A DNA stretch of 64,000 bases, from the NCBI GenBank assembly GCA_964406465.1, contig CAYORT010000002.1, positions 58,414 to 122,413 on the forward strand. Direction: 5' to 3'. A program made the position numbers and the translations under genes. Shown here piece after piece: positions 1 through 64,000 of the stretch (positions are counted from its first letter, which is position 1; every line of letters begins with the position of its first letter). This stretch comes from an uncultured Chryseobacterium sp. GTDB lineage: Bacteria > Bacteroidota > Bacteroidia > Flavobacteriales_C > GCA-002722245. The notes below the pieces were generated by a model. The model was not told the origin of the DNA and ran no database searches. It was given only the letters and a program-made list of their open reading frames with translations.

Positions 1-18
1 TTTAATTGCACTCCTTAT

Positions 19-65
19 CACCCTCTCCATTCGGATGACTTGCTTACTGTGGCAATTGCATTGCC
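19..65 (+). repeat. REP-like element copy C: degenerate hairpin followed by GACTTGCTTACTGTGGCAATTGCATTGCC
   Basis: Aligns at about 80% with the copies at 1016-1063 and 1797-1844. It lies immediately 3' of the minus-strand gene 81..887. Confidence 0.6.
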
Positions 66-80
66 TCTGCTTCGCTTAAA

Positions 81-887
81 CTATCTGGTTCTCAATCTGC
101 TTCCGCCTGTTCTCGAACCGCTGTTATTCGAATTACTTGATCGAGTACTTTTTGTTGTTGAAGAACTACTGTTTGATTTTGAAGTTTGAATATCTGTCCA
201 ATCTATCATTATTACCAAACCTAAGCGATAACTAAACATTTCATATTTAGGTGCGCTCCCTACCGAAGGCATATAAACGAAATAGTCGTCACTATATACT
301 TTCGAAAAATCTACAAACTTAGTTGGACCACCAGTGCTGTAGCTAAATGATAGCTCTAGTGCTACATTGTCATTAAATCCATATAACAGTCCGGTAGTAT
401 AACTTTGATTCCATGTGCTAGTGCTATTTGCAGGATTAGAAGTTGGAACTTGACTATTGTTAACAGGGGTTACAGCGCTATTATACACATGATTATAAGG
501 GGTAAACTCATCTTCAAATCCGGTTAATAGAAGTCCATACGAATACTCAACAAATGGCTTCAATTTATATCGATTAAACACCATACGAGTTGCTAGATTT
601 AGCTGACCAACGGTGTTGTAAATGTTTTCTGAACCATCTTTTAAATGATAAGTTTCATCTCCACAGCCCACGAAATCGAAGGTAAATCCAGTAATTCCCT
701 GCACGTATTTGTTTTTGAGTCCGCCTAGCAGCGCAAATCCCCCCGTCCAACCAGAAGTGGGATAATTGTACTTTCTTAATTCGGCTCCAGGCGCGGCAAA
801 GCCACCTCTCGGACTCAATATCAATTGAGCGTTTACCGCGCTCACACTTAAAGTTAATGCCAATAAAAAAAGTATTCTTCTAACCAT
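81..887 (-). CDS. Outer-membrane beta-barrel protein (porin-like) with a Ser/Thr/Asn/Arg-rich low-complexity C-terminal tail
   Basis: Signal peptide MVRRILFLLALTLSVSAVNAQ. Alternating aromatic/hydrophilic beta-strand pattern. The barrel-like end ...VIMIDW is followed by about 45 aa of S/T/N/R-rich tail. Confidence 0.5.
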   Translation of the reverse strand: MVRRILFLLALTLSVSAVNAQLILSPRGGFAAPGAELRKYNYPTSGWTGGFALLGGLKNKYVQGITGFTFDFVGCGDETYHLKDGSENIYNTVGQLNLATRMVFNRYKLKPFVEYSYGLLLTGFEDEFTPYNHVYNSAVTPVNNSQVPTSNPANSTSTWNQSYTTGLLYGFNDNVALELSFSYSTGGPTKFVDFSKVYSDDYFVYMPSVGSAPKYEMFSYRLGLVIMIDWTDIQTSKSNSSSSTTKSTRSSNSNNSGSRTGGSRLRTR

Positions 888-1015
888 AACCGATTGATTT
901 TAAAATAAAATTGATTGTAAAGCCTGCATTTGAAGACAAAAAGCAGACCAAATAAAATGCAAAGACTGAAATTTCATTTTGGGTGATAAAATAAAATACT
1001 TTATTGGCTTCCTGG

Positions 1016-1063
1016 CACCCGCCTCTAGACGGGTGACTTATCTACTCCGGCAATTGCATTGCC
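1016..1063 (+). repeat. REP-like element copy A: hairpin CACCCGCCTCTAGACGGGTG plus GACTTATCTACTCCGGCAATTGCATTGCC
   Basis: Inverted repeat CACCCG/CGGGTG followed by a conserved tail with a CAATTG core. It lies in the gap between convergent-oriented minus-strand genes. Confidence 0.65.
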
Positions 1064-1094
1064 TTTTATCTATGTCTTCGTAGAGGCAAAAATT

Positions 1095-1763
1095 TTAATC
1101 AATCAATAAAAGACTTCCGTAATTTGCTGGAATAATTTCTTGGCCATATTTCTTTATATAACTTTCAATCTCTTCTTCATTCATTTTGTAAATATCGCAA
1201 CCAAGTTTTTTAAATGGGATTTCTAACCTGTCATATCCATAAAGATGCCCTTCACCTCCCATATATATAACTAATTTCGTTTTGGTTATCCCATAATTAA
1301 TGTTTGCATTACCTCCACCGCCATAATAATAAGCCTTGCTACCGTATACATCATTTGTATCTTCTCGATAAAACTTCTGAACAAAAGGATGCATTTTTTT
1401 TCTATCTATAAAAGGCAGAGGGAGAACTATTTCAGCCTTAATAGGATCAATGCAAACTGAGGAATAATAACTTACTTTAAAATTGTTTCTAATTCTAAAT
1501 TCAAAACACACAAGACTATCTGAATTGAATAAAATTGAATATTGACTATGACAGCAATCTCCTATTATATCGCCAAAATAATCTCTTAGCAATGCATTTA
1601 TCTTCTTAACCGATGAATCAGGCGCCTCAGAAACCAAAACAGGATAATGATATTTACAACCGTTCGTATCGACCATTAGAGAATCAATAATTTGATAAGT
1701 ACCTGCGGAAGAATATAAAAGGTTGGTTAGAAAAAAACTTGTAATAAAAATATATTTCTTCAT
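1095..1763 (-). CDS. Secreted hypothetical protein, possibly DUF4163/DUF3298 (RsiV/PdaC-like); flanked by inverted REP-like copies
   Basis: N-terminal signal peptide MKKYIFITSFFLTNLLYSSA. YHYPVL and Gly-rich motifs are present. No catalytic motif is recognisable. Confidence 0.4.
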   Translation of the reverse strand: MKKYIFITSFFLTNLLYSSAGTYQIIDSLMVDTNGCKYHYPVLVSEAPDSSVKKINALLRDYFGDIIGDCCHSQYSILFNSDSLVCFEFRIRNNFKVSYYSSVCIDPIKAEIVLPLPFIDRKKMHPFVQKFYREDTNDVYGSKAYYYGGGGNANINYGITKTKLVIYMGGEGHLYGYDRLEIPFKKLGCDIYKMNEEEIESYIKKYGQEIIPANYGSLLLID

Positions 1764-1796
1764 AGTACCAATGTAAATTTCGCAACCCTTAAAAGA

Positions 1797-1844
1797 GACA
1801 ATACAATTGTCGGAGTACGCAAGTCACCCGTCTGGAGACGGGCG
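1797..1844 (-). repeat. REP-like element copy B (inverted orientation relative to copies A and C)
   Basis: Its reverse complement reads CGCCCGTCTCCAGACGGGTGACTTGCGTACTCCGACAATTGTATTGTC, about 80% identical to copy A. It sits directly after the stop of gene 1851..4196. Confidence 0.65.
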
Positions 1845-1850
1845 CCATAA

Positions 1851-4196
1851 TCACATCTTCAATACCACAAATTCCACCCTTCTATTCGCAGCCTTACCTT
1901 CATCAGTTGTATTAGGTGCCTTCGGTTTTGTCTCTCCGTAACCTTCAGATTGCAGGCGCTTTTCTGAAATACCTTTTGCAATTAAATAGTCCATGCAAGC
2001 CTTGGCTCTGTTTTTAGAAAGTTCTAAGTTTTTTGCATCGTCGCCCACGTTATCGGTATGACCGTGAATTGCGATATCTACCTTAGGGTTTTCAATTAAG
2101 AATTCATACAGTTGATCTAACACCAATTTAGATGCTCTGGTAAGCTCATAAGAGTCATTACCAAAAACGATGTCGTTCAAACGAATAGGTTTCTTCACTT
2201 CCAAAGCCTCAACCGTAATAGATGCTTTAGAGCCACGAATGGTTTTAGATCCATCAATCTCCTTGGCATTGAGTTCAACAACTTTACTTGAAAATGATTT
2301 CTTCTCTGTTTTAGCTGTAACAACATATTGTCCGTCGGGAGCATTCAACTCCTCTTCATCTTTCTTCACTATTTTCTCTTCACCATTCACCACCACCTTT
2401 TTGTGATCCACCGGTATCACCACCTCAATGCCTTTGATAGAATCTTTCTTCTCACCCGGCTTTAAAATTTGCTCTTTACCATTGATCTTTTCTACGTGTG
2501 AACCAAATTCTGCTTCCACTTCTTTTCCTCCAACTTGCAACACCACTTTTCTATCTTCGGTCTTATTTCTGTTAGGATCGGCCACCGTCATCACCGCCAC
2601 ATATTCACCTGTCTTCTTATCTACTGTAGCTTCGGTTATTTCACCTGTTTTCGCATTTTTAATTTCTACTTTTCCATTTTGTAATGGCGCTCCTTTCTCA
2701 TCTTTCAAAACACCTTTCATCATCACTACTTTCTCGGGACGAGCTTGCTCGTATAAAGGAAAATTAATGATTTGCAAAGCACCATTCGCTCCGTTAGTGA
2801 TACCACTAGATAAGAAACCATATTTACCATCTAAACTAACAATGAAGCCATGCTCATCTGCCGGAGTGTTGATGGGCATACCCAAATTCACTGGCGTCAT
2901 CCAGTTGCCATAATCATCCATTCTGGTGTAGAAAATATCGAAACCTCCTAAGCCCGGTAAAGCATTCGAGCTAAAATATAATGTCTTGCTATCGGTGTGT
3001 AAGAAGGGCGTTTTTTCGTGACCTTTGGTATTGATTACATTGCCTAAGTTTTTAGGTGCCGACCAAGAACCATCTTTATTTTTTGTGATCATAAAGAGGT
3101 CCATTGAGTATACAGGTTCATCCAACTCATTTAAAGAGAACATTGACGAATTTCGCGCACTAGAAAAAATAATCATTTTACCATCGGAAGAGATAGTAGG
3201 TTGTCCCTCCCACGTCATGTTACCACCTTCATCGTTCGCCACTCTTAGAGGACGAAATTGAGTCCATTTTCCATCCACTAAATCGGTGTAATAAATACTT
3301 GTGTTGGTCGCTTTGGTATTTCCTGTAGGCACCAATAATTTCACTGTCACATAAATTCTCTTGTTATCGGGAGTAACGCAAATACCGCCATTACCTAAAA
3401 TCTCTCCGCCATCTAAAGTACCGTTAAAATCGTTGAAAGGCATTGGCATTGGAGTACCCGTACTGAACGAGTCTACCCAAAGTTTTGTGGCTACAGTGAA
3501 GTACTCTTTCTTGTCGTTTCCGGGTCCGGCAGGCAACATCGGATTAGGAGTACCAGCCATTTGACGCACCAAATACAACTGCTCGTTATCGGGAGATAAT
3601 GCAGGTAAATATTCGTTATCCAAAGTATTTACACCCTTCACAGGTGATGGATTGTAAGGAACAGGATTCTTCAAAATCTTATCGATTGCAACACATTCTT
3701 TATACAGTCGGCGCGCAACCTCCTCATTATTGGCAGTGGTATTCCATTCATCATCTAAATAGGCTTTAAACAAAGGAGCTGCTTCAGAAAGTTTACCTTC
3801 CATATGATAGATGGTGGCTAAGTAGAAAGAACCTAGGTGACCACTAAAGGCCGGACAAAGTTCATTGAGTTTAATGAAATAGTCTTTCGACTTACCAATG
3901 AAAATTTCCTTTTTTGAGGCATCGCTATTCATTGCTACTCTCGACTTCCCCTTCTCGGGAAAGGCCAATTCAAAATAATGTCTACCTAAAGCATAGTAAG
4001 GCTCGGGCATTTGAGGATCAAGCTCAATCACCGCTTTCAAAAGATTTACTCCTTCTACTTTGTCTTTTGTGTAAGTAGCAATAGCAGCGTCGTACTTCTT
4101 TCTAACTTTCTTAGGTGCTTTGTATTCACAGTTTCCCTCTTGCGCCAATACGTTAACCGATAACAACAACAATATTACAACCCCGATTCTTCTCAT
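1851..4196 (-). CDS. PorE-like envelope protein: TPR, TolB-like PD40 beta-propeller, carboxypeptidase-regulatory-like domain and OmpA_C peptidoglycan-binding domain
   Basis: Signal peptide. TPR-like N-terminus. PD40 repeats such as DGKMIIFSSARN and DSKTLYFSSNALPGLGGFDIFYT. C-terminal OmpA_C motif IVFGNDSYEL...HGHTDNVGDDAKNLELSKNRAKA...GYGETKP. Confidence 0.75.
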   Translation of the reverse strand: MRRIGVVILLLLSVNVLAQEGNCEYKAPKKVRKKYDAAIATYTKDKVEGVNLLKAVIELDPQMPEPYYALGRHYFELAFPEKGKSRVAMNSDASKKEIFIGKSKDYFIKLNELCPAFSGHLGSFYLATIYHMEGKLSEAAPLFKAYLDDEWNTTANNEEVARRLYKECVAIDKILKNPVPYNPSPVKGVNTLDNEYLPALSPDNEQLYLVRQMAGTPNPMLPAGPGNDKKEYFTVATKLWVDSFSTGTPMPMPFNDFNGTLDGGEILGNGGICVTPDNKRIYVTVKLLVPTGNTKATNTSIYYTDLVDGKWTQFRPLRVANDEGGNMTWEGQPTISSDGKMIIFSSARNSSMFSLNELDEPVYSMDLFMITKNKDGSWSAPKNLGNVINTKGHEKTPFLHTDSKTLYFSSNALPGLGGFDIFYTRMDDYGNWMTPVNLGMPINTPADEHGFIVSLDGKYGFLSSGITNGANGALQIINFPLYEQARPEKVVMMKGVLKDEKGAPLQNGKVEIKNAKTGEITEATVDKKTGEYVAVMTVADPNRNKTEDRKVVLQVGGKEVEAEFGSHVEKINGKEQILKPGEKKDSIKGIEVVIPVDHKKVVVNGEEKIVKKDEEELNAPDGQYVVTAKTEKKSFSSKVVELNAKEIDGSKTIRGSKASITVEALEVKKPIRLNDIVFGNDSYELTRASKLVLDQLYEFLIENPKVDIAIHGHTDNVGDDAKNLELSKNRAKACMDYLIAKGISEKRLQSEGYGETKPKAPNTTDEGKAANRRVEFVVLKM

Positions 4197-4204
4197 ATTA
4201 TTTC

Positions 4205-6907
4205 TTAAAACTTAATTCCTTTCAATGCATTTTTCGCTTTATCGGCGGCGTCTTTTTTCAACTTATCGGCCTCGGCTTTGGCCTTTTCTTCAGCAATTTT
4301 CTTTTGCTTATCAGCTTCCGCTTGCGCCTGTGCCTTCAACTCATCTGCCTTCTTTCTAGCCTCTTCCTCAGCTTGCTGTTTTAATTTATCTGCCTCCTCT
4401 TTTGCTCTGTCCACCACAGCATCTTTAACTTGATCTTTTACTGATTTACCTGCTTCACCACTTGTTCCTTTAGGATAAACGGCAAATTTCGGATTCGTTA
4501 CATCTCCAGTAATTTTTATATCTAAATCGATGAACTGAGGAAGCTGCATATTGGCGCCAACTTTTTGGTTCAATGCGCCCATCAACTGAGCAGCTTGTGC
4601 GTTGGCCGCACCACCAAATTCATCACGATTGATGCTTGTAGCCATGGTGTAATCCATTTTACCATCTAAGGAATTCCAACCGCTTACTTTGGCTTTCGAT
4701 TTACTAACTTTTAAATCGAAAGGTTGAACATTCAACTTACCTTGAGAAATGGTATAATAAATTTTCAAATCTTTCAACTCTAAGTTTTTAAACTTGTCGT
4801 TCTTCACGGCAGCAGCAAAACCTTCGGTGAATTTTGAATCTTTGATTTTAGCATTTTGAATAAACAAAGTTCCTTTACCGTCGATGCAATTGTAATCAAC
4901 ATCCATAGTCGAAGTAAAATTGTTTTTTACATCTAAAGTCATGTTCAATTTACCTTCGGTATTCGCGCAAATTGGAGCCAACTTTTTAATGGTATTGAAA
5001 TTAGCATAAGCCTTAGGAATATCTAAATTCTTTACCTCAAATTGCAAATCGGCATAAGGTTTTTTAATGTCGAGAGCGTGGTATTGACCAGATAATTTAA
5101 AGTCGGCATCCAACAACTTAAAGCCATTGTTTACAAACTTCAACACTCCTTCTTTTAATATCAACTGACCACCAAAATTGGTGATATCGTAAGTATCATA
5201 CTTTATCTTCTTCAAATCTGAAGTAAGCACAAAATCAATGTTTTTTGGAATTTCCACTGCGCCTTCCGCACCAGCAGAAGCGGTATCAGAAGGAGTTGCA
5301 GCTGCAGCAGAGTCGGCCTCGGCCGCATCTTCACTCATGAATTGGTTCACATCGAAATAATTAGATGAAATAGCGAAATTTCCTTTTACCGTTTCATCTT
5401 TAAAATAGTAAGCCAGGTAATTTTCAATTTTACCGCTTGCATTTAAATCGCTATTTCCAATTTTACTTTCGAAAGTAGTTAAGTCAAGGTATTGTGGAGA
5501 AAACAACAAGTTTGCTTTGGTGATGGTAACATCGGGCATACCTTCCATTTTTGTTTTAATATCTAACAAATCAAGCGAACCGTGTGCATCAAATTTTTCG
5601 TATTCTTCCTTTTCAATAGCCGAATATCTGCCGTTTAAACTTACATCGGCTTTTACTGTTCCATGATATTCTTCGCCTTTTTCCAAAGGCATCACTTCAC
5701 CAATAACATCTAATTTCAGCATGGTTTTGATGTTACCTTTTATTGCAGCATCCGACTCGGGAGTTTTAATATGCATATCCATATCAATAGGATATTCGCC
5801 CAGTTCGGCATGCAATTTATTTAAATCGATTACGGTATGATCAAAAACTCCATCGGGATTGTTGATAGCCAAATCTATATTGATATTGTTAACCGCTTTT
5901 GGCACCGAAGGATAGCGGAAAGAAGAATTAAGCACCTTTAAATTGAAACCGAAAGCAGGCATCAACGAGTCGGTAAACATACCTTTCAAATGACCATTAA
6001 TCTCGAACTTACCTGTTGTTTTAACATCTTTCACATCTTCTCGATACACTGCAGGAATCATGGTAAATAAATCCTTGAAATCGGTGCGCTTAGCATTGAA
6101 TTTCAAGTCCATACCAAAACCTTCATCAGGCATAGAAAACCATCCATCTAAGCCCAAAGCCACATTATTTAAATTGAATTCATTGTTTTTGAAAGTGAAT
6201 TTCCAAGTCGCCAAATCCATGATTAAATCGGCAGTAATATTTGTTTTGGCATTTTTGATATAACTAACACCATCGAAATTGACTGTTAAAGCTTGCATGT
6301 CGGTTTTAGTAGACATAATGTGTTGATCCCCGTCCAACAAATAAGAACCCGAATGATTCATATTGGTAAGTTCCATTCTATAAGGAATAGATGGATCATC
6401 GTAAACGATACGCGCATTGTTAAGTGCATATTTTTCAAACACCATGGCGAAAGGATCACCCGCTTCTTCTGGTTCAACCGGTTCGGGAGTGGCCGCAGTA
6501 TCGGGCAACATAATATCTGTTAGGGTAAAATTCTTGCCGTCTTTGGTCCACAATGCATTCAACACCATTCCATCGGCTTCAAAAGAGTTCACCTTGTACT
6601 TTTTACCATCAAGAACAGAGTTGATGTCTAACTCTAAATTCAACTCATCGGCATAAACGATAGTGTCTTTATCGAAAGCACCTTTGCCTATAACCGACAC
6701 TTTTTCTATATCTAATTTAAAATTGGGGAAAGTAGAAATGATAGAAAGGTCGAAATCACCAAAATCAACCTTAGCATTAAGGTTCTCGTTGGCCACCTCT
6801 TTTACTTTGGCTACTATTTCATCTTTAAAGAAAAAAGGAATAGCCGCAACAGCAGCTACCAAAACCACAATAAGGATAAGGAATCCGATTAAAATTTTCT
6901 TGATCAT
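4205..6907 (-). CDS. AsmA-family outer-membrane biogenesis protein with a Lys/Ala/Glu-rich coiled-coil C-terminal tail
   Basis: N-terminal membrane anchor MIKKILIGFLILIVVLVAAVAAIPFFF. About 800 aa of beta-rich repetitive region. C-terminal EEADKLKQQAEEEARKKADELKAQAQAEADKQKK... Stop overlaps the aroC start region, suggesting an operon. Confidence 0.55.
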   Translation of the reverse strand: MIKKILIGFLILIVVLVAAVAAIPFFFKDEIVAKVKEVANENLNAKVDFGDFDLSIISTFPNFKLDIEKVSVIGKGAFDKDTIVYADELNLELDINSVLDGKKYKVNSFEADGMVLNALWTKDGKNFTLTDIMLPDTAATPEPVEPEEAGDPFAMVFEKYALNNARIVYDDPSIPYRMELTNMNHSGSYLLDGDQHIMSTKTDMQALTVNFDGVSYIKNAKTNITADLIMDLATWKFTFKNNEFNLNNVALGLDGWFSMPDEGFGMDLKFNAKRTDFKDLFTMIPAVYREDVKDVKTTGKFEINGHLKGMFTDSLMPAFGFNLKVLNSSFRYPSVPKAVNNINIDLAINNPDGVFDHTVIDLNKLHAELGEYPIDMDMHIKTPESDAAIKGNIKTMLKLDVIGEVMPLEKGEEYHGTVKADVSLNGRYSAIEKEEYEKFDAHGSLDLLDIKTKMEGMPDVTITKANLLFSPQYLDLTTFESKIGNSDLNASGKIENYLAYYFKDETVKGNFAISSNYFDVNQFMSEDAAEADSAAAATPSDTASAGAEGAVEIPKNIDFVLTSDLKKIKYDTYDITNFGGQLILKEGVLKFVNNGFKLLDADFKLSGQYHALDIKKPYADLQFEVKNLDIPKAYANFNTIKKLAPICANTEGKLNMTLDVKNNFTSTMDVDYNCIDGKGTLFIQNAKIKDSKFTEGFAAAVKNDKFKNLELKDLKIYYTISQGKLNVQPFDLKVSKSKAKVSGWNSLDGKMDYTMATSINRDEFGGAANAQAAQLMGALNQKVGANMQLPQFIDLDIKITGDVTNPKFAVYPKGTSGEAGKSVKDQVKDAVVDRAKEEADKLKQQAEEEARKKADELKAQAQAEADKQKKIAEEKAKAEADKLKKDAADKAKNALKGIKF

Positions 6908-6910
6908 AAA

Positions 6911-7990
6911 TTAAATTTTGTTAGATTTTGCTCTTAAAAAATGGTCTGCTAAAACAAGTGCTGCCATTGCTTCAACAATAGGCACTGCACGAGGAAGTAC
7001 GCAAGGATCATGCCTTCCTTTGCCACTTACCACGGCCTCTTTTCCCTCTTTATCGATAGAACTTTGATCACGCATTATAGTGGCTACAGGCTTAAATGCC
7101 ACATTGAAATAAATGTCTTCTCCGTTCGAAATTCCGCCTTGAATACCGCCCGAATGGTTGGTTTTGGTTTTTACCTTGCCATTTTCAGCATAAAAAGCAT
7201 CGTTGTGCTCACTACCTCGAAGTGTTAAGCCATTAAAACCCGAACCATATTCAAAACCTTTTACAGCATTAATACTTAACATGGCTTTACCTAAATCGGC
7301 ATGCAACTTATCAAACACAGGCTCGCCCAACCCTACTGGTGTGCCTTGCACTACACAAGTTACCACACCACCAATGGTATCACCTTCTTTACGAATGGAG
7401 TCAATTAATGCAATCATTTGCTCGGCCATTTGTTCATCGGGACAACGAACGATATTGTTCTCTGTTTTATTGAGGTCGAGTTGAGAATAATTTTTATCGA
7501 GCTTTAAGGCACCAACTTGCGATACATAAGCACTTATTTTAATGCCCAACTTATTCAACAACAACTTGGCAATGGCTCCAGCCACCACTCGCGACACCGT
7601 CTCACGAGCTGAACTTCTTCCTCCGCCCCTATGATCACGGTTTCCATACTTCTCTGTGTAAGTAAAATCGGCGTGCGACGGACGAAAAGAATCTTTGATA
7701 TGGTCGTAATCTTTCGATTTCTGATTGTCGTTTTTAATAACAAAACCAATAGGAACTCCCGTTGACTTTCCTTCAAAAATACCCGAAAGAAACTCCACTT
7801 CATCGGGTTCCTTACGCTGAGTCACAATTTTCGATTGTCCGGGTTTTCTTCTATCCAATTCACTTTGAATAAAAGCCAAATCTATCTCCAGTCCGGCCGG
7901 GCATCCGTCAATAATACCACCCAAAGCAACGCCATGCGATTCTCCAAAAGTGGTAACCCTAAAAATTTCTCCAAAAGTATTTGCTGCCAT
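6911..7990 (-). CDS. aroC: Chorismate synthase
   Basis: Conserved GESHG...GGIIDGCP and RKPGQS motifs with typical length. This is a strong family match. Confidence 0.9.
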
Positions 7991-8065
7991 AGGGCGTGAA
8001 AATTACTAATTAATTCTTAAAATTGTATTAAATTCAAGTGCTGAAAAGCGGATAAAATTACTCTT

Positions 8066-8560
8066 ATGAAATCAATAGTAGCCATCACGTCAATTTTAAT
8101 ACTAACAGCTTGCGGTTCATCAGAACCAGATTTCAAAACCGGATACATCGATATTCATCACATTTACGACAAAATGGAGCTGAGTAAAAAGTATATGCAG
8201 AAGTTGGCCGAATTGGAGCAAAAGAAAAGACCCGAATTGAATCAAATTATGAATCAAATTGAGGCTATCAATGTTGAAATCAAAAACAGTAAAATCACTG
8301 AAGACGACTATCTTGATGAATTAAAAGAAAAGAAATCTCATTTATACCACAAAAAGGAAACAATTGAGAAAATGATGAACGACTCATCGGTACTATACAC
8401 TAAAATTGTAACCGATAAAATCACCAAAAATGTTGAAGAATTTGGTAAAGAAAATGGATACAAATACATTTTTAGTCCGACTGGCAATGCCGGATTCATC
8501 TACGGAGATTCTACCCTAAATATCACACATCAAGTTTTAGAGTATATAAACAAAAAGTAA
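8066..8560 (+). CDS. OmpH/Skp-like periplasmic chaperone lipoprotein
   Basis: Lipoprotein signal LILTACGS. Coiled-coil middle region. C-terminal ...GYKYIFS...G..LNIT motif is typical of the OmpH family. Size is about 165 aa. Confidence 0.5.
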   Translation: MKSIVAITSILILTACGSSEPDFKTGYIDIHHIYDKMELSKKYMQKLAELEQKKRPELNQIMNQIEAINVEIKNSKITEDDYLDELKEKKSHLYHKKETIEKMMNDSSVLYTKIVTDKITKNVEEFGKENGYKYIFSPTGNAGFIYGDSTLNITHQVLEYINKK

Positions 8561-8672
8561 TAGTTTAGGACTTTATCCTAATTATCAAATTAGAGACTGC
8601 AATCCATTTACATTTTTTTCTAAATTATCTGATTAGACAAGAGACGTTATATGCAAAAAACCGTCTTCTAAA

Positions 8673-8714
8673 GATTGTATTCACCAAAAATCACTATATT
8701 TGGTGAATACAATC
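8673..8714. promoter_or_regulatory. Perfect 16-bp inverted repeat GATTGTATTCACCAAA-(10 nt)-TTTGGTGAATACAATC immediately upstream of the ATPase start codon
   Basis: Both arms are exact reverse complements (16/16). The element ends 7 nt before ATG 8721. It is an operator or leader-hairpin candidate. Confidence 0.45.
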
Positions 8715-8720
8715 ATCAAA

Positions 8721-9845
8721 ATGATAAAAAGAGAACTTACAGCTATTGTAAAGAAGAAACTTGGTAAAGGAAAAGCAATTGTTGTTTTGGGTCCGCGACA
8801 AGTAGGTAAAACAACTTTACTACGCGAAATTTGTGAGAACAATAAAACATTTTTGTTTCTAAACGGAGATGATACCAATGTTCAATATCAAATAGAAAAC
8901 GCAAACACGCAGAGTTTAAAGCAAATTATTGGCAAACACACCTTGGTATTTATTGATGAGGCACAACGCATCAAAAACATTGGAATTAAATTGAAATTGA
9001 TAACCGATCAAATGAAAAATGTTCAGTTGTTGGTTAGTGGATCATCGGCTTTAGAACTAGCCAGTGAAATGAACGAACCATTAACAGGTAGAAAATGGGA
9101 GTATCAAATGTTTCCTGTTTCATGGAAAGAATTGCACGAATATCTCGGACACATCGACGCGCATGCCCAATTAGAACAGCGGTTGATTTACGGCATGTAC
9201 CCAGAGGTTATTACACAGCAAGGAAGTGAAAAAGAAGTTTTACAGCAGCTAACTGGTAGTTATTTATACAAAGATTTACTAGCACTAGAAGGTGTTAGAA
9301 AACCCGATCTATTGCCAAAATTATTGCGAGCACTTGCTCTTCAATTGGGTAATGAGGTTTCTTATAATGAGTTAGCAAATCTCTTGCAAGTCGATAAGAA
9401 TACGGTAAACACTTATATCGATCTAATTGAAAAAGCTTTCGTGGTTTTTCGTTTACAGCCATTTAGCAGAAACCTACGCAATGAAATAAGTAGTAGCAGA
9501 AAAATCTATTTTTATGATAATGGTATTCGAAACGCATTAATTGCTAATTTTAATTCATTGGACTTACGCAATGACAAAGGTGTTTTATGGGAAAATTTTT
9601 TAATTAGCGAACGAATGAAAACACTAAATTATAAAGGCATTTGGACTAACACTTATTTTTGGAGAACAAAAACACAACAAGAAATTGATTACCTCGAAGA
9701 ACGTGATGGTGAACTGTATGCTTACGAATTCAAATGGAGTAAACAAAAGGTGAAATTTCCAAAATCGTTCTTAGAAAATTATCAAGTTAAAGTAAGTGAA
9801 GTAATCACAAAAGAAAATTTTGATTTGTTCATAGGTGTGGAATAA
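8721..9845 (+). CDS. AAA+ ATPase (COG1373 / DUF4143 family)
   Basis: Walker A LGPRQVGKTT. Walker B LVFIDEAQ. C-terminal DUF4143-like region. The TTG at 8700 in the ORF track is probably an artefact; ATG 8721 (MIKRELT...) is preferred. Confidence 0.8.
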   Translation: MIKRELTAIVKKKLGKGKAIVVLGPRQVGKTTLLREICENNKTFLFLNGDDTNVQYQIENANTQSLKQIIGKHTLVFIDEAQRIKNIGIKLKLITDQMKNVQLLVSGSSALELASEMNEPLTGRKWEYQMFPVSWKELHEYLGHIDAHAQLEQRLIYGMYPEVITQQGSEKEVLQQLTGSYLYKDLLALEGVRKPDLLPKLLRALALQLGNEVSYNELANLLQVDKNTVNTYIDLIEKAFVVFRLQPFSRNLRNEISSSRKIYFYDNGIRNALIANFNSLDLRNDKGVLWENFLISERMKTLNYKGIWTNTYFWRTKTQQEIDYLEERDGELYAYEFKWSKQKVKFPKSFLENYQVKVSEVITKENFDLFIGVE

Positions 9846-9881
9846 AATAACTCCATCAATCTTCAATACATTTAAGGTGAT

Positions 9882-12800
9882 ATGAACAAAATAATTTTCG
9901 CAAATAACAAAGTATTTTTCGCTTTACTCCTCCTATCACACGTTGCATTCTCTCAAGCCTACAATTTTCGCAACTACTCTGTAAAAGATGGAGTTGCACA
10001 GTCTCAAGTATATAGCCTTCTGCAAGATTCACGAGGCTTTTTATGGATGGGTACCCGCGGTGGTGGTATCACCAAATTTGATGGCATTAACTTTAAGACA
10101 TACAGTGTTCGCGACGGACTCATCAACAACTATGTTTTCAATATCAAGGAAGACGGTGAGCATAATTTATGGATTGGAACCAATGACGGACTCTCGAAAT
10201 TGAATGGTAAAACATTTCAAAACTTCAAACCTAAAAGAAATGGAATGTTTTGGGTGCAAGAAATTGCCATAGATAAACAAAATAGAAAATGGCTGGCTAC
10301 CAATGAGGGAGTTGTTTTGTTTGAGAACGGAAAATTCACCAACATCTCGCAAAAACTTAATTTAAAGAAGGAAATCGTTAATGCCATTCATATAGACAAA
10401 AACGGAGAGGTGTGGTTTGGTACTTCGGGCGGCCTCTTTAAATTTTCTATAGTAAATAATGATTATGTGCTGCAAGGAAAAGGAAGATGGAAAAGCCTAA
10501 TGATCAATTCCATCACTGCCATTAAGGAAGATAAAAATGGAAACATCTATGTAGGCACTTATGGCAATGGTGCATATAAATATGTTAACAAAGAATTTTC
10601 TAGAATCGACTCGAATAGCACACTCAACAAACAAACAGTACTCGATATTTATTTCGATCACCACAACAACATCTGGATAGCCACTTTAAGCAAAGGCTTA
10701 GCAGAATACAACCCAGAAGCAAAATCGCTTGTGTGGCTGGGCGAAAACGAAGGCTTAAGCAACAATCACGTAAGAAGTATCATTCAAGACAACAGTGGAA
10801 ATTTTTGGTTTGGCACATCTGGCGGCGGCGTGTGCAATTACTTTGGAAAACAATTTACTACTTACGATAAATCATCAGGATTAGCAGGAAATTTCATCTA
10901 TAGCATTTATCGCGACAGCAAAAACAAATTATGGATTGGCACTTCCGACAAAGGATTAACCATCCTCGACAGCTCTAAATTCTACACATTCAATAGCGCC
11001 AATGGTTTTGCCGATGTTAAGGTAAAAGCAATGGCAGAAGATGATTTTGGCAATATTTATATAGGCACCGACGGACAAGGAGTGTTTAGATACGACAGCA
11101 CTGGCTTTCATCAGGTGGAAGGTTTGGCTAGAAAATACATTCGTGCCATAGTAAAAGATAAAGACAGCTGCATTTGGATCGCCACCGCAGGAACTGGTTT
11201 GTACAAATTGAATTTAAAAATGGGCTCGCAACGACTTGAAAATTTTAATACAAAATCGGGATTGCTCCACGACAGATTAACCGCCTTACACATAGACAAA
11301 CAAGGTAGATTGTGGTACGGAACAGAAAATGACGGATTTACTTTTCTTCATGCCAAAAGACCAGCCATTACCATAAAAAAAGGATTGCGATCTAACTCGA
11401 TTAGATGCTTCACGGAAGATGAAAATGGTTTTCTGTGGATTGGTACTGCGGGCTCGGGAATTTCTTCCATGCCTTTGTATTATAACAATAATTTCTTGGT
11501 TTCATCATACGATCATGCCAACGGACTCACCTCCTCTAACATTTACTTGCTCACAGTTGACAAACTGAACAACTTGATCGTTGGAACCGAAACCGGATTA
11601 GACTATATCACTTTAGATAAAAACAGAAAACCTATTGAGATAAAACATTACAGCAAAGGCGAAGGATTTACCGGAATAGAAACTTGCGTAAATGCAGTAT
11701 GGAACGACAATGACGGCACGATATGGTTTGGTACCATTAACGGACTCTCGAAATACAATCCGGCCAACAAAATAAAAAATGAATTCGCTCCCATCATTAG
11801 CATTAGCGATGTGAAATTATTTTACGAAAGTATTGTAAACACGAAATACAAAAATTTTGCAGGCGATTGGAATTCGGTAAACTACTTGGAACTACCCTAC
11901 AATCAAAACCACATCAGCTTCGATTTCATGGCCATCAACTTTAGCAATCCCGATGCAGTAAAGTATCAGTGGATGCTAGAAGGATTCGACGAAAACTGTT
12001 CGCCACCTAGCAAAGAACACAGCATAGTATACTCAAATCTTAGCGCCGGCAAATACAAATTCATGGTAAAAGCTTGCAATGAAGATGGCGTTTGGAACAA
12101 AAAACCATTGATCATTTACTTCACCATCGAAGCACCATTTTGGATGAAATGGTGGTTTATTGCCACTGTAGTTTTAGCTATTATTGGCATCTTCTTCATC
12201 ATCGTTAAAATACGCGAGCGAAGAATTACAGCGAAAGCTGAAGAGGAAAGAAAAAAATTACAAATGGAAAAAGATATAGTGGAACTCGAGCAAAAAGCTT
12301 TGCGCTTGCAAATGAATCCGCACTTTATCTTCAACGCCCTCAACTCCATTCAATCGCAAATTGGCACTAACAATGACCAAGCAGCACGCTACTATTTAGC
12401 AAAATTCTCAAGATTGATGCGTCAGATTTTAGACAATTCACGCAACACTTTTATCACTTTAGAAGAGGAAGCGCACACCATTGAAAATTATTTATTGATA
12501 GAGAAATTTTGTAACGGAGATCGCTTCGATTACACCGTAACCATTCAAGATTCGATAGAAAAAGATTATGTTAAAATTCCTCCAATGTTGTTGCAGCCCT
12601 TTGTAGAAAATGCTATTAAACACGGACTCAAACATATCAACGACAAGAGAGGGATGATTCATGTTGATTTCACTGAAAAAGACAACTTGCTTGAATGTTC
12701 TGTAACCGACAACGGCGTTGGTAGAGAGAAAGCTGCTGAAATGAACACCAGCAGCAAAGAAACCTACCACAAGTCAACAGCTCTTTTGGTTACACAAGAG

Positions 12801-12917
12801 CGTTTGGATTTGATGCATGAAAACAATGAAATTAAATCTTTAGAAATTATAGATTTGTACGACGAACAAGGAAATGCTTCAGGGACAAAAGTAGTTGTAA
12901 GAATACCGATTTCGTAA
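9882..12917 (+). CDS. Sensor histidine kinase (LytS/YehU-type) with periplasmic two-component-regulator beta-propeller repeats and a Y_Y_Y domain
   Basis: Signal peptide. Many WIGT..GL propeller repeats. TM helix WWFIATVVLAIIGIFFIIV. His_kinase motif NPHFIFNALNSIQ. HATPase_c region ...DNGVG. Confidence 0.85.
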   Translation: MNKIIFANNKVFFALLLLSHVAFSQAYNFRNYSVKDGVAQSQVYSLLQDSRGFLWMGTRGGGITKFDGINFKTYSVRDGLINNYVFNIKEDGEHNLWIGTNDGLSKLNGKTFQNFKPKRNGMFWVQEIAIDKQNRKWLATNEGVVLFENGKFTNISQKLNLKKEIVNAIHIDKNGEVWFGTSGGLFKFSIVNNDYVLQGKGRWKSLMINSITAIKEDKNGNIYVGTYGNGAYKYVNKEFSRIDSNSTLNKQTVLDIYFDHHNNIWIATLSKGLAEYNPEAKSLVWLGENEGLSNNHVRSIIQDNSGNFWFGTSGGGVCNYFGKQFTTYDKSSGLAGNFIYSIYRDSKNKLWIGTSDKGLTILDSSKFYTFNSANGFADVKVKAMAEDDFGNIYIGTDGQGVFRYDSTGFHQVEGLARKYIRAIVKDKDSCIWIATAGTGLYKLNLKMGSQRLENFNTKSGLLHDRLTALHIDKQGRLWYGTENDGFTFLHAKRPAITIKKGLRSNSIRCFTEDENGFLWIGTAGSGISSMPLYYNNNFLVSSYDHANGLTSSNIYLLTVDKLNNLIVGTETGLDYITLDKNRKPIEIKHYSKGEGFTGIETCVNAVWNDNDGTIWFGTINGLSKYNPANKIKNEFAPIISISDVKLFYESIVNTKYKNFAGDWNSVNYLELPYNQNHISFDFMAINFSNPDAVKYQWMLEGFDENCSPPSKEHSIVYSNLSAGKYKFMVKACNEDGVWNKKPLIIYFTIEAPFWMKWWFIATVVLAIIGIFFIIVKIRERRITAKAEEERKKLQMEKDIVELEQKALRLQMNPHFIFNALNSIQSQIGTNNDQAARYYLAKFSRLMRQILDNSRNTFITLEEEAHTIENYLLIEKFCNGDRFDYTVTIQDSIEKDYVKIPPMLLQPFVENAIKHGLKHINDKRGMIHVDFTEKDNLLECSVTDNGVGREKAAEMNTSSKETYHKSTALLVTQERLDLMHENNEIKSLEIIDLYDEQGNASGTKVVVRIPIS

Positions 12918-13049
12918 TGATAGAAAACAATCCATATATTTCAATTGCTAACTTCCGGGTGCGCACTTCCCTCTTAGAGAAGAGGGGTGCGATTTTGCTT
13001 GCGGGTAAGCAGGGAGATGGATTGCGTAACAACTTAATAAATTAGAATC

Positions 13050-13793
13050 ATGATAAAAGCCATCATCATCGACGACATAGAGCAAGCGCGCGTTACGCTA
13101 AAAAAAGATTTAGAAACTTACGCTGCCGATGTGCAAATCATTGGCGAAGCAAGCGGCGTAATTGAAGGAGCTAAATTGCTCAAAAATACTCAGCCAGATA
13201 TTTTGTTTCTCGACATACAAATGCAAGATGGAAGTGGTTTTGATTTGTTGGATATTTTAAAAGACATTTCTTTCAAAATCATCTTCATCACTGCATCAGA
13301 TGCGCATGCCATCAAAGCGTTTCGTTATGCTGCCATCGATTATTTAATGAAGCCAGTCGACCCCGATGAACTCACTGCTGCCCTAGATAAATTTCGAGCG
13401 CAAAAATTAAATGAAAACGAAAAATACAAATTACTCAACGACTCTTTAAAAAATCATCAAAAACCCAACGAGCGATTGGCTTTGCACACACAAGATAAAA
13501 TCCACATTGTAAACATCAACGATATTTTACGTTGCGAAAGCTCGGTAAACTACACCGAATTCCATTTCAGCGGAGGTAAAAAATTATTGGTAACAAAAAC
13601 TCTAAAAGACTTCGAAGATTTATTAGCCGACCAAGGCTTTTACCGCGTTCACCAATCGCACTTGGTAAACACCAAATACATCAAAGAATTTGTAAAAACA
13701 GATGGTGGATATCTTCTGATGAACGATGGATTTAACGTTCCTGTTTCGGTGAGAAAAAAAGCTGAAGTAATTAAGATGTTAGAAGAACTATAA
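13050..13793 (+). CDS. LytTR-family response regulator (receiver domain plus LytTR DNA-binding domain)
   Basis: Receiver motifs IIDDIE...DILFLDIQM. C-terminal LytTR-like region. It is adjacent to the cognate kinase. Confidence 0.85.
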   Translation: MIKAIIIDDIEQARVTLKKDLETYAADVQIIGEASGVIEGAKLLKNTQPDILFLDIQMQDGSGFDLLDILKDISFKIIFITASDAHAIKAFRYAAIDYLMKPVDPDELTAALDKFRAQKLNENEKYKLLNDSLKNHQKPNERLALHTQDKIHIVNINDILRCESSVNYTEFHFSGGKKLLVTKTLKDFEDLLADQGFYRVHQSHLVNTKYIKEFVKTDGGYLLMNDGFNVPVSVRKKAEVIKMLEEL

Positions 13794-13804
13794 AAACAAA
13801 GAAA

Positions 13805-14662
13805 ATGATTGATTACGACAACAAACACTGGTTTAGATTTTTATTTAAAAGTAGCGGATACCACTTCGATGGTGTATTTTTTAGTTTATTGATATACGGA
13901 GCATTAGTTGGCATTTTAGTTTTTGCGCACTTAAGTTTCGATTTCGATATTTTCCATATCCCCGCATCGTTCCATACGGTGCTAGGTTTGGTGATTGGTT
14001 TACTCTTAGTTTTTAGAACCAACACAGCTTACGAAAGATGGTGGGAAGGAAGAAAACAATTGGGTTCTTTATTAAATACCGCCAGAAATTTAGCAATGAA
14101 ATACAAAGCCTACATAAACCGTGAAGATGATGTTATTTACACCTTACTAGAAGCTTTTCCTTGGACCCTTAAAGAAAATCTAAGATTAAAAGATTACTCA
14201 TCGTTTGCTGAGCATATCACTGCCGACATGATTGCTGCTTTTAACCAGGCTGCACACAAGCCTAATTTTGTTTTAGCCGAGCTAAGCAATAGAACAAATC
14301 AGCTCATGTTGAAAAACAAAATAACGGCCGAACAATTCCTCATTTTAGAAAATAAAATAAGTGAACTCACAGATATTTTAGGTGCTTGCGAAAGAATTAA
14401 AAATACCCCAATTCCTTTCGGCTACGCCATTCATCTAAAAAGAATTTTATTGATTTATCTTCTATCTCTTCCCTTTGCCTTTATTGAAAGTATTGGCTGG
14501 TGGTCGATACCTGTAGCGATGATTGTTTTTTACACCATGATTGGTATCGAATTAATTGCTGAAGAAATTGAAGATCCTTTTGGAACTGATGTGAATGACT
14601 TACCGGTAGACGACTTGGAAGATAAAATTCGCCTGAACGTTGAAGAAATAAAAGAATTTTGA
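13805..14662 (+). CDS. Bestrophin/YneE-family (UPF0187) membrane channel
   Basis: Motif FRTNTAYERWWEGRKQ with TM helices. Length of about 285 aa is typical for the family. Confidence 0.6.
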   Translation: MIDYDNKHWFRFLFKSSGYHFDGVFFSLLIYGALVGILVFAHLSFDFDIFHIPASFHTVLGLVIGLLLVFRTNTAYERWWEGRKQLGSLLNTARNLAMKYKAYINREDDVIYTLLEAFPWTLKENLRLKDYSSFAEHITADMIAAFNQAAHKPNFVLAELSNRTNQLMLKNKITAEQFLILENKISELTDILGACERIKNTPIPFGYAIHLKRILLIYLLSLPFAFIESIGWWSIPVAMIVFYTMIGIELIAEEIEDPFGTDVNDLPVDDLEDKIRLNVEEIKEF

Positions 14663-14755
14663 TTTTTTTCTTCAGGGCTGTAACTTTTGAAATCAACACA
14701 GCTCTTACTGATGTCTTCAGATTCTAAGTCTGAATAATAATATACCCCCTGTGTT

Positions 14756-14789
14756 CCGGAGAGGCGCTCGTCTCTCCGGATTTTTTTTT
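14756..14789 (+). terminator. Rho-independent terminator CCGGAGAGGCGCTCGTCTCTCCGG followed by T9
   Basis: A GC-rich 8-bp stem followed by nine T residues, downstream of the bestrophin-like gene. Confidence 0.8.
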
Positions 14790-14865
14790 GCCTATGTGAC
14801 AAACATCACTGTACATGTTTTTTCATCCATCTAAATTTGAATCGTTAACCAATAAAACAAATGTT

Positions 14866-15069
14866 ATGATTAAGAACATGAGCAATGCAGACAGAATAAT
14901 TAGAATTATCATCTCTGCTATTTTCGCTACACTTTATTTCACAGGCATCACATCTGGAGCCTTAGGAATCACCTTAATAATTGTGGCCACCATCTTCACG
15001 CTAACTTCTTTGATCAATTTTTGTCCGATTTACAAAATCATTGGACTAACTAAATGGGAGAAGAAATAA
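14866..15069 (+). CDS. DUF2892 (YgaP C-terminal-like) small membrane protein
   Basis: Two TM helices and the motif NFCPIYK...G, typical of DUF2892. Internal ATG 14866 is chosen over the ORF-track start 14815. It sits upstream of the rhodanese genes. Confidence 0.55.
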   Translation: MIKNMSNADRIIRIIISAIFATLYFTGITSGALGITLIIVATIFTLTSLINFCPIYKIIGLTKWEKK

Positions 15070-15254
15070 TGATACTTATTAAAACATACGGCTTAACACT
15101 AATAGGTCTTGTAGTGGGTGCTATTGGCGGCTATATCTACTATGCTAAAGTAGGCTGCGAAAGCGGTACCTGTCCTATCACCTCAACTCCATACATCTCC
15201 ACCATTTACGGAGCAATTATGGGAGCATTAACAATAAATATATTCACTAAATAA
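15054..15254 (+). CDS. Small two-TM membrane protein with a CESGTC motif
   Basis: A 66-aa ORF whose two hydrophobic helices flank GCESGTCP. It is co-oriented with DUF2892 and rhodanese. The start may be ATG 15069. Confidence 0.4.
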   Translation: MGEEIMILIKTYGLTLIGLVVGAIGGYIYYAKVGCESGTCPITSTPYISTIYGAIMGALTINIFTK

Positions 15255-15263
15255 ATCATCTTT

Positions 15264-15527
15264 ATGAACACACAAGAAATCATTCAAAAAAAATTAGGAA
15301 CTATTGTAGACGTGAGAACACGAGGCGAGTTTCTGGGCGGACATGTTGAAGGGTCGGTAAATATCCCTCTGAACGAACTACCCGATAAAATTGCGGAATT
15401 GCAAAAATTAAAAGCACCTTTGCTTTTGTGCTGTGCATCGGGAAATAGAAGCGGACAAGCCGAGCGATTTTTAGCACAATACGGCTTAGATGTTAGGAAT
15501 GCTGGGCCGTGGATTAACTGCCTTTAA
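15264..15527 (+). CDS. Single-domain rhodanese (sulfurtransferase)
   Basis: Active-site loop CCASGNRS and motif DVRTRGEFLGGHVEGSVNIP. Confidence 0.85.
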   Translation: MNTQEIIQKKLGTIVDVRTRGEFLGGHVEGSVNIPLNELPDKIAELQKLKAPLLLCCASGNRSGQAERFLAQYGLDVRNAGPWINCL

Positions 15528-15562
15528 CACATTTCAATGATACACCAACTAAATTTTAAAAA

Positions 15563-15877
15563 ATGTTATCAAAAATAAAATCATTACTTGGCCTTGGGCC
15601 ATCTGTAAATTACGCACAACTGGTTAAAGAAGGTGCCATCATTGTTGATGTAAGATCAAAAGGGGAATTCGCTGGTGGTCACATCAAAAAGTCAATCAAC
15701 ATACCTGTAGATAATATCGGTCAGCAATTACACCTCCTTAAAGATAAAAACCAAACCATCATCACTTGCTGTGCTTCGGGCATGAGAAGCAGAATGGCAA
15801 AAGGAATCTTAAAAGCAAAAGGTTATCCAAATGTGCACAATGGAGGAAGTTATATCAGCTTAAACAACAAATTGTAG
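15563..15877 (+). CDS. Single-domain rhodanese (sulfurtransferase), paralog
   Basis: Motifs DVRSKGEFAGGHIKKSINIP and active-site CCASGMRS. Confidence 0.85.
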   Translation: MLSKIKSLLGLGPSVNYAQLVKEGAIIVDVRSKGEFAGGHIKKSINIPVDNIGQQLHLLKDKNQTIITCCASGMRSRMAKGILKAKGYPNVHNGGSYISLNNKL

Positions 15878-15915
15878 TAATCATCGTAGCACAAGAAATC
15901 TTTAAATCAAAAATC

Positions 15916-16350
15916 ATGGAAGCGCATAATTACAACGTAAATCTTACGTGGACAGGTGATCGCAAAGGAACACTTTCTTCACCAGAATTAAATAGCAGTA
16001 TTGAAGTAGCTACACCACCTCAGTTCCCCAAAGGAATAGCCGGCATTTGGTCGCCCGAACACTTCTACACTGCTGCAATAAGTTCTTGTTTAATGACCAC
16101 ATTCTTATCTATTGCAGAGTTCTCGAAATTGGAATTTAAATCTTTTTCTTGTGAAGCAAGTGGTGTTTTAGATACTGTTGAGGGAAAACTATTGATGACT
16201 GAAGTGCACTTGAAACCCACTGTGGTTATAGCCGACGAGAGTTTAAGAGAAAAAGCTGAAAAAATATTACATAAATCTGAAGCAGCTTGCTTAATTTCGA
16301 ACTCAGTTAAGGCGAAAGTCACCATGACTCCAAATATTATTATCGGATAA
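15916..16350 (+). CDS. OsmC/Ohr-family peroxiredoxin-like protein
   Basis: About 145 aa with conserved Cys in ...SSCLMTT... and ...AACLISNS... The internal ATG 15916 is chosen; the ORF-track 5' extension overlaps the rhodanese gene. Confidence 0.7.
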   Translation: MEAHNYNVNLTWTGDRKGTLSSPELNSSIEVATPPQFPKGIAGIWSPEHFYTAAISSCLMTTFLSIAEFSKLEFKSFSCEASGVLDTVEGKLLMTEVHLKPTVVIADESLREKAEKILHKSEAACLISNSVKAKVTMTPNIIIG

Positions 16351-16351
16351 A

Positions 16352-17062
16352 ATGAAAAACATAATTTTAACTCTATTAGCTTCAGCGTTTCTTTTAGCTT
16401 GCGGACAAAACAAAGTAAATTTATTAGGTGCTAACGACTTTGAATCACAAATTAAGAAAGACAGCAGTAGCGCTCAAATAATTGATGTTCGAACTCCCGT
16501 TGAATTTGCCGACGACCATTTAAACAATGCGCAAAACATTGATTACAACAGCGACAAATTTGAAGAAATGGCAAAGAAATTAGACGCTTCAAAACCCACT
16601 TTTGTGTATTGTGCAGGTGGCAAAAGAAGTGCCGATGCTGCCGCTATTTTAGTAAAGTTAGGATTTAAGGATGTGTATGATTTAGACGGCGGATTTCGCG
16701 CTTGGAACAAAGAAGGTAAAGCTACCGCTCTTGGAGCATCGGGTGGGAATAAAGAAATTACCGTTGCCGACTTCAACAAATATGTAGCTTCTAAAAAGTT
16801 GGTACTTGTTGATTTCAATGCACCTTGGTGCGGTCCGTGCCGAATTTTATCTCCAATATTAGATGAAATTGCTGCCGAAAAAATGGGGGTTATCGATATT
16901 TTAAAAATCAATGTTGATGAACAAAAAACCATTGCCAACCATTTTAAAATCGATGGTATTCCAGCTCTTCAACTTTACCAAGATGGCAAAAAAGTGTGGG
17001 AAGGTGTTGGCTTAATGCAAAAAGCACAATTGCTAGAGATCATCGCCGAATTTGAACAGTAG
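16352..17062 (+). CDS. Lipoprotein fusing a rhodanese domain to a thioredoxin domain
   Basis: Lipobox LLACG. Rhodanese motifs IDVRTPVEF and active-site YCAGGKRS. Thioredoxin motif WCGPC. Confidence 0.8.
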   Translation: MKNIILTLLASAFLLACGQNKVNLLGANDFESQIKKDSSSAQIIDVRTPVEFADDHLNNAQNIDYNSDKFEEMAKKLDASKPTFVYCAGGKRSADAAAILVKLGFKDVYDLDGGFRAWNKEGKATALGASGGNKEITVADFNKYVASKKLVLVDFNAPWCGPCRILSPILDEIAAEKMGVIDILKINVDEQKTIANHFKIDGIPALQLYQDGKKVWEGVGLMQKAQLLEIIAEFEQ

Positions 17063-17126
17063 AGTAATTGAAAAATATTTTTAGACTTATCTAAATTTTT
17101 ATTTATCATTGTGAAAACTTTGATAA

Positions 17127-18002
17127 ATGAAAACACTTTTTAGCTCAGCACTATTTCTTTTTCTTCTATCGTCGTATCAAAATCTAAATGCCCAAAACGA
17201 CACCACTATTACCATTCCAAAAGAAGATTTTGAAGAAGTATTGAAATATTACTTTCCTTCTAAAACAAAAAACAACAACGTTGATATTTTTACCGACAGG
17301 CCGCATCAAACTGAAACAGCCGAAATGGTTCCTTACAAACATTTTCAAGTAGAAAGCGGTGTTTCGGTGGAAATTGATCACGATGGCATCACCAGAAATG
17401 AAAATGTATACTACAACTCATTATTGATGAAATATGGTATTGGGAGTGGTATGGATTTGCGTCTTGGCTTCGATTTCCTTAATAACAATGCTTTTCAAGG
17501 AGACTCACTAATCTCTAGAACGAAAGGATTTTCAGGCTTTTCGTTTGGCGGTAAGAAATTCCTATTTCGAGGCACTAAATATTTACCGAAGGTAAGCTTG
17601 ATGACCGAAATCTATTTACCTTACTTTGGCAACAAAGCATTTAAACCAAGCTTTACAGGAGGTACCTTAAGATTATTGTGTGAACATGAACTGGGTGAAA
17701 ACACAGAGCTGGAATACAATTTTGGTCCCGATTGGGGAGGTAATCAAGCGAACGTTAGTTATTTCTATGCTGTATCCTTAACGCAAAAAGTCGCTGGGCC
17801 GCTTTCTATCTACGGTGAAATTTTCGGATTTTTTAATGAAAACAATGACTTAAGCTACACCAACGATTTTCGTTGTGATGCTGGATTTGTTTATTTGCTT
17901 AAAAAGAATTTGCAACTCGATTTAGAAGGAGGAATCACTTTTACTACACCGCAAGTAGGTTACTTTGCCGCGTGTGGTGTTTCATGGAGAATTCCTAATT
18001 AG
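17127..18002 (+). CDS. Outer-membrane beta-barrel protein (transporter/MetA-pathway-like family)
   Basis: Signal peptide and alternating beta-strand pattern with aromatic-rich C-terminal strands. Confidence 0.4.
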   Translation: MKTLFSSALFLFLLSSYQNLNAQNDTTITIPKEDFEEVLKYYFPSKTKNNNVDIFTDRPHQTETAEMVPYKHFQVESGVSVEIDHDGITRNENVYYNSLLMKYGIGSGMDLRLGFDFLNNNAFQGDSLISRTKGFSGFSFGGKKFLFRGTKYLPKVSLMTEIYLPYFGNKAFKPSFTGGTLRLLCEHELGENTELEYNFGPDWGGNQANVSYFYAVSLTQKVAGPLSIYGEIFGFFNENNDLSYTNDFRCDAGFVYLLKKNLQLDLEGGITFTTPQVGYFAACGVSWRIPN

Positions 18003-18039
18003 TTTATATGAAATAAAGCAATATTTTTGTTTTATCATC

Positions 18040-19053
18040 ATGAACAAAGAACCCATCATATTAGCAATAGAATCTTCGTGCGACGACACTGGAGCAGCTA
18101 TCATGCAAGGCAAAAAGGCCTTAAGCAACATTATAGCATCTCAAAAAGTTCACGAAAAATATGGCGGTGTTGTTCCCGAGTTGGCATCACGATCTCATCA
18201 ACAAAATATTATTCCTGTGGTGCATCAAGCCATCACCGAAGCAGGAATAAAGAAGGAAGACATCGATGCGGTGGCTTTTACTAAAGGTCCGGGCTTACTA
18301 GGCTCACTATTGGTTGGCACTTCTTTCGCCAAATCTTTCAGCATGGCGCTCAACAAACCATTGATTGAAATCAATCATATGGAAGCACACATCTTGGCGC
18401 ATTTTATTGAAGACGGTTCTCCATCGCCCGAATTTCCGTTTTTGTGTTTAACAGTATCGGGAGGCCACACTCAGATTGTAAAAGTTAGTGCTCCAAATGA
18501 TTTTAAAATCATTGGAGAAACTATAGATGATGCAGCAGGAGAGGCTTTTGATAAAATCTCGAAAATCATGGGGTTGCCTTATCCTGGCGGACCAATACTC
18601 GATAAGCTTGCCAGAGAAGGCAACGGAAATAAATTTCCTTTTGCGCACCCAAAAGCTGGCGGTTTAAATTTTTCTTTCAGCGGATTAAAAACTTCTGTGC
18701 TTTATTTCCTAAAAAAAGAAGTTGAAAAAAATCCAAATTTCATTGAAGAAAACAAAGTAGATCTTTGTGCATCTGTGCAACAAACCATTGTAGAAATACT
18801 AATGGACCAACTAAAAAAAGCAGCCATGCAAGAAAATATTTCGCACGTTGCTATTGCAGGCGGAGTATCGGCCAACAGCGGATTACGCAATGCAATTAGC
18901 TCACAAAAAAATTGGCAAACCTATATTCCTGCATTTCAATTTTGCACAGATAATGCGGCCATGATTGGAATTGCCGCTTATTACAAATACATGAACAATG
19001 ATTTTGGTGATTTGAGTTCGAAGGCCACTGCGCGCTGGGAGATGGGTAAATAA
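18040..19053 (+). CDS. tsaD: tRNA N6-adenosine threonylcarbamoyltransferase
   Basis: Motifs ILAIESSCDDT, GPGLLGSLLVG and HMEAHI. Start set at ATG 18040 (MNKEPII...). Confidence 0.9.
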   Translation: MNKEPIILAIESSCDDTGAAIMQGKKALSNIIASQKVHEKYGGVVPELASRSHQQNIIPVVHQAITEAGIKKEDIDAVAFTKGPGLLGSLLVGTSFAKSFSMALNKPLIEINHMEAHILAHFIEDGSPSPEFPFLCLTVSGGHTQIVKVSAPNDFKIIGETIDDAAGEAFDKISKIMGLPYPGGPILDKLAREGNGNKFPFAHPKAGGLNFSFSGLKTSVLYFLKKEVEKNPNFIEENKVDLCASVQQTIVEILMDQLKKAAMQENISHVAIAGGVSANSGLRNAISSQKNWQTYIPAFQFCTDNAAMIGIAAYYKYMNNDFGDLSSKATARWEMGK

Positions 19054-19179
19054 ACAGTTCAACTTTAATAACAATAACATCACAATTACTTAAGTTTCTT
19101 CTTACACAACAGAGATATATTTGCTTTGTTAGTAATGGAAATCAATTGCTAATCCCCCCTCCCCCCTCTTAATTAAATC

Positions 19180-19206
19180 AAGACGCCTCCCTTGCGTCTT
19201 TTTTTT
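19180..19206 (+). terminator. Rho-independent terminator AAGACGC-CTCCCTT-GCGTCTT followed by a T-run
   Basis: A 7-bp stem followed by T8, downstream of tsaD. Confidence 0.7.
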
Positions 19207-19238
19207 GCTTTTTAAAATCTTTAAACCAAAATCTTTTT

Positions 19239-20135
19239 TCACAACGGCAGCCTATAAATCAATCTTGTTTGAAAAATCAAACCATTATTAAAATTGGCAT
19301 TTTGCTGCACCCTCTCGTCTCCTATTTTAATGGCACTAAGAGCGAAATCAAACTTATCATCACTATTAAAAACTTGGTGATTTCTTCCAACGGTATAACC
19401 TGCTTTTCCTTGTATCAACAACCTTTGAGTTAAATTAAACTGCAAGTAAACAAAAAGCTCATTGACAGATTTAACTACATAGCGACTCTCAATCTCACTG
19501 TTCAATTGATAGCTTCTAACTACAGATCTAAAATTAGCTCCCATCTTCAATTTAGGAAGCAAAACATAATTAACATCGGCCCACACCGGAGCGACCACAT
19601 CTACCTCTAACTTACTGTTTTTACTAACATAATATAATCCTAACAGTGGTACAAACAGCGAACCCGATTTTTCTGAATTGTAATATAAACCAACTTTGTA
19701 TTTAAATTTATCTGCCTTCTTTTCCATTAAAACACTTCCTCCGTATTGAAAATCATTTTCTCCAATTTTTAGTAGATCACTCGACAATTTTGGAAGAAAA
19801 AGCAAAGTTCCCTTCCATCGATCAGAAAGTTTATAATTTACCCCCACTATAGGAGCAATAGAATACAACTGTGTTTCATGAGTGCTGTTAGAAAACAAAC
19901 GCAATTTAAAATACTCGGTAAAAAGTCCGGTAACTACAACTACCTTATCGTTAACTTTCAAAGGCGCTTTCAAGTCCACAACAACTTCTTCAAAACCTCT
20001 TTTCAAAGAAGTTGAATCAGAATAAGAAGTTGGAGAATAATGTGAATGATGAACCTTTATTAAATCTACATAATTTTGAGACCGCATAGCTGCAGCGCTT
20101 AGCACAAAAACAGAAAAAAAGAGTAATCTCAGCAT
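19239..20135 (-). CDS. Hypothetical outer-membrane beta-barrel protein
   Basis: Signal peptide MLRLLFFSVFVLSAAA. Beta-strand periodicity. C-terminal aromatic strand ...LIYRLPL. Confidence 0.4.
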   Translation of the reverse strand: MLRLLFFSVFVLSAAAMRSQNYVDLIKVHHSHYSPTSYSDSTSLKRGFEEVVVDLKAPLKVNDKVVVVTGLFTEYFKLRLFSNSTHETQLYSIAPIVGVNYKLSDRWKGTLLFLPKLSSDLLKIGENDFQYGGSVLMEKKADKFKYKVGLYYNSEKSGSLFVPLLGLYYVSKNSKLEVDVVAPVWADVNYVLLPKLKMGANFRSVVRSYQLNSEIESRYVVKSVNELFVYLQFNLTQRLLIQGKAGYTVGRNHQVFNSDDKFDFALSAIKIGDERVQQNANFNNGLIFQTRLIYRLPL

Positions 20136-20365
20136 TTTAATTTCTTTGATTTGCGGCGCAAGTTAGCAACCATAAGATTCAAACATATATTAATTTTCAA
20201 CAAGTAGTAAATACTCTTTGCATTTTTTGCCAAGGTATTAGCAAAATCTATTCAACAATCGATTTATACTTTTCCACAACCTTACTGCAAACTGGTTTTT
20301 GTTCTTATTTTCGATGTCGATACAGAACATTAAAAAATGAACTTTGAACATTAAACATAATTTCC

Positions 20366-21301
20366 ATGATTAAAGAACACCACAAATGCCTTATTATTGG
20401 CGCCGGACCAGCAGGATACACTGCTGCAATTTATGCTGCAAGAGCTGAATTAAAACCTGTAATGTATGTAGGAATGCAGCCTGGCGGACAGTTAATGGAT
20501 ACTACCGAAGTAGATAATTTCCCTGGTTACCCAAAAGGAGTTGAGGGTCCGCAAATGATGGAAGACATGCGTGCTCAAGCAGAACGATTTGGTACCGACG
20601 TACGTGTGGGTGTTGCTACACAAGTATTTTTTAATGAATCTCCTAAAAGAGTTTTGATTGAAGATAAAGCTGAAATCACTGCTGACACAGTAATCATTGC
20701 AACCGGAGCAACAGCTAAATGGTTGGGCTTGCCTTCTGAAGAAAGATTGAAAAGCGGCGGAGTTTCGGCATGTGCTGTGTGCGACGGTTTTTTCTATCGC
20801 AAACAAGATGTGGCTATTGTAGGTGCAGGTGATACCGCATGTGAAGAAGCTACTTACCTTTCTAAAATTTGCAATAAAGTAACTATGTTGGTGCGCAAAG
20901 ACAGTTTCCGCGCATCGAAAGCAATGGTGAACAGAGTGATGACTACCCCAAACATTGAAGTTTTATTTAATACTGAGACTGTTGAAGTTTTGGGTGAGCA
21001 GGTTGTTGAAGGTGTTAAAGTAAAAAACAACAAAACAAACACTGAAAGTACATTAACAGTTACAGGATTGTTTATTGCAATCGGACATAAACCAAATACA
21101 GATATTTTCAAAGGTCAGTTAAACTTGGACGAAAATGGCTACATCAAAACCATTCCGGGTTCAACCAACACCAATATTCCTGGCGTATTTGCTGCAGGAG
21201 ACGTTCAAGACCACGTGTACCGTCAGGCAATCACCGCTGCAGGAACTGGTTGTATGGCCGCATTAGATGCCGAACGTTGGTTGGCTGCACAAGGACATTA
21301 A
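20366..21301 (+). CDS. trxB: Thioredoxin-disulfide reductase
   Basis: Motifs GAGPAGYTAAIY, redox CAVCDG and GAGDTACEE. Confidence 0.9.
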   Translation: MIKEHHKCLIIGAGPAGYTAAIYAARAELKPVMYVGMQPGGQLMDTTEVDNFPGYPKGVEGPQMMEDMRAQAERFGTDVRVGVATQVFFNESPKRVLIEDKAEITADTVIIATGATAKWLGLPSEERLKSGGVSACAVCDGFFYRKQDVAIVGAGDTACEEATYLSKICNKVTMLVRKDSFRASKAMVNRVMTTPNIEVLFNTETVEVLGEQVVEGVKVKNNKTNTESTLTVTGLFIAIGHKPNTDIFKGQLNLDENGYIKTIPGSTNTNIPGVFAAGDVQDHVYRQAITAAGTGCMAALDAERWLAAQGH

Positions 21302-21310
21302 TTCTATTTT

Positions 21311-21946
21311 ATGAAAGTTGAAATTTGGAGTGATATCGCTTGTCCGTTTTGCTACATTGGCAAACGTCGTTTTGAGCATGCCTTAGAAAAATTCTCAAAA
21401 AAAGGTGAGGTAGAAATCGTTTGGAAAAGCTATCAGTTAGATCCTTATTTCAAACCTCTTCTCGGACAAAACATCCACCAAATGTTGGCTGAGAAAAAAG
21501 GTTGGACAGAAGAGCATGCAAAAAAGCTAAATGAGCAAGTGACTCAAATGGCTAAAGAGGAAGGCTTAAACTATAATATCGATGCTATCATTCCAGCCAA
21601 CACTTTACATGTTCATCGCCTTATTCATTTAGCAGCCAAACATGGTTTGCAAGATGAAGCGAAAGAAAGATTTTTCTCGGCTTATTTTATAGAAGGAAGA
21701 AACCTCAACAGCAAAGATGTTTTAGGCGAATTGGCAGTAGAAATTGGCTTATCATTCGAAGAAGTAGAAACTCTCTTAAACGGAAAAGAATTCGCCGATG
21801 AAGTAAATAGTGATGCGCATGAAGGCGCTGCACTTGGTGTTCGTGGCGTGCCGTTTTTTGTGTTTGATAGAAAGTATGCTATATCGGGCGCACAACCTGA
21901 GCATTTGTTTTTGGAGACGATGGAGAAGGTGGTAGCGGAGAAATAA
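21311..21946 (+). CDS. DsbA/FrnE-family thiol-disulfide oxidoreductase
   Basis: N-terminal CPFC redox motif within a DsbA-like fold. Confidence 0.8.
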   Translation: MKVEIWSDIACPFCYIGKRRFEHALEKFSKKGEVEIVWKSYQLDPYFKPLLGQNIHQMLAEKKGWTEEHAKKLNEQVTQMAKEEGLNYNIDAIIPANTLHVHRLIHLAAKHGLQDEAKERFFSAYFIEGRNLNSKDVLGELAVEIGLSFEEVETLLNGKEFADEVNSDAHEGAALGVRGVPFFVFDRKYAISGAQPEHLFLETMEKVVAEK

Positions 21947-21948
21947 GC

Positions 21949-22428
21949 ATGTTAAACAACATTATAAAATACAGTGCGATTTTAACAGTTGCGTTGCTTT
22001 TTAATTGGTGGTTATTTACATTTTCATCTATTAATATCCCTGAATTTATTCCAAAGACACCGATTCCTATTAGTGGACTATTTCTTTTTACAGTCATTTT
22101 AACAACCATAATTCTAATTCAAAAAAAAGCACTAAAATCCTTACCGGAAATCTCAATTTCCAAACTCTCCTTCCTAGGATCTACCGTATGTTTTTTATCT
22201 GAAATTGTTTTTCAATCTATCAGACAAACAAGTATAAATGCAAATGCTTTTAACGATAGACTGTATTATTTTGCTGTAGGTGTAATTGGAATTACCCTGT
22301 TTGGTATCGTTTTGTCCTTCTTTGTGGCATTTCAATTAAAAACAAAAAAGACTGACCTTTTAATTCTATTTATAATCGTTTTTCTTTTTATTTTGCGAAT
22401 AATTGATCGCTATTGGATTAGACTATAA
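21949..22428 (+). CDS. Four-TM hypothetical membrane protein tightly coupled to the DsbA-like gene
   Basis: Four predicted TM helices. A 2-nt gap separates it from the upstream gene. No recognisable motif is present. Confidence 0.35.
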   Translation: MLNNIIKYSAILTVALLFNWWLFTFSSINIPEFIPKTPIPISGLFLFTVILTTIILIQKKALKSLPEISISKLSFLGSTVCFLSEIVFQSIRQTSINANAFNDRLYYFAVGVIGITLFGIVLSFFVAFQLKTKKTDLLILFIIVFLFILRIIDRYWIRL

Positions 22429-22487
22429 GGGACCTCAATCATAATTGCAGACCAAGCGAAGCTGAATATTGAATCCATACTCTTCCC

Positions 22488-22601
22488 TTACGCAAGCCTT
22501 TTCTCTTTGATTAATTCATGCAAAATCACTCTTTCAACATTCTCTAAATCATGCATTAATTCATCATCATGAAAACGAATGGTTTTATAACCCAACTCCA
22601 C
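22488..22601 (-). pseudogene. Remnant of a DUF559 (Vsr-like endonuclease-domain) gene; only the C-terminal 37 codons survive
   Basis: Minus-strand translation VELGYKTIRFHDDELMHDLENVERVILHELIKEKRLA* matches the DUF559 C-terminus (GY.V.RFWN.E.......V...I). An upstream stop interrupts it and no start codon is present. Confidence 0.5.
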
Positions 22602-22644
22602 AATTTTCTATCTCGTGCAAAATCATCCCCAATCTCTAAAAATC

Positions 22645-22674
22645 AAAAAAGGTGTCGATAAATCGACACCTTTT
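22645..22674. terminator. Bidirectional terminator-like palindrome A6-GGTGTCGAT-AA-ATCGACACC-T4
   Basis: Perfect 9-bp inverted repeat flanked by an A-run and a T-run, downstream of minus-strand lipoprotein gene 22745..23167. Confidence 0.55.
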
Positions 22675-22744
22675 CTTTATGATAGCTATTGTAAAATTAT
22701 TTCTTAAAATGGAATTCGTGTGTATCACCTCCATTTGTACATCT

Positions 22745-23167
22745 TTACCAAAACTCGTCTTTATCAAGCTTAACAATAGTTAAAGATGAAGAAGAAACAG
22801 AATTTATATTACTTGAGAAATCACTGATACTGCTTACACCATCAATCTTCACTTCTTCTTGTGTATCATTGAATTTATAAGTACCATCATCGGTATTAGG
22901 ATCTCCATCTTTCTCAGTAAAAGTTCTTGTTAGAGTTCCTCCCTCGGTATAAGCCTCTTGTAAATTTTTAATATACAAAGTGGCAGTCTCATCATTTCCA
23001 TTGCGCATGCACTGCGCTAAGGTCCAAGTACCAACAATTCTCTCGTCGGCTTTACTTACAAAACCACCTTCTTCAAATTTTGAACATGAGCTAAGTGCCA
23101 ATGCACTTGAAATAACAGAAATAGTAAATAGTTTTTTCATAATGTTGATTTTGCTGTGTAGACGCAA
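22745..23167 (-). CDS. Small lipoprotein (lipocalin-like hypothetical)
   Basis: Lipobox ALALSSCS. The start is probably the internal MKKLF. No other motif is recognisable. Confidence 0.4.
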   Translation of the reverse strand: MRLHSKINIMKKLFTISVISSALALSSCSKFEEGGFVSKADERIVGTWTLAQCMRNGNDETATLYIKNLQEAYTEGGTLTRTFTEKDGDPNTDDGTYKFNDTQEEVKIDGVSSISDFSSNINSVSSSSLTIVKLDKDEFW

Positions 23168-23245
23168 TTAAATTAGCAGGGTTGCTTTTCATAAAAAAGA
23201 GCTTCCGCAATCAAACGGAAGCTCTTAAAAATCAAAATCTTAATA

Positions 23246-23677
23246 TTAATCTACGATTACAATTTTCTCAATCTCATCACTTTGAGCAATAGCATCTAAC
23301 ACATCTAAGCCTTCATACACTTTACCAAAGCAAGTATGATTTCTATCTAAGTGCGCAGTGTTTTTTCTGCTGTGGCAGATGAAGAACTGAGAACCACCAG
23401 TGTTTCTACCGGCATGAGCCATAGATAAAACACCTCTATCGTGGTATTGGTTTCCGCCATCTAATTCGCATTTAATGGTATAACCTGGTCCGCCTGCACC
23501 AGTTCTGTTCGGACAGCCACCTTGAATTACGAAATCGGGAATTACGCGGTGAAAATTCAAACCATCGTAAAATCCGCTTTTCGCCAACTTAACAAAGTTA
23601 GCAACTGTGTTTGGAGCATCTTTCTCGTAGAACTCTACTTTCATTACTCCTTTTTCTGTGTGTATTTCTGCTTTCAT
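23246..23677 (-). CDS. Cyclophilin-type peptidyl-prolyl cis-trans isomerase
   Basis: Motifs [15 protein letters not shown] and SMAHAG...GSQFFI. Confidence 0.9.
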
Positions 23678-23713
23678 ATTGCAATTATAATATAAATGTT
23701 TTTACTCGCCCGT

Positions 23714-25501
23714 TTACTTCTTCGTTGTCCTCAAATTATTGTACTGGATTATGCCCACCTGTTCGTCGGCTTTAATCAAGTACCCAAAATTAGCGAAAAA
23801 CTGGCAGTATGGAAATCCTATCATACCAATATATGTTATAATTGTTAAACCAACCTTGTAACGCGCATGTATTGAATGCACATAAAAGCGATTATCAATG
23901 GACTCCACGAAGGTAGGCAATACTCTTTTTTGGTCTCTCTTTTTGGCAACTCCTTCGTTCACCTGAATGTTCTCTACTTTACTTGCCCCAGTAGTGATAT
24001 CAAAAGAGGCATAATCAATTGTACCTAAAAAACTTTTTCTCTTTCTTCTTTTCTTAGCTTTCTCATCAAAAGAAGACCCATAGGTAACATAAACAGAGTT
24101 GTTGTGGGTAATAAACTCTAAATCATTTACATAAAGCATATTGGGATAAAGCGCTTTTCTGTCAATATTCTTCGACCAAATAAAATCAACATTTTCGTTG
24201 ATCTTAAATAAGGTAACATTATGTTTCTCGCAATAAACTACCGATCTAGTGGAAGTTGCTCCCGTTTGGGTATTCACCGTCGTTACTGTGTAGTCAATAT
24301 TTTTCATAATAGATGTAAGTAAGATCATTTCACCTTCGGGCAAAAACACAACATCTTCTATGGTATACTGCCCATTGATAATGGCAAGAGTACTTTTCTT
24401 GTTTTTGGTATCTTCAATAAAATCATCTTTATCTTGTTTATACAATTCCTTTAACTGCTCCTTAGTAAAAGCATTGGTTTTTGTAGATTCTAGAGTTAAG
24501 GTATTTAGGTCGTAAACTTGAAAATAGATTCCACTAATTCCGCTTATAACTTCGGCATCTAGCTTAGCTTTTTTTCCTTTCTTTGATGGAGGAGCTAAGG
24601 TTTGCTTCTCTTGCTTCGTATCTGAATAAAATCCGAAAAGCTTTATTTTACCATCTTTTACAAAATACTTAGAAGAGTAGCTATGCTTTCCATCTAACTT
24701 AAACTCGAGATACTTCGATTTCCCACTTGAAATATCTACCAACATTAAAGTTGTTTTAGATAGCGCATCTTTCTCCGTTTCTTTATAAGAAATATTGGTT
24801 GATAATGTTTTGCCATCAAGTGCATTAAAAGATATCACACTAGAGGTAAAAAATGCATTTGCTTTATCGGTAAAATCAATAGATTTTTTTTCGTTAACTG
24901 TATTGTCTTTGTGCAATACTGCATACTCAATTTTAAACTTACCCAATTTGCTATCCAATCGATAACTACCAATAACTACGCTATCACCAAGATCCTTGTC
25001 GGTGCAAACAAAAAAATCGGGCACCTCGTTTTTCTTCTTGCTTTTTGCTGAGAATATCTTCTTTAAAGACTTGATTGGCTTAAGAAGGGGATCGAAAGAC
25101 TCTACAAACAATTCACGTGATTTTTTTTTCTTATCGTACTTTTCCCAAAAAACATAAATAATATTTTCACGAACATCAATACTGATGAAATCTAAGTCTT
25201 TATGGGCCTTGTATGATTTCTCTTCCGATTTGTACCCGGCAAGAAGGGCTTGTGAAATTTTAATAGTGTTAGTTTTATCATAGCAAGTTAGCTTTACCCT
25301 TTTGTTGCGTTTGCCACCTAAGCCAATTATAAAGTTGGCCGATTTCATGTAAATATATTTCGAGGTAGAGCCCGCAAAATAATCCATTAAACCATCTTTA
25401 GCATTATCTACTGTTTGCTTATCTCCCCAATCTAACCTTAAATCTTGAGACATTGCGGCTTGGGTCACAAAAAATGCAACCACGAGTGATAGAAATTTCA
25501 T
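23714..25501 (-). CDS. Hypothetical secreted protein (595 aa) with no recognisable domain
   Basis: Signal peptide MKFLSLVVAFFVTQAAMSQ. Lys-rich patches including KRRKRKS. It lies 14 nt downstream of the 273-aa gene on the same strand. Confidence 0.45.
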   Translation of the reverse strand: MKFLSLVVAFFVTQAAMSQDLRLDWGDKQTVDNAKDGLMDYFAGSTSKYIYMKSANFIIGLGGKRNKRVKLTCYDKTNTIKISQALLAGYKSEEKSYKAHKDLDFISIDVRENIIYVFWEKYDKKKKSRELFVESFDPLLKPIKSLKKIFSAKSKKKNEVPDFFVCTDKDLGDSVVIGSYRLDSKLGKFKIEYAVLHKDNTVNEKKSIDFTDKANAFFTSSVISFNALDGKTLSTNISYKETEKDALSKTTLMLVDISSGKSKYLEFKLDGKHSYSSKYFVKDGKIKLFGFYSDTKQEKQTLAPPSKKGKKAKLDAEVISGISGIYFQVYDLNTLTLESTKTNAFTKEQLKELYKQDKDDFIEDTKNKKSTLAIINGQYTIEDVVFLPEGEMILLTSIMKNIDYTVTTVNTQTGATSTRSVVYCEKHNVTLFKINENVDFIWSKNIDRKALYPNMLYVNDLEFITHNNSVYVTYGSSFDEKAKKRRKRKSFLGTIDYASFDITTGASKVENIQVNEGVAKKRDQKRVLPTFVESIDNRFYVHSIHARYKVGLTIITYIGMIGFPYCQFFANFGYLIKADEQVGIIQYNNLRTTKK

Positions 25502-25514
25502 CTTACTTTAAATT

Positions 25515-26336
25515 TTAAAAATTAATCTTTATTTCCAGCATCTCAGATTCGAGTCCGTCGTTATCAGTTAGCGCAATAAACACCCCTTCAGCATTCAGCG
25601 CTATAGCTTCAATTTTCAACTTTCCCTCTAATAAAACACAAGAAACATCCGTTTCATCCAGAGCACAAAGATTAATCTTTCCGATATAACTTCCAAGAAT
25701 TTCTCCATCATTTATCCAATCACTTGTTTTTTCTACTGATGCAGAAAAATATAATATATCTTGATGTACGATAGCAGCAGAGAAACCTGCTTTATATCCT
25801 TGAAGAGAGGGCAATTGAAATTGATTTTGCTCTATTGTTATTTGGTAATGCGGATTTAACAAAGCCTCTTCAAAATCAAACAACGAGATTTTGAAAATAG
25901 AATTATCTCCTCTATTAAGAAACAATAGTTGTTGGTTATAAATGGCAGCTCCTTCAATATTAAAGTCGTTAATCGACAAATGATAGCTTGACATAATTTG
26001 AGCATATATATGAGCTATCGAGAAAAAAGAAACTTTTTCTGTTTGCAAATCGAAAACACACAATAAATTACGATTGCTATTTGACCCAGACCCCAACAAA
26101 TACAAGCTACCGCGATGTTCGAACATGGCTTCAAAATCGGCTTTTCTTGATTTCGGTATCTGCTCTTCTTCACTATCAAATAATGAATACTTATTTATGA
26201 TATTTCCGCTTAAATCAAGACGAATAAGATATTTTGAATCGTCGCAACACACATAAATAGCATCATCATACATCTCCATCCCTGATGCAGAATGCACATT
26301 TTGGAGCTTCTTATAAGAAATGATTTCCGCCTGCAT
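25515..26336 (-). CDS. Hypothetical cytoplasmic protein (273 aa), possibly a beta-propeller-like fold
   Basis: No signal peptide. Repeated beta-strand-like segments. Tightly linked to the 595-aa secreted protein. Confidence 0.4.
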   Translation of the reverse strand: MQAEIISYKKLQNVHSASGMEMYDDAIYVCCDDSKYLIRLDLSGNIINKYSLFDSEEEQIPKSRKADFEAMFEHRGSLYLLGSGSNSNRNLLCVFDLQTEKVSFFSIAHIYAQIMSSYHLSINDFNIEGAAIYNQQLLFLNRGDNSIFKISLFDFEEALLNPHYQITIEQNQFQLPSLQGYKAGFSAAIVHQDILYFSASVEKTSDWINDGEILGSYIGKINLCALDETDVSCVLLEGKLKIEAIALNAEGVFIALTDNDGLESEMLEIKINF

Positions 26337-26339
26337 GTC

Positions 26340-27791
26340 CTATTGAACACCTTCTAACATCGCCAACAACATCGTCCAAAACTTCTGTACCGATTTGATA
26401 TTCACTTTCTCATCTGGTGAGTGTGGGTATTTGATGGTTGGTCCGAAAGACACCATATCCAATCCCGGATAAGCTTTACCAATAATACCACATTCCAATC
26501 CGGCATGAATAGCCATCACCTTTGCATCTTCTTTAAACAACTCTTTGTATTTATCACGAGCCACTTGCAAAATTGGTGAAGTCATATCGGGTTTCCAGCC
26601 TGGATAAGAACCTTGAAACTGAACCTCGGCACCAAACAATTCAAATGTTGCACGAATGCTTCTCACCAATTCTTCTTTACCTGCTTCACCATTACTACGC
26701 GCCAAGCATTGAACAGAAATTTCTCCATTGGCCACCGTTACTTTTGCAAGATTGTTTGATGTTTCTACCAATCCAGGAATATCGATACTCATCGCCAACA
26801 CATTATTTGGCGAAGCATATATGGCGTTTAACAAATCTTTTTGGGCTTTTACTTCCATTACATTGGCTGGCATTTCTTCTGCAGAAATTGTCATCAATGC
26901 TTTTTCTTCCATCTTAAATTCTGTGCGAATTTGATTTTGAAATGCGGAAGCTAAAGTTTTCAAATCATTTTCTTTATCTGAAGGAATTACAGCACTAACA
27001 AAAGATTCACGAGGAATAGCATTACGCAAACTTCCTCCTTTGATGTTGGCAATGCGCAAAGAAAATTGTTGATTGACTTCATACAAAAATCTATTCATCA
27101 CCTTATTGGCGTTGGCTCTACCGAGGTGAATATCAACTCCCGAGTGTCCGCCTTTTAAACCCGTAAGTGCAATTTTAAAAGCTTTGTAGCCTGCAGGAAC
27201 AGCCTCTTCAGCATATGTTTTTTTTACGTTTACCTCTATTCCTCCCGCACATCCTACGCATATTTCATTGTCTTCTTCAGAATCTAAATTGAGTAGAATT
27301 TTTCCAGTAAGAATTCCAGGTTGAAGATTGAAAGCTCCTGTCATTCCTGTCTCTTCGTCAACGGTGATTAGTGCTTCAAGCGGACCGTGCTTAATTTCAT
27401 TCGATTGAAATACCGACATGATGGCCGCAACACCAATTCCATTATCAGAACCTAAAGTAGTCCCCTCTGCTTTTACCCATTCCCCATCAATTTTGCTGAT
27501 AATTCCTTGGGTAGAAAAATCGAAATCAACATCGCTATTTTTTTGGTGCACCATATCCATGTGCGCCTGTAAAATCACTTTTGTTTTATTCTCCAAACCT
27601 TTTGTAGCTGGTTTTCTCAAAATAAAATTACCAATATTATCTTCAGTAAAATCAATGGCATGCTGAGTAGCGAAATCGCGCAAAAAAGCACGCACCTTTT
27701 CCTCTTTTTTGGAGGGACGGGGTACTGCGTTTAAATTTTCAAAATTGTTCCAAAGGATGGTAGGTTCTAATTTTCTTACTTCTTGCGACAT
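26340..27791 (-). CDS. pepD: Aminoacyl-histidine dipeptidase (M20 family, PepD)
   Basis: Motif HMDMV with an M20 metal-binding pattern. The 483-aa length is typical of PepD. Confidence 0.8.
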   Translation of the reverse strand: MSQEVRKLEPTILWNNFENLNAVPRPSKKEEKVRAFLRDFATQHAIDFTEDNIGNFILRKPATKGLENKTKVILQAHMDMVHQKNSDVDFDFSTQGIISKIDGEWVKAEGTTLGSDNGIGVAAIMSVFQSNEIKHGPLEALITVDEETGMTGAFNLQPGILTGKILLNLDSEEDNEICVGCAGGIEVNVKKTYAEEAVPAGYKAFKIALTGLKGGHSGVDIHLGRANANKVMNRFLYEVNQQFSLRIANIKGGSLRNAIPRESFVSAVIPSDKENDLKTLASAFQNQIRTEFKMEEKALMTISAEEMPANVMEVKAQKDLLNAIYASPNNVLAMSIDIPGLVETSNNLAKVTVANGEISVQCLARSNGEAGKEELVRSIRATFELFGAEVQFQGSYPGWKPDMTSPILQVARDKYKELFKEDAKVMAIHAGLECGIIGKAYPGLDMVSFGPTIKYPHSPDEKVNIKSVQKFWTMLLAMLEGVQ

Positions 27792-27833
27792 GATAATAAA
27801 TTTGTGTGTCGCTAAATTAAGAAAATTGCCGAC

Positions 27834-28706
27834 TTATTTCTTTTCTTCACAACCATGTTGAGAACATAGTGCATTGATGCAATTGGTGATTCTGGTGCAT
27901 CGGTTATCAAGAGCATCGGTATGAATACATTGCACATCTCTTCGGCGCATCGACTCCTTCAACTTATATGAATTGTTCATGCCTTGCCAAAACAAAGGAT
28001 TTACCTTGCTCTCTAAATGTTGTTCTAAATAGTCGGGCATCAAATAAAAGAAATCATAACCGGTAAACTTCTCCACAGAATCAATGCTAACGGGTCCGGC
28101 CTTCGTAAAATCTTTCGCATCAACATTCGGTAAAATATATCCCACTGCATCCATATCTATTCCGTTGTAAACCAATACTACTTTAAAAAAATAGTCGGGA
28201 ACCGGAATCTTATTTAAACCAATTGTATCAATATTTTCGGGATTTTTAAATACCGGACCGCTTACCACATAAATACTATCGTAAATTACAGCCCAACTTC
28301 GCACCATATTTTCTACAATGTTCCAGGTAAACTGGTCGAAAGTAGGTTTCATAGGAGAGACATTCGCAAACAAAAAAGCGTCGTGCATATCTTCGCGACA
28401 AGAGCGAGAATCTCCCGATGGTTTAAGGTGTCCGGGAGAGAATGCTCTCTGAATAAATGCCTCGTTACTAATTGCTCCTAAAGGCAATTTTGCATCATCA
28501 TAAAATTTGATTTCTGGAAATGTATTCTTCTCAACATCATCCCCCACCAACTTATACGCTACCCATTTCGACTGTTTATGTGCACTTGAATACTCATAAA
28601 AGTATCCATTATGAGAAGCAAAGCTGGCCGAATATGGCAAAGCATAATTTTGCGCTTTCAACACCACAGCAAATACAACTAAAAAGTAGAGTAAGATTTT
28701 TTTCAT
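27834..28706 (-). CDS. Secreted DNA/RNA non-specific endonuclease (NUC/EndoG-like)
   Basis: Signal peptide. Motif SPGHLKPSGD resembles the DRGH active-site motif of non-specific nucleases. Confidence 0.55.
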   Translation of the reverse strand: MKKILLYFLVVFAVVLKAQNYALPYSASFASHNGYFYEYSSAHKQSKWVAYKLVGDDVEKNTFPEIKFYDDAKLPLGAISNEAFIQRAFSPGHLKPSGDSRSCREDMHDAFLFANVSPMKPTFDQFTWNIVENMVRSWAVIYDSIYVVSGPVFKNPENIDTIGLNKIPVPDYFFKVVLVYNGIDMDAVGYILPNVDAKDFTKAGPVSIDSVEKFTGYDFFYLMPDYLEQHLESKVNPLFWQGMNNSYKLKESMRRRDVQCIHTDALDNRCTRITNCINALCSQHGCEEKK

Positions 28707-28784
28707 GTTTGTACTACGATGAAACTTATTTTGAGTTTTGAACAGTTAACTTTTCTCAAAAATAATACCGTATTTTCGCGTGAA

Positions 28785-29405
28785 ATGGAGTTTAATTTCC
28801 CATCTAAAGTTTTATTTAAAGCCATTGAGAGCTTTAACAGTTTGCCCGGTGTGGGCAGAAAAACTGCGCTGCGCTATACTTTAAACATGCTAAAGATGGA
28901 GCAAGACGAAATTTTGCGTTTTGCCGACAACATAAGAAATCTTGCCATCGACATTAGATTTTGCGAGAGATGTCACAACATTTCCGATCAAGTATTATGT
29001 GATATTTGCAGCAATAGCAGTCGCAAAAGCGATGTTATTTGCGTGGTGCAAGATGTAAGAGATGTATTGGCTATTGAAAACACGCAACAATATAATGGAA
29101 TGTATCACGTTTTGGGCGGAGTTATTTCACCAATTGATGGCATAGGACCTTCCGATTTAAATATCGAAAGTCTTGCAGAGCGTGTGGCAAAAGAAGAAGT
29201 AAAGGAAATCATTTTGGCACTTAGCACAACGATGGAAGGCGACACCACTAACTTTTACATCTTTAGAAAGCTAAGCAACTTACCAGTGAACATAACGACT
29301 ATAGCAAGGGGGATGGGATTTGGTGACGAAATAGAATACACCGATGAACTCACCTTGGGACGATCAATTTTAAATAGAATACCATACAAAGGAGCAATTA
29401 AATAG
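28785..29405 (+). CDS. recR: Recombination protein RecR
   Basis: HhH motif LPGVGRKTALR. Zinc-finger C..C...C..C. Toprim domain. Start at ATG 28785 gives 207 aa. Confidence 0.9.
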   Translation: MEFNFPSKVLFKAIESFNSLPGVGRKTALRYTLNMLKMEQDEILRFADNIRNLAIDIRFCERCHNISDQVLCDICSNSSRKSDVICVVQDVRDVLAIENTQQYNGMYHVLGGVISPIDGIGPSDLNIESLAERVAKEEVKEIILALSTTMEGDTTNFYIFRKLSNLPVNITTIARGMGFGDEIEYTDELTLGRSILNRIPYKGAIK

Positions 29406-29407
29406 CA

Positions 29408-31381
29408 TTGAAGTTAACAGTTGTCATAGTAAATTATAACGTTGAGCATTTCTTAGAACAATGTTTGCGTTCTGTTGAAAAAGCCGCCAAACATACCAGC
29501 ACCGAAGTTTGGGTGGTCGACAACAATTCTGTTGATGGCTCGTGCGAAATGGTAAAAGCCAAATTCCCTTGGGTTAAACTGGTAGAAAGCAAAAAGAACC
29601 TAGGATTTTCTAAAGGGAATAACTTGGCCATGAAAGATGCCAAAGGTGAATATGTATTGCTGTTGAATCCCGACACCATCGTTGAAGAAGATACCTTTTC
29701 TAAAATTGTCCAGTTCATGGACGAACATCCCGATGCCGGCGGTTTGGGAGTGCACATGGTTGACGGGCAAGGGAATTTTCTACCCGAATCGAAAAGAGGG
29801 CTACCTACTCCATCTGTTGCATTTTATAAAATATTCGGCTTAGCCCGCTTGTTTCCACGTTCTAAAAAATTTGGAAAATACCATTTGGGGTACTTAAGCA
29901 AGGACAAAACCCATGAAGTAGAAATTTTGTCGGGAGCTTTCATGCTCCTTAGAAAAACTGTACTTGATAAAATTGGCCTGCTCGACGAAACCTTCTTTAT
30001 GTACGGGGAAGATATCGACCTATCTTATAGAATAGTAAAGGCTGGATATAAAAATTATTATTACGCCAACACCAATATCATCCATTATAAAGGCGAAAGT
30101 ACCAAGAAGAGTAGTGTTAACTATGTATTTGTTTTCTACCGAGCGATGATCATCTTCGCTAAAAAACATTTCTCTCAAAAAAATGCATCATTATTCTCTT
30201 TTTTAATCAATATTGCTATTTACGCACGAGCGGCCATGGCTATTTTTAGTAGAGCCTTAATCGTTATTTTACTCCCTTTATTTGATGCCGCATTGATTTA
30301 TACCAGCTTGTATTACCTGATGAAATACTATGAATCGAGTATAAAACAGGTTAGCAATCATTTTCCTAAAATATTTTTTCATTGGGAAATCCCTGTTTTT
30401 ATAGGCGTTTGGCTTTTATCGGTTTTCTATTTTAAAGGCTTCAAGAAAAATCCGAAACCTAGCAACATCACCAAAGGTGTTTTAGTAGGTACACTCGTTA
30501 TACTTGTGCTTTATGGCTTACTTCCCGAAGAATATCGATTCTCTGGAGCTTTAATTTTGGTAGGAACAATAGTTACGCTCACTATCGTGTTTATTAACCG
30601 ACTGATATTACACTACTTAGAATTTAAAAATTTTGATATTTCCTTCACTAAAAAGAAGAGAATTTTAATTGTTGGTTCAAGCACAGAAGCGAAGCGAGTG
30701 ACCCGCATATTAACATTATCTTATTTCAAGCCTATCTCGGTAAAGCTCATCGCTCCAAAAAACGAAAATGAGAAAGATGAAGACTACATAGGAAACTTGG
30801 CCAATCTCAATAAGATATTGTTAGAGCAAAAAATAGATGAAATCATTTTTTGCGCTCAAAACCTTGATTTTAAAGAGATTATAAATTACATGGCTAGCTC
30901 ACCATCGAATGAAATCAATTTTAAAATCGCCCCGCCAAACAGTTTATTCATTATTGGAAGTCACTCGGTTAACGAGCCAGGCGAGCTTTATGTGATTGAT
31001 CACTCCAACATCAATAAACCCGAGAATAAGAGCAGCAAGCGCGCTTTTGATCTAATTAGCTCGCTAATTCTTTTGATTCTATCGCCCATCTTGGTGTTCA
31101 TTATTGAACGACCAGGAATCTTCATTAAAAACATCGTTAAAGTGATCGCAGGTAAATTATCCCTTGTGGGCTATTGTGTTTCTAAAAACCTATCCAACAA
31201 AGAATTACCACCCATAAAAGTCGGAATTCTCAATCCAACCGACACACTAAAAGTTCAGCCACAAAAAGAATCCTCGATTGAAAAAATCAATTTAATGTAC
31301 GCTAAAAACTACAATATTTATGAGGATTTAGACATTCTTATCAAGGGGCTTAAGAAACTTGGCCGCATTCCTGTAAATTAA
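29408..31381 (+). CDS. Fusion protein: family-2 glycosyltransferase, polytopic membrane region, CoA-binding-like domain and a truncated/degenerate sugar-phosphotransferase (Bac_transf) domain
   Basis: GT2 motifs VVIVNYN...VDNNSVDGS. TM block at about 250-420 aa. CoA_binding-like KKKRILIVGSSTEAKRV...IDEIIF. Bac_transf start KRAFDLISSLILLILSPILVFII joined directly to the Bac_transf end ...GKLSLVG... The core catalytic segment is absent. Confidence 0.6.
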   Translation: MKLTVVIVNYNVEHFLEQCLRSVEKAAKHTSTEVWVVDNNSVDGSCEMVKAKFPWVKLVESKKNLGFSKGNNLAMKDAKGEYVLLLNPDTIVEEDTFSKIVQFMDEHPDAGGLGVHMVDGQGNFLPESKRGLPTPSVAFYKIFGLARLFPRSKKFGKYHLGYLSKDKTHEVEILSGAFMLLRKTVLDKIGLLDETFFMYGEDIDLSYRIVKAGYKNYYYANTNIIHYKGESTKKSSVNYVFVFYRAMIIFAKKHFSQKNASLFSFLINIAIYARAAMAIFSRALIVILLPLFDAALIYTSLYYLMKYYESSIKQVSNHFPKIFFHWEIPVFIGVWLLSVFYFKGFKKNPKPSNITKGVLVGTLVILVLYGLLPEEYRFSGALILVGTIVTLTIVFINRLILHYLEFKNFDISFTKKKRILIVGSSTEAKRVTRILTLSYFKPISVKLIAPKNENEKDEDYIGNLANLNKILLEQKIDEIIFCAQNLDFKEIINYMASSPSNEINFKIAPPNSLFIIGSHSVNEPGELYVIDHSNINKPENKSSKRAFDLISSLILLILSPILVFIIERPGIFIKNIVKVIAGKLSLVGYCVSKNLSNKELPPIKVGILNPTDTLKVQPQKESSIEKINLMYAKNYNIYEDLDILIKGLKKLGRIPVN

Positions 31382-31447
31382 GCAGCCCAAATAAAAAATA
31401 TTTCACATATTTTGTTACTTTTGAAGCACTCATAAGTAATAGCAATA

Positions 31448-32767
31448 ATGGGCGAAGTAAAGTTAATCCTTCCTAAAATGGGTGAAAGTGTGGCGGAAGC
31501 TACACTAACATCGTGGCTTAAAAAAGAAGGCGACCGCATTGAATTGGATGAGTCGGTAGCTGAAATAGCCACCGATAAGGTTGATTCTGAGATCCCTGCC
31601 ACTCATGCTGGTGTGTTGAAAAAGCAGCTTTTTAAAGTTGGCGAAATAGTAAAGGTAGGACAAGCCTTCGCGATCATTGAAACCGAAGGAGAGCAGGAAG
31701 AAGAAAAAGAAACAGTTGTTTTACACTCACCGCAATCTAATCCTAGCACACAAATCGTTTCAGCCCTTCCTGAAAAACCATCCCTATCTGATTATTCAAA
31801 AAGCGAAAAGTTTTATTCACCCTTGGTGAAAAGCATCGCTTCAAAGGAGGGTATCAGCAAAGATGAGTTAGATGCCATCAAAGGAAGTGGAAAGGATGGC
31901 CGAGTGACCAAAGATGACTTGATGGCTTATTTGAAAGCAGGCAAACAAAGTTCTTTTGCTCAAACTGCGTCAGTTAGTTCGGCACCACAGCCTACAGCTA
32001 ATATCTATTCTGCTCCAGTAAATATATCAGCACCAAGCACGCAATCCATTTCTGGCGATGATGAAATCATTGAAATGGACCGCATGCGAAAAATCATTGC
32101 TGAGCACATGGTTAAAAGCAAGCAAATTGCGCCACACGTTACTTCATTTATAGAAGTTGATGTTACTGCTTTGGTGATGTGGAGAGACAGAATAAAAAAT
32201 GAATTTGAAAAAAGAGAAGGATTCAAAATAACCTTCACTCCTATCTTTATCGAAGCTGTTGCGAAAGCCTTAAAAGATTTTCCAATGGTGAATATTCAGG
32301 TGGATGGCAACAACATCATCAAGAAAAAAGCAATCAACATTGGAATGGCTGCAGCACTGCCTAGTGGTAACTTGATTGTTCCTGTAATTAAAAATGCCGA
32401 CAGATTAAATATTATCGGCTTAACAGAACAAGTGAACGACCTTGCCAAGAGAGCTAGGGAGAATAAACTTAAACCCGACGAAATACAAGGAGGCACTTTC
32501 ACTATAACCAATGTTGGTACTTTTGGAAACATAATGGGAACGCCTATTATCAATCAGCCACAAGTAGCAATTTTGTCAACTGGTATTATTAAAAAGAAGC
32601 CTGTAGTGGTTGAAACACCTATGGGTGACACCATTGCCATTCGCCAAATGATGTTCCTTTCCCTATCTTATGACCATCGTGTGGTTGACGGCATGTTGGG
32701 AGGTTCATTCCTAAGAAAAATTGGAGATTATTTGGAAAACTTTGACTTTAATCGGGTTATATGGTAA
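31448..32767 (+). CDS. Dihydrolipoamide acyltransferase (E2 component of a 2-oxo acid dehydrogenase complex)
   Basis: Lipoyl site IATDKVDSE. E3-binding domain SPLVKSIA...GSGKDGRVTKDD. Catalytic SYDHRVVDG. Confidence 0.85.
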   Translation: MGEVKLILPKMGESVAEATLTSWLKKEGDRIELDESVAEIATDKVDSEIPATHAGVLKKQLFKVGEIVKVGQAFAIIETEGEQEEEKETVVLHSPQSNPSTQIVSALPEKPSLSDYSKSEKFYSPLVKSIASKEGISKDELDAIKGSGKDGRVTKDDLMAYLKAGKQSSFAQTASVSSAPQPTANIYSAPVNISAPSTQSISGDDEIIEMDRMRKIIAEHMVKSKQIAPHVTSFIEVDVTALVMWRDRIKNEFEKREGFKITFTPIFIEAVAKALKDFPMVNIQVDGNNIIKKKAINIGMAAALPSGNLIVPVIKNADRLNIIGLTEQVNDLAKRARENKLKPDEIQGGTFTITNVGTFGNIMGTPIINQPQVAILSTGIIKKKPVVVETPMGDTIAIRQMMFLSLSYDHRVVDGMLGGSFLRKIGDYLENFDFNRVIW

Positions 32768-32854
32768 ATTAGCACACAATTGAAAAAAGATTTTTTTATT
32801 TTATTTTTAGCACACATTTTGAAAAACATTTCTGAAATACATAACATCTATCCT

Positions 32855-34933
32855 ATGAGAATTTTACTTGCCTTACTAATCCTTACTCCTTTTACAGGCT
32901 TATTTGCACAAAACGAGGCTGTTTTAAAAGAGGCTCAAAAACATTTTAATGAGCAACAGTATTCTATTGCGCTAGAAGAATTTAAAGAAGCTGCAAAATC
33001 AGATTCATTAAATGCCAACATTCAGTACAAAATAGGTTTATGTTATGTAAATCTTAAAAACAACTTACCTGCTGCAATAGTTGCTTTTGAAAATGCGGCA
33101 AAAAATGTTGCTGCCAACGCTACAGTTGAATCGGTAAAAGAAAAAAGAGCTCCACTGGTTGCTTACCTTGAATTGGCAAAAGCATATCATTTAAACTACC
33201 AGTTTGATGAAGCTGCTTTGTGGTATGAAAAATTTAAAGCTGAACTAGGTAAAGGCGCTGAAGATGAGAAATTAATGGACCTATATATCGCTCAATGTTC
33301 TTACGCTAAATTATTAATTGCCAACCCGGTTGAATTAATCGTTTCTAACTTCGGACCAACCATCAACGGCAAGTTCAAAGATTTCGCTCCAGTGCTTTCT
33401 GCAGATGAGAAAACTTTACTTTTTACATCAAGAAGATTTGGTTCAACTCAAGATGCATCAAAGAACAAAGACACGTTAATGAACGACGGTAACTACTATG
33501 AAGACATTTACATGAGTACTAAAGAAGTAAATGGATCTTGGAGTACTCCTAAAAACCTTACTACAATCAACTCTCCTTGGAATGAAGCTACCATCGGTTT
33601 ATCAGTAGATGGTCAGCAAGTGTTATTTACTTCCGACAGAGAAAAAGTAACTGCTTCTGAAAAAGGAAAAGGAAATGGCGACATCTACTTAAGTAAATTG
33701 AATGGTGACCAATGGTCAACGCCAGAGATTCTTCCTTACCCTATCAACACAAAAGATCAAGAGCCAGATGCTTGTTTTAATCTAGATGGTTCTGTTTTAT
33801 ATTTCTCTAGTGACCGTGAAGGTGGCTTAGGTGGATTCGATATCTATTTTGTGAAAAGACTTCCTAACGGAGAGTGGAGTTACCCACAAAACCTTGGTCC
33901 GAAAATCAACACTCCTTACGACGACAGAGCTCCATTCATGCACCCTGATGGCGTAACATTATTCTTCTCATCTGAAGGACACCAAAGCATGGGAGGTTTC
34001 GATGTTTTCCAAGCTATGCAAAATGAAGATGGCAGTTGGGGAGACGCAGAAAATATTGGATACCCTATCAACACTACAGGTAACGACGTATGTTATGTAA
34101 CCTCTCCTGATGGAAAAAGAGCTTACTACGCTTCTTACCGTGAAGAAGGATATGGCTCTTATGATATCTACATGATTAGCCTACCGGTTCGTCCTGAAAC
34201 TCAATTAACCGTATTCTCTGGTAACTTAACACTTGAAGGAGAAGGCTCAATAGTTCCTAATGGTGCGCAAATCGTTGTAACCGATAACGAAACAAATGAA
34301 ATCGTTGGAATCTACAAACCAAACAGCAAAACTGGTAAATATTTGTTCATCTTGCCTCCAGGAAAAAACTACAATATTACCTATGAAGCGGAAGGTGTAT
34401 TGTTTAAATCGGAGAACTTAATTGTTCCAGACAACTCTCAATTCTCTACCATTCAAAATGACATTAAATTACCAGCTATCAAAGCAGGAGAAAATATAGT
34501 ATTAAACAACATTTTCTACGAATTTGACAGTGAAAAATTAACACCTGAATCAAAAGTTGAGCTTGAGAAACTTACAAGACTTTTGATGAACAACCCTGGG
34601 TTAAAAGTTGAGTTGCAAGGACACACCGATTCTAAAGGATCAGATGCTTACAACTTAAACCTATCTCAAAAAAGAGCTGAAGAGGTTGTTAAATACCTAT
34701 TAGCAAAGGGAGTAAGTCCAGAACAGCTTAAAGCTAAAGGATATGGTGAAACTCAACCGATAGCAAAAAATGAAAATGCTGACGGAAGCGATAATCCTGA
34801 AGGAAGAAAATTAAATAGAAGAACCGTATTGAAAGTAATTTCATTAGACGGAGAAACTAACTTTGTAAACCCTATTGCTGTTCCTGATAATTTGAAAAAC
34901 ACCAAAAAAGGCGGCACAAGAAAAAAGAAATAA
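32855..34933 (+). CDS. PorE-like envelope protein paralog: TPR, PD40 beta-propeller, carboxypeptidase-regulatory-like domain and OmpA_C
   Basis: Signal peptide MRILLALLILTPFTGLFA. PD40 repeats (DGSVLYFSSDREGGLGGFDIYF..., DGVTLFFSSEGHQSMGGFDVF). OmpA_C motif FYEFDS...LQGHTDSKGSDAYNLNLSQKRAE...GYGETQP. Confidence 0.75.
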   Translation: MRILLALLILTPFTGLFAQNEAVLKEAQKHFNEQQYSIALEEFKEAAKSDSLNANIQYKIGLCYVNLKNNLPAAIVAFENAAKNVAANATVESVKEKRAPLVAYLELAKAYHLNYQFDEAALWYEKFKAELGKGAEDEKLMDLYIAQCSYAKLLIANPVELIVSNFGPTINGKFKDFAPVLSADEKTLLFTSRRFGSTQDASKNKDTLMNDGNYYEDIYMSTKEVNGSWSTPKNLTTINSPWNEATIGLSVDGQQVLFTSDREKVTASEKGKGNGDIYLSKLNGDQWSTPEILPYPINTKDQEPDACFNLDGSVLYFSSDREGGLGGFDIYFVKRLPNGEWSYPQNLGPKINTPYDDRAPFMHPDGVTLFFSSEGHQSMGGFDVFQAMQNEDGSWGDAENIGYPINTTGNDVCYVTSPDGKRAYYASYREEGYGSYDIYMISLPVRPETQLTVFSGNLTLEGEGSIVPNGAQIVVTDNETNEIVGIYKPNSKTGKYLFILPPGKNYNITYEAEGVLFKSENLIVPDNSQFSTIQNDIKLPAIKAGENIVLNNIFYEFDSEKLTPESKVELEKLTRLLMNNPGLKVELQGHTDSKGSDAYNLNLSQKRAEEVVKYLLAKGVSPEQLKAKGYGETQPIAKNENADGSDNPEGRKLNRRTVLKVISLDGETNFVNPIAVPDNLKNTKKGGTRKKK

Positions 34934-34952
34934 ATATTAATTTTCAACACGT

Positions 34953-34987
34953 AAAAAACCTTCGCAGCAATGCGAAGGTTTTTTTTA
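34953..34987 (+). terminator. Rho-independent terminator CCTTCGCA-GCAA-TGCGAAGG followed by T8
   Basis: Perfect 8-bp stem with an A-run before and a T-run after. It separates the two tandem PorE-like genes. Confidence 0.8.
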
Positions 34988-35078
34988 TTGGCAATAATTT
35001 GTTAAAAATTAATCAAACTAATTTTTAAAGATACTTGGGCATATTCTGTGCTATGCTTATCTTACAATCGTAAATATT

Positions 35079-36818
35079 TTGAAGATGAGATCGATTTCTA
35101 CTATTCTATTTTCCATTATTTGTTTTTCGGCGTTAGCTCAAGAAGGTCCAGTACCTCCTACTGGCAATGTTGCAACTGCAAAAACATACATCACCGAAGG
35201 ATCATACGGTTTGGCTTTAGCCGAATTAAAACTAGCTATTAGAAAAGACCCAGAAGACATTAAGATAAATCAAATGATAGCGGAGTGTTATCTTAACACT
35301 AATGAAGACAAACCAAAGGCTATCGCTCATCTTGAAAAAGTAGTTAAATCGGGAAAGTACGATGCCATTGACTTATATGATTTAGGAAAAGCCTACGCAT
35401 ACAATGAAGAGATAGATAAAGCGATTGAATATTTTAATCGATACAAAAAAGAAGGGAAATTAAAACCCGATGAATTAGAAGACGTTGACCATGAAATAGA
35501 AAAAGCACAAACAGCAAAAGAATTGATGAAAATCCCCCTAAATATAACTTTCACAAACTTGGGTAAAGATGTAAATACAGAATTTTTTGAAGGCCACCCA
35601 TTTACCAACGAAAATGAATCTGCTATTTACTTCACAACAAAAAGAAAAGGCACAACGGGAGGTGGAACTGGTGATGAAGGTTTTGTTTCAGATGTATACC
35701 AAATTGAACTTAAACCTGGTGACAAATGGTCGAAGGCTAAAAATGTAGGAGCTTCTGTCAATACATTTTCATTAGAAGAAATTACATCTTTATCGAGTAA
35801 TGGCAGCTACCTCGTTTTTACAATGATTGACGAAATTGGCGCGCAAAGAATAAAATATTGTGAAAAACTAGGCAAAGCTAAATCATTTGGCAAAGCAATC
35901 GACTTTGGTGAGCTTATCAATGATGTATCAAGTATTGAAAATGCGCAGACTTCAGGTTGTATTTCTAATGACGGACAAACATGTATTTTTTCTTCAAATA
36001 GAAAAGGTGGATTTGGCGGTTTCGACTTATATATATCTATTAGAAGACCAAATGGAACATGGGGAGAACCTTTGAACTTAGGCAGTAAAATAAACACAAA
36101 ATACGACGAAACATATCCGAATTTTGGAGCCAACAATAATACACTGTATTTCGCGTCTGCAGGCCATACCAACATGGGAGGTTTTGATATTTTTAAAACC
36201 GTTTTCTCATCTGAAAGTCATGCTTTTAGCAATCCTGTTAATTTAGGATATCCTATCAACACCACCGATAATGATTATTGTATTTCTTTCAATAAAACAG
36301 GTAGAAACGCTTACATTGGAAGAAGAAAAACAGGCGGATTTGGCAACTTAGACATCTACCAATTAACTTTCAAAAATGTTGATCCTCCCTATACTGTGGT
36401 AGCGCTAAATCTAAAAGCGCATGCCAACTATCAATTGCAAATGCACAATGCCGATTCACTCATTGAATTGCACAATGCTTATTTAAATGATCCTTCTGCA
36501 AGCAAAATTCCAGCGGATACTTCTAAGAATATTATTGCTAGAATGAAAAACCTAAAAGCATCTCTCGACCCTGTAGCGGGAAGTATGATTACTGTTACCA
36601 ATGCAGCTAACAACAAAACCTACGGAGAATATTCTCCAAACCTTAAAACAGGAAGAGCAATCATGATTTTAGAACCAGGTGTTTATGAAATTACCGTTAG
36701 CAATGATAAATACAAAGTGAGTAAAACTAAGGTCACTATTCTTGATAAAGCTAACTTTGTTCAAGAAACAAAAGTTGATGTGATCATGCATAAAGGAGAA
36801 TTAGAAACTGCCAAATAG
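35079..36818 (+). CDS. PorE-like paralog lacking the OmpA_C domain (TPR, PD40 beta-propeller and carboxypeptidase-regulatory-like domain)
   Basis: Signal peptide. PD40 repeats (DGQTCIFSSNRKGGFGGFDLYI, NNTLYFASAGHTNMGGFDIF). The ORF ends after the CRD-like region. Confidence 0.7.
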   Translation: MKMRSISTILFSIICFSALAQEGPVPPTGNVATAKTYITEGSYGLALAELKLAIRKDPEDIKINQMIAECYLNTNEDKPKAIAHLEKVVKSGKYDAIDLYDLGKAYAYNEEIDKAIEYFNRYKKEGKLKPDELEDVDHEIEKAQTAKELMKIPLNITFTNLGKDVNTEFFEGHPFTNENESAIYFTTKRKGTTGGGTGDEGFVSDVYQIELKPGDKWSKAKNVGASVNTFSLEEITSLSSNGSYLVFTMIDEIGAQRIKYCEKLGKAKSFGKAIDFGELINDVSSIENAQTSGCISNDGQTCIFSSNRKGGFGGFDLYISIRRPNGTWGEPLNLGSKINTKYDETYPNFGANNNTLYFASAGHTNMGGFDIFKTVFSSESHAFSNPVNLGYPINTTDNDYCISFNKTGRNAYIGRRKTGGFGNLDIYQLTFKNVDPPYTVVALNLKAHANYQLQMHNADSLIELHNAYLNDPSASKIPADTSKNIIARMKNLKASLDPVAGSMITVTNAANNKTYGEYSPNLKTGRAIMILEPGVYEITVSNDKYKVSKTKVTILDKANFVQETKVDVIMHKGELETAK

Positions 36819-36824
36819 CCCTAA

Positions 36825-37643
36825 ATGAAATTAAACTTAACTCGTCCGCTGGCTTTCTTCGACTTAGAAACGACAGGAACTGATATATCAAAAGATAGAA
36901 TCGTAGAGATTTCCATTGTGAAAGTGATGCCCAATGGTGATAAAGACAGTAAAACACGTCGCATCAATCCAGGCATGCCTATTCCAAAAGAAGCTTCTGC
37001 TGTTCATCATATTTACGATGAAGACGTTAAAGACTGTCCTCTGTTTAAAGCTATTGCCAAAAGTTTACACGACTTCTTAATCGGCTGCGATATAGCAGGA
37101 TTCAACAGCGATAGATTTGATATTCCTCTTTTGGCTGAAGAATTCTTAAGAGCAGAAATTGATTTTGATTTAAGCGACCGAAAAACCATTGATGTGCAAA
37201 ACCTATTTCACAAAATGGAGCAACGTACATTGAGTGCTGGATATAAATTCTATTGTGGTAAATCGTTAGATAATGCCCACAGTGCCCTTGCCGATACAGA
37301 AGCTACTTTAGAGATTTTAGAAGCAATGCTAGATCGTTACGAGCACACCGAAATAGAAGACGAAAACAAAAAACTTTACAAACCCATCGTTAACGATGTT
37401 GCTAAACTACAAGCCTTCTCTAAACGAGATAAAAATGTAGATTTAGCCGGTAGAATTGTATTCAATGAAAACAACATTGAAGTATTCAACTTTGGAAAAC
37501 ACAAGGGCAAACCGGTTGAATTGGTACTCACTCAAGAACCATCATATTACGCTTGGATGATGGATGGCGATTTCCCTCTTTACACCAAAAAAGCATTAGA
37601 GAAAATTAAGATTAGATTATTGCAGAATAAGTTGAATTCGTAG
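36825..37643 (+). CDS. DnaQ-like 3'-5' exonuclease domain protein
   Basis: Exo I motif FFDLETTG. Conserved H..ALADT (Exo III). Confidence 0.8.
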   Translation: MKLNLTRPLAFFDLETTGTDISKDRIVEISIVKVMPNGDKDSKTRRINPGMPIPKEASAVHHIYDEDVKDCPLFKAIAKSLHDFLIGCDIAGFNSDRFDIPLLAEEFLRAEIDFDLSDRKTIDVQNLFHKMEQRTLSAGYKFYCGKSLDNAHSALADTEATLEILEAMLDRYEHTEIEDENKKLYKPIVNDVAKLQAFSKRDKNVDLAGRIVFNENNIEVFNFGKHKGKPVELVLTQEPSYYAWMMDGDFPLYTKKALEKIKIRLLQNKLNS

Positions 37644-37668
37644 AGTTAAAAACCTTTTTATATACCTA

Positions 37669-37781
37669 GCACATCCCGGTAGAGACGAATTGCATTCGTC
37701 TTAAATAAAAAATCTTCCGTTGTTAAGGAAAAGGAATTAATCTTTTTAAGACGAATGCAATTCGTCTCTACCGGGATGTGT
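37669..37781. repeat. Perfect 35-bp inverted repeat (GCACATCCCGGTAGAGACGAATTGCATTCGTCTTAA ... reverse complement) separated by a 42-nt AT-rich spacer; each arm also contains its own 8-bp palindrome
   Basis: The arms at 37669-37704 and 37747-37781 are exact reverse complements. The element lies between convergent genes ending at 37643 (+) and 37788 (-). Confidence 0.85.
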
Positions 37782-37787
37782 AATCAA

Positions 37788-38633
37788 TCAAAACAAACTC
37801 CCCTGCACCACAACCTTCTCTGCTTCCACTTCCAACACCTCAACACTAATCACATAGCCACTGTGTTTGCGAAGATTAATCACATTGCCATTGCTAAACA
37901 TTAAATACTGTCCACGTATTCCCTGTAATTTACCTTCCACCACTGCTTCTTTATCGAAGCCTACACTTTTTATTTTTTCGAGATATGCCTCTACCGGATA
38001 TTGAATATCGATAATCTTATCGTCGTCATCGGCATATTCCATGAGATCTTCGGGAAGTTTATCTATTAAAGAATTTTTAAGTTTTACTAAATCCACATCT
38101 TCTCCCCTTTCATCCTTCAGCATTTTCTGCCAGTTGGTCTTATCTGAAATATATTGCTTGAGTTCTATTTCTATTAGTCCGGCCAGTTGACGATAAGGCA
38201 CCAAAGCCAATTTTATTCCTTTGCGTGCACCCTGATCAATCCAACGATTGTGCAAATTAGAAGCACGTGTTACACCCACTTTCACATCGCTGGTTTGTGC
38301 GATATATACATAATGTGGAACGTTATGATTTTTCTCTTCCCATTCTACATCTCTACCTTGATGTTCGTGTGCCATACATAGCTCTGGACGAACAATGCAC
38401 TCTGAATTATCGGGAGATTTCAAAAAACAAGGATAACAAAAACCTTGTCCGAATGATTTATTCGTTTTCTTATCACACGCTACACAACGAATTTCATTTT
38501 GAAAAGTGAGTCGAATATTTTTACCAATAAAATCGTTGATACAAATCTTTGAATGGTCATGCTGAAGATAGTATCTAACCGGATTTTGCAACTCCACCGG
38601 CATCTTCTCCAGCTTTCCTTGCCACACCATCAT
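37788..38633 (-). CDS. Conserved hypothetical protein with a CxxC...CxxC zinc-ribbon (DUF2797-like)
   Basis: CVAC and CYPC motifs and conserved His/Cys in ...LCMAHEH. No enzymatic motif is recognisable. Its stop overlaps the upstream DUF493 gene, suggesting an operon. Confidence 0.4.
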   Translation of the reverse strand: MMVWQGKLEKMPVELQNPVRYYLQHDHSKICINDFIGKNIRLTFQNEIRCVACDKKTNKSFGQGFCYPCFLKSPDNSECIVRPELCMAHEHQGRDVEWEEKNHNVPHYVYIAQTSDVKVGVTRASNLHNRWIDQGARKGIKLALVPYRQLAGLIEIELKQYISDKTNWQKMLKDERGEDVDLVKLKNSLIDKLPEDLMEYADDDDKIIDIQYPVEAYLEKIKSVGFDKEAVVEGKLQGIRGQYLMFSNGNVINLRKHSGYVISVEVLEVEAEKVVVQGSLF

Positions 38634-38893
38634 AACGCCACCAATCCGTCAATGTGAGACACTCGTTTGTATCCATGCAACACATCTTCAGCAGAGAATA
38701 CAATCACCAGCACAGTTACACTAACGTAATTCCCTTTAGTAGAATGTTTCTCAGTGATTTCAGCAGTTTCGAAATGCGGCTTTATTTGGTCAACTTTATC
38801 TTTAGGAACGATAAACTTAAACATATACTTAGAAGGGAAACTCATTTGAGTTTCCAACTGTTTTCTAAGGTATTCGTAGCGATCATCACTCAT
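38630..38893 (-). CDS. DUF493 / YbeD-family (UPF0250) small protein
   Basis: An 87-aa protein. FPSKYMFKFIV and STKGNYVSVTV align with E. coli YbeD (FP..YTYKVMG; SSKGNYHSVSI). Confidence 0.75.
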   Translation of the reverse strand: MSDDRYEYLRKQLETQMSFPSKYMFKFIVPKDKVDQIKPHFETAEITEKHSTKGNYVSVTVLVIVFSAEDVLHGYKRVSHIDGLVAL

Positions 38894-40782
38894 TAATAAA
38901 GAACTCTAAACTTAATAGTGTGCTTTATACTTTTCAATTCCTCGATAATTTCCTTTTTGTAGTTTTTATCTACATCGGTAATTAAGTAACCAATCTTTTC
39001 ATCAGTAGCAAGATACTGGCCAATGATGTTCAATCCTTTTTTAGATAAAACGCCATTTACTTTAGCCATGATACCTGGTACATTTTCATGCACATGCAAG
39101 AATCGGTGAGAACTTCCTTGCTCTTGCAAACGAACGTTAGGGAAATTAACACTCTTGTATGTTATTCCTTTATTTACATAATCAATAATTCGAGCTGGAA
39201 CAAACTCAGCAATATTTTCTTGAGCTTCTAAAGTAGAACCTCCCACATGTGGAGTAAGAATTACGTTTGGCAAACCTATTAATTCAGAAACAAACGGTTC
39301 GTCGTTATTTTTAGGCTCTTTAGGAAATACATCCACACCAGCACCAGAAATCTTTCCACTCTTTAAATGTTTTACCAAAGCAGGAATATCAACAACAAAA
39401 CCTCTGCTTAAGTTCACAAAAGCGGCTCCATCTTTCATCGCTTTAAACTCTTTGTCTCCAAAGAAATTTTTGTTTTCGGCGCTGTCGTCGATATGTAAAG
39501 AAACTACATCAGCTTTTTTCAATAACTCATTAAGCGTATTGCATTTTTGAGCATTACCCAAAGCCAACTTCTCCACAGAATCATAAAACACCACTTTCAT
39601 CCCAAGGGCTTCGGCCACAACAGAAAGTTGAGAACCAATATTTCCGTAACCTACAATCCCTAATGTTTTATTTCTAACTTCATAGCTACCCACAGCAGTC
39701 TTGTTCCATTTACCATTGTGCAATTCGGTACTTCTTTCGAATACGCGACGCATTAACATGATAATTTCTCCTATAGCCAATTCTACAACCGAACGAGTGT
39801 TACTGAATGGAGCATTAAATACCACCACTCCTTTTTCTTTACAAGCATCAAGATTGATTTGTTTTGTACCGATACAGAATGCACCCACCGACATCAATTT
39901 GTTGGCATGTTCTAAAACCTTAGCAGTAACATTTGTTTTCGAACGAATACCCAAAATATGAACATCCTTAATTTTTTTGCAAAGTTCTGCTTCGTCTAAA
40001 GCACCTTTCATTGTCTCAACGGTGTAACCCTCTTCCGTGAAAATATTTAATGCGTTTGCATGAATATTTTCAAGCAATAAAACTTTAATTCTGTTTTTTG
40101 GATAAGAAATAGCCATAGGCAATTTATTTAAGTATAAAAATTCTTCAAAACTAGGAGTAATATGGTCGGCAACATCTAAGATGTTCTTCCTTTTCACGTT
40201 TTCTGTGTATGCAAAAAATTTGTTCGCAACACCATCTCTACGGGTAACATAATCACTAAATCCATCACCTATCATGTACACTGTACCTTTCAAGTTCATT
40301 TTTTTCATGCACTCAATCTTCCCGTTGTGTTTCGACAAAGGATTCTTGGTATCGAAGCCCACAATTTTACCATCTTTAAATTTGAAAGTATTGGCATAAA
40401 CTCTCTCGGGCGGTATGTGATATTCTTTAACGATGGGCTCAATAAACTCTTTAAAGCCAGCCGACATTACATAAATGTTTTTAGCATGTTCTTTAAAGAA
40501 TGATTTATTACGAGCTATCGATTTAGAAATTTCTTTTTTGAGACGTTTCACCAAAAGAGGCAAATGCTCCTCTCTCGCTTCCAAAACATCTAATCTTTGC
40601 TTCAAGCCTTCGGTAAAAGAAATTGTACCGTCAATCCCCATATCGGTGATGCGTTTTATTTTCTCAATGATTTCGGCTTGTTTAGGATTTCCTTTCAAAG
40701 AAATTTCGGCAAGCACATCCAATGCTTCCACTTGAGTTAGCGTGCTATCGAAATCGAAAACATATTTACAATTCTCGGGCAT
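38893..40782 (-). CDS. serA: Bifunctional phosphoserine phosphatase (HAD SerB-like N-terminus) fused to D-3-phosphoglycerate dehydrogenase with a C-terminal ACT domain
   Basis: HAD motif I FDFDSTLT and motif IV GDGFSDY. Rossmann motif GIVGYGNIGS. Dehydrogenase catalytic region. C-terminal ACT domain. Start moved to ATG 40782. Confidence 0.75.
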   Translation of the reverse strand: MPENCKYVFDFDSTLTQVEALDVLAEISLKGNPKQAEIIEKIKRITDMGIDGTISFTEGLKQRLDVLEAREEHLPLLVKRLKKEISKSIARNKSFFKEHAKNIYVMSAGFKEFIEPIVKEYHIPPERVYANTFKFKDGKIVGFDTKNPLSKHNGKIECMKKMNLKGTVYMIGDGFSDYVTRRDGVANKFFAYTENVKRKNILDVADHITPSFEEFLYLNKLPMAISYPKNRIKVLLLENIHANALNIFTEEGYTVETMKGALDEAELCKKIKDVHILGIRSKTNVTAKVLEHANKLMSVGAFCIGTKQINLDACKEKGVVVFNAPFSNTRSVVELAIGEIIMLMRRVFERSTELHNGKWNKTAVGSYEVRNKTLGIVGYGNIGSQLSVVAEALGMKVVFYDSVEKLALGNAQKCNTLNELLKKADVVSLHIDDSAENKNFFGDKEFKAMKDGAAFVNLSRGFVVDIPALVKHLKSGKISGAGVDVFPKEPKNNDEPFVSELIGLPNVILTPHVGGSTLEAQENIAEFVPARIIDYVNKGITYKSVNFPNVRLQEQGSSHRFLHVHENVPGIMAKVNGVLSKKGLNIIGQYLATDEKIGYLITDVDKNYKKEIIEELKSIKHTIKFRVLY

Positions 40783-40957
40783 AAAATAAATGAGGGGCGA
40801 AAATAGCGAATTAAGTCTAAGGATTAAAGTATAAAGTATAAAGTTTTTGAACACCTTTTTAAAAGGCTAAAATTTGTGTAAAACGGGCTTTTTTATATTT
40901 TCACCGCACTAATTCAAAAACAAAATTCTTATGCGTTGAATTTTCACTTTCCTATTA

Positions 40958-42766
40958 TTGGCTTTATTGCCATTTTCAGCATTTAACCAATGTATAAGCG
41001 GTAATTGCAGCAATGGTACTGGAGCTTACCAGTTTAGCTCTAGCCGTTATATTGGCGAATTCAAAAACAACAGAGCCCACGGAAAAGGCACTCAAACCTT
41101 TGATGGTGGAGACAAATATGAAGGTGAGTACTTAAATGGGTACTACCATGGTAAAGGGACTTATTACTACCAAAACGGGAATAAATACGTTGGAAATTAC
41201 GCAAACGGTAAAATGAATGGCCAAGGCACATATACTACCAAGGAAGGTGACAAGTATGTTGGCTCCTTCGTTATGGGACAATTTCAAGGCTATGGAGAAT
41301 ATCGATTTGCCAACGGAACCATCTACAAAGGAATGTGGGTGAAAAGTGCTATGCATGGCAAGGGTGTGATTTACTATAACAATGGAAATCAATATGATGG
41401 CACCTTCGCAAAAGGAAAAAAGAAAGGAAAAGGTGTTTTCAAATTCAAAAGTGGAGACATATTTGTTGGCAAATTTGCTAACGACCAAAGACACGGCGCA
41501 GGAGTTCACACTTTTTTCGACGGGGAAAAATATGAAGGCAAATGGAAATTTGATGAAGGAGGCAAAGTATTCGACGAACTATGGGAAATTAAGCACAATG
41601 GCAAATGCAAAGCCGACAACGAAAAGGACGGTCGCCGTCCAAGCCAATTCAATTACAACCTCGATAGTCTAACTAAGGTGATCAATGATAAAATAAATTC
41701 TAATTACAAATTCTCAGAACCTTTATTGAGTAATGCCTTTAGAACTGGTGATTTCGAAACTGCCGATAAGGAGTACACTACATTGTATGAAAATCATCCC
41801 AAGGAATTAAGCATCTTGCTTTATAGAGGACTAATTAGAGAGTTAATGGGAAGACACCGAAGAGCAGCTGCAGATTTCCAAACCATACTTAATAAAACGG
41901 GAAATATTAACGAAATTCTGTATTTGCAAGGAGAAGCATATTTTCATGGTTCTAAAGATACAGCTGGTGCTGCCGCAATGGAAAAAATAATTCTTACCGA
42001 CAGCAGCAAATACAATGTTTATGTTTATCTCGGAGATTTTTACACTACTAAAAAAAGAAATCAAAAACTTGCCGAAAAATACTATAAAAAAGCATTGCAA
42101 CTGATGCCATATGAACTACAAGCAAAGGAAAATTTGTTGGAATGCTATCTTCAATTTGGTGATACCACCAAGGTAAACAATATAACATCTGAACTTGTTA
42201 GAGACTGTGCCGGCGACATTTTCACCACCTTACGAATTGCTAACATTCATAAGAACACTAAAAATTACAGCTCAGCTCTAAAGTATTACAATAGCATCTT
42301 AAACACACCAAACTTAAGCAAAATCATACCAGCAGATAAAATCGAAAAGGCATATGCTTCAAGAGCTTGGGTTCAGTATAAAATGAAAATGTTTAATGAG
42401 GCAAAATTAGATTACGAGACTGCTTTGAAAACCGACACATTAAACGAATCAAACTGGAATACACTTGCCTACATCTACGTACTAGAAAAAAATGCAACCA
42501 AGGCTTTAGAAATAGTTGAAAAATCAATCATTGCCAACCCCAAATATGATTGGTCATACACCACCAAAGCTGAGGCTTACATGCTACTGGGCGATGACTT
42601 CTATGTATACAAGAATTTAGAGATTGCAATGAAAAATGGACTAGATGACTTTTCTTATTTTGAAGAGGATGAAGATCAACTTTATGGAAAATACAAAAAG
42701 GAAAAAAAGTTTATTGAACTAGTTAACAAATACAAAGCATTATTAGAAGAAGAAAGAGAAAAATAA
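40958..42766 (+). CDS. MORN-repeat protein with C-terminal TPR repeats; the N-terminal signal peptide is interrupted by an in-frame TGA
   Basis: At least 8 MORN repeats (YEGEYLNGYYHGKGTYYY...). TPR repeats follow in the second half. The in-frame upstream sequence ATG CGT TGA ATT TTC ACT TTC CTA TTA TTG reads MR*IFTFLLLALLPFSAFNQ, so the true start is uncertain (TTG 40958 or ATT 40940). Confidence 0.6.
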   Translation: MALLPFSAFNQCISGNCSNGTGAYQFSSSRYIGEFKNNRAHGKGTQTFDGGDKYEGEYLNGYYHGKGTYYYQNGNKYVGNYANGKMNGQGTYTTKEGDKYVGSFVMGQFQGYGEYRFANGTIYKGMWVKSAMHGKGVIYYNNGNQYDGTFAKGKKKGKGVFKFKSGDIFVGKFANDQRHGAGVHTFFDGEKYEGKWKFDEGGKVFDELWEIKHNGKCKADNEKDGRRPSQFNYNLDSLTKVINDKINSNYKFSEPLLSNAFRTGDFETADKEYTTLYENHPKELSILLYRGLIRELMGRHRRAAADFQTILNKTGNINEILYLQGEAYFHGSKDTAGAAAMEKIILTDSSKYNVYVYLGDFYTTKKRNQKLAEKYYKKALQLMPYELQAKENLLECYLQFGDTTKVNNITSELVRDCAGDIFTTLRIANIHKNTKNYSSALKYYNSILNTPNLSKIIPADKIEKAYASRAWVQYKMKMFNEAKLDYETALKTDTLNESNWNTLAYIYVLEKNATKALEIVEKSIIANPKYDWSYTTKAEAYMLLGDDFYVYKNLEIAMKNGLDDFSYFEEDEDQLYGKYKKEKKFIELVNKYKALLEEEREK

Positions 42767-42771
42767 TGATT

Positions 42772-44853
42772 CTATTGAAGTATTGGATGGTAAAGAATAT
42801 CATCAATATACAAACTTCTCTTTAGCGATTTATTGTTCCAGAAATAAAGTGCCAGCGTATCGTTGGCACTTTGTTTTTGTGGCAATTCCAAATCAAACGA
42901 TACCTTTTGCCATTTTCCATTAGGCACTACTTTTCCCTTCAAATTTGTGCCTTCCCACCACTTGCCTTTCGATGCAACAAAAGTCATATCGACGCTATCA
43001 TTCGCCAAAGCCATAAAACTAACCTCTATTCTCTTTAAGGGCGCAGTAGAAAATTGAAATGCTTCGCTAAAATCATACTTGTCGTTTATCACACGGCAAA
43101 AATCACCGGTATTCTTGGGTTCACTCACTATGTTAGACGGGCGATAATGTGCATTATTGTATTCAAAAGAGCTTGTGAAAAAGCCATTTTTATTTTGCCA
43201 AATATTCTCTTTAGGATGCTCATTCATAATCAATTCAAATGGCGAAAAATCATGTAATTGAGCATACAAAGGCATTGCACTCATCGCCTGCGCTGGCCTT
43301 TTGAAATTTGTGCAATAAAAGAAATACAATTTCAACTCATTCTCTTCTTCGTAGCGTTCAATATAAGTAGAGTCGACCAATTTCACTGTATCAAAAAATG
43401 GAGATATTTGATCATTACCTCCAGTGATGAAATTATCATGTGAAACAACAACACAATTTTTTCCTAGCATCGATTTAGGATCGAGTAAAAATGCATAATT
43501 GCGCGGTTCATTGGTAATTAACATGAAATCTTTCTCACCCTTAAAAGCATAATCAATTAGTCCCGACAACCACCAAATTGACGCACCAACAAACACATTC
43601 TTATCTTGCATCCAACCTCTCTCTTTAAACTTCTCCTTTACAGCATCAAAACTATAGCAATAAATGGTTGGATCATTCTTTTCTTTGAACGAAAGCGAAA
43701 GCCACTTCGGACCGTAACTCGTCCAAAAACCAGTATTGATATGAACTACCAAAACAGCAAACAACCCAACAGTAACAAAGGTTGTAAGCATCACCGTTCT
43801 ATAAATCAGCTTGCCAAATCGTCCTATTTTCGCATCCAACCAAGCACCAAGCGGAATAAAAAGCATCAAATAACCAGGAGTTTGCCAGTGAAAATGATAC
43901 ACCAAATCGCTCCATAAAGTAACTACCGTAAAGAAAATTATAGTTGGAAAAGTTAAGCATGCTATTAAAACATAAACAGGGTATTTCTTTTTATTCTTAA
44001 AGATCATGAACATCTGTATCACTAATGGAATCCATACCCATGGCAACAGCCACAATATCTGGCCGGCAATACTTCTAAAAAACCAATCCCATCTCAAACT
44101 AGATTCTGTTGCGCCTGCTCTCGCCGATTGAAAAACAAAAGAAATCCATTCGTTCTGTGAATTCCAATATAAAACGGGAATAAAAATGACAAAAGTTATC
44201 AATAATGCTAAATAAGGTCCGTAGTGATAAAACCAATGTCTTTGCCCTTTCTGAAACACACAACACAATAATACTCCAAAAGCTAAAAAGGCAATATTGT
44301 ATTTGCTTAAAGCTCCAAAACCAAAAGAAATCCCAAAAACCATCCACCATTTCAAAACATATTTCGATTTTCTAAAACCATTTAAATCACTTACATCAAA
44401 ATTTGGATAAAACAATTTGTAAATAGCGTAAAATGCCAATAACCAAAAGAATATAAAGACTGCATCGGGCTGAGCAAAAATGGCAAATGAAAGGGTGAAG
44501 ACAGCACTAATATTAAACATTAACACCGAAAGGAATGCGGCTCTTTTGCTTTTGAAAACTTCAAGAGAAACTTTATACAGCAACAAAGTGGTGAGTGCGA
44601 AGAACAAAATAGAGGATATCCTTAATGCGAAGCTGTTGTATCCAAAAATTTTAACGAAAACACCTGAAATCCAGAAGAAAAGAGGCGGCTGATCAAAATA
44701 GCTCCATTGCAAATCCCAAACGCCTCTTGCATAATAAGCTTCACCATTCATTAAGGGATTGAAAGAAAATAAAATTCTAATAGCTGTTGATATTAGCAAA
44801 AGATAAAACAGCCTTTTATCTTCTTTTAATATGCTGATTAGCGATTTAAGCAT
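42772..44853 (-). CDS. Family-39 glycosyltransferase (ArnT/PMT-like polyprenyl-phosphate sugar transferase) with an extra roughly 250-aa C-terminal soluble domain
   Basis: N-terminal multi-TM region carrying the PMT_2-like motif ...GEAYYARGVWDLQWSYFDQPPL. About 11 predicted TM helices. Confidence 0.7.
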   Translation of the reverse strand: MLKSLISILKEDKRLFYLLLISTAIRILFSFNPLMNGEAYYARGVWDLQWSYFDQPPLFFWISGVFVKIFGYNSFALRISSILFFALTTLLLYKVSLEVFKSKRAAFLSVLMFNISAVFTLSFAIFAQPDAVFIFFWLLAFYAIYKLFYPNFDVSDLNGFRKSKYVLKWWMVFGISFGFGALSKYNIAFLAFGVLLCCVFQKGQRHWFYHYGPYLALLITFVIFIPVLYWNSQNEWISFVFQSARAGATESSLRWDWFFRSIAGQILWLLPWVWIPLVIQMFMIFKNKKKYPVYVLIACLTFPTIIFFTVVTLWSDLVYHFHWQTPGYLMLFIPLGAWLDAKIGRFGKLIYRTVMLTTFVTVGLFAVLVVHINTGFWTSYGPKWLSLSFKEKNDPTIYCYSFDAVKEKFKERGWMQDKNVFVGASIWWLSGLIDYAFKGEKDFMLITNEPRNYAFLLDPKSMLGKNCVVVSHDNFITGGNDQISPFFDTVKLVDSTYIERYEEENELKLYFFYCTNFKRPAQAMSAMPLYAQLHDFSPFELIMNEHPKENIWQNKNGFFTSSFEYNNAHYRPSNIVSEPKNTGDFCRVINDKYDFSEAFQFSTAPLKRIEVSFMALANDSVDMTFVASKGKWWEGTNLKGKVVPNGKWQKVSFDLELPQKQSANDTLALYFWNNKSLKRSLYIDDILYHPILQ

Positions 44854-46720
44854 ACTCGGCTAATTCCATCCAACGCATAGTTTTTTCGTCAAGTGCGGTA
44901 GATATCTTAGCCAATTCTACCGAACGCTGATTGAACTCATCTCCGCTCAATTTACCAGATGAAAACTCTTCACTAATAGCTAATTGCTGTTTCTCTAGTT
45001 CACTTATTTCTTTCTCTAATTTCTCAAACTCTTGGCGCTCTTTATAACTTAATTTTTTCTTCTCTTTGGGCACTTCAGGTTCTTCAATTTTTACCTTCTC
45101 CTTCTCTCGCTTAACTTCTTCAACGGCAAGTGCAGCTTTCATGCTTTTCTGTTCGCGAAATTGAGAATAATTGCCCGGAAAATCTTGAATTTCACCATTG
45201 CCTCTAAACACAAAAAGATGGTCAACCACGCTATCTAAGAAAAACCTATCATGAGAAACCACAATAACACAACCTTCAAAATCCATCAAAAACTCTTCTA
45301 AAGCCGCCAAAGTATTTAAATCTAAATCATTGGTAGGCTCATCTAAAATCAAAAAATTAGGATTTTGAATCAGAATTGAAACCAACTGTAAACGTTTTCT
45401 CTCACCACCACTCAAACTCTCTACATATGCTGTTTGCTTTTTTAAATCAAATTGAAATTTCACCAACAATTGAGAAATCGACATCGTTCTACCTCCACTC
45501 ATCTTCACTTCATCGGCATAATCACGCAGGGAGTCAATTACTCTTTGTCCGGGCTTTGCTGTCTCTAACTTCTGAGAATAATACCCAATCTTAACGGTAT
45601 GCCCCACTTCAATCCGACCCGAAGTTGGTTCTTCTAAAGATTTGATCATGTTTAGCAAAGTACTCTTCCCCGAACCATTTCTTCCAATGATACCTACTTT
45701 TTCTTCTTTTTTGAACACATAAGAAAACTGCTTAATTATCTCTCTATCTCCATAGCTTTTGCTCACATTGTGCAGTTCTAGAACCTTTTTTCCAATTCTA
45801 CTCACATGACTTTCAATGGAAATTTTCCTTTCTTCCTTGTATGAAAATGCTTTATCTCGAATTTCTTCAACAGCATCAATTCTATACTTTGCCTTAGTAG
45901 TTCTTGCTTTAGGCATTCTACCTAGCCACTCCACTTCTTTTTTCAAAAGGTTTTTAGCTTTTGCCGCAACAGTCTTTGCATTATGGATACGCTCTTCCCT
46001 TTTGGTTAAAAAATATTCGTAATTTCCAGCGTATTCGTAAATCGTACCTTGATCTAACTCGATAATTCTATTGCAAACATTATCTAAGAAATATCTATCA
46101 TGGGTGATCACCAACATGGTAATTTCCGGACGAGTCATGTATTTTTCTAACCACTCCACCATCTCCAAATCAAGGTGATTGGTTGGCTCATCTAGCAACA
46201 AAAATTCTGGCTCTTCAATTAAAACCTTTGCTAATGCTAAGCGACGCTTTTCACCTCCCGACATGTTAGTGGTAACTTGCGACGGATTGTTTAAATTCAA
46301 ACTGGTGAGAATTTCCTGAATTTTTGCCTCAGTATCCCAGGCATGAGATTTTTCTATCTCATCTAACACTTTTTGCATGGTAGCATTATCACTAACACCA
46401 TCATCAAGCATTTTTTGATACTTCTGAATCAATAAAATTCTAGGATTCTTCGAATCATAAATATATTCTTGAATGGTTTGTCCGCTAACAAAATTAGGTT
46501 CTTGCTCCAACCACCCCATTTTTATTCCATCGCGAAAAACCACATTGCCTTCATCGTGCAATATCTGCCCCATCAAAATTTTAAAGATCGTACTCTTTCC
46601 CGCTCCATTCTTGGCAATTAAAGCAACTCTATCGCCCTTACTTAATCCAAAAGATACTCCTTCAAAGAGCACTCGCTCATCAAAAGCTTTTGAAATATTT
46701 TCTACACTTAAGTAATTCAT
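44846..46720 (-). CDS. ABC-F family ATPase with two ABC cassettes (EttA/Uup-like translation factor)
   Basis: Two Walker A motifs (GKNGAGKST, GRNGSGKST). Two LSGGE signature motifs. Charged coiled-coil C-terminus. Confidence 0.85.
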   Translation of the reverse strand: MNYLSVENISKAFDERVLFEGVSFGLSKGDRVALIAKNGAGKSTIFKILMGQILHDEGNVVFRDGIKMGWLEQEPNFVSGQTIQEYIYDSKNPRILLIQKYQKMLDDGVSDNATMQKVLDEIEKSHAWDTEAKIQEILTSLNLNNPSQVTTNMSGGEKRRLALAKVLIEEPEFLLLDEPTNHLDLEMVEWLEKYMTRPEITMLVITHDRYFLDNVCNRIIELDQGTIYEYAGNYEYFLTKREERIHNAKTVAAKAKNLLKKEVEWLGRMPKARTTKAKYRIDAVEEIRDKAFSYKEERKISIESHVSRIGKKVLELHNVSKSYGDREIIKQFSYVFKKEEKVGIIGRNGSGKSTLLNMIKSLEEPTSGRIEVGHTVKIGYYSQKLETAKPGQRVIDSLRDYADEVKMSGGRTMSISQLLVKFQFDLKKQTAYVESLSGGERKRLQLVSILIQNPNFLILDEPTNDLDLNTLAALEEFLMDFEGCVIVVSHDRFFLDSVVDHLFVFRGNGEIQDFPGNYSQFREQKSMKAALAVEEVKREKEKVKIEEPEVPKEKKKLSYKERQEFEKLEKEISELEKQQLAISEEFSSGKLSGDEFNQRSVELAKISTALDEKTMRWMELAEYA

Positions 46721-46832
46721 TCGGCAAAAATAAGTTTTTGTTAGGAGAATGCTAAATTGTTAAAATAGCAAAAGGATAACTGCATTTTTACCAATTTCAT
46801 CATTAATAAAATATCTTTGGCAAAATTGAAAA

Positions 46833-48080
46833 ATGGATCACAGTAAATTTATTCTCTTCTTTTTGATGATTGCAGCTATTTTGACCGCTGCAGACATCTA
46901 CTTCTATTTTGGAATAAAATCAAGATTATCAAAAAAATGGAGGATAGTATATCTTACAATAAGCAGTATATCATTCGCCTTTATAATGTTTGGTTCTTAC
47001 TCGTATTTTACCGGCCAGCGCAGCAGCATTTTTGTTAGAACCTATTTATGGGGCTCATTTATGTTCATTTATTTATCAAAATTGCTTGGCTGTTTGTGGA
47101 TTATTGCAGATGATCTTAGAAGGCTATTTATCTGGACCAAAGCCAAAGTTACCGCCGATAAAGAAACAACCAAAGATGGAATAACCCGCAAAAAATTTCT
47201 TCAAATGGGTGCTCTCGGCACCTTTGGCATCTTTGCATCAACCTTCTTTTATGGCATGCTAAAAGGTGGCTACAACTACACCGTTCAATATGTTAATTTG
47301 AAACTTAAAAATCTGCCCAAAAATTTTGAAGGACTTAAAATCGTGCAAATTTCCGATCAACATGTTGGAAGCTTTTTGAGCTCTGAACCACTGGAAGAAG
47401 CCTATGCCATGATTAATGAACTAAAGCCCGACCTAATATTTTTTACGGGTGATTTAGTGAACGACATCACAGAAGAAGCCCTGCCACACACCGAATCATT
47501 TAAAAAACTAAAAGCTAAATATGGCGTGTTTTCCATCCTTGGAAACCATGATTACGGAGACTACTTCTATCAACCCAACGATCCTGATTACGAAAAAAAT
47601 AAAGCCCACAACAAGGAGTTGATGAAGAAAATACATAAAGATGCAGGCTGGGACTTACTATTAAATGAAAACAGAACTTTAGAAATTGGAGGAGAAAAAA
47701 TCACCATCATTGGTGTTGAAAATTGGGGCGACGGTAGATTCGCCAAATACGGTGATATAGCCAAGGCTTATGAAGGTGTTGATAAAGATTCAGTTCAATT
47801 GTTACTCTCTCACGACCCTTCTCATTGGGACGCTCAAATCATTAAAGATTACCCTAATATTGATTGTACTTTTTCGGGACACACGCACGGAATGCAATTC
47901 GGTATTGAAACCAAGTACTTTAAATTCTCTCCGGTACAATGGAGATATGCTCAGTGGGCCGGACTCTATGAAAAAGGATCTCAGCAGATTTATGTTAATA
48001 GAGGTTTAGGATTCGTTGGATATCCTGGCAGAGTTGGCATCTCCCCTGAAATTAGTTTAATTACTCTAAGCAGAGCTTAA
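46833..48080 (+). CDS. Membrane-anchored calcineurin-like metallophosphoesterase (YkuE-like)
   Basis: N-terminal TM helices. Motifs GDLVND and GNHDY. A TATCTTTG -7-like box lies about 14 nt upstream of the ATG. Confidence 0.8.
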   Translation: MDHSKFILFFLMIAAILTAADIYFYFGIKSRLSKKWRIVYLTISSISFAFIMFGSYSYFTGQRSSIFVRTYLWGSFMFIYLSKLLGCLWIIADDLRRLFIWTKAKVTADKETTKDGITRKKFLQMGALGTFGIFASTFFYGMLKGGYNYTVQYVNLKLKNLPKNFEGLKIVQISDQHVGSFLSSEPLEEAYAMINELKPDLIFFTGDLVNDITEEALPHTESFKKLKAKYGVFSILGNHDYGDYFYQPNDPDYEKNKAHNKELMKKIHKDAGWDLLLNENRTLEIGGEKITIIGVENWGDGRFAKYGDIAKAYEGVDKDSVQLLLSHDPSHWDAQIIKDYPNIDCTFSGHTHGMQFGIETKYFKFSPVQWRYAQWAGLYEKGSQQIYVNRGLGFVGYPGRVGISPEISLITLSRA

Positions 48081-48081
48081 G

Positions 48082-48693
48082 ATGGATAGCACAAAAATAT
48101 TTCACGGCTTACTAAATGACCAAGTAAAACAAAGTGGGCAAATTAAATCATTTCCTGCAGAAACAATCATCATTAATGAAGACAGCTACATCAAATCCAT
48201 TCCAATAGTTTTAAAAGGAAGTATTCGCGTAATGCGAACCGACGACGACGGCAAAGAAATATTGTTGTACTACATTCGACCGGGAGAAAGCTGTATCATG
48301 TCTTTTCTAGGTGGCATTCATCACGAAACAAGCAAAGTAAAGGCTATCGCAGAAGAAGATGTTGAAATTTTGATGATACCGCTAGAAAAAGCAAGTGAAT
48401 GGATAAAGGAATATCCAGAATGGACCGATTTTATTTTTAAACTGTACCACAAGAGATTTGAAGAACTTTTAGGCGTAGTAAATGCTGTAGCTTTTCAGAA
48501 ACTCGACACCAGAATCTTACAGTTACTAGAACAAAAATCGTTGCTGCACAACAGTAAAGAAATCGCCATCACCCATCAACAACTGGCTGATGAAATGGGA
48601 ACTTCTCGAGAGGCCGTTTCACGCATTCTTAAACAAATGGAAAACGCCCATCTCATTAAATTGGGAAGAAACAAGATACTAATGACATCTTAA
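48082..48693 (+). CDS. Crp/Fnr-family transcriptional regulator
   Basis: cNMP-binding beta-roll plus C-terminal HTH motif TSREAVSRILKQM. Confidence 0.8.
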   Translation: MDSTKIFHGLLNDQVKQSGQIKSFPAETIIINEDSYIKSIPIVLKGSIRVMRTDDDGKEILLYYIRPGESCIMSFLGGIHHETSKVKAIAEEDVEILMIPLEKASEWIKEYPEWTDFIFKLYHKRFEELLGVVNAVAFQKLDTRILQLLEQKSLLHNSKEIAITHQQLADEMGTSREAVSRILKQMENAHLIKLGRNKILMTS

Positions 48694-48817
48694 TAGCTTT
48701 CCAGCAAGCATCGTGTTTACTTTTTGTGAACTTCTCGTTACTTAAATATTAAGCTTACAAAAAGCCTTTTCAGCACTTTTGTTTTCGCCTATTTTCACCT
48801 TCCACATACCGTTGAAA

Positions 48818-49720
48818 ATGGCAGACAAAGTTAGATTAGTATTATTACTCTTTATCATTAGTGGTCTCTATTTCTGTTCTGATTCACTCAATAAAAAACA
48901 CAACAACGATATCGTCAAGATTCAACTAAAAGCTAAACATATCGCCAATTTCCCCGATGAACTTTTTGAGTCTTCTGGACTTCTATACGACAACCACAAG
49001 CTTTTTACCATCAATGACAATGCGGGTTTGGCTTGTATTTATGGGGTAGATTCAATAAGCGGAAAAATAACACAAGAGATAATGTTGAACAACACAAAGA
49101 ATTTCGATTGGGAAGACATTACTTCAGATAGTCTTTACTTTTATATTGGTGATTTTGGAAACAACTTCGGTGCCCGCAGAAACTTGAGAATTCTTAAGAT
49201 TAAAAAATCTGAAATCACAAATGACAAGCTTATTAAAGTTACAGCCGACTCGATCACTTTTGATTACAAAAATCAGTTGGATTTTAGAGAAAATGAAAAC
49301 ACCTCATATGACTGTGAAGCCATGATTACTGTTAATGATTTTCTATACTTATTTTCTATGAATAGAGGAGGCAACGACTGTGCAATTTATAAATTACCAA
49401 AAGATTCAGGACACTTTCATCTTTCTCCAATAGCCCATTTTGATGCAAAAGGACGAATCACAGGTGCCACTTACAATAAATCAAAAAATGAAGTATTGTT
49501 AATTGGTTATTCTTCAATTAGAAATTTCCCATTTATCTGGCGTTTCAACAATTTTAAAAATGACGAATTTACCAAGGGTAATCAACAATTGTATTCTATT
49601 GGAAACGAAAAATTTTGGCAAACAGAAGGAATCACTTTTGCAGGCAACAGCAAGATTTATTTTTCATGTGAGGTTTCTGGTGAAAATCCAGCCGGACTCT
49701 ACCAAGTAAATTTAGATTGA
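48818..49720 (+). CDS. Hypothetical lipoprotein, probably a beta-propeller (SdiA-regulated/YjiK-like)
   Basis: Signal/lipobox LLLFIISGLYFCSD. No catalytic motif. The ORF-track start at 48779 is a TTG; ATG 48818 is preferred. Confidence 0.4.
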   Translation: MADKVRLVLLLFIISGLYFCSDSLNKKHNNDIVKIQLKAKHIANFPDELFESSGLLYDNHKLFTINDNAGLACIYGVDSISGKITQEIMLNNTKNFDWEDITSDSLYFYIGDFGNNFGARRNLRILKIKKSEITNDKLIKVTADSITFDYKNQLDFRENENTSYDCEAMITVNDFLYLFSMNRGGNDCAIYKLPKDSGHFHLSPIAHFDAKGRITGATYNKSKNEVLLIGYSSIRNFPFIWRFNNFKNDEFTKGNQQLYSIGNEKFWQTEGITFAGNSKIYFSCEVSGENPAGLYQVNLD

Positions 49721-49754
49721 ATTCCATACATTTGGTTTCATAAATTAATATCCT

Positions 49755-50198
49755 ATGACTTTAGAAGAAAAAATTAATGCAGATATCAAGACGGCGATGT
49801 TGGCCAAAGAAGCTAAAAAACTTGAAGCTTTAAGAGCTGTAAAATCAGCTATATTATTGCTTAAAACATCACCCGAAGGCCACACCACAGAAAGCGAAAC
49901 GAAGGCTTTATTAAAAATGGTAAAGCAAAGAAAAGAAACTGCCGATTTATATATTTCTCAAAACCGCGAAGATTTAGCTGCCGATGAAACATTCCAAGCA
50001 GGTGTTATAGAAGCGTATCTACCTCAACAAATGACTGCCGACGAAATCAAAATTGAAGTAGAAAAAATCATTGCTCAGTTGGGCGCTAGCTCCCCAGCAG
50101 ATATGGGCAAAGTAATGGGCGCTGCCAACAAAGCAATGGCTGGAAAAGCTGATGGTAAAATAATCTCGGGAATTGTTAAAGAAATTCTTTCGAAGTAA
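49755..50198 (+). CDS. GatB/YqeY-domain protein
   Basis: N-terminal IKTAMLAKEAKKLEALRAVKSAI is typical of the YqeY family. The 147-aa length fits. Confidence 0.8.
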   Translation: MTLEEKINADIKTAMLAKEAKKLEALRAVKSAILLLKTSPEGHTTESETKALLKMVKQRKETADLYISQNREDLAADETFQAGVIEAYLPQQMTADEIKIEVEKIIAQLGASSPADMGKVMGAANKAMAGKADGKIISGIVKEILSK

Positions 50199-50228
50199 TT
50201 GCATAAACTAGGGGAACAATTTGTTTTC

Positions 50229-51158
50229 CTAGTTTCTTATCGACGCCAACTTTAATTTTGCCTTCTCATAAGTTGGATCCAACTCCAAACACTTTTCATA
50301 ATTTATTCTTGCTTCCTTCATTTGCTTTGCTTGCTCGCAAATTAAGCCCAACATGAAAAATGCTTTCGCATTTCTATACTGTCCTGCTATTTGAAATAGC
50401 TTGCTGGCTTCAGCAAACTTCCCCGAATCGTAAAGAATAACACCACTATTGTAAACAGAGCTTCCATAAAAATTATTCCCCTCTGGCACAGTGGCATAAA
50501 TCTTAAGCGCCTTGTTTGGCGCGCCATGAACTTGATAAAAACGGGCTTTATTGAATAAAACTTCTGCAGAATTTGGCCGAAGCGAAAGCGCATTATCGAA
50601 ATACTGAACTGCTGTGGAATCATGCTTAGCTGAAGCTAAAATTCCTAATTGCACAAAGGCATCGTAGTAATTCGCATCTTGCTCCACCACAGTTTGAAAG
50701 TTTGAAAAGGCTTTTACTGTGTCACCTAATTCTTTGTATGACATTCCCTTTAAAAAATACGCTTTTGCGTTATTTCGTTCTTTTTTAAGTACATCATTTG
50801 CCGAAATGATTACCTTTTCAAATTGCCGCAAATACAAATGAAACTCGCTCAATTTCAAATTAACAGTAACATTGGTGGAATCAAAATCTCTAGCCCTACT
50901 TAGCATATAGTAAGCTTCCTTAAAATCGCCTTTACTTAGTAATAAATCGGCATACAAAACATTTATTTCCACATTGGCTGAGTCGTGCTGCAGCATTTCC
51001 TTGATTACCACTTCTGCTTGTGCCACCTGCCCTTGCTCAAGTAGGTCTTTAATGTAGTTTGCATCCTCGCTTTTGCTACCGCAAGAAAACAAAAATAGAG
51101 CCCCCAAGACAGGGAGAACTAAAAAACACGACAAATAAAAACCTAACTTACTCAGCAT
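50229..51158 (-). CDS. TPR-repeat lipoprotein
   Basis: Lipobox LFLFSCGS. At least 6 TPR repeats. Start reset to ATG 51158 because the ORF-track TTG at 51218 lies inside a terminator hairpin. Confidence 0.65.
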   Translation of the reverse strand: MLSKLGFYLSCFLVLPVLGALFLFSCGSKSEDANYIKDLLEQGQVAQAEVVIKEMLQHDSANVEINVLYADLLLSKGDFKEAYYMLSRARDFDSTNVTVNLKLSEFHLYLRQFEKVIISANDVLKKERNNAKAYFLKGMSYKELGDTVKAFSNFQTVVEQDANYYDAFVQLGILASAKHDSTAVQYFDNALSLRPNSAEVLFNKARFYQVHGAPNKALKIYATVPEGNNFYGSSVYNSGVILYDSGKFAEASKLFQIAGQYRNAKAFFMLGLICEQAKQMKEARINYEKCLELDPTYEKAKLKLASIRN

Positions 51159-51185
51159 CTGATAGTTATGAGTTAATACAAAAAA

Positions 51186-51214
51186 GAAACGCGTCGTAAG
51201 ACGCGTTTCTCTTA
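51186..51214 (-). terminator. Terminator-like hairpin GAAACGCGTC-TTAC-GACGCGTTTC followed by T6 on the minus strand
   Basis: Perfect 10-bp stem with a T-run on the minus strand. It lies 170 nt downstream of recA and 28 nt upstream of the TPR gene ATG. Confidence 0.55.
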
Positions 51215-51386
51215 TCAACCATAAAATTTATAATCATGGGTTTATCACGTCCATTATTAAAATCTTATTTCTTACTTCAAATTTAAACTTCAAAATCGTT
51301 GTCTGCAAGGGACTGTTAGTAAATTAACAATTAATTTTTTTCGTGTCAGTCCGAGCTTTTCTAGTTTAAATCTGATTATCAAAAAC

Positions 51387-52412
51387 TTAAACCTTAGTTT
51401 TCAAAAGTTCAACAATTTTTGTTTCCAACTCTTCTGCCAATTCGACATTATCGTCCAACATTTGCTTAACCGCATCACGTCCTTGTCCCAATTTGGTGTC
51501 TCCGTAAGCAAACCAAGAGCCCGACTTCTTAATTACGTTCAACTCAACACCTAGATCGATAATCTCTCCGGTTTTAGATATCCCCTTGCCATAAATTATA
51601 TCAAACTCAGCTTTTCTAAATGGAGGAGCCACCTTATTTTTAACAATTTTAACCTTGGTTCTAGAACCTATAACTTCCTCACCTTCTTTAAGTTGTCCTG
51701 ATTTTCTGATGTCAATTCTCACCGAAGCATAAAACTTTAAAGCATTACCACCAGTGGTTGTTTCCGGATTACCAAACATTACCCCAATCTTATCGCGTAA
51801 TTGGTTAATGAAAATAACACAACATCCACTTCTACTGATAGTTGCAGTAAGTTTTCTCAAGGCTTGCGACATTAATCTTGCATGTAAACCCATTTTAGAG
51901 TCTCCCATCTCCCCCTCAATCTCTGCTTTTGGAGTCAAGGCAGCAACTGAATCGACAATAAGTAAGTCAACTGCACCAGAACTAATTAAGTTATCTGCAA
52001 TCTCCAACGCTTGTTCTCCATTATCTGGCTGAGAAATAAGCAATTGCTCGGTATCTACTCCCAATGCCTCTGCATATGAACGATCGAAAGCATGCTCTGC
52101 ATCAATAATTGCGGCAATACCGCCTTTCTTTTGAACTTGAGCAACGGCGTGAATTGCCAAGGTTGTTTTACCAGAAGACTCTGGTCCGAATATCTCTATG
52201 ATTCTACCTTTAGGCAAACCACCCACACCCAAGGCTAAATCTATAGTAACTGATCCAGTAGAAATAACCTCAATAGGCTCTATAGCGGTATCTCCCATTC
52301 TCATTACTGTTCCTTTACCAAAAGATTTATCTAATCTTTCTATGGTCATTTGCAAAGCTTTAAGCTTTTCTGCATTTGCCGAATTTGTTTCTTTTACTTC
52401 TTTAGCTGCCAT
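51387..52412 (-). CDS. recA: Recombinase A
   Basis: Walker [10 protein letters not shown] with an overall RecA pattern. Length 341 aa. Confidence 0.95.
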
Positions 52413-52420
52413 GATTTTGT

Positions 52421-52882
52421 TTAATTATAAGTTTCTAATATTTGTTCTGCGTGATTCTTAGTTTTTACTTTATCAAAAATTCTTTCAATTGTACCGTTCT
52501 CGTCTATTACAAAGGTTGTTCTTATTATTCCTTCATATTCAACTCCCATAAATTTCTTTTTACCCCAAACGCCAAAAGAATTGATTACTTTTTTGTCAAC
52601 ATCTGCTATCAACCTAAAAGGCAATTCATATTTCGCTATAAAATTTTGATGTTTTTTCTCTGTGTCTGCACTTACTCCAACCACCTCAAACCCCTTCCTC
52701 TGCAAGGCTGCATAATTATCTCGCAAGTTACAAGATTCTGCTGTACAACCAGGGGTATTATCTTTAGGATAGAAAAACAGCACTACTTTCTTTCCAATAA
52801 AATCAGATAGTCTTATGGGCATACCTCTCTCATCAACGGCTACAACTACTGGGGCTTTATCTCCTATTTTTAATTTTGACAT
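52421..52882 (-). CDS. bcp: Thioredoxin-dependent peroxiredoxin Bcp
   Basis: Active site PGCT...C. 153 aa. It lies directly upstream of recA, an arrangement common in Bacteroidota. Confidence 0.85.
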
Positions 52883-53020
52883 TTATTTAATCAATTAAAT
52901 GATTGATTTCTTAACAAAGATGAAAATTAAAATTACAAATACAAAATTTTACCAAAGAAAATATCAGATTTTATTTTACCGAGTTATAAACAATAATTGA
53001 TACTTTTAACCTAATTAAAA

Positions 53021-53605
53021 TTGATTGCAATGCTGAAACTCGACGCCAGAATAGAATATAGAGACAAAAGAAATTTACTTACTCCCGAAAAGGTGAATGT
53101 ACTAAGTGAGCAAATTTTTAAGTTATTCTTTCAAAACTTTGATGTTTCCAAATACAAAAACATCCATTTCTTTAATACAATTGTCAAAATGAAAGAGGTG
53201 AATACCGAATTCTTTACCAATGTAATACGAGAAAAGCACCCAGAAATCAGTTTAGTGACAAGCGTTTCCGATATCAACTCTAATCTACTTACGCACTATA
53301 TAGTAAATAAAGACACTATATATAAAGAAAACCTTTTTCGAATTCCCGAACCAACCAATGGTACAAAAATCAGCGAGAAAGAAATTGATCTTGTTTTAGT
53401 TCCAATGTTCCTTTTCGATGAAAAAGGCCATCGTGTGGGTTATGGCAAAGGATATTACGATAGATTTTTAAGAGAGGTAAGCGATAAATGCATCAAAGTA
53501 GGCGTTAACTTCTTTGAGCCGATAGAATCGATAGATGATGCTGATCAATTCGATGTAACTCTTGACTATTGCATCACTCCAGAAAGATTGCACAAATTCA
53601 ATTAG
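53021..53605 (+). CDS. 5-formyltetrahydrofolate cyclo-ligase
   Basis: Motifs DLVLVP...FD..G.R.GYGKGYYDR. Confidence 0.8.
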   Translation: MIAMLKLDARIEYRDKRNLLTPEKVNVLSEQIFKLFFQNFDVSKYKNIHFFNTIVKMKEVNTEFFTNVIREKHPEISLVTSVSDINSNLLTHYIVNKDTIYKENLFRIPEPTNGTKISEKEIDLVLVPMFLFDEKGHRVGYGKGYYDRFLREVSDKCIKVGVNFFEPIESIDDADQFDVTLDYCITPERLHKFN

Positions 53606-53946
53606 CCGCCTTTTCGCTTCACCTGATAACCATCTGCTGTTAGCATTTGAACAATTTTATCGCGAAAATCGCCTTGAATCAATATTTCATTGTCTTTAAC
53701 CGAACCTCCTACACCACATTTAGTCTTGAGCTTTTTACCTAAGGTTTGCAAATCTTCTTCCTTACCCACAAAACCTTCAATTAAAGTTACTGCCTTACCA
53801 CCTCGATTGCGTTTATCTAAACTCACATATAACTTTTGCTGCTTAGGAGGCAAGGTCTCGCTTTCTTCTTCTTTATTGGTTTCAAATTGAAAATTCGGAT
53901 TAGTAGAATACACCGTACCGAGTCTTTCTTTCCAGTCTTTTGCCAT
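53602..53946 (-). CDS. SUI1/YciH-family translation initiation factor
   Basis: Motif RNRGGKAVTLIEGF......L.K.LK...G.GG with start at ATG 53946. Confidence 0.75.
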   Translation of the reverse strand: MAKDWKERLGTVYSTNPNFQFETNKEEESETLPPKQQKLYVSLDKRNRGGKAVTLIEGFVGKEEDLQTLGKKLKTKCGVGGSVKDNEILIQGDFRDKIVQMLTADGYQVKRKGG

Positions 53947-53996
53947 TATTTCCAGTTTTTTCGTTTTTTCAACCCTACAAAACCCATCACTATTAA

Positions 53997-54782
53997 TCAA
54001 ATATAAATCTCTCCTGTTAAATATAAAATAGCTTGACCACTCATCTCTACTCTATCGCCCAACATTTTACATTTTAATACGCCACCTCTTTGAGAAACTT
54101 GTTTGGCCAACATATCTTTTTTACCTAATCGCTCGCTCCAAAAAGGAATCAAGCGCGTGTGCGCAGAACCAGTAACAGGATCTTCATTTATACCAATCTT
54201 AGGAGCAAACATTCGCGACACAAAATCAAATTCTTTTCCTTTTGAAGTAACCACCACTGCTTTTGCATCCCATTTCAATATTTCATTGAAGTTGACTTTC
54301 ATATTTATCACAACATCATCTGAAGCGAAAACCAATAAATAATACCCGCCATTACTTTGATACATTTCTATTGGATTTGCGCCAAATGCCTTTTCGAAAT
54401 CATGCGTAAGATTTGCTTTTTGCACCGCATTCATAGGAAAATTCAAAGTCAGCCTATCCTCATTTTTCGTCACTTCTAAAATTCCACTTTTACACTCAAA
54501 TACAATCTTATCTTTCTTGTAATTCAACATCTCAAACAAGACATAAGCAGAGGCCAAAGTTGCGTGTCCGCACAACGGCACTTCATCTGTTGGGGTAAAC
54601 CAACGGATATAAAATCCTTTTTCGTTCTTCACGAAATACGCCGTTTCTGCCAAATTATTCTCAGCTGCTATCTTTTGCATCAATTCTTCCGAAAGCCATT
54701 CCTCCAAAGGAACAACAGCGGCAGGATTACCGGTAAAAACTTTATCGGCAAAGGCATCTACCTGATATATCTTAAGTTTCAT
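53997..54782 (-). CDS. PhzF-family isomerase
   Basis: N-terminal IYQVDAFADKVFTGNPAAVV, and conserved E in ETAYFV. Confidence 0.85.
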   Translation of the reverse strand: MKLKIYQVDAFADKVFTGNPAAVVPLEEWLSEELMQKIAAENNLAETAYFVKNEKGFYIRWFTPTDEVPLCGHATLASAYVLFEMLNYKKDKIVFECKSGILEVTKNEDRLTLNFPMNAVQKANLTHDFEKAFGANPIEMYQSNGGYYLLVFASDDVVINMKVNFNEILKWDAKAVVVTSKGKEFDFVSRMFAPKIGINEDPVTGSAHTRLIPFWSERLGKKDMLAKQVSQRGGVLKCKMLGDRVEMSGQAILYLTGEIYI

Positions 54783-55117
54783 ATCTCTTCAATGATTGAT
54801 TCTCCCTTGCTTTTGTCACCACTCGTCCACTCCCATTTTTCATGCAATCGAATTTTACCATTCGGCAAAACCTCGGGTGTCGACAAACAAATACCGGTCA
54901 TTAGTTCTCCTTTTAAATTGAGCTGTTGATAACGCATATTCAAACAACCATTTTTATCAACTAAGGCAATCAAATTCCCCGAAATGATTTGTCCACCAGA
55001 ATAATTAGCAGTTACTACATTACCCTCCTGGAAATAATAAAAAATGGTTTCCGAAGATGTTTCTCCATTTTCTGTATTTGCGATAGGGCGAAATCGCTTA
55101 TTATGATAAGATATCAT
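54779..55117 (-). CDS. Hypothetical protein (112 aa)
   Basis: An ORF with start and stop overlaps to its neighbours in the same operon. No motif is recognised. Confidence 0.35.
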   Translation of the reverse strand: MISYHNKRFRPIANTENGETSSETIFYYFQEGNVVTANYSGGQIISGNLIALVDKNGCLNMRYQQLNLKGELMTGICLSTPEVLPNGKIRLHEKWEWTSGDKSKGESIIEEI

Positions 55118-55118
55118 T

Positions 55119-55562
55119 TTACTTCCGTGTTGCTATATAAACTCCAACCACAACTAAACCTACACCCAGTATTTTTTTCCAAGTTATTGCTTGCTGAACT
55201 GCACCCATTACGCCAAAATGATCATAAGCAAGCGAAGTAATAAGTTGACCGGCAATTATCAATACAAACATATTAGCACTGCCTATCTGGGGCAGAGCGA
55301 AGATTATAGCTGAAACAAAAAATGCCCCTAATACACCTCCCAGAAATTCATGCCATTGTAATGTTTTTAGAGTTGAAACAGATGGAAACCCTTGGCGCAT
55401 CAATACAACCGCAAAAAACAACACTATAGTTCCAACGGCAAAAGAGATAAAAGCAGCAGCAAAAGGATTATTGATACTATGCCTTAACTCACTGTTTACG
55501 CTTGCTTGCGTGGTGATTGTAAATCCACACAAAATAGGCAGGATATAAAATAAGTATTTCAC
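55119..55562 (-). CDS. DMT-superfamily small transporter (DUF606/YdcZ-like)
   Basis: Four or five TM helices within 147 aa. Confidence 0.6.
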   Translation of the reverse strand: MKYLFYILPILCGFTITTQASVNSELRHSINNPFAAAFISFAVGTIVLFFAVVLMRQGFPSVSTLKTLQWHEFLGGVLGAFFVSAIIFALPQIGSANMFVLIIAGQLITSLAYDHFGVMGAVQQAITWKKILGVGLVVVGVYIATRK

Positions 55563-55568
55563 GACGCA

Positions 55569-55796
55569 TTATTTTTTATCCAGCGGACCGCGCATTTTCA
55601 CTATCAGTCCGTTTAAAAAATTTCTCATCACCTGATCGCCGCAAATACGATAATTGGGATGATCTTCCTTCCTGAAAAATGCACTTAATTCTGATTTAGA
55701 AATTTCGAAATTCGATAATTTCAAAATCTCAATAATATCGTCATCACGAAGTTGCAACGCAACTCGCAATTTTTTCAAAATATCGTTATTTACCAT
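55569..55796 (-). CDS. DUF1456 (YehS-like) small protein
   Basis: A 75-aa protein with N-terminal motif NNDILKKLRVAL. Confidence 0.5.
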   Translation of the reverse strand: MVNNDILKKLRVALQLRDDDIIEILKLSNFEISKSELSAFFRKEDHPNYRICGDQVMRNFLNGLIVKMRGPLDKK

Positions 55797-56370
55797 CTTT
55801 CACTTTTTTCTTTTTTTCTTTCTTTTTTTTCGGATTGCGATTCACTTTAGAAGACAAATACTGTTTCAATGCATGCTCACTAATATTCTTAGCCACAATA
55901 ACCCCTTTTTCATCTAAAAGCAAATTAGCTGGAATAGCATCAATCATATACATCCTTGCTGTTGCACCATACCAATATTGAAAATCTGTTACATGATTGC
56001 CCCACTCCAAGCTATCTTTGGCAATCGCATTTTTCCAAGCGTCACTAGCGTTTTGTCTTTCTAGAGCAACACTATAGATAGTAAAACCACTTGCGTTTGT
56101 GTACAAGGAATCCTTGTAGGTTCTGTATAGCTTAACCAATGTAGGGTTAAATCGTCGGCATGGTCCGCACCAGCTTGCCCAAAAATCTACTAAAACATAT
56201 TTACCTCTTGTTGATGATAATTTTATAGTATCACCATTCAACCCCGGCAATGCAATTTCGGGAGCAGTATTACCTACCTCGATTCCAACAGTTGGAGCAC
56301 TTTCTTTTTCTTTAAATGATATTACAACCAATGCTACTGCAACCAACAATGCTATTTTAAGTGTTTTCAT
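55786..56370 (-). CDS. TlpA-family periplasmic thiol-disulfide oxidoreductase
   Basis: Signal peptide and WASWCGPC thioredoxin motif. Confidence 0.85.
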   Translation of the reverse strand: MKTLKIALLVAVALVVISFKEKESAPTVGIEVGNTAPEIALPGLNGDTIKLSSTRGKYVLVDFWASWCGPCRRFNPTLVKLYRTYKDSLYTNASGFTIYSVALERQNASDAWKNAIAKDSLEWGNHVTDFQYWYGATARMYMIDAIPANLLLDEKGVIVAKNISEHALKQYLSSKVNRNPKKKKEKKKKVKDGK

Positions 56371-56441
56371 AAAGTGTTTTTAAGTAAAAAGTCCCCCGAA
56401 TTTCTTCGGAGGACCAAAATTATAAATTAAGAAATTTTAGA

Positions 56442-56633
56442 CTAAGCAAGTCTAACATTTACAGCATTTACTCCTTTTTTTCCGTCTTGAAGATCAAACG
56501 TTACTTCGTCGTTTTCTTTGATTTTATCAACCAAACCTGAAACGTGCACGAAATACTCTTTGTTTGATGCCGCGTCTTTAATGAAACCAAAACCTTTGGT
56601 ATCATTGAAAAATTTTACTGAACCGTTATTCAT
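56442..56633 (-). CDS. Cold-shock protein (CspA family)
   Basis: RNP1 motif KGFGFI and RNP2 motif FVHVS. 63 aa. Confidence 0.9.
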   Translation of the reverse strand: MNNGSVKFFNDTKGFGFIKDAASNKEYFVHVSGLVDKIKENDEVTFDLQDGKKGVNAVNVRLA

Positions 56634-56680
56634 ATTATATTAAATTAAGCTGTAAAGATATAAAAATTTATCTTCGCTTT

Positions 56681-57892
56681 ATGAAAATCGCAATAATAGG
56701 TGCTGGAGCTGCCGGGTATTTCGCCGCCATTTCATGCAAGAATCATTTTCCTGAAGCACAAGTTTCCATTCTCGAAAAATCAAATAAAGTACTCTCAAAA
56801 GTGAAAATTTCTGGCGGAGGAAGATGTAATGTCACTCATGCCTGTTTTAGCATATCTGAACTTTCAAAATTCTACCCTCGAGGAGAAAAACATCTAAAAA
56901 AATCGTTTGGTATTTTCAATACAAACCATACTGTTGCTTGGTTTAAAGCCAGAGGAGTGGAATTGAAAACAGAAGCCGACAACAGGATGTTTCCCATCAC
57001 CGACAACTCTCAAACCATCATCGATTGCCTTACCCTTGAAGCAGAAAAACTAAACATAGACGTTCGTCTTGGTTTTGGTGTAGATGAGCTATTAAAGACG
57101 CCGAATGGATTCGAAATAACTAGCAATAAAGAATTATTTTATTTCGATAAAATAATTGTTGCAACGGGTGGAAACCCAAAATTAGAAGGGTTTAGTTGGT
57201 TATCTTCATTTAATCATGAAATCATTCCCCCTTTTCCATCGCTATTTACCTTCAACATGCCTTCTGAAAAAACGGAAGCATTAATGGGAGTAGTTACCCC
57301 CAATACAATTGTTAGAATACAAGGCACAAACCTTCAACAACAAGGTCCTTTGCTAATTACACATTGGGGCATGAGTGGTCCTGCGATTTTAAAGTTATCG
57401 GCATGGGGAGCAAGAATTTTAAGCGATTTAAAATACAATTTCATTTTATTAGTGAATTGGACCGGGCTAGCCAATGAAGAAATAGTGAGAGAGAAGGTTA
57501 TGAACGCTAGATTGGAGAGCGCTAAAAAGAAAATCATCAACGCCAATCCTTTCGATTTAACAGCCCGAATGTGGGAGTATTTGCTAAATAGAGTGGAAAT
57601 TAATCACGATATCATTTGGAGTGAATTACCCAAAAAAGAGCAAAACCGCCTCATCAACACTCTTTTTAACGACGCTTATAAAGTTGAAGGAAAAACCACA
57701 TTTAAGGAAGAGTTCGTTACTTGCGGTGGTATTTCCCTTGCTGAAGTAAATATGAACACCATGGAAAGCAGAAAACAAGAAGGGTTATTCTTTGCTGGCG
57801 AGGTACTAGATATTGATGGTGTAACGGGTGGATTTAACTTTCAAGCAGCCTGGACTACCGGATTTATAGCAGGTAAATTGGGAAAGGGATAA
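56681..57892 (+). CDS. HI0933/YhiN-family NAD(P)/FAD-binding flavoprotein
   Basis: N-terminal IAIIGAGAAGYFAA. Motifs SGGGRCNVTH and GG..N. Confidence 0.8.
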   Translation: MKIAIIGAGAAGYFAAISCKNHFPEAQVSILEKSNKVLSKVKISGGGRCNVTHACFSISELSKFYPRGEKHLKKSFGIFNTNHTVAWFKARGVELKTEADNRMFPITDNSQTIIDCLTLEAEKLNIDVRLGFGVDELLKTPNGFEITSNKELFYFDKIIVATGGNPKLEGFSWLSSFNHEIIPPFPSLFTFNMPSEKTEALMGVVTPNTIVRIQGTNLQQQGPLLITHWGMSGPAILKLSAWGARILSDLKYNFILLVNWTGLANEEIVREKVMNARLESAKKKIINANPFDLTARMWEYLLNRVEINHDIIWSELPKKEQNRLINTLFNDAYKVEGKTTFKEEFVTCGGISLAEVNMNTMESRKQEGLFFAGEVLDIDGVTGGFNFQAAWTTGFIAGKLGKG

Positions 57893-58036
57893 ATCTCAAC
57901 TCCTATATAGGACTAGATCGACCAATTATTGATTTTCAACTATTGAATTAGAATTGTTTACAATAAATACAAATCAATTTGAATTGAGGCTTCACAACGT
58001 AAATGTTTTTTAGATTTATCTTTATAAAGTACTTCA

Positions 58037-58636
58037 ATGAAATCTACATTAATACTTATATTTCTTTCGATTACTTCTCTTTTCTTGAGCGCTCAAGACA
58101 CCTTGTCGGGAGGACAGCTGAGCTTAGGAGGCAGGAGCACCTTAAGCTTATTCGACTCAGATGGATGGGGCCTTGGAACGGGCGGGCAATTTAGGATTCA
58201 ATTAAGCAGCAGAGCAAATACCGATTGGTTTGCCGACTACATCAGCATTAATGTTCAAGATAAAATTCGCAGCGAATATTATCATATCGGATGGTCGGTG
58301 CTATTTTACCCAATTAAAAATACGCGAAATATTCAACCCTATGTTTTGGCCGGACATTGTTTTGATTACAATAAAAAAACAATACTAACCTCTAACACTT
58401 CACTCAATCGCTGGGGATCGGCAGTACAAGGAGGATTAGGCACTCACATTCATTTAAGCAAGCGCTTCGATATTTCTCTCACATGCCAGTATATGATTCA
58501 CCTCACAGCAGAACTCGAATCAGTGATCAACGGAAGCAATGTTTCTATTGTGAAAGGAAACACCAATACCTTTGAAGGCCATATGCTAAGCACTTTAAGT
58601 GTAAACTATAAATTATTTCATTTATGGGGAAAATAA
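58037..58636 (+). CDS. Small outer-membrane beta-barrel protein (OmpW/porin-like)
   Basis: Signal peptide and beta-strand periodicity. Confidence 0.45.
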   Translation: MKSTLILIFLSITSLFLSAQDTLSGGQLSLGGRSTLSLFDSDGWGLGTGGQFRIQLSSRANTDWFADYISINVQDKIRSEYYHIGWSVLFYPIKNTRNIQPYVLAGHCFDYNKKTILTSNTSLNRWGSAVQGGLGTHIHLSKRFDISLTCQYMIHLTAELESVINGSNVSIVKGNTNTFEGHMLSTLSVNYKLFHLWGK

Positions 58637-59193
58637 AACTTTGCATCGTGGCTGTCATTTTATCGAGTTGCTGTTTGGCTCAAAGTGACATAGTAAGAAC
58701 CGGACTCCTGCGCGCTCAACTCACTTACAGTCCGGGAATTATCCTAGAAAGCAACACCTCTCACTACTATTTGCATGGCAACCTTGAAGGATATGTTAGC
58801 AACAAAATTTCAATTGCTGGTGAAGGATATTACTACTTAACCAATGGAGGAATAAATACCGGAAATTTATCTTACAATCATTCTGGATTTTTTGGGGCTT
58901 CGTACCATTTTGGAAAGAAGATGAATGACTTTTATATTGGTCTTCAACCTGGAATTAGTGTATCAAAATTCTCAAATTCATCAAGTGGAATTGTGATTCC
59001 ACAACAAGGAATAAACCCTGTGCTATCAACCACCATAGGATACAACCTTTACTTCTTTAAATATTTTCATTTTTTTGTTCAAGGTCGTTTTATAGTGGGC
59101 CAACACAACTACTATCCTACACACTCATTGAATGAATTTCGATTTTCAGCTGGCTTAGGATTCAATGTAAATACCTTGAAAAGTTCGCTTTAA
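58624..59193 (+). CDS. Small outer-membrane beta-barrel protein, paralog
   Basis: Signal peptide MGKIKLCIVAVILSSCCLAQ. Beta-strand periodicity. A 13-nt overlap with the upstream gene suggests translational coupling. Confidence 0.45.
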   Translation: MGKIKLCIVAVILSSCCLAQSDIVRTGLLRAQLTYSPGIILESNTSHYYLHGNLEGYVSNKISIAGEGYYYLTNGGINTGNLSYNHSGFFGASYHFGKKMNDFYIGLQPGISVSKFSNSSSGIVIPQQGINPVLSTTIGYNLYFFKYFHFFVQGRFIVGQHNYYPTHSLNEFRFSAGLGFNVNTLKSSL

Positions 59194-59222
59194 AACCTAT
59201 CTTCGAATTCAAATTAATTTTT

Positions 59223-59987
59223 ATGAGAATTATTTCTTGGAATGTTAACGGAATACGCGCTGTAGCAACTAAAGGCTTTGCCAATATTGTAAGAGAAATG
59301 AATTGCGACATTATTTGTTTGCAAGAAACAAAAGCTCAAGATGACCAAGTGAGAGAAGCTGTTGCCGATCTTGAAGGTTTTCACATCTACACCAACTCGG
59401 CCGAGAAAAAAGGATATTCAAGCACAGCCATTTTTAGTAAAATAAAACCTATTGCCGTTACCAACGACATGGGTATTGCCGAGCACGATAAAGAAGGACG
59501 TGTAATTGCTGCCGAATTCGAAAAATTCTTTGTAGTAACGGTTTATGTGCCTAACTCTAAAAGCGAATTAGAAAGATTAGATTACCGTAAACAATGGGAT
59601 GCTGATTTTTTGAATTACTTAAAATCATTGGAAAAGAAAAAACCAGTGATTGTTTGCGGAGACATGAATGTTGCGCACCAAGCCATAGATTTAAAACACC
59701 CCAAAGCCAACTACAATAAATCGGCTGGCTATACCCAAATAGAAATTGATGGAATGACTAATTTCATCAACGCAGGATTAATCGATACTTACCGTCATTT
59801 TTATCCAGAAAAAATAGAATATACTTGGTGGAGTTATCGCGCTGGAGCAAGAGCTAAAAATGTGGGCTGGAGAATTGATTATTTTTTGGTGAGCAGTACG
59901 TTTTTGCCACAAGTGAAAGATTCTTTTATTTTGCATCAGGTGATGGGAAGCGATCATTGTCCGGTGGGTATCGATCTAATTTCCTGA
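59223..59987 (+). CDS. xth: Exodeoxyribonuclease III
   Basis: Motifs WNVNG, CLQETK and ...GDMNVAH...D...SDHCPV. Confidence 0.9.
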   Translation: MRIISWNVNGIRAVATKGFANIVREMNCDIICLQETKAQDDQVREAVADLEGFHIYTNSAEKKGYSSTAIFSKIKPIAVTNDMGIAEHDKEGRVIAAEFEKFFVVTVYVPNSKSELERLDYRKQWDADFLNYLKSLEKKKPVIVCGDMNVAHQAIDLKHPKANYNKSAGYTQIEIDGMTNFINAGLIDTYRHFYPEKIEYTWWSYRAGARAKNVGWRIDYFLVSSTFLPQVKDSFILHQVMGSDHCPVGIDLIS

Positions 59988-60197
59988 AGTAGTGTGAAAC
60001 GCTCTCTTTAAATCTTCAATATCATCTGCACAAGAACCTCCTACTTTAGCAAAAAATAAAAAGGCCTGAAACGACACCAGCGCTAGCACTTTATTGTTGT
60101 ATTTTCTTATGTTCTTCATATCAACCATTTGAATGTATGATATGATTAATGAAATAAAAGTTACAAGCTGTAAATTATTTTTTGATTTTCTCGGCAA
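59976..60197 (-). CDS. Possible small two-TM membrane protein in the convergent gap (speculative)
   Basis: A 73-aa ORF with two hydrophobic segments. It overlaps both neighbouring gene ends and may be spurious. Confidence 0.15.
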   Translation of the reverse strand: MPRKSKNNLQLVTFISLIISYIQMVDMKNIRKYNNKVLALVSFQAFLFFAKVGGSCADDIEDLKRAFHTTSGN

Positions 60198-61731
60198 TCT
60201 TATCGGCGCATTTTTGTCCGTCTATCGCTGCCGACATTATGCCTCCTGCGTACCCAGCACCCTCGGCACAAGGATACAATCCCTTAATTTGGATATGCTC
60301 TAAAGTTTCTTTGTCACGCGGAATTCTCACTGGAGAAGATGTTCTTGATTCAACTGCATGCAAAACAGCATCATTTGTTAAATAACCTCTCATCTTATTA
60401 CCAAAAGCTTTTAAGCCTTCTTGCAATGATCTCCATACAGCAGGGGGCAAAACTTCTCGCAAATCTACCGACGTAATACCCGGCTGATAAGAAGTAATTG
60501 GTAATTGAGAAGATGTTTTATTTTGAATAAAATCTACCATTCTTTGAGCAGGAGCTGCTTGCGACTTACCTCCCATAATGAAAGCCTTTTCTTCAACAGC
60601 TTGCTGATAATACATACCCGCTAACTCGCCATGTTTTTTAAAATCGAAATCACTTTTTTCTAAAGCCACCACGATTCCTGAATTTGCATAGGGATTGTTT
60701 CTTTTTGACGGAGACCAGCCATTGGTAACCACTTGATTGGGAGCTGTGGCACATGGCGCAATAATTCCACCCGGACACATACAAAAAGAATATACTGGTT
60801 TAATATTGGTTTGATGCACCAAACTGTAAGAAGCGGCAGGCAAAAAATCTCCCCTATTGTCACAATGGTATTGCACACTATCTATAAGGCTTTGCGGGTG
60901 TTCAATCCTTATTCCTAATGCAAAAGGCTTAGCCTCAATAGCAATATTTTTTCTATACAATAATTCAAAGATGTCTCTGGCCGAATGGCCTGTAGCTAAA
61001 ATCAAATTAGAGGTAGCTAAAGTCTTTGAACCATTGATTACAACTGCTTTCACTTCATTGTTCTCTACAACAATATCTGTTAATTTCGATTCAAACAACA
61101 CCTCACCTCCACATGCAATAATGTAATTGCGAATAGCCTCAATAATTTTAGGCAATTTATTGGTACCAATATGCGGATGTGCATCAACTAAGATTTCTTC
61201 TGAAGCCCCAAATCGAACTAAAGTTTCAAGCACCTCATTTACGTCGCCTCTTTTATTAGAACGTGTAAATAACTTGCCATCAGAGAAAGTACCGGCACCA
61301 CCTTCACCAAAACAATAATTTGATTCGGGATTTACAATATGTTTTTGATTAATTGCCGCCAAATCCCTTCTTCTCTCACGCACAGCCTTACCTCTCTCGA
61401 GAACTATTGGTTTAATATCATTTTTTATGAGTTGCAATGCAGCAAAAAGTCCGGCCGGCCCAGCGCCAACAACTACCGCTTCACGATTAGAATTCAACTT
61501 CTTAACGATTGGCGCCCCAAATCCTAAACTCGGCATGGGCTCGTCGATAAACACTTCTAAACGCAGTTGATACACTACATTTCTTTTTCGAGCATCAATT
61601 GAACGTTTCAAAACTCTTGTTTGCACAAGCGAATCGAACTTGATATTCAATTCATTTCTTGCTATTTCGGCATGATAACTTGCATCGTTCACCTCCTCTG
61701 GAGCAACACGTATGTCGATAACCTGAATCAA
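60175..61731 (-). CDS. FAD-dependent oxidoreductase (COG2509-type)
   Basis: Motif VVVGAGPAGLFAAL. 518 aa. Confidence 0.7.
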   Translation of the reverse strand: MIQVIDIRVAPEEVNDASYHAEIARNELNIKFDSLVQTRVLKRSIDARKRNVVYQLRLEVFIDEPMPSLGFGAPIVKKLNSNREAVVVGAGPAGLFAALQLIKNDIKPIVLERGKAVRERRRDLAAINQKHIVNPESNYCFGEGGAGTFSDGKLFTRSNKRGDVNEVLETLVRFGASEEILVDAHPHIGTNKLPKIIEAIRNYIIACGGEVLFESKLTDIVVENNEVKAVVINGSKTLATSNLILATGHSARDIFELLYRKNIAIEAKPFALGIRIEHPQSLIDSVQYHCDNRGDFLPAASYSLVHQTNIKPVYSFCMCPGGIIAPCATAPNQVVTNGWSPSKRNNPYANSGIVVALEKSDFDFKKHGELAGMYYQQAVEEKAFIMGGKSQAAPAQRMVDFIQNKTSSQLPITSYQPGITSVDLREVLPPAVWRSLQEGLKAFGNKMRGYLTNDAVLHAVESRTSSPVRIPRDKETLEHIQIKGLYPCAEGAGYAGGIMSAAIDGQKCADKIAEKIKK

Positions 61732-61734
61732 AGT

Positions 61735-62442
61735 TTAGCCTTCAAAAGTTAATGCTACCACAAAAGATCTCGCCTTAATTTGATCTATCAAAGTTGTATA
61801 GGCAGTTCCATCTTGAATAAGAAGATTGTTGAGGCCGTAATTAAAGATAATTTGAGGGGAAAATTTGAAATACTCAAGATACAAATCAATACCAAACCCC
61901 ACATGAGCCGATAACTCCCAAGGATTCAAACGCACTACTTTAGTGTTTTTTGCATCAACTTTTTTTAATGAAGCCATATCGAAAGCTGGCTTAAAACCAC
62001 CCATTAAATAAAATCGGCCATTGTTCACTCTTTCAGATTTATATTTAATTGAAATTGGAAAATCAAGATAAGTCGACTCCACCACTCTTTTTTGATTTTC
62101 TAATACGTTGTTTTTCACTTTTACAGAATATTCAAAGTCTCGCTGACCAAAAACCAGTGCTGGCACAAACCTTAAATCAAATCCATCTCCAAGATGAACA
62201 TCGGTCACAATTCCTAAATTAAATCCATACTGGCCGCGAACCAAGGCAGAATAAACTGTATCACTTTGTAAAAGGGTCGATTTGTATTTTACATCAACTC
62301 CCAAATTATTTACCCCGAGGTAAAAACCAAAATGCATCACTTTGGTACTCTCAAATCCAGGCAAATTTTTAATACGCTGCTTTTGCGAAAAGCCAATCTG
62401 TGCTAAGAGGATAAAGACGATATAGAATGCGATTTTTTTCAA
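61735..62442 (-). CDS. PorT/SprT-like outer-membrane beta-barrel protein (type IX secretion associated)
   Basis: Signal peptide and a 235-aa beta-barrel. It lies immediately downstream of ubiE, a synteny I recall for porT. Confidence 0.45.
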   Translation of the reverse strand: MKKIAFYIVFILLAQIGFSQKQRIKNLPGFESTKVMHFGFYLGVNNLGVDVKYKSTLLQSDTVYSALVRGQYGFNLGIVTDVHLGDGFDLRFVPALVFGQRDFEYSVKVKNNVLENQKRVVESTYLDFPISIKYKSERVNNGRFYLMGGFKPAFDMASLKKVDAKNTKVVRLNPWELSAHVGFGIDLYLEYFKFSPQIIFNYGLNNLLIQDGTAYTTLIDQIKARSFVVALTFEG

Positions 62443-63171
62443 CTATTTTTTAGCGTGATAAATGGTTGCAATACCAAACGAAACTTTGTGAATTTTTATT
62501 TCCTTAAAGCCAACTTCGCGAAGAATTTGCGCAAAATTCTCACCATCAGGAAAGGCTTGTACAGATTCGGGAAGATAAGTGTATGCGCTTGCATCTTTCG
62601 ACACCATTCGGCCGATTAGGGGCAATATTCTTTTAAAATAAAAATTGTACAATTGCTTAATTGGAAAAGCCGTTGGCTTTGAAAACTCTAATACAGCAAC
62701 CTGACCATTAGTCTTAAGCACACGATTCATCTCTGATAAGCCTTGCTTAAGATTCTCAAAATTTCTTACTCCAAAAGCTACTGTAATTGCATCGAACGTA
62801 TTGGTTTCAAAAGGCAAATTCTCACTATCGGCAACACGCAATTCTATTTTACCTTCTAACTTCTTGCTTTTTATTTTTTCAATTCCTACCTCTACCATCC
62901 CTTTCGAAATATCTACTCCTATAATTTTGTCGGGATTCAATTTTAAACACTCAATGGCAAAGTCACCGGTTCCGGTTGCTATATCTAAAAGTAATTTCGG
63001 ATTATCTTTTTTGAGCAATCTCACAGCCTTCTTTCTCCACAAGACGTCTATCCCCATCGACAAAACATGATTCAACAAATCATATTTTGGGGCAATATTA
63101 TTAAACATAGTAGCCACTTGCTCCTTTTTTGAGCCAGTTTCGCTGTAGGGTTTTACAATAGGATCAGACAT
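62443..63171 (-). CDS. ubiE: Demethylmenaquinone / ubiquinone C-methyltransferase
   Basis: SAM-binding [10 protein letters not shown]-terminal [19 protein letters not shown]. Start at ATG 63171. Confidence 0.9.
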
Positions 63172-63233
63172 GGTGTAAAAATAATACTTAAGCTCGAACA
63201 ATGAACTTTAAAGTTCAAACATTTTAAAATAAA

Positions 63234-63266
63234 AAGCCCTTCGTTGTTATGCGAAGGGCTTTTATT
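63234..63266 (-). terminator. Rho-independent terminator AAGCCCTTCG-(8 nt)-CGAAGGGCTT with flanking T/A runs
   Basis: 10-bp stem. Read on the minus strand it is followed by TTTTATTTT. It lies downstream of the MFS transporter gene. Confidence 0.75.
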
Positions 63267-63282
63267 CTATTTACAATAGCAA

Positions 63283-64000
63283 TTATTGAAATTGCTCAAG
63301 TTCTTTAGCATCAGCATCAGAGATCTTGTGACCTTTTCTACCGTAGTAGATCAAGTAACCGTAGCAAATCAAAGCAAGCGCAAAACTTAGTTTGAATCCA
63401 ACCCCCTTGAATCCGAACAATAAGATGGCGTTTTTAGCCTCATCAACACCAATTTTGTATCCTGTTGCTAAGAAAGCCAACACGAAAGGAATTACTGCAC
63501 CACCTACAACCATGGTAATCATGATACCAGAACCTGACGCTGTTTTAGTACCCAATTTATTAATACCAAGTGGGAAAATAGATGGCCACATAACAGAGTT
63601 GAACAAACCAACCAACATCAATAAAACAGCTGAAATTGGAACTACGATATCTTTAAAGTGAATACCGTATTCTTGAGTAACACAGTCTCTACCCATTTCT
63701 AAAACAGGAACAGTAACCTTGTGCTCCATGAAAATACCAACCATGCTTAAAGCTACCAGCATGAAAGCGATAGAAGCAACAATCACAAGTAATTTCTCTG
63801 CTTTCAATTTTTGAGCAATAAAACTACCTACAAATCGACCAATCATAGCACTACCCCAGTAGTAGGCAAGAAAACTTGCTCCTAATTTCTCTGGAATATT
63901 ACCCATTTCTTCTGTTTGAAGATACAGAATCAATAAACTTCCAATTGCTACCTCAGCTCCAACGTAGTAGAAAATAGAATAAGCACCTTTTCTAAGATGG
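63283..64000 (-). CDS. MFS sugar:H+ symporter (FucP/GluP-like), 5'-truncated by the window edge
   Basis: The ORF stays open to the window edge in the same frame (...RKGAYSIFYYVGAEVAIGS...), with MFS TM helices. The TTG at 63933 is an ORF-finder artefact. Confidence 0.7.
   Translation of the reverse strand, partial: HLRKGAYSIFYYVGAEVAIGSLLILYLQTEEMGNIPEKLGASFLAYYWGSAMIGRFVGSFIAQKLKAEKLLVIVASIAFMLVALSMVGIFMEHKVTVPVLEMGRDCVTQEYGIHFKDIVVPISAVLLMLVGLFNSVMWPSIFPLGINKLGTKTASGSGIMITMVVGGAVIPFVLAFLATGYKIGVDEAKNAILLFGFKGVGFKLSFALALICYGYLIYYGRKGHKISDADAKELEQFQ

Follow-up and report, generated by a model that had tools for sequence, protein, structure and literature searches.

The inverted repeat at positions 37670 to 37780 is probably an inverted, tail-to-tail doublet of two REP units (REPIN-like), of the GTAGAGACG...CGTCT(CTAC) type that belongs to RAYT/TnpAREP subclass 2.4 (Bertels group 4). 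So understood, it is an ordinary REP doublet of an already described type and not a new kind of element. It lies in a window of 64 kb (the whole stretch of DNA that was analysed; G+C about 37%), for which the nearest protein relatives are found in uncultured Flavobacteriales/Bacteroidota MAGs. As the sequence-only reading had stated, the flanking genes are convergent. The gap between their two stop codons measures 144 nt, of which the element takes up 111 nt, and the element is wholly extragenic, as is required of a REP. The features of the locus are as follows.

36825-37643, + strand: gene for a 3'-5' exonuclease with an RNase_T domain (PF00929, 7.3e-19) and an ExoX-like C-terminus (PF20600, 1.5e-07); 26 nt separate its stop codon from the left arm

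37670-37780, no strand: the whole element, 111 nt, a putative inverted doublet of two REP units (REPIN-like) with the GTAG feet outward

37670-37678, + strand: outer extension of the left arm, CACATCCCG; the ATCCCG in it recurs elsewhere as the sequence 5' of REPs that share this foot

37679-37701, + strand: REP unit 1, with the GTAG tag at 37679-37682 and then the hairpin AGACGAAT-TGC-ATTCGTCT at 37683-37701

37702-37705, + strand: inner end of the left arm, TAAA; a related doublet at L024 also has TAA/TTA beside its hairpins

37706-37744, no strand: spacer, 39 nt and A+T-rich, with no significant structure in its own DNA fold (-1.5 kcal/mol, z = 0.09)

37745-37748, - strand: inner end of the right arm (TTTA on the + strand)

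37749-37771, - strand: REP unit 2, with GTAG at 37771-37768 on the - strand and then the same hairpin as in unit 1

37772-37780, - strand: outer extension of the right arm (CGGGATGTG on the + strand)

37788-38633, - strand: DUF2797 gene (PF10977, 2.5e-86); 7 nt separate the right arm from its stop codon

The two arms (37670-37705, CACATCCCGGTAGAGACGAATTGCATTCGTCTTAAA, and 37745-37780) are complementary at 36 of 36 positions across the 39-nt spacer. A perfect inverted repeat had been claimed for this site and does exist, but the limits given for it (37669-37704 and 37747-37781, with 35 bp and a 42-nt spacer) were off by 1-3 nt. Just outside the arms, G37669 stands opposite T37781, and these two can pair only as G-U, in RNA. 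The inverted repeat is far beyond chance. It is the longest of 28 inverted repeats in the 64 kb, and the sole long perfect one among them. When the arm was searched for with up to 3 mismatches allowed, no further copy was present in the window, and no match arose in any of 100 shuffled sequences. The element as a whole folds extremely well, both as RNA (-70.5 kcal/mol, z = -13.8, for the + strand; -70.0 kcal/mol, z = -12.4, for the - strand) and as DNA (-45.1 kcal/mol, z = -13.1).

Within each arm, the layout is CACATCCCG-GTAG-AGACGAAT-TGC-ATTCGTCT-TAAA. We confirmed the internal 8-bp palindrome that had been noted in each arm, with its TGC loop; the DNA fold of this small hairpin is -6.6 kcal/mol. 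We compared it with the published definition of a REP (PMC6006769), which calls for a fully paired stem of 7-20 nt and a loop of 2-5 nt. The stem of 8 bp (AGACGAAT/ATTCGTCT), the loop of 3 nt and the z-score of the fold (-3.35) agree with this definition, and on both strands GTAG immediately adjoins the stem, where the REP tag (GT[AG]G, 0-2 nt 5' of the stem) is expected. Beyond these two units, the 64-kb window holds no other GTAG-tagged hairpin of the arm type.

To follow the hairpin into other genomes, we searched the GTDB representatives, one genome for each species, with a pattern that consisted of the 19-nt hairpin and left GTAG out. The 19-mer was found at 26 loci (L001-L026), nearly all of them in Bacteroidota MAGs and mostly in Flavobacteriales, with occurrences in Marinilabiliales, Saprospiraceae, Muribaculaceae and Balneolaceae as well. 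Most of these genome matches are single units, and many sit at contig ends. One Flavobacteriales MAG carries the 19-mer on 8 contigs and two others carry it on 3 contigs each; for the source genome the copy number is based on 64 kb, with two units, against up to 8 contigs in other genomes. Although it was not part of the pattern, GTAG precedes the 19-mer in 22 of 28 occurrences (as a 23-mer, in L001-L026), compared to about 1 in 256 by chance. Nearby hairpins in the same genome loci keep GTAGAGACG...CGTCT and have an apex that is different yet palindromic. In the fetched loci taken together, 55 different apex sequences stand between the invariant parts, GTAGAGACG and CGTCT, and 38 of the 55 prolong the stem by at least 3 pairs, compared to about 2.7 expected from shuffled apexes. 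Judged from this covariation, the hairpin is under constraint, with compensatory changes among family members. Each arm is therefore a GTAG-type REP by definition, having the tag, a hairpin kept via compensatory change, a dispersed distribution and an extragenic position.

A second scan, of metagenome contigs, used the foot of the arm with a free apex (ATCCCGGTAGAGACG N7-13 CGTCT). This pattern was found at 54 metagenome loci with a G+C content of 34-66%, most of which have a palindromic apex, and several of the REPs among them are full palindromes (CCCGGTAG...CTACCGGG). The apex is non-palindromic in 8 of the 54 loci (six distinct sites), which represents the chance background of the pattern. 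Since the pattern required ATCCCG, enrichment of this flank cannot be quantified from these loci. We also considered whether ATCCCGGTAGAGACG might be a tRNA 3' end, as in TCGAATCC... at L031 and L055, and rejected this, as ARAGORN found no tRNA in the eight loci with a non-palindromic apex.

The same REP type is present in the literature, in the neighborhood of RAYT genes. Table S1 of Quentin et al. 2018 (PMC6006769) gives REPs within 1 kb of TnpAREP/RAYT genes and includes, for subclass 2.4, GTAGAGACGCAATTTATTGCGTCT and GTAGGGGCGAATTGCATTCGCCC from Cytophaga hutchinsonii, GTAGAGACGCAATGCATTGCGTCTCTAC (Chlorobium) and GTAGAGACGCACGGCCGTGCGTCTCTAC (Chloroflexus); a further tabulated REP, GTAGAGACAAGGCATGCCTTGTCTCTAC, is from a strain coded AesuA01. 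The apex of the window REP, CGAATTGCATTCG, is the same as the apex of the C. hutchinsonii REP GTAGGGGCGAATTGCATTCGCCC. Shared with the subclass 2.4 REPs are the 5' GTAG at the stem foot, the base GTAGAGACG...CGTCT(CTAC) and a Bacteroidota host. At the level of sequence type, then, the REP of the window matches the REPs of TnpAREP/RAYT subclass 2.4. Searching the literature for the string GTAGAGACG gave primer sequences and nothing else, and the motif is not in the supplementary files of PMC3733652.

Among the 54 loci selected by the foot, 8 also carry RAYT-like genes (L032, L037, L038, L056, L073, L079, L083 and L084). The eight proteins have NH[LFVI]H, WQ and YIxNNP-type motifs and are 36-44% identical to one another. 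Their best match to Pfam Y1_Tnp scores 33.4 bits against a cut-off of 23 bits, while two fall just under the cut-off and one has no match. At L032 a REP lies 9 nt downstream of the RAYT-like gene, and at L079 a REP lies within the RAYT-like gene, in frame (IPVETLHATSL); the RAYT-like genes of L032 and L038 have in-frame inserts too. In-frame REP inserts in RAYT genes are a hallmark of subclass 2.4 (PMC6006769), and the RAYT-like genes with such inserts adjoin REPs of the same foot, as in that subclass. These results support the earlier suggestion of a REP-type mobile remnant: the arms are GTAG-tagged REP hairpins, dispersed in Bacteroidota and other phyla, and found beside RAYT/TnpAREP genes.

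Against the REP-doublet explanation, the 64 kb contain no RAYT and no other GTAG hairpin. In subclass 2.4 systems a RAYT is found near the REPs, whereas neither a tblastn match (E <= 1) to four of the RAYT-like proteins nor a match to their motifs was obtained in the window, which is 64 kb of the source genome only; RAYTs are usually single-copy. RAYT genes were not found in L001-L030 either.

The arrangement of the two units also has parallels. Tail-to-tail pairs with GTAG outward and spacers of 18-37 nt are present in five other loci (L024, L042, L044, L072 and L077). The doublet at L024 has 27-nt arms that are 89% complementary. It comes from the MAG GCA_026390935.1, which also has an orthologue of the exonuclease (81% identical) with the same upstream gene order, so a doublet of this REP is present in the clade of the window at a different locus. 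The element in the window has the layout of a REPIN, with two inverted REPs, a short spacer and one joint hairpin. However, the apexes are unequal in all five other doublets, and identical partners were seen in the window pair only; perfect 36/36 arms that reach 9 nt past GTAG are unusual among the doublets seen. Furthermore, a search of the metagenome collection for the exact doublet pattern (same stems, any loop, spacer of 30-60 nt) gave 0 matches, so replication as a unit is not shown. Nothing similar to the element was detected in plasmid, phage and viral collections, and the spacer has no similarity elsewhere in the metagenome, plasmid, phage or viral collections. The lack of further copies is weak evidence because the source genome is in none of the collections searched; an exact look-up of the DUF2797 protein encoded in the window likewise gave no record.

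Under the REP-doublet explanation, the element may have arrived through the HUH/Y1 single-strand mechanism proposed for REPs and REPINs. From what is established for REP/RAYT and IS200/IS605 biology, a RAYT acting in trans would recognize GTAG and the hairpin in single-stranded DNA, cleave, and rejoin without a target duplication. Alternatively, an inverted copy of a single REP may have been made on the spot. Given the perfect symmetry, it seems either that the event, of whichever kind, was recent or that the two arms are kept identical. Both convergent transcripts would run into the element, and a role as a 3' hairpin is therefore proposed: the very stable hairpin (-70 kcal/mol as RNA) could protect the upstream mRNAs or block read-through, as described for enterobacterial REPs. 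By this analogy, a protective or read-through-blocking role at the 3' ends is probable.

On-the-spot duplication is also the strongest rival, if it is taken to mean that one REP unit and a few flanking bases were duplicated locally, without any movement of the doublet as a whole. At a stalled fork, or while a rearrangement was joining the two genes, such a copy could for example have been made by template switching or snap-back synthesis. The arms are identical along their full length of 36 nt, even in bases that are not part of the REP itself. This is consistent with such an event, as are the unequal partners of doublets elsewhere, the lack of another copy of the exact doublet pattern in the metagenome collection, and the position of the element exactly at a synteny break. 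However, ATCCCG is found beside GTAG in many other, unrelated settings; the greater part of the 'extra' arm may thus be a component of the REP unit, and GTAG-outward doublets of similar spacing occur at the five other loci described above. We consider local duplication the less probable origin, with a real chance of being correct.

Comparison with better-known repeats shows where the REP doublet of the window agrees with them and where it departs. The REPINs that have been described are those of RAYT groups 2 and 3 (Pseudomonas, Enterobacteria and Neisseria). Like them, the element consists of two inverted REPs with a short spacer that form one long hairpin, is extragenic and lacks a target duplication. 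In contrast, REPINs are defined by replication of the doublet, with tens to hundreds of copies and RAYT-flanking members, and their arms are slightly diverged, whereas the element is a single copy in 64 kb with perfect arms. Repeats of the E. coli REP/BIME family are likewise extragenic hairpins at the 3' ends of genes, for which mRNA stabilization, termination and service as protein-binding sites have been proposed as roles; they differ in having an unrelated sequence, a RAYT of subclass 2.2 and hundreds of copies, compared to two units in the 64 kb of the window. With the GTAG-tagged superfamily, which includes the Stenotrophomonas SMAG repeats (PMC3733652), the element shares the GTAG tag and a palindrome. 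Units of this superfamily are often paired in opposite orientation and fold into larger structures (Di Nocera et al. 2013, PMC3733652), and they are preferentially located downstream of genes, between convergent or unidirectional ORFs (PMC3733652). That survey (PMC3733652) gives CGTC repeats and not GTAG repeats for Bacteroidetes, while the REP in the window is of the GTAG type.

The closest comparison is with the 'double foot' REPs (GTAG...CTAC), which could derive from an inverted REP dimer via a central deletion (PMC6006769). A double-foot REP is one 28-nt palindrome, whereas in the window two units, with GTAG on the left and CTAC on the right, face each other across 47 nt (between the REP cores), which makes the element a dimer of this kind. 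Subclass 2.4 REPs are far less studied than those of Pseudomonas and E. coli, and the copy in the window represents the dimer form, with outward GTAG feet, in Bacteroidota. We think it rather unlikely, yet worth stating, that in this uncultured, Flavobacteriales-like host the doublet is a REPIN of recent origin which a RAYT of subclass 2.4 (group 4) can still move, and that it is found here soon after a rearrangement formed the junction. In that case it would provide a natural instance of the 'inverted REP dimer' from which double-foot REPs derive in the proposal of Quentin et al., and the ATCCCG beside GTAG, which recurs across phyla, would mark a RAYT cleavage or target site. For annotation, the 36-bp perfect palindrome is best entered as a repeat (REP/REPIN-like) and not as a gene, an sRNA or a novel element; it has little import beyond annotation.

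We examined the junction in relatives of the two flanking genes, seven for DUF2797 and three for the exonuclease. Nucleotide similarity to all of them ends at both stop codons (37642-37650 and 37788-37790). The closest exonuclease relative (L085, 95% amino acid identity) has 47 unrelated nt after the stop codon and then reaches a contig end. These 47 nt were considered as the 3' end of a DUF2797 gene and rejected, as all DUF2797 homologues end in ...VQGSLF (or VIQGVLF). At the same spot, a different inverted repeat, with arms of 55 nt and a PMT gene after it, is present in the relative with an 87% identical exonuclease (L086), and the relative with an 81% identical exonuclease (L088) has a short A-rich spacer after the stop codon. 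Among the DUF2797 relatives, those of 91-93% identity have three different genes 3-19 nt past the stop codon, and more distant relatives differ again.

The exonuclease and DUF2797 genes are adjacent in none of the relatives examined. The adjacency is unique to this genome and the element lies exactly at the variable junction; therefore the empty site that had been sought in relatives was not found in clean form. Since the neighboring gene also differs in every relative, insertion and rearrangement are not separable at this locus. A single copy conserved in all relatives, which the sequence-only reading had named as the finding that would point to a simple terminator, was not seen, and unrelated sequence lies beyond both stop codons. 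The presence of the element at a junction with a different gene order in every available relative fits the idea that palindromes of this sort mark or promote rearrangement-prone gene ends. No direct repeat or target-site duplication is present beside the arms (...TATATACCTAG, with ...ACCTAG on the left; TAATCAATCAAA..., with TAATCA... on the right). The absence of a target-site duplication fits Y1/HUH elements and argues against a DDE-type MITE.

The remaining readings concern the RNA, the ends of the element and the assembly. A gene for a small RNA, or a site dedicated to RNase III processing, in which the double-stranded RNA itself has the function, is quite improbable. The perfect RNA duplex of 36-37 bp would be a substrate for RNase III. 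However, no Rfam family matched the element at the gathering threshold; the sub-threshold matches were to eukaryotic miRNA-precursor models only (17-49 bits, against thresholds of 45-144), which match any long hairpin. In addition, no promoter-like site faces the element, and the element is not conserved in relatives.

Even less credit is due to a bidirectional intrinsic terminator that evolved in place and is unrelated to mobile repeats. Its position between convergent genes, 26 and 7 nt from their stop codons, would suit a terminator, as would the extreme stability of the hairpin on both strands, and no other terminator-like site is present in this intergenic region. In fact, a scan reported no terminator-like site anywhere in 37644-37787. 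Ordinary terminators in the window are short stems bordered by A and T runs (for example, 34953-34984), whereas no T-run follows the stem of the element on either strand (TAATCAATC on the + strand, CTAGGTATATAAAAAGG on the - strand); therefore our data do not support a classical intrinsic terminator. The core of the arm is, moreover, a GTAG-tagged repeat dispersed across many genomes, and the element is absent from relatives. A co-opted terminator role is a possible one by analogy, and would be compatible with the REP-doublet explanation.

A classical MITE had also been suggested, that is, a deletion derivative of an insertion sequence with a DDE transposase, with 36-bp terminal inverted repeats; the ends expected of the parent IS would be CACATCCCGGTAGAGACG.... 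The length of 111 nt, the long terminal inverted repeats, the A+T-rich center and the intergenic site all resemble a MITE. This suggestion is not supported by the data and we consider it very improbable. No direct repeat flanks the arms, the exact doublet is without a metagenome match, and the arms are REP hairpins, found mostly as single units elsewhere, and not ends of the transposase type. There are also no plasmid, phage or viral matches and no second copy in the window, and the genes found beside this REP type are of the Y1/HUH kind and do not encode DDE transposases.

It is just as hard to credit an assembly artefact, in which two loci ending in the same REP/REPIN were joined to create the exonuclease/DUF2797 adjacency: that adjacency is unique among the relatives examined and REP copies are often at MAG contig ends, but a join via a shared repeat would leave one copy and not two inverted around a unique, asymmetric spacer, a fold-back would give mirror-image flanks, which these are not, and the doublet itself would be real even so.

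Lastly, we examined a second group of repeats, near the start of the window, to which the REP doublet had been linked through a shared 9-mer, AATTGCATT.

19-62, 1016-1064, and 1797-1846 on the - strand: upstream repeats, which form a composite family of their own with two hairpins and the consensus GGC(A/G)CCCGTCTCCAGACGGGTGACTT..TACTCCGGCAATTGCATTGCC

Three genes follow one another on the - strand there, and a copy lies just past the stop codon of each. The core had been reported in all three copies; it is exact in two (positions 54 and 1052), but the third has AATTGTATT instead, within the compensatory variant GACAATTGTATTGTC. The 9-mer occurs 7 times in the window, compared to 2.99 +/- 1.69 expected, and 7 was reached in 1 of 100 shuffles; this enrichment is weak because four of the seven copies sit in two repeated elements. 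The 15-mer GGCAATTGCATTGCC is absent from the 84 loci (REP-bearing loci and those of relatives). Since it is the apex that varies within the REP family (55 sequences), and GGCAATTGCATTGCC is absent, the shared 9-mer is treated as a coincidence, and the proposed kinship or shared lineage with the repeats at 19-1846 is not supported. At most, the 9-mer may mean that both prefer a TGC loop closed by AT; several published subclass 2.4 REPs have such a loop as well.

Downstream of the orthologous exonuclease gene in GCA_023251075.1 (contig JAHEZM010000016.1; locus L086, exonuclease 87% identical at the amino acid level), there is a long inverted repeat at 4873-5000. Its arms are 55 nt long with 91% complementarity, are separated by an 18 nt spacer and include GTCATTCTGAGGCACGAAGGAAC. 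As this repeat differs from the inverted REP pair (doublet) at 37670-37780 of the window, unrelated palindromic elements occupy one gene end across genomes. Comparison with L086 and L027 also shows that, in the window, the exonuclease gene is separated from the PMT gene by approximately 5.1 kb (37645-42798) that is extra relative to GCA_023251075.1. The doublet forms one edge of this extra block, which further contains DUF2797, DUF493, a HAD/2-hydroxyacid dehydrogenase/ACT fusion gene and a 602-aa ORF.

A composite repeat near the start of the window is present in three copies.

19-62, plus strand: copy 1, two hairpins
1016-1064, plus strand: copy 2, two hairpins
1797-1846, minus strand: copy 3, two hairpins, one a compensatory variant

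The unit is approximately 50 nt and consists of the hairpins CCCGTCT-CC-AGACGGG and GGCAAT-TGC-ATTGCC; the compensatory variant in the third copy is GACAAT-TGT-ATTGTC. Three consecutive minus-strand genes (81-887, 1095-1763 and 1851-4196) are each followed, directly past the stop codon, by one copy. The sequence-only reading had hinted at a common binding protein or lineage for these copies and the doublet, but the composite repeat at 19-1846 and the doublet are separate repeat families.

Three of the loci encoding RAYT-like proteins carry an in-frame REP insert within the RAYT-like gene itself; GTAGAGACGTTGCATGCAACGTCTCTA is translated as VETLHATSL.

L032, 11090-11758: RAYT-like gene
L079, 623-1207, minus strand: RAYT-like gene
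L038, 1449-2075: RAYT-like gene

Such in-frame inserts agree with an unusual trait already described in TnpAREP subclass 2.4.

In another such locus, L073, a tandem array with a period of 56 nt (795-1040) adjoins the RAYT-like gene. Its unit, repeated at least four times, combines a double-foot REP (GTAGAGACGTTGCATGCAACGTCTCTAC) with a 28 nt spacer that hardly varies. A CRISPR-like array was ruled out because the spacers are identical.

In Flavobacteriales MAG loci (L004, L007, L009-L012 and L021-L023), REPs are surrounded by short tandem repeats (AAAGTTGAAAGT..., GTGGAAAGCGACAAAG..., AATTGAAAATGG... and seven copies of GGATAAG), and intergenic clusters mix several different GTAG hairpins. L011 has eight REP units within 3 kb, with membrane-protein genes on either side.

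It should also be noted that a low-G+C metagenome lineage (L036, L037, L039, L046, L054, L056, L063, L076 and L084) carries many copies of a longer unit, approximately 120 nt, in which GTAGAGACGTAGCATGCTACGTCTCTAC lies between conserved flanks, ...GCGTTGTATCC[C/G]G on one side and AAAATAC... on the other. In this lineage, the ATCCCG/ATCCGG flank belongs to the repeated unit.
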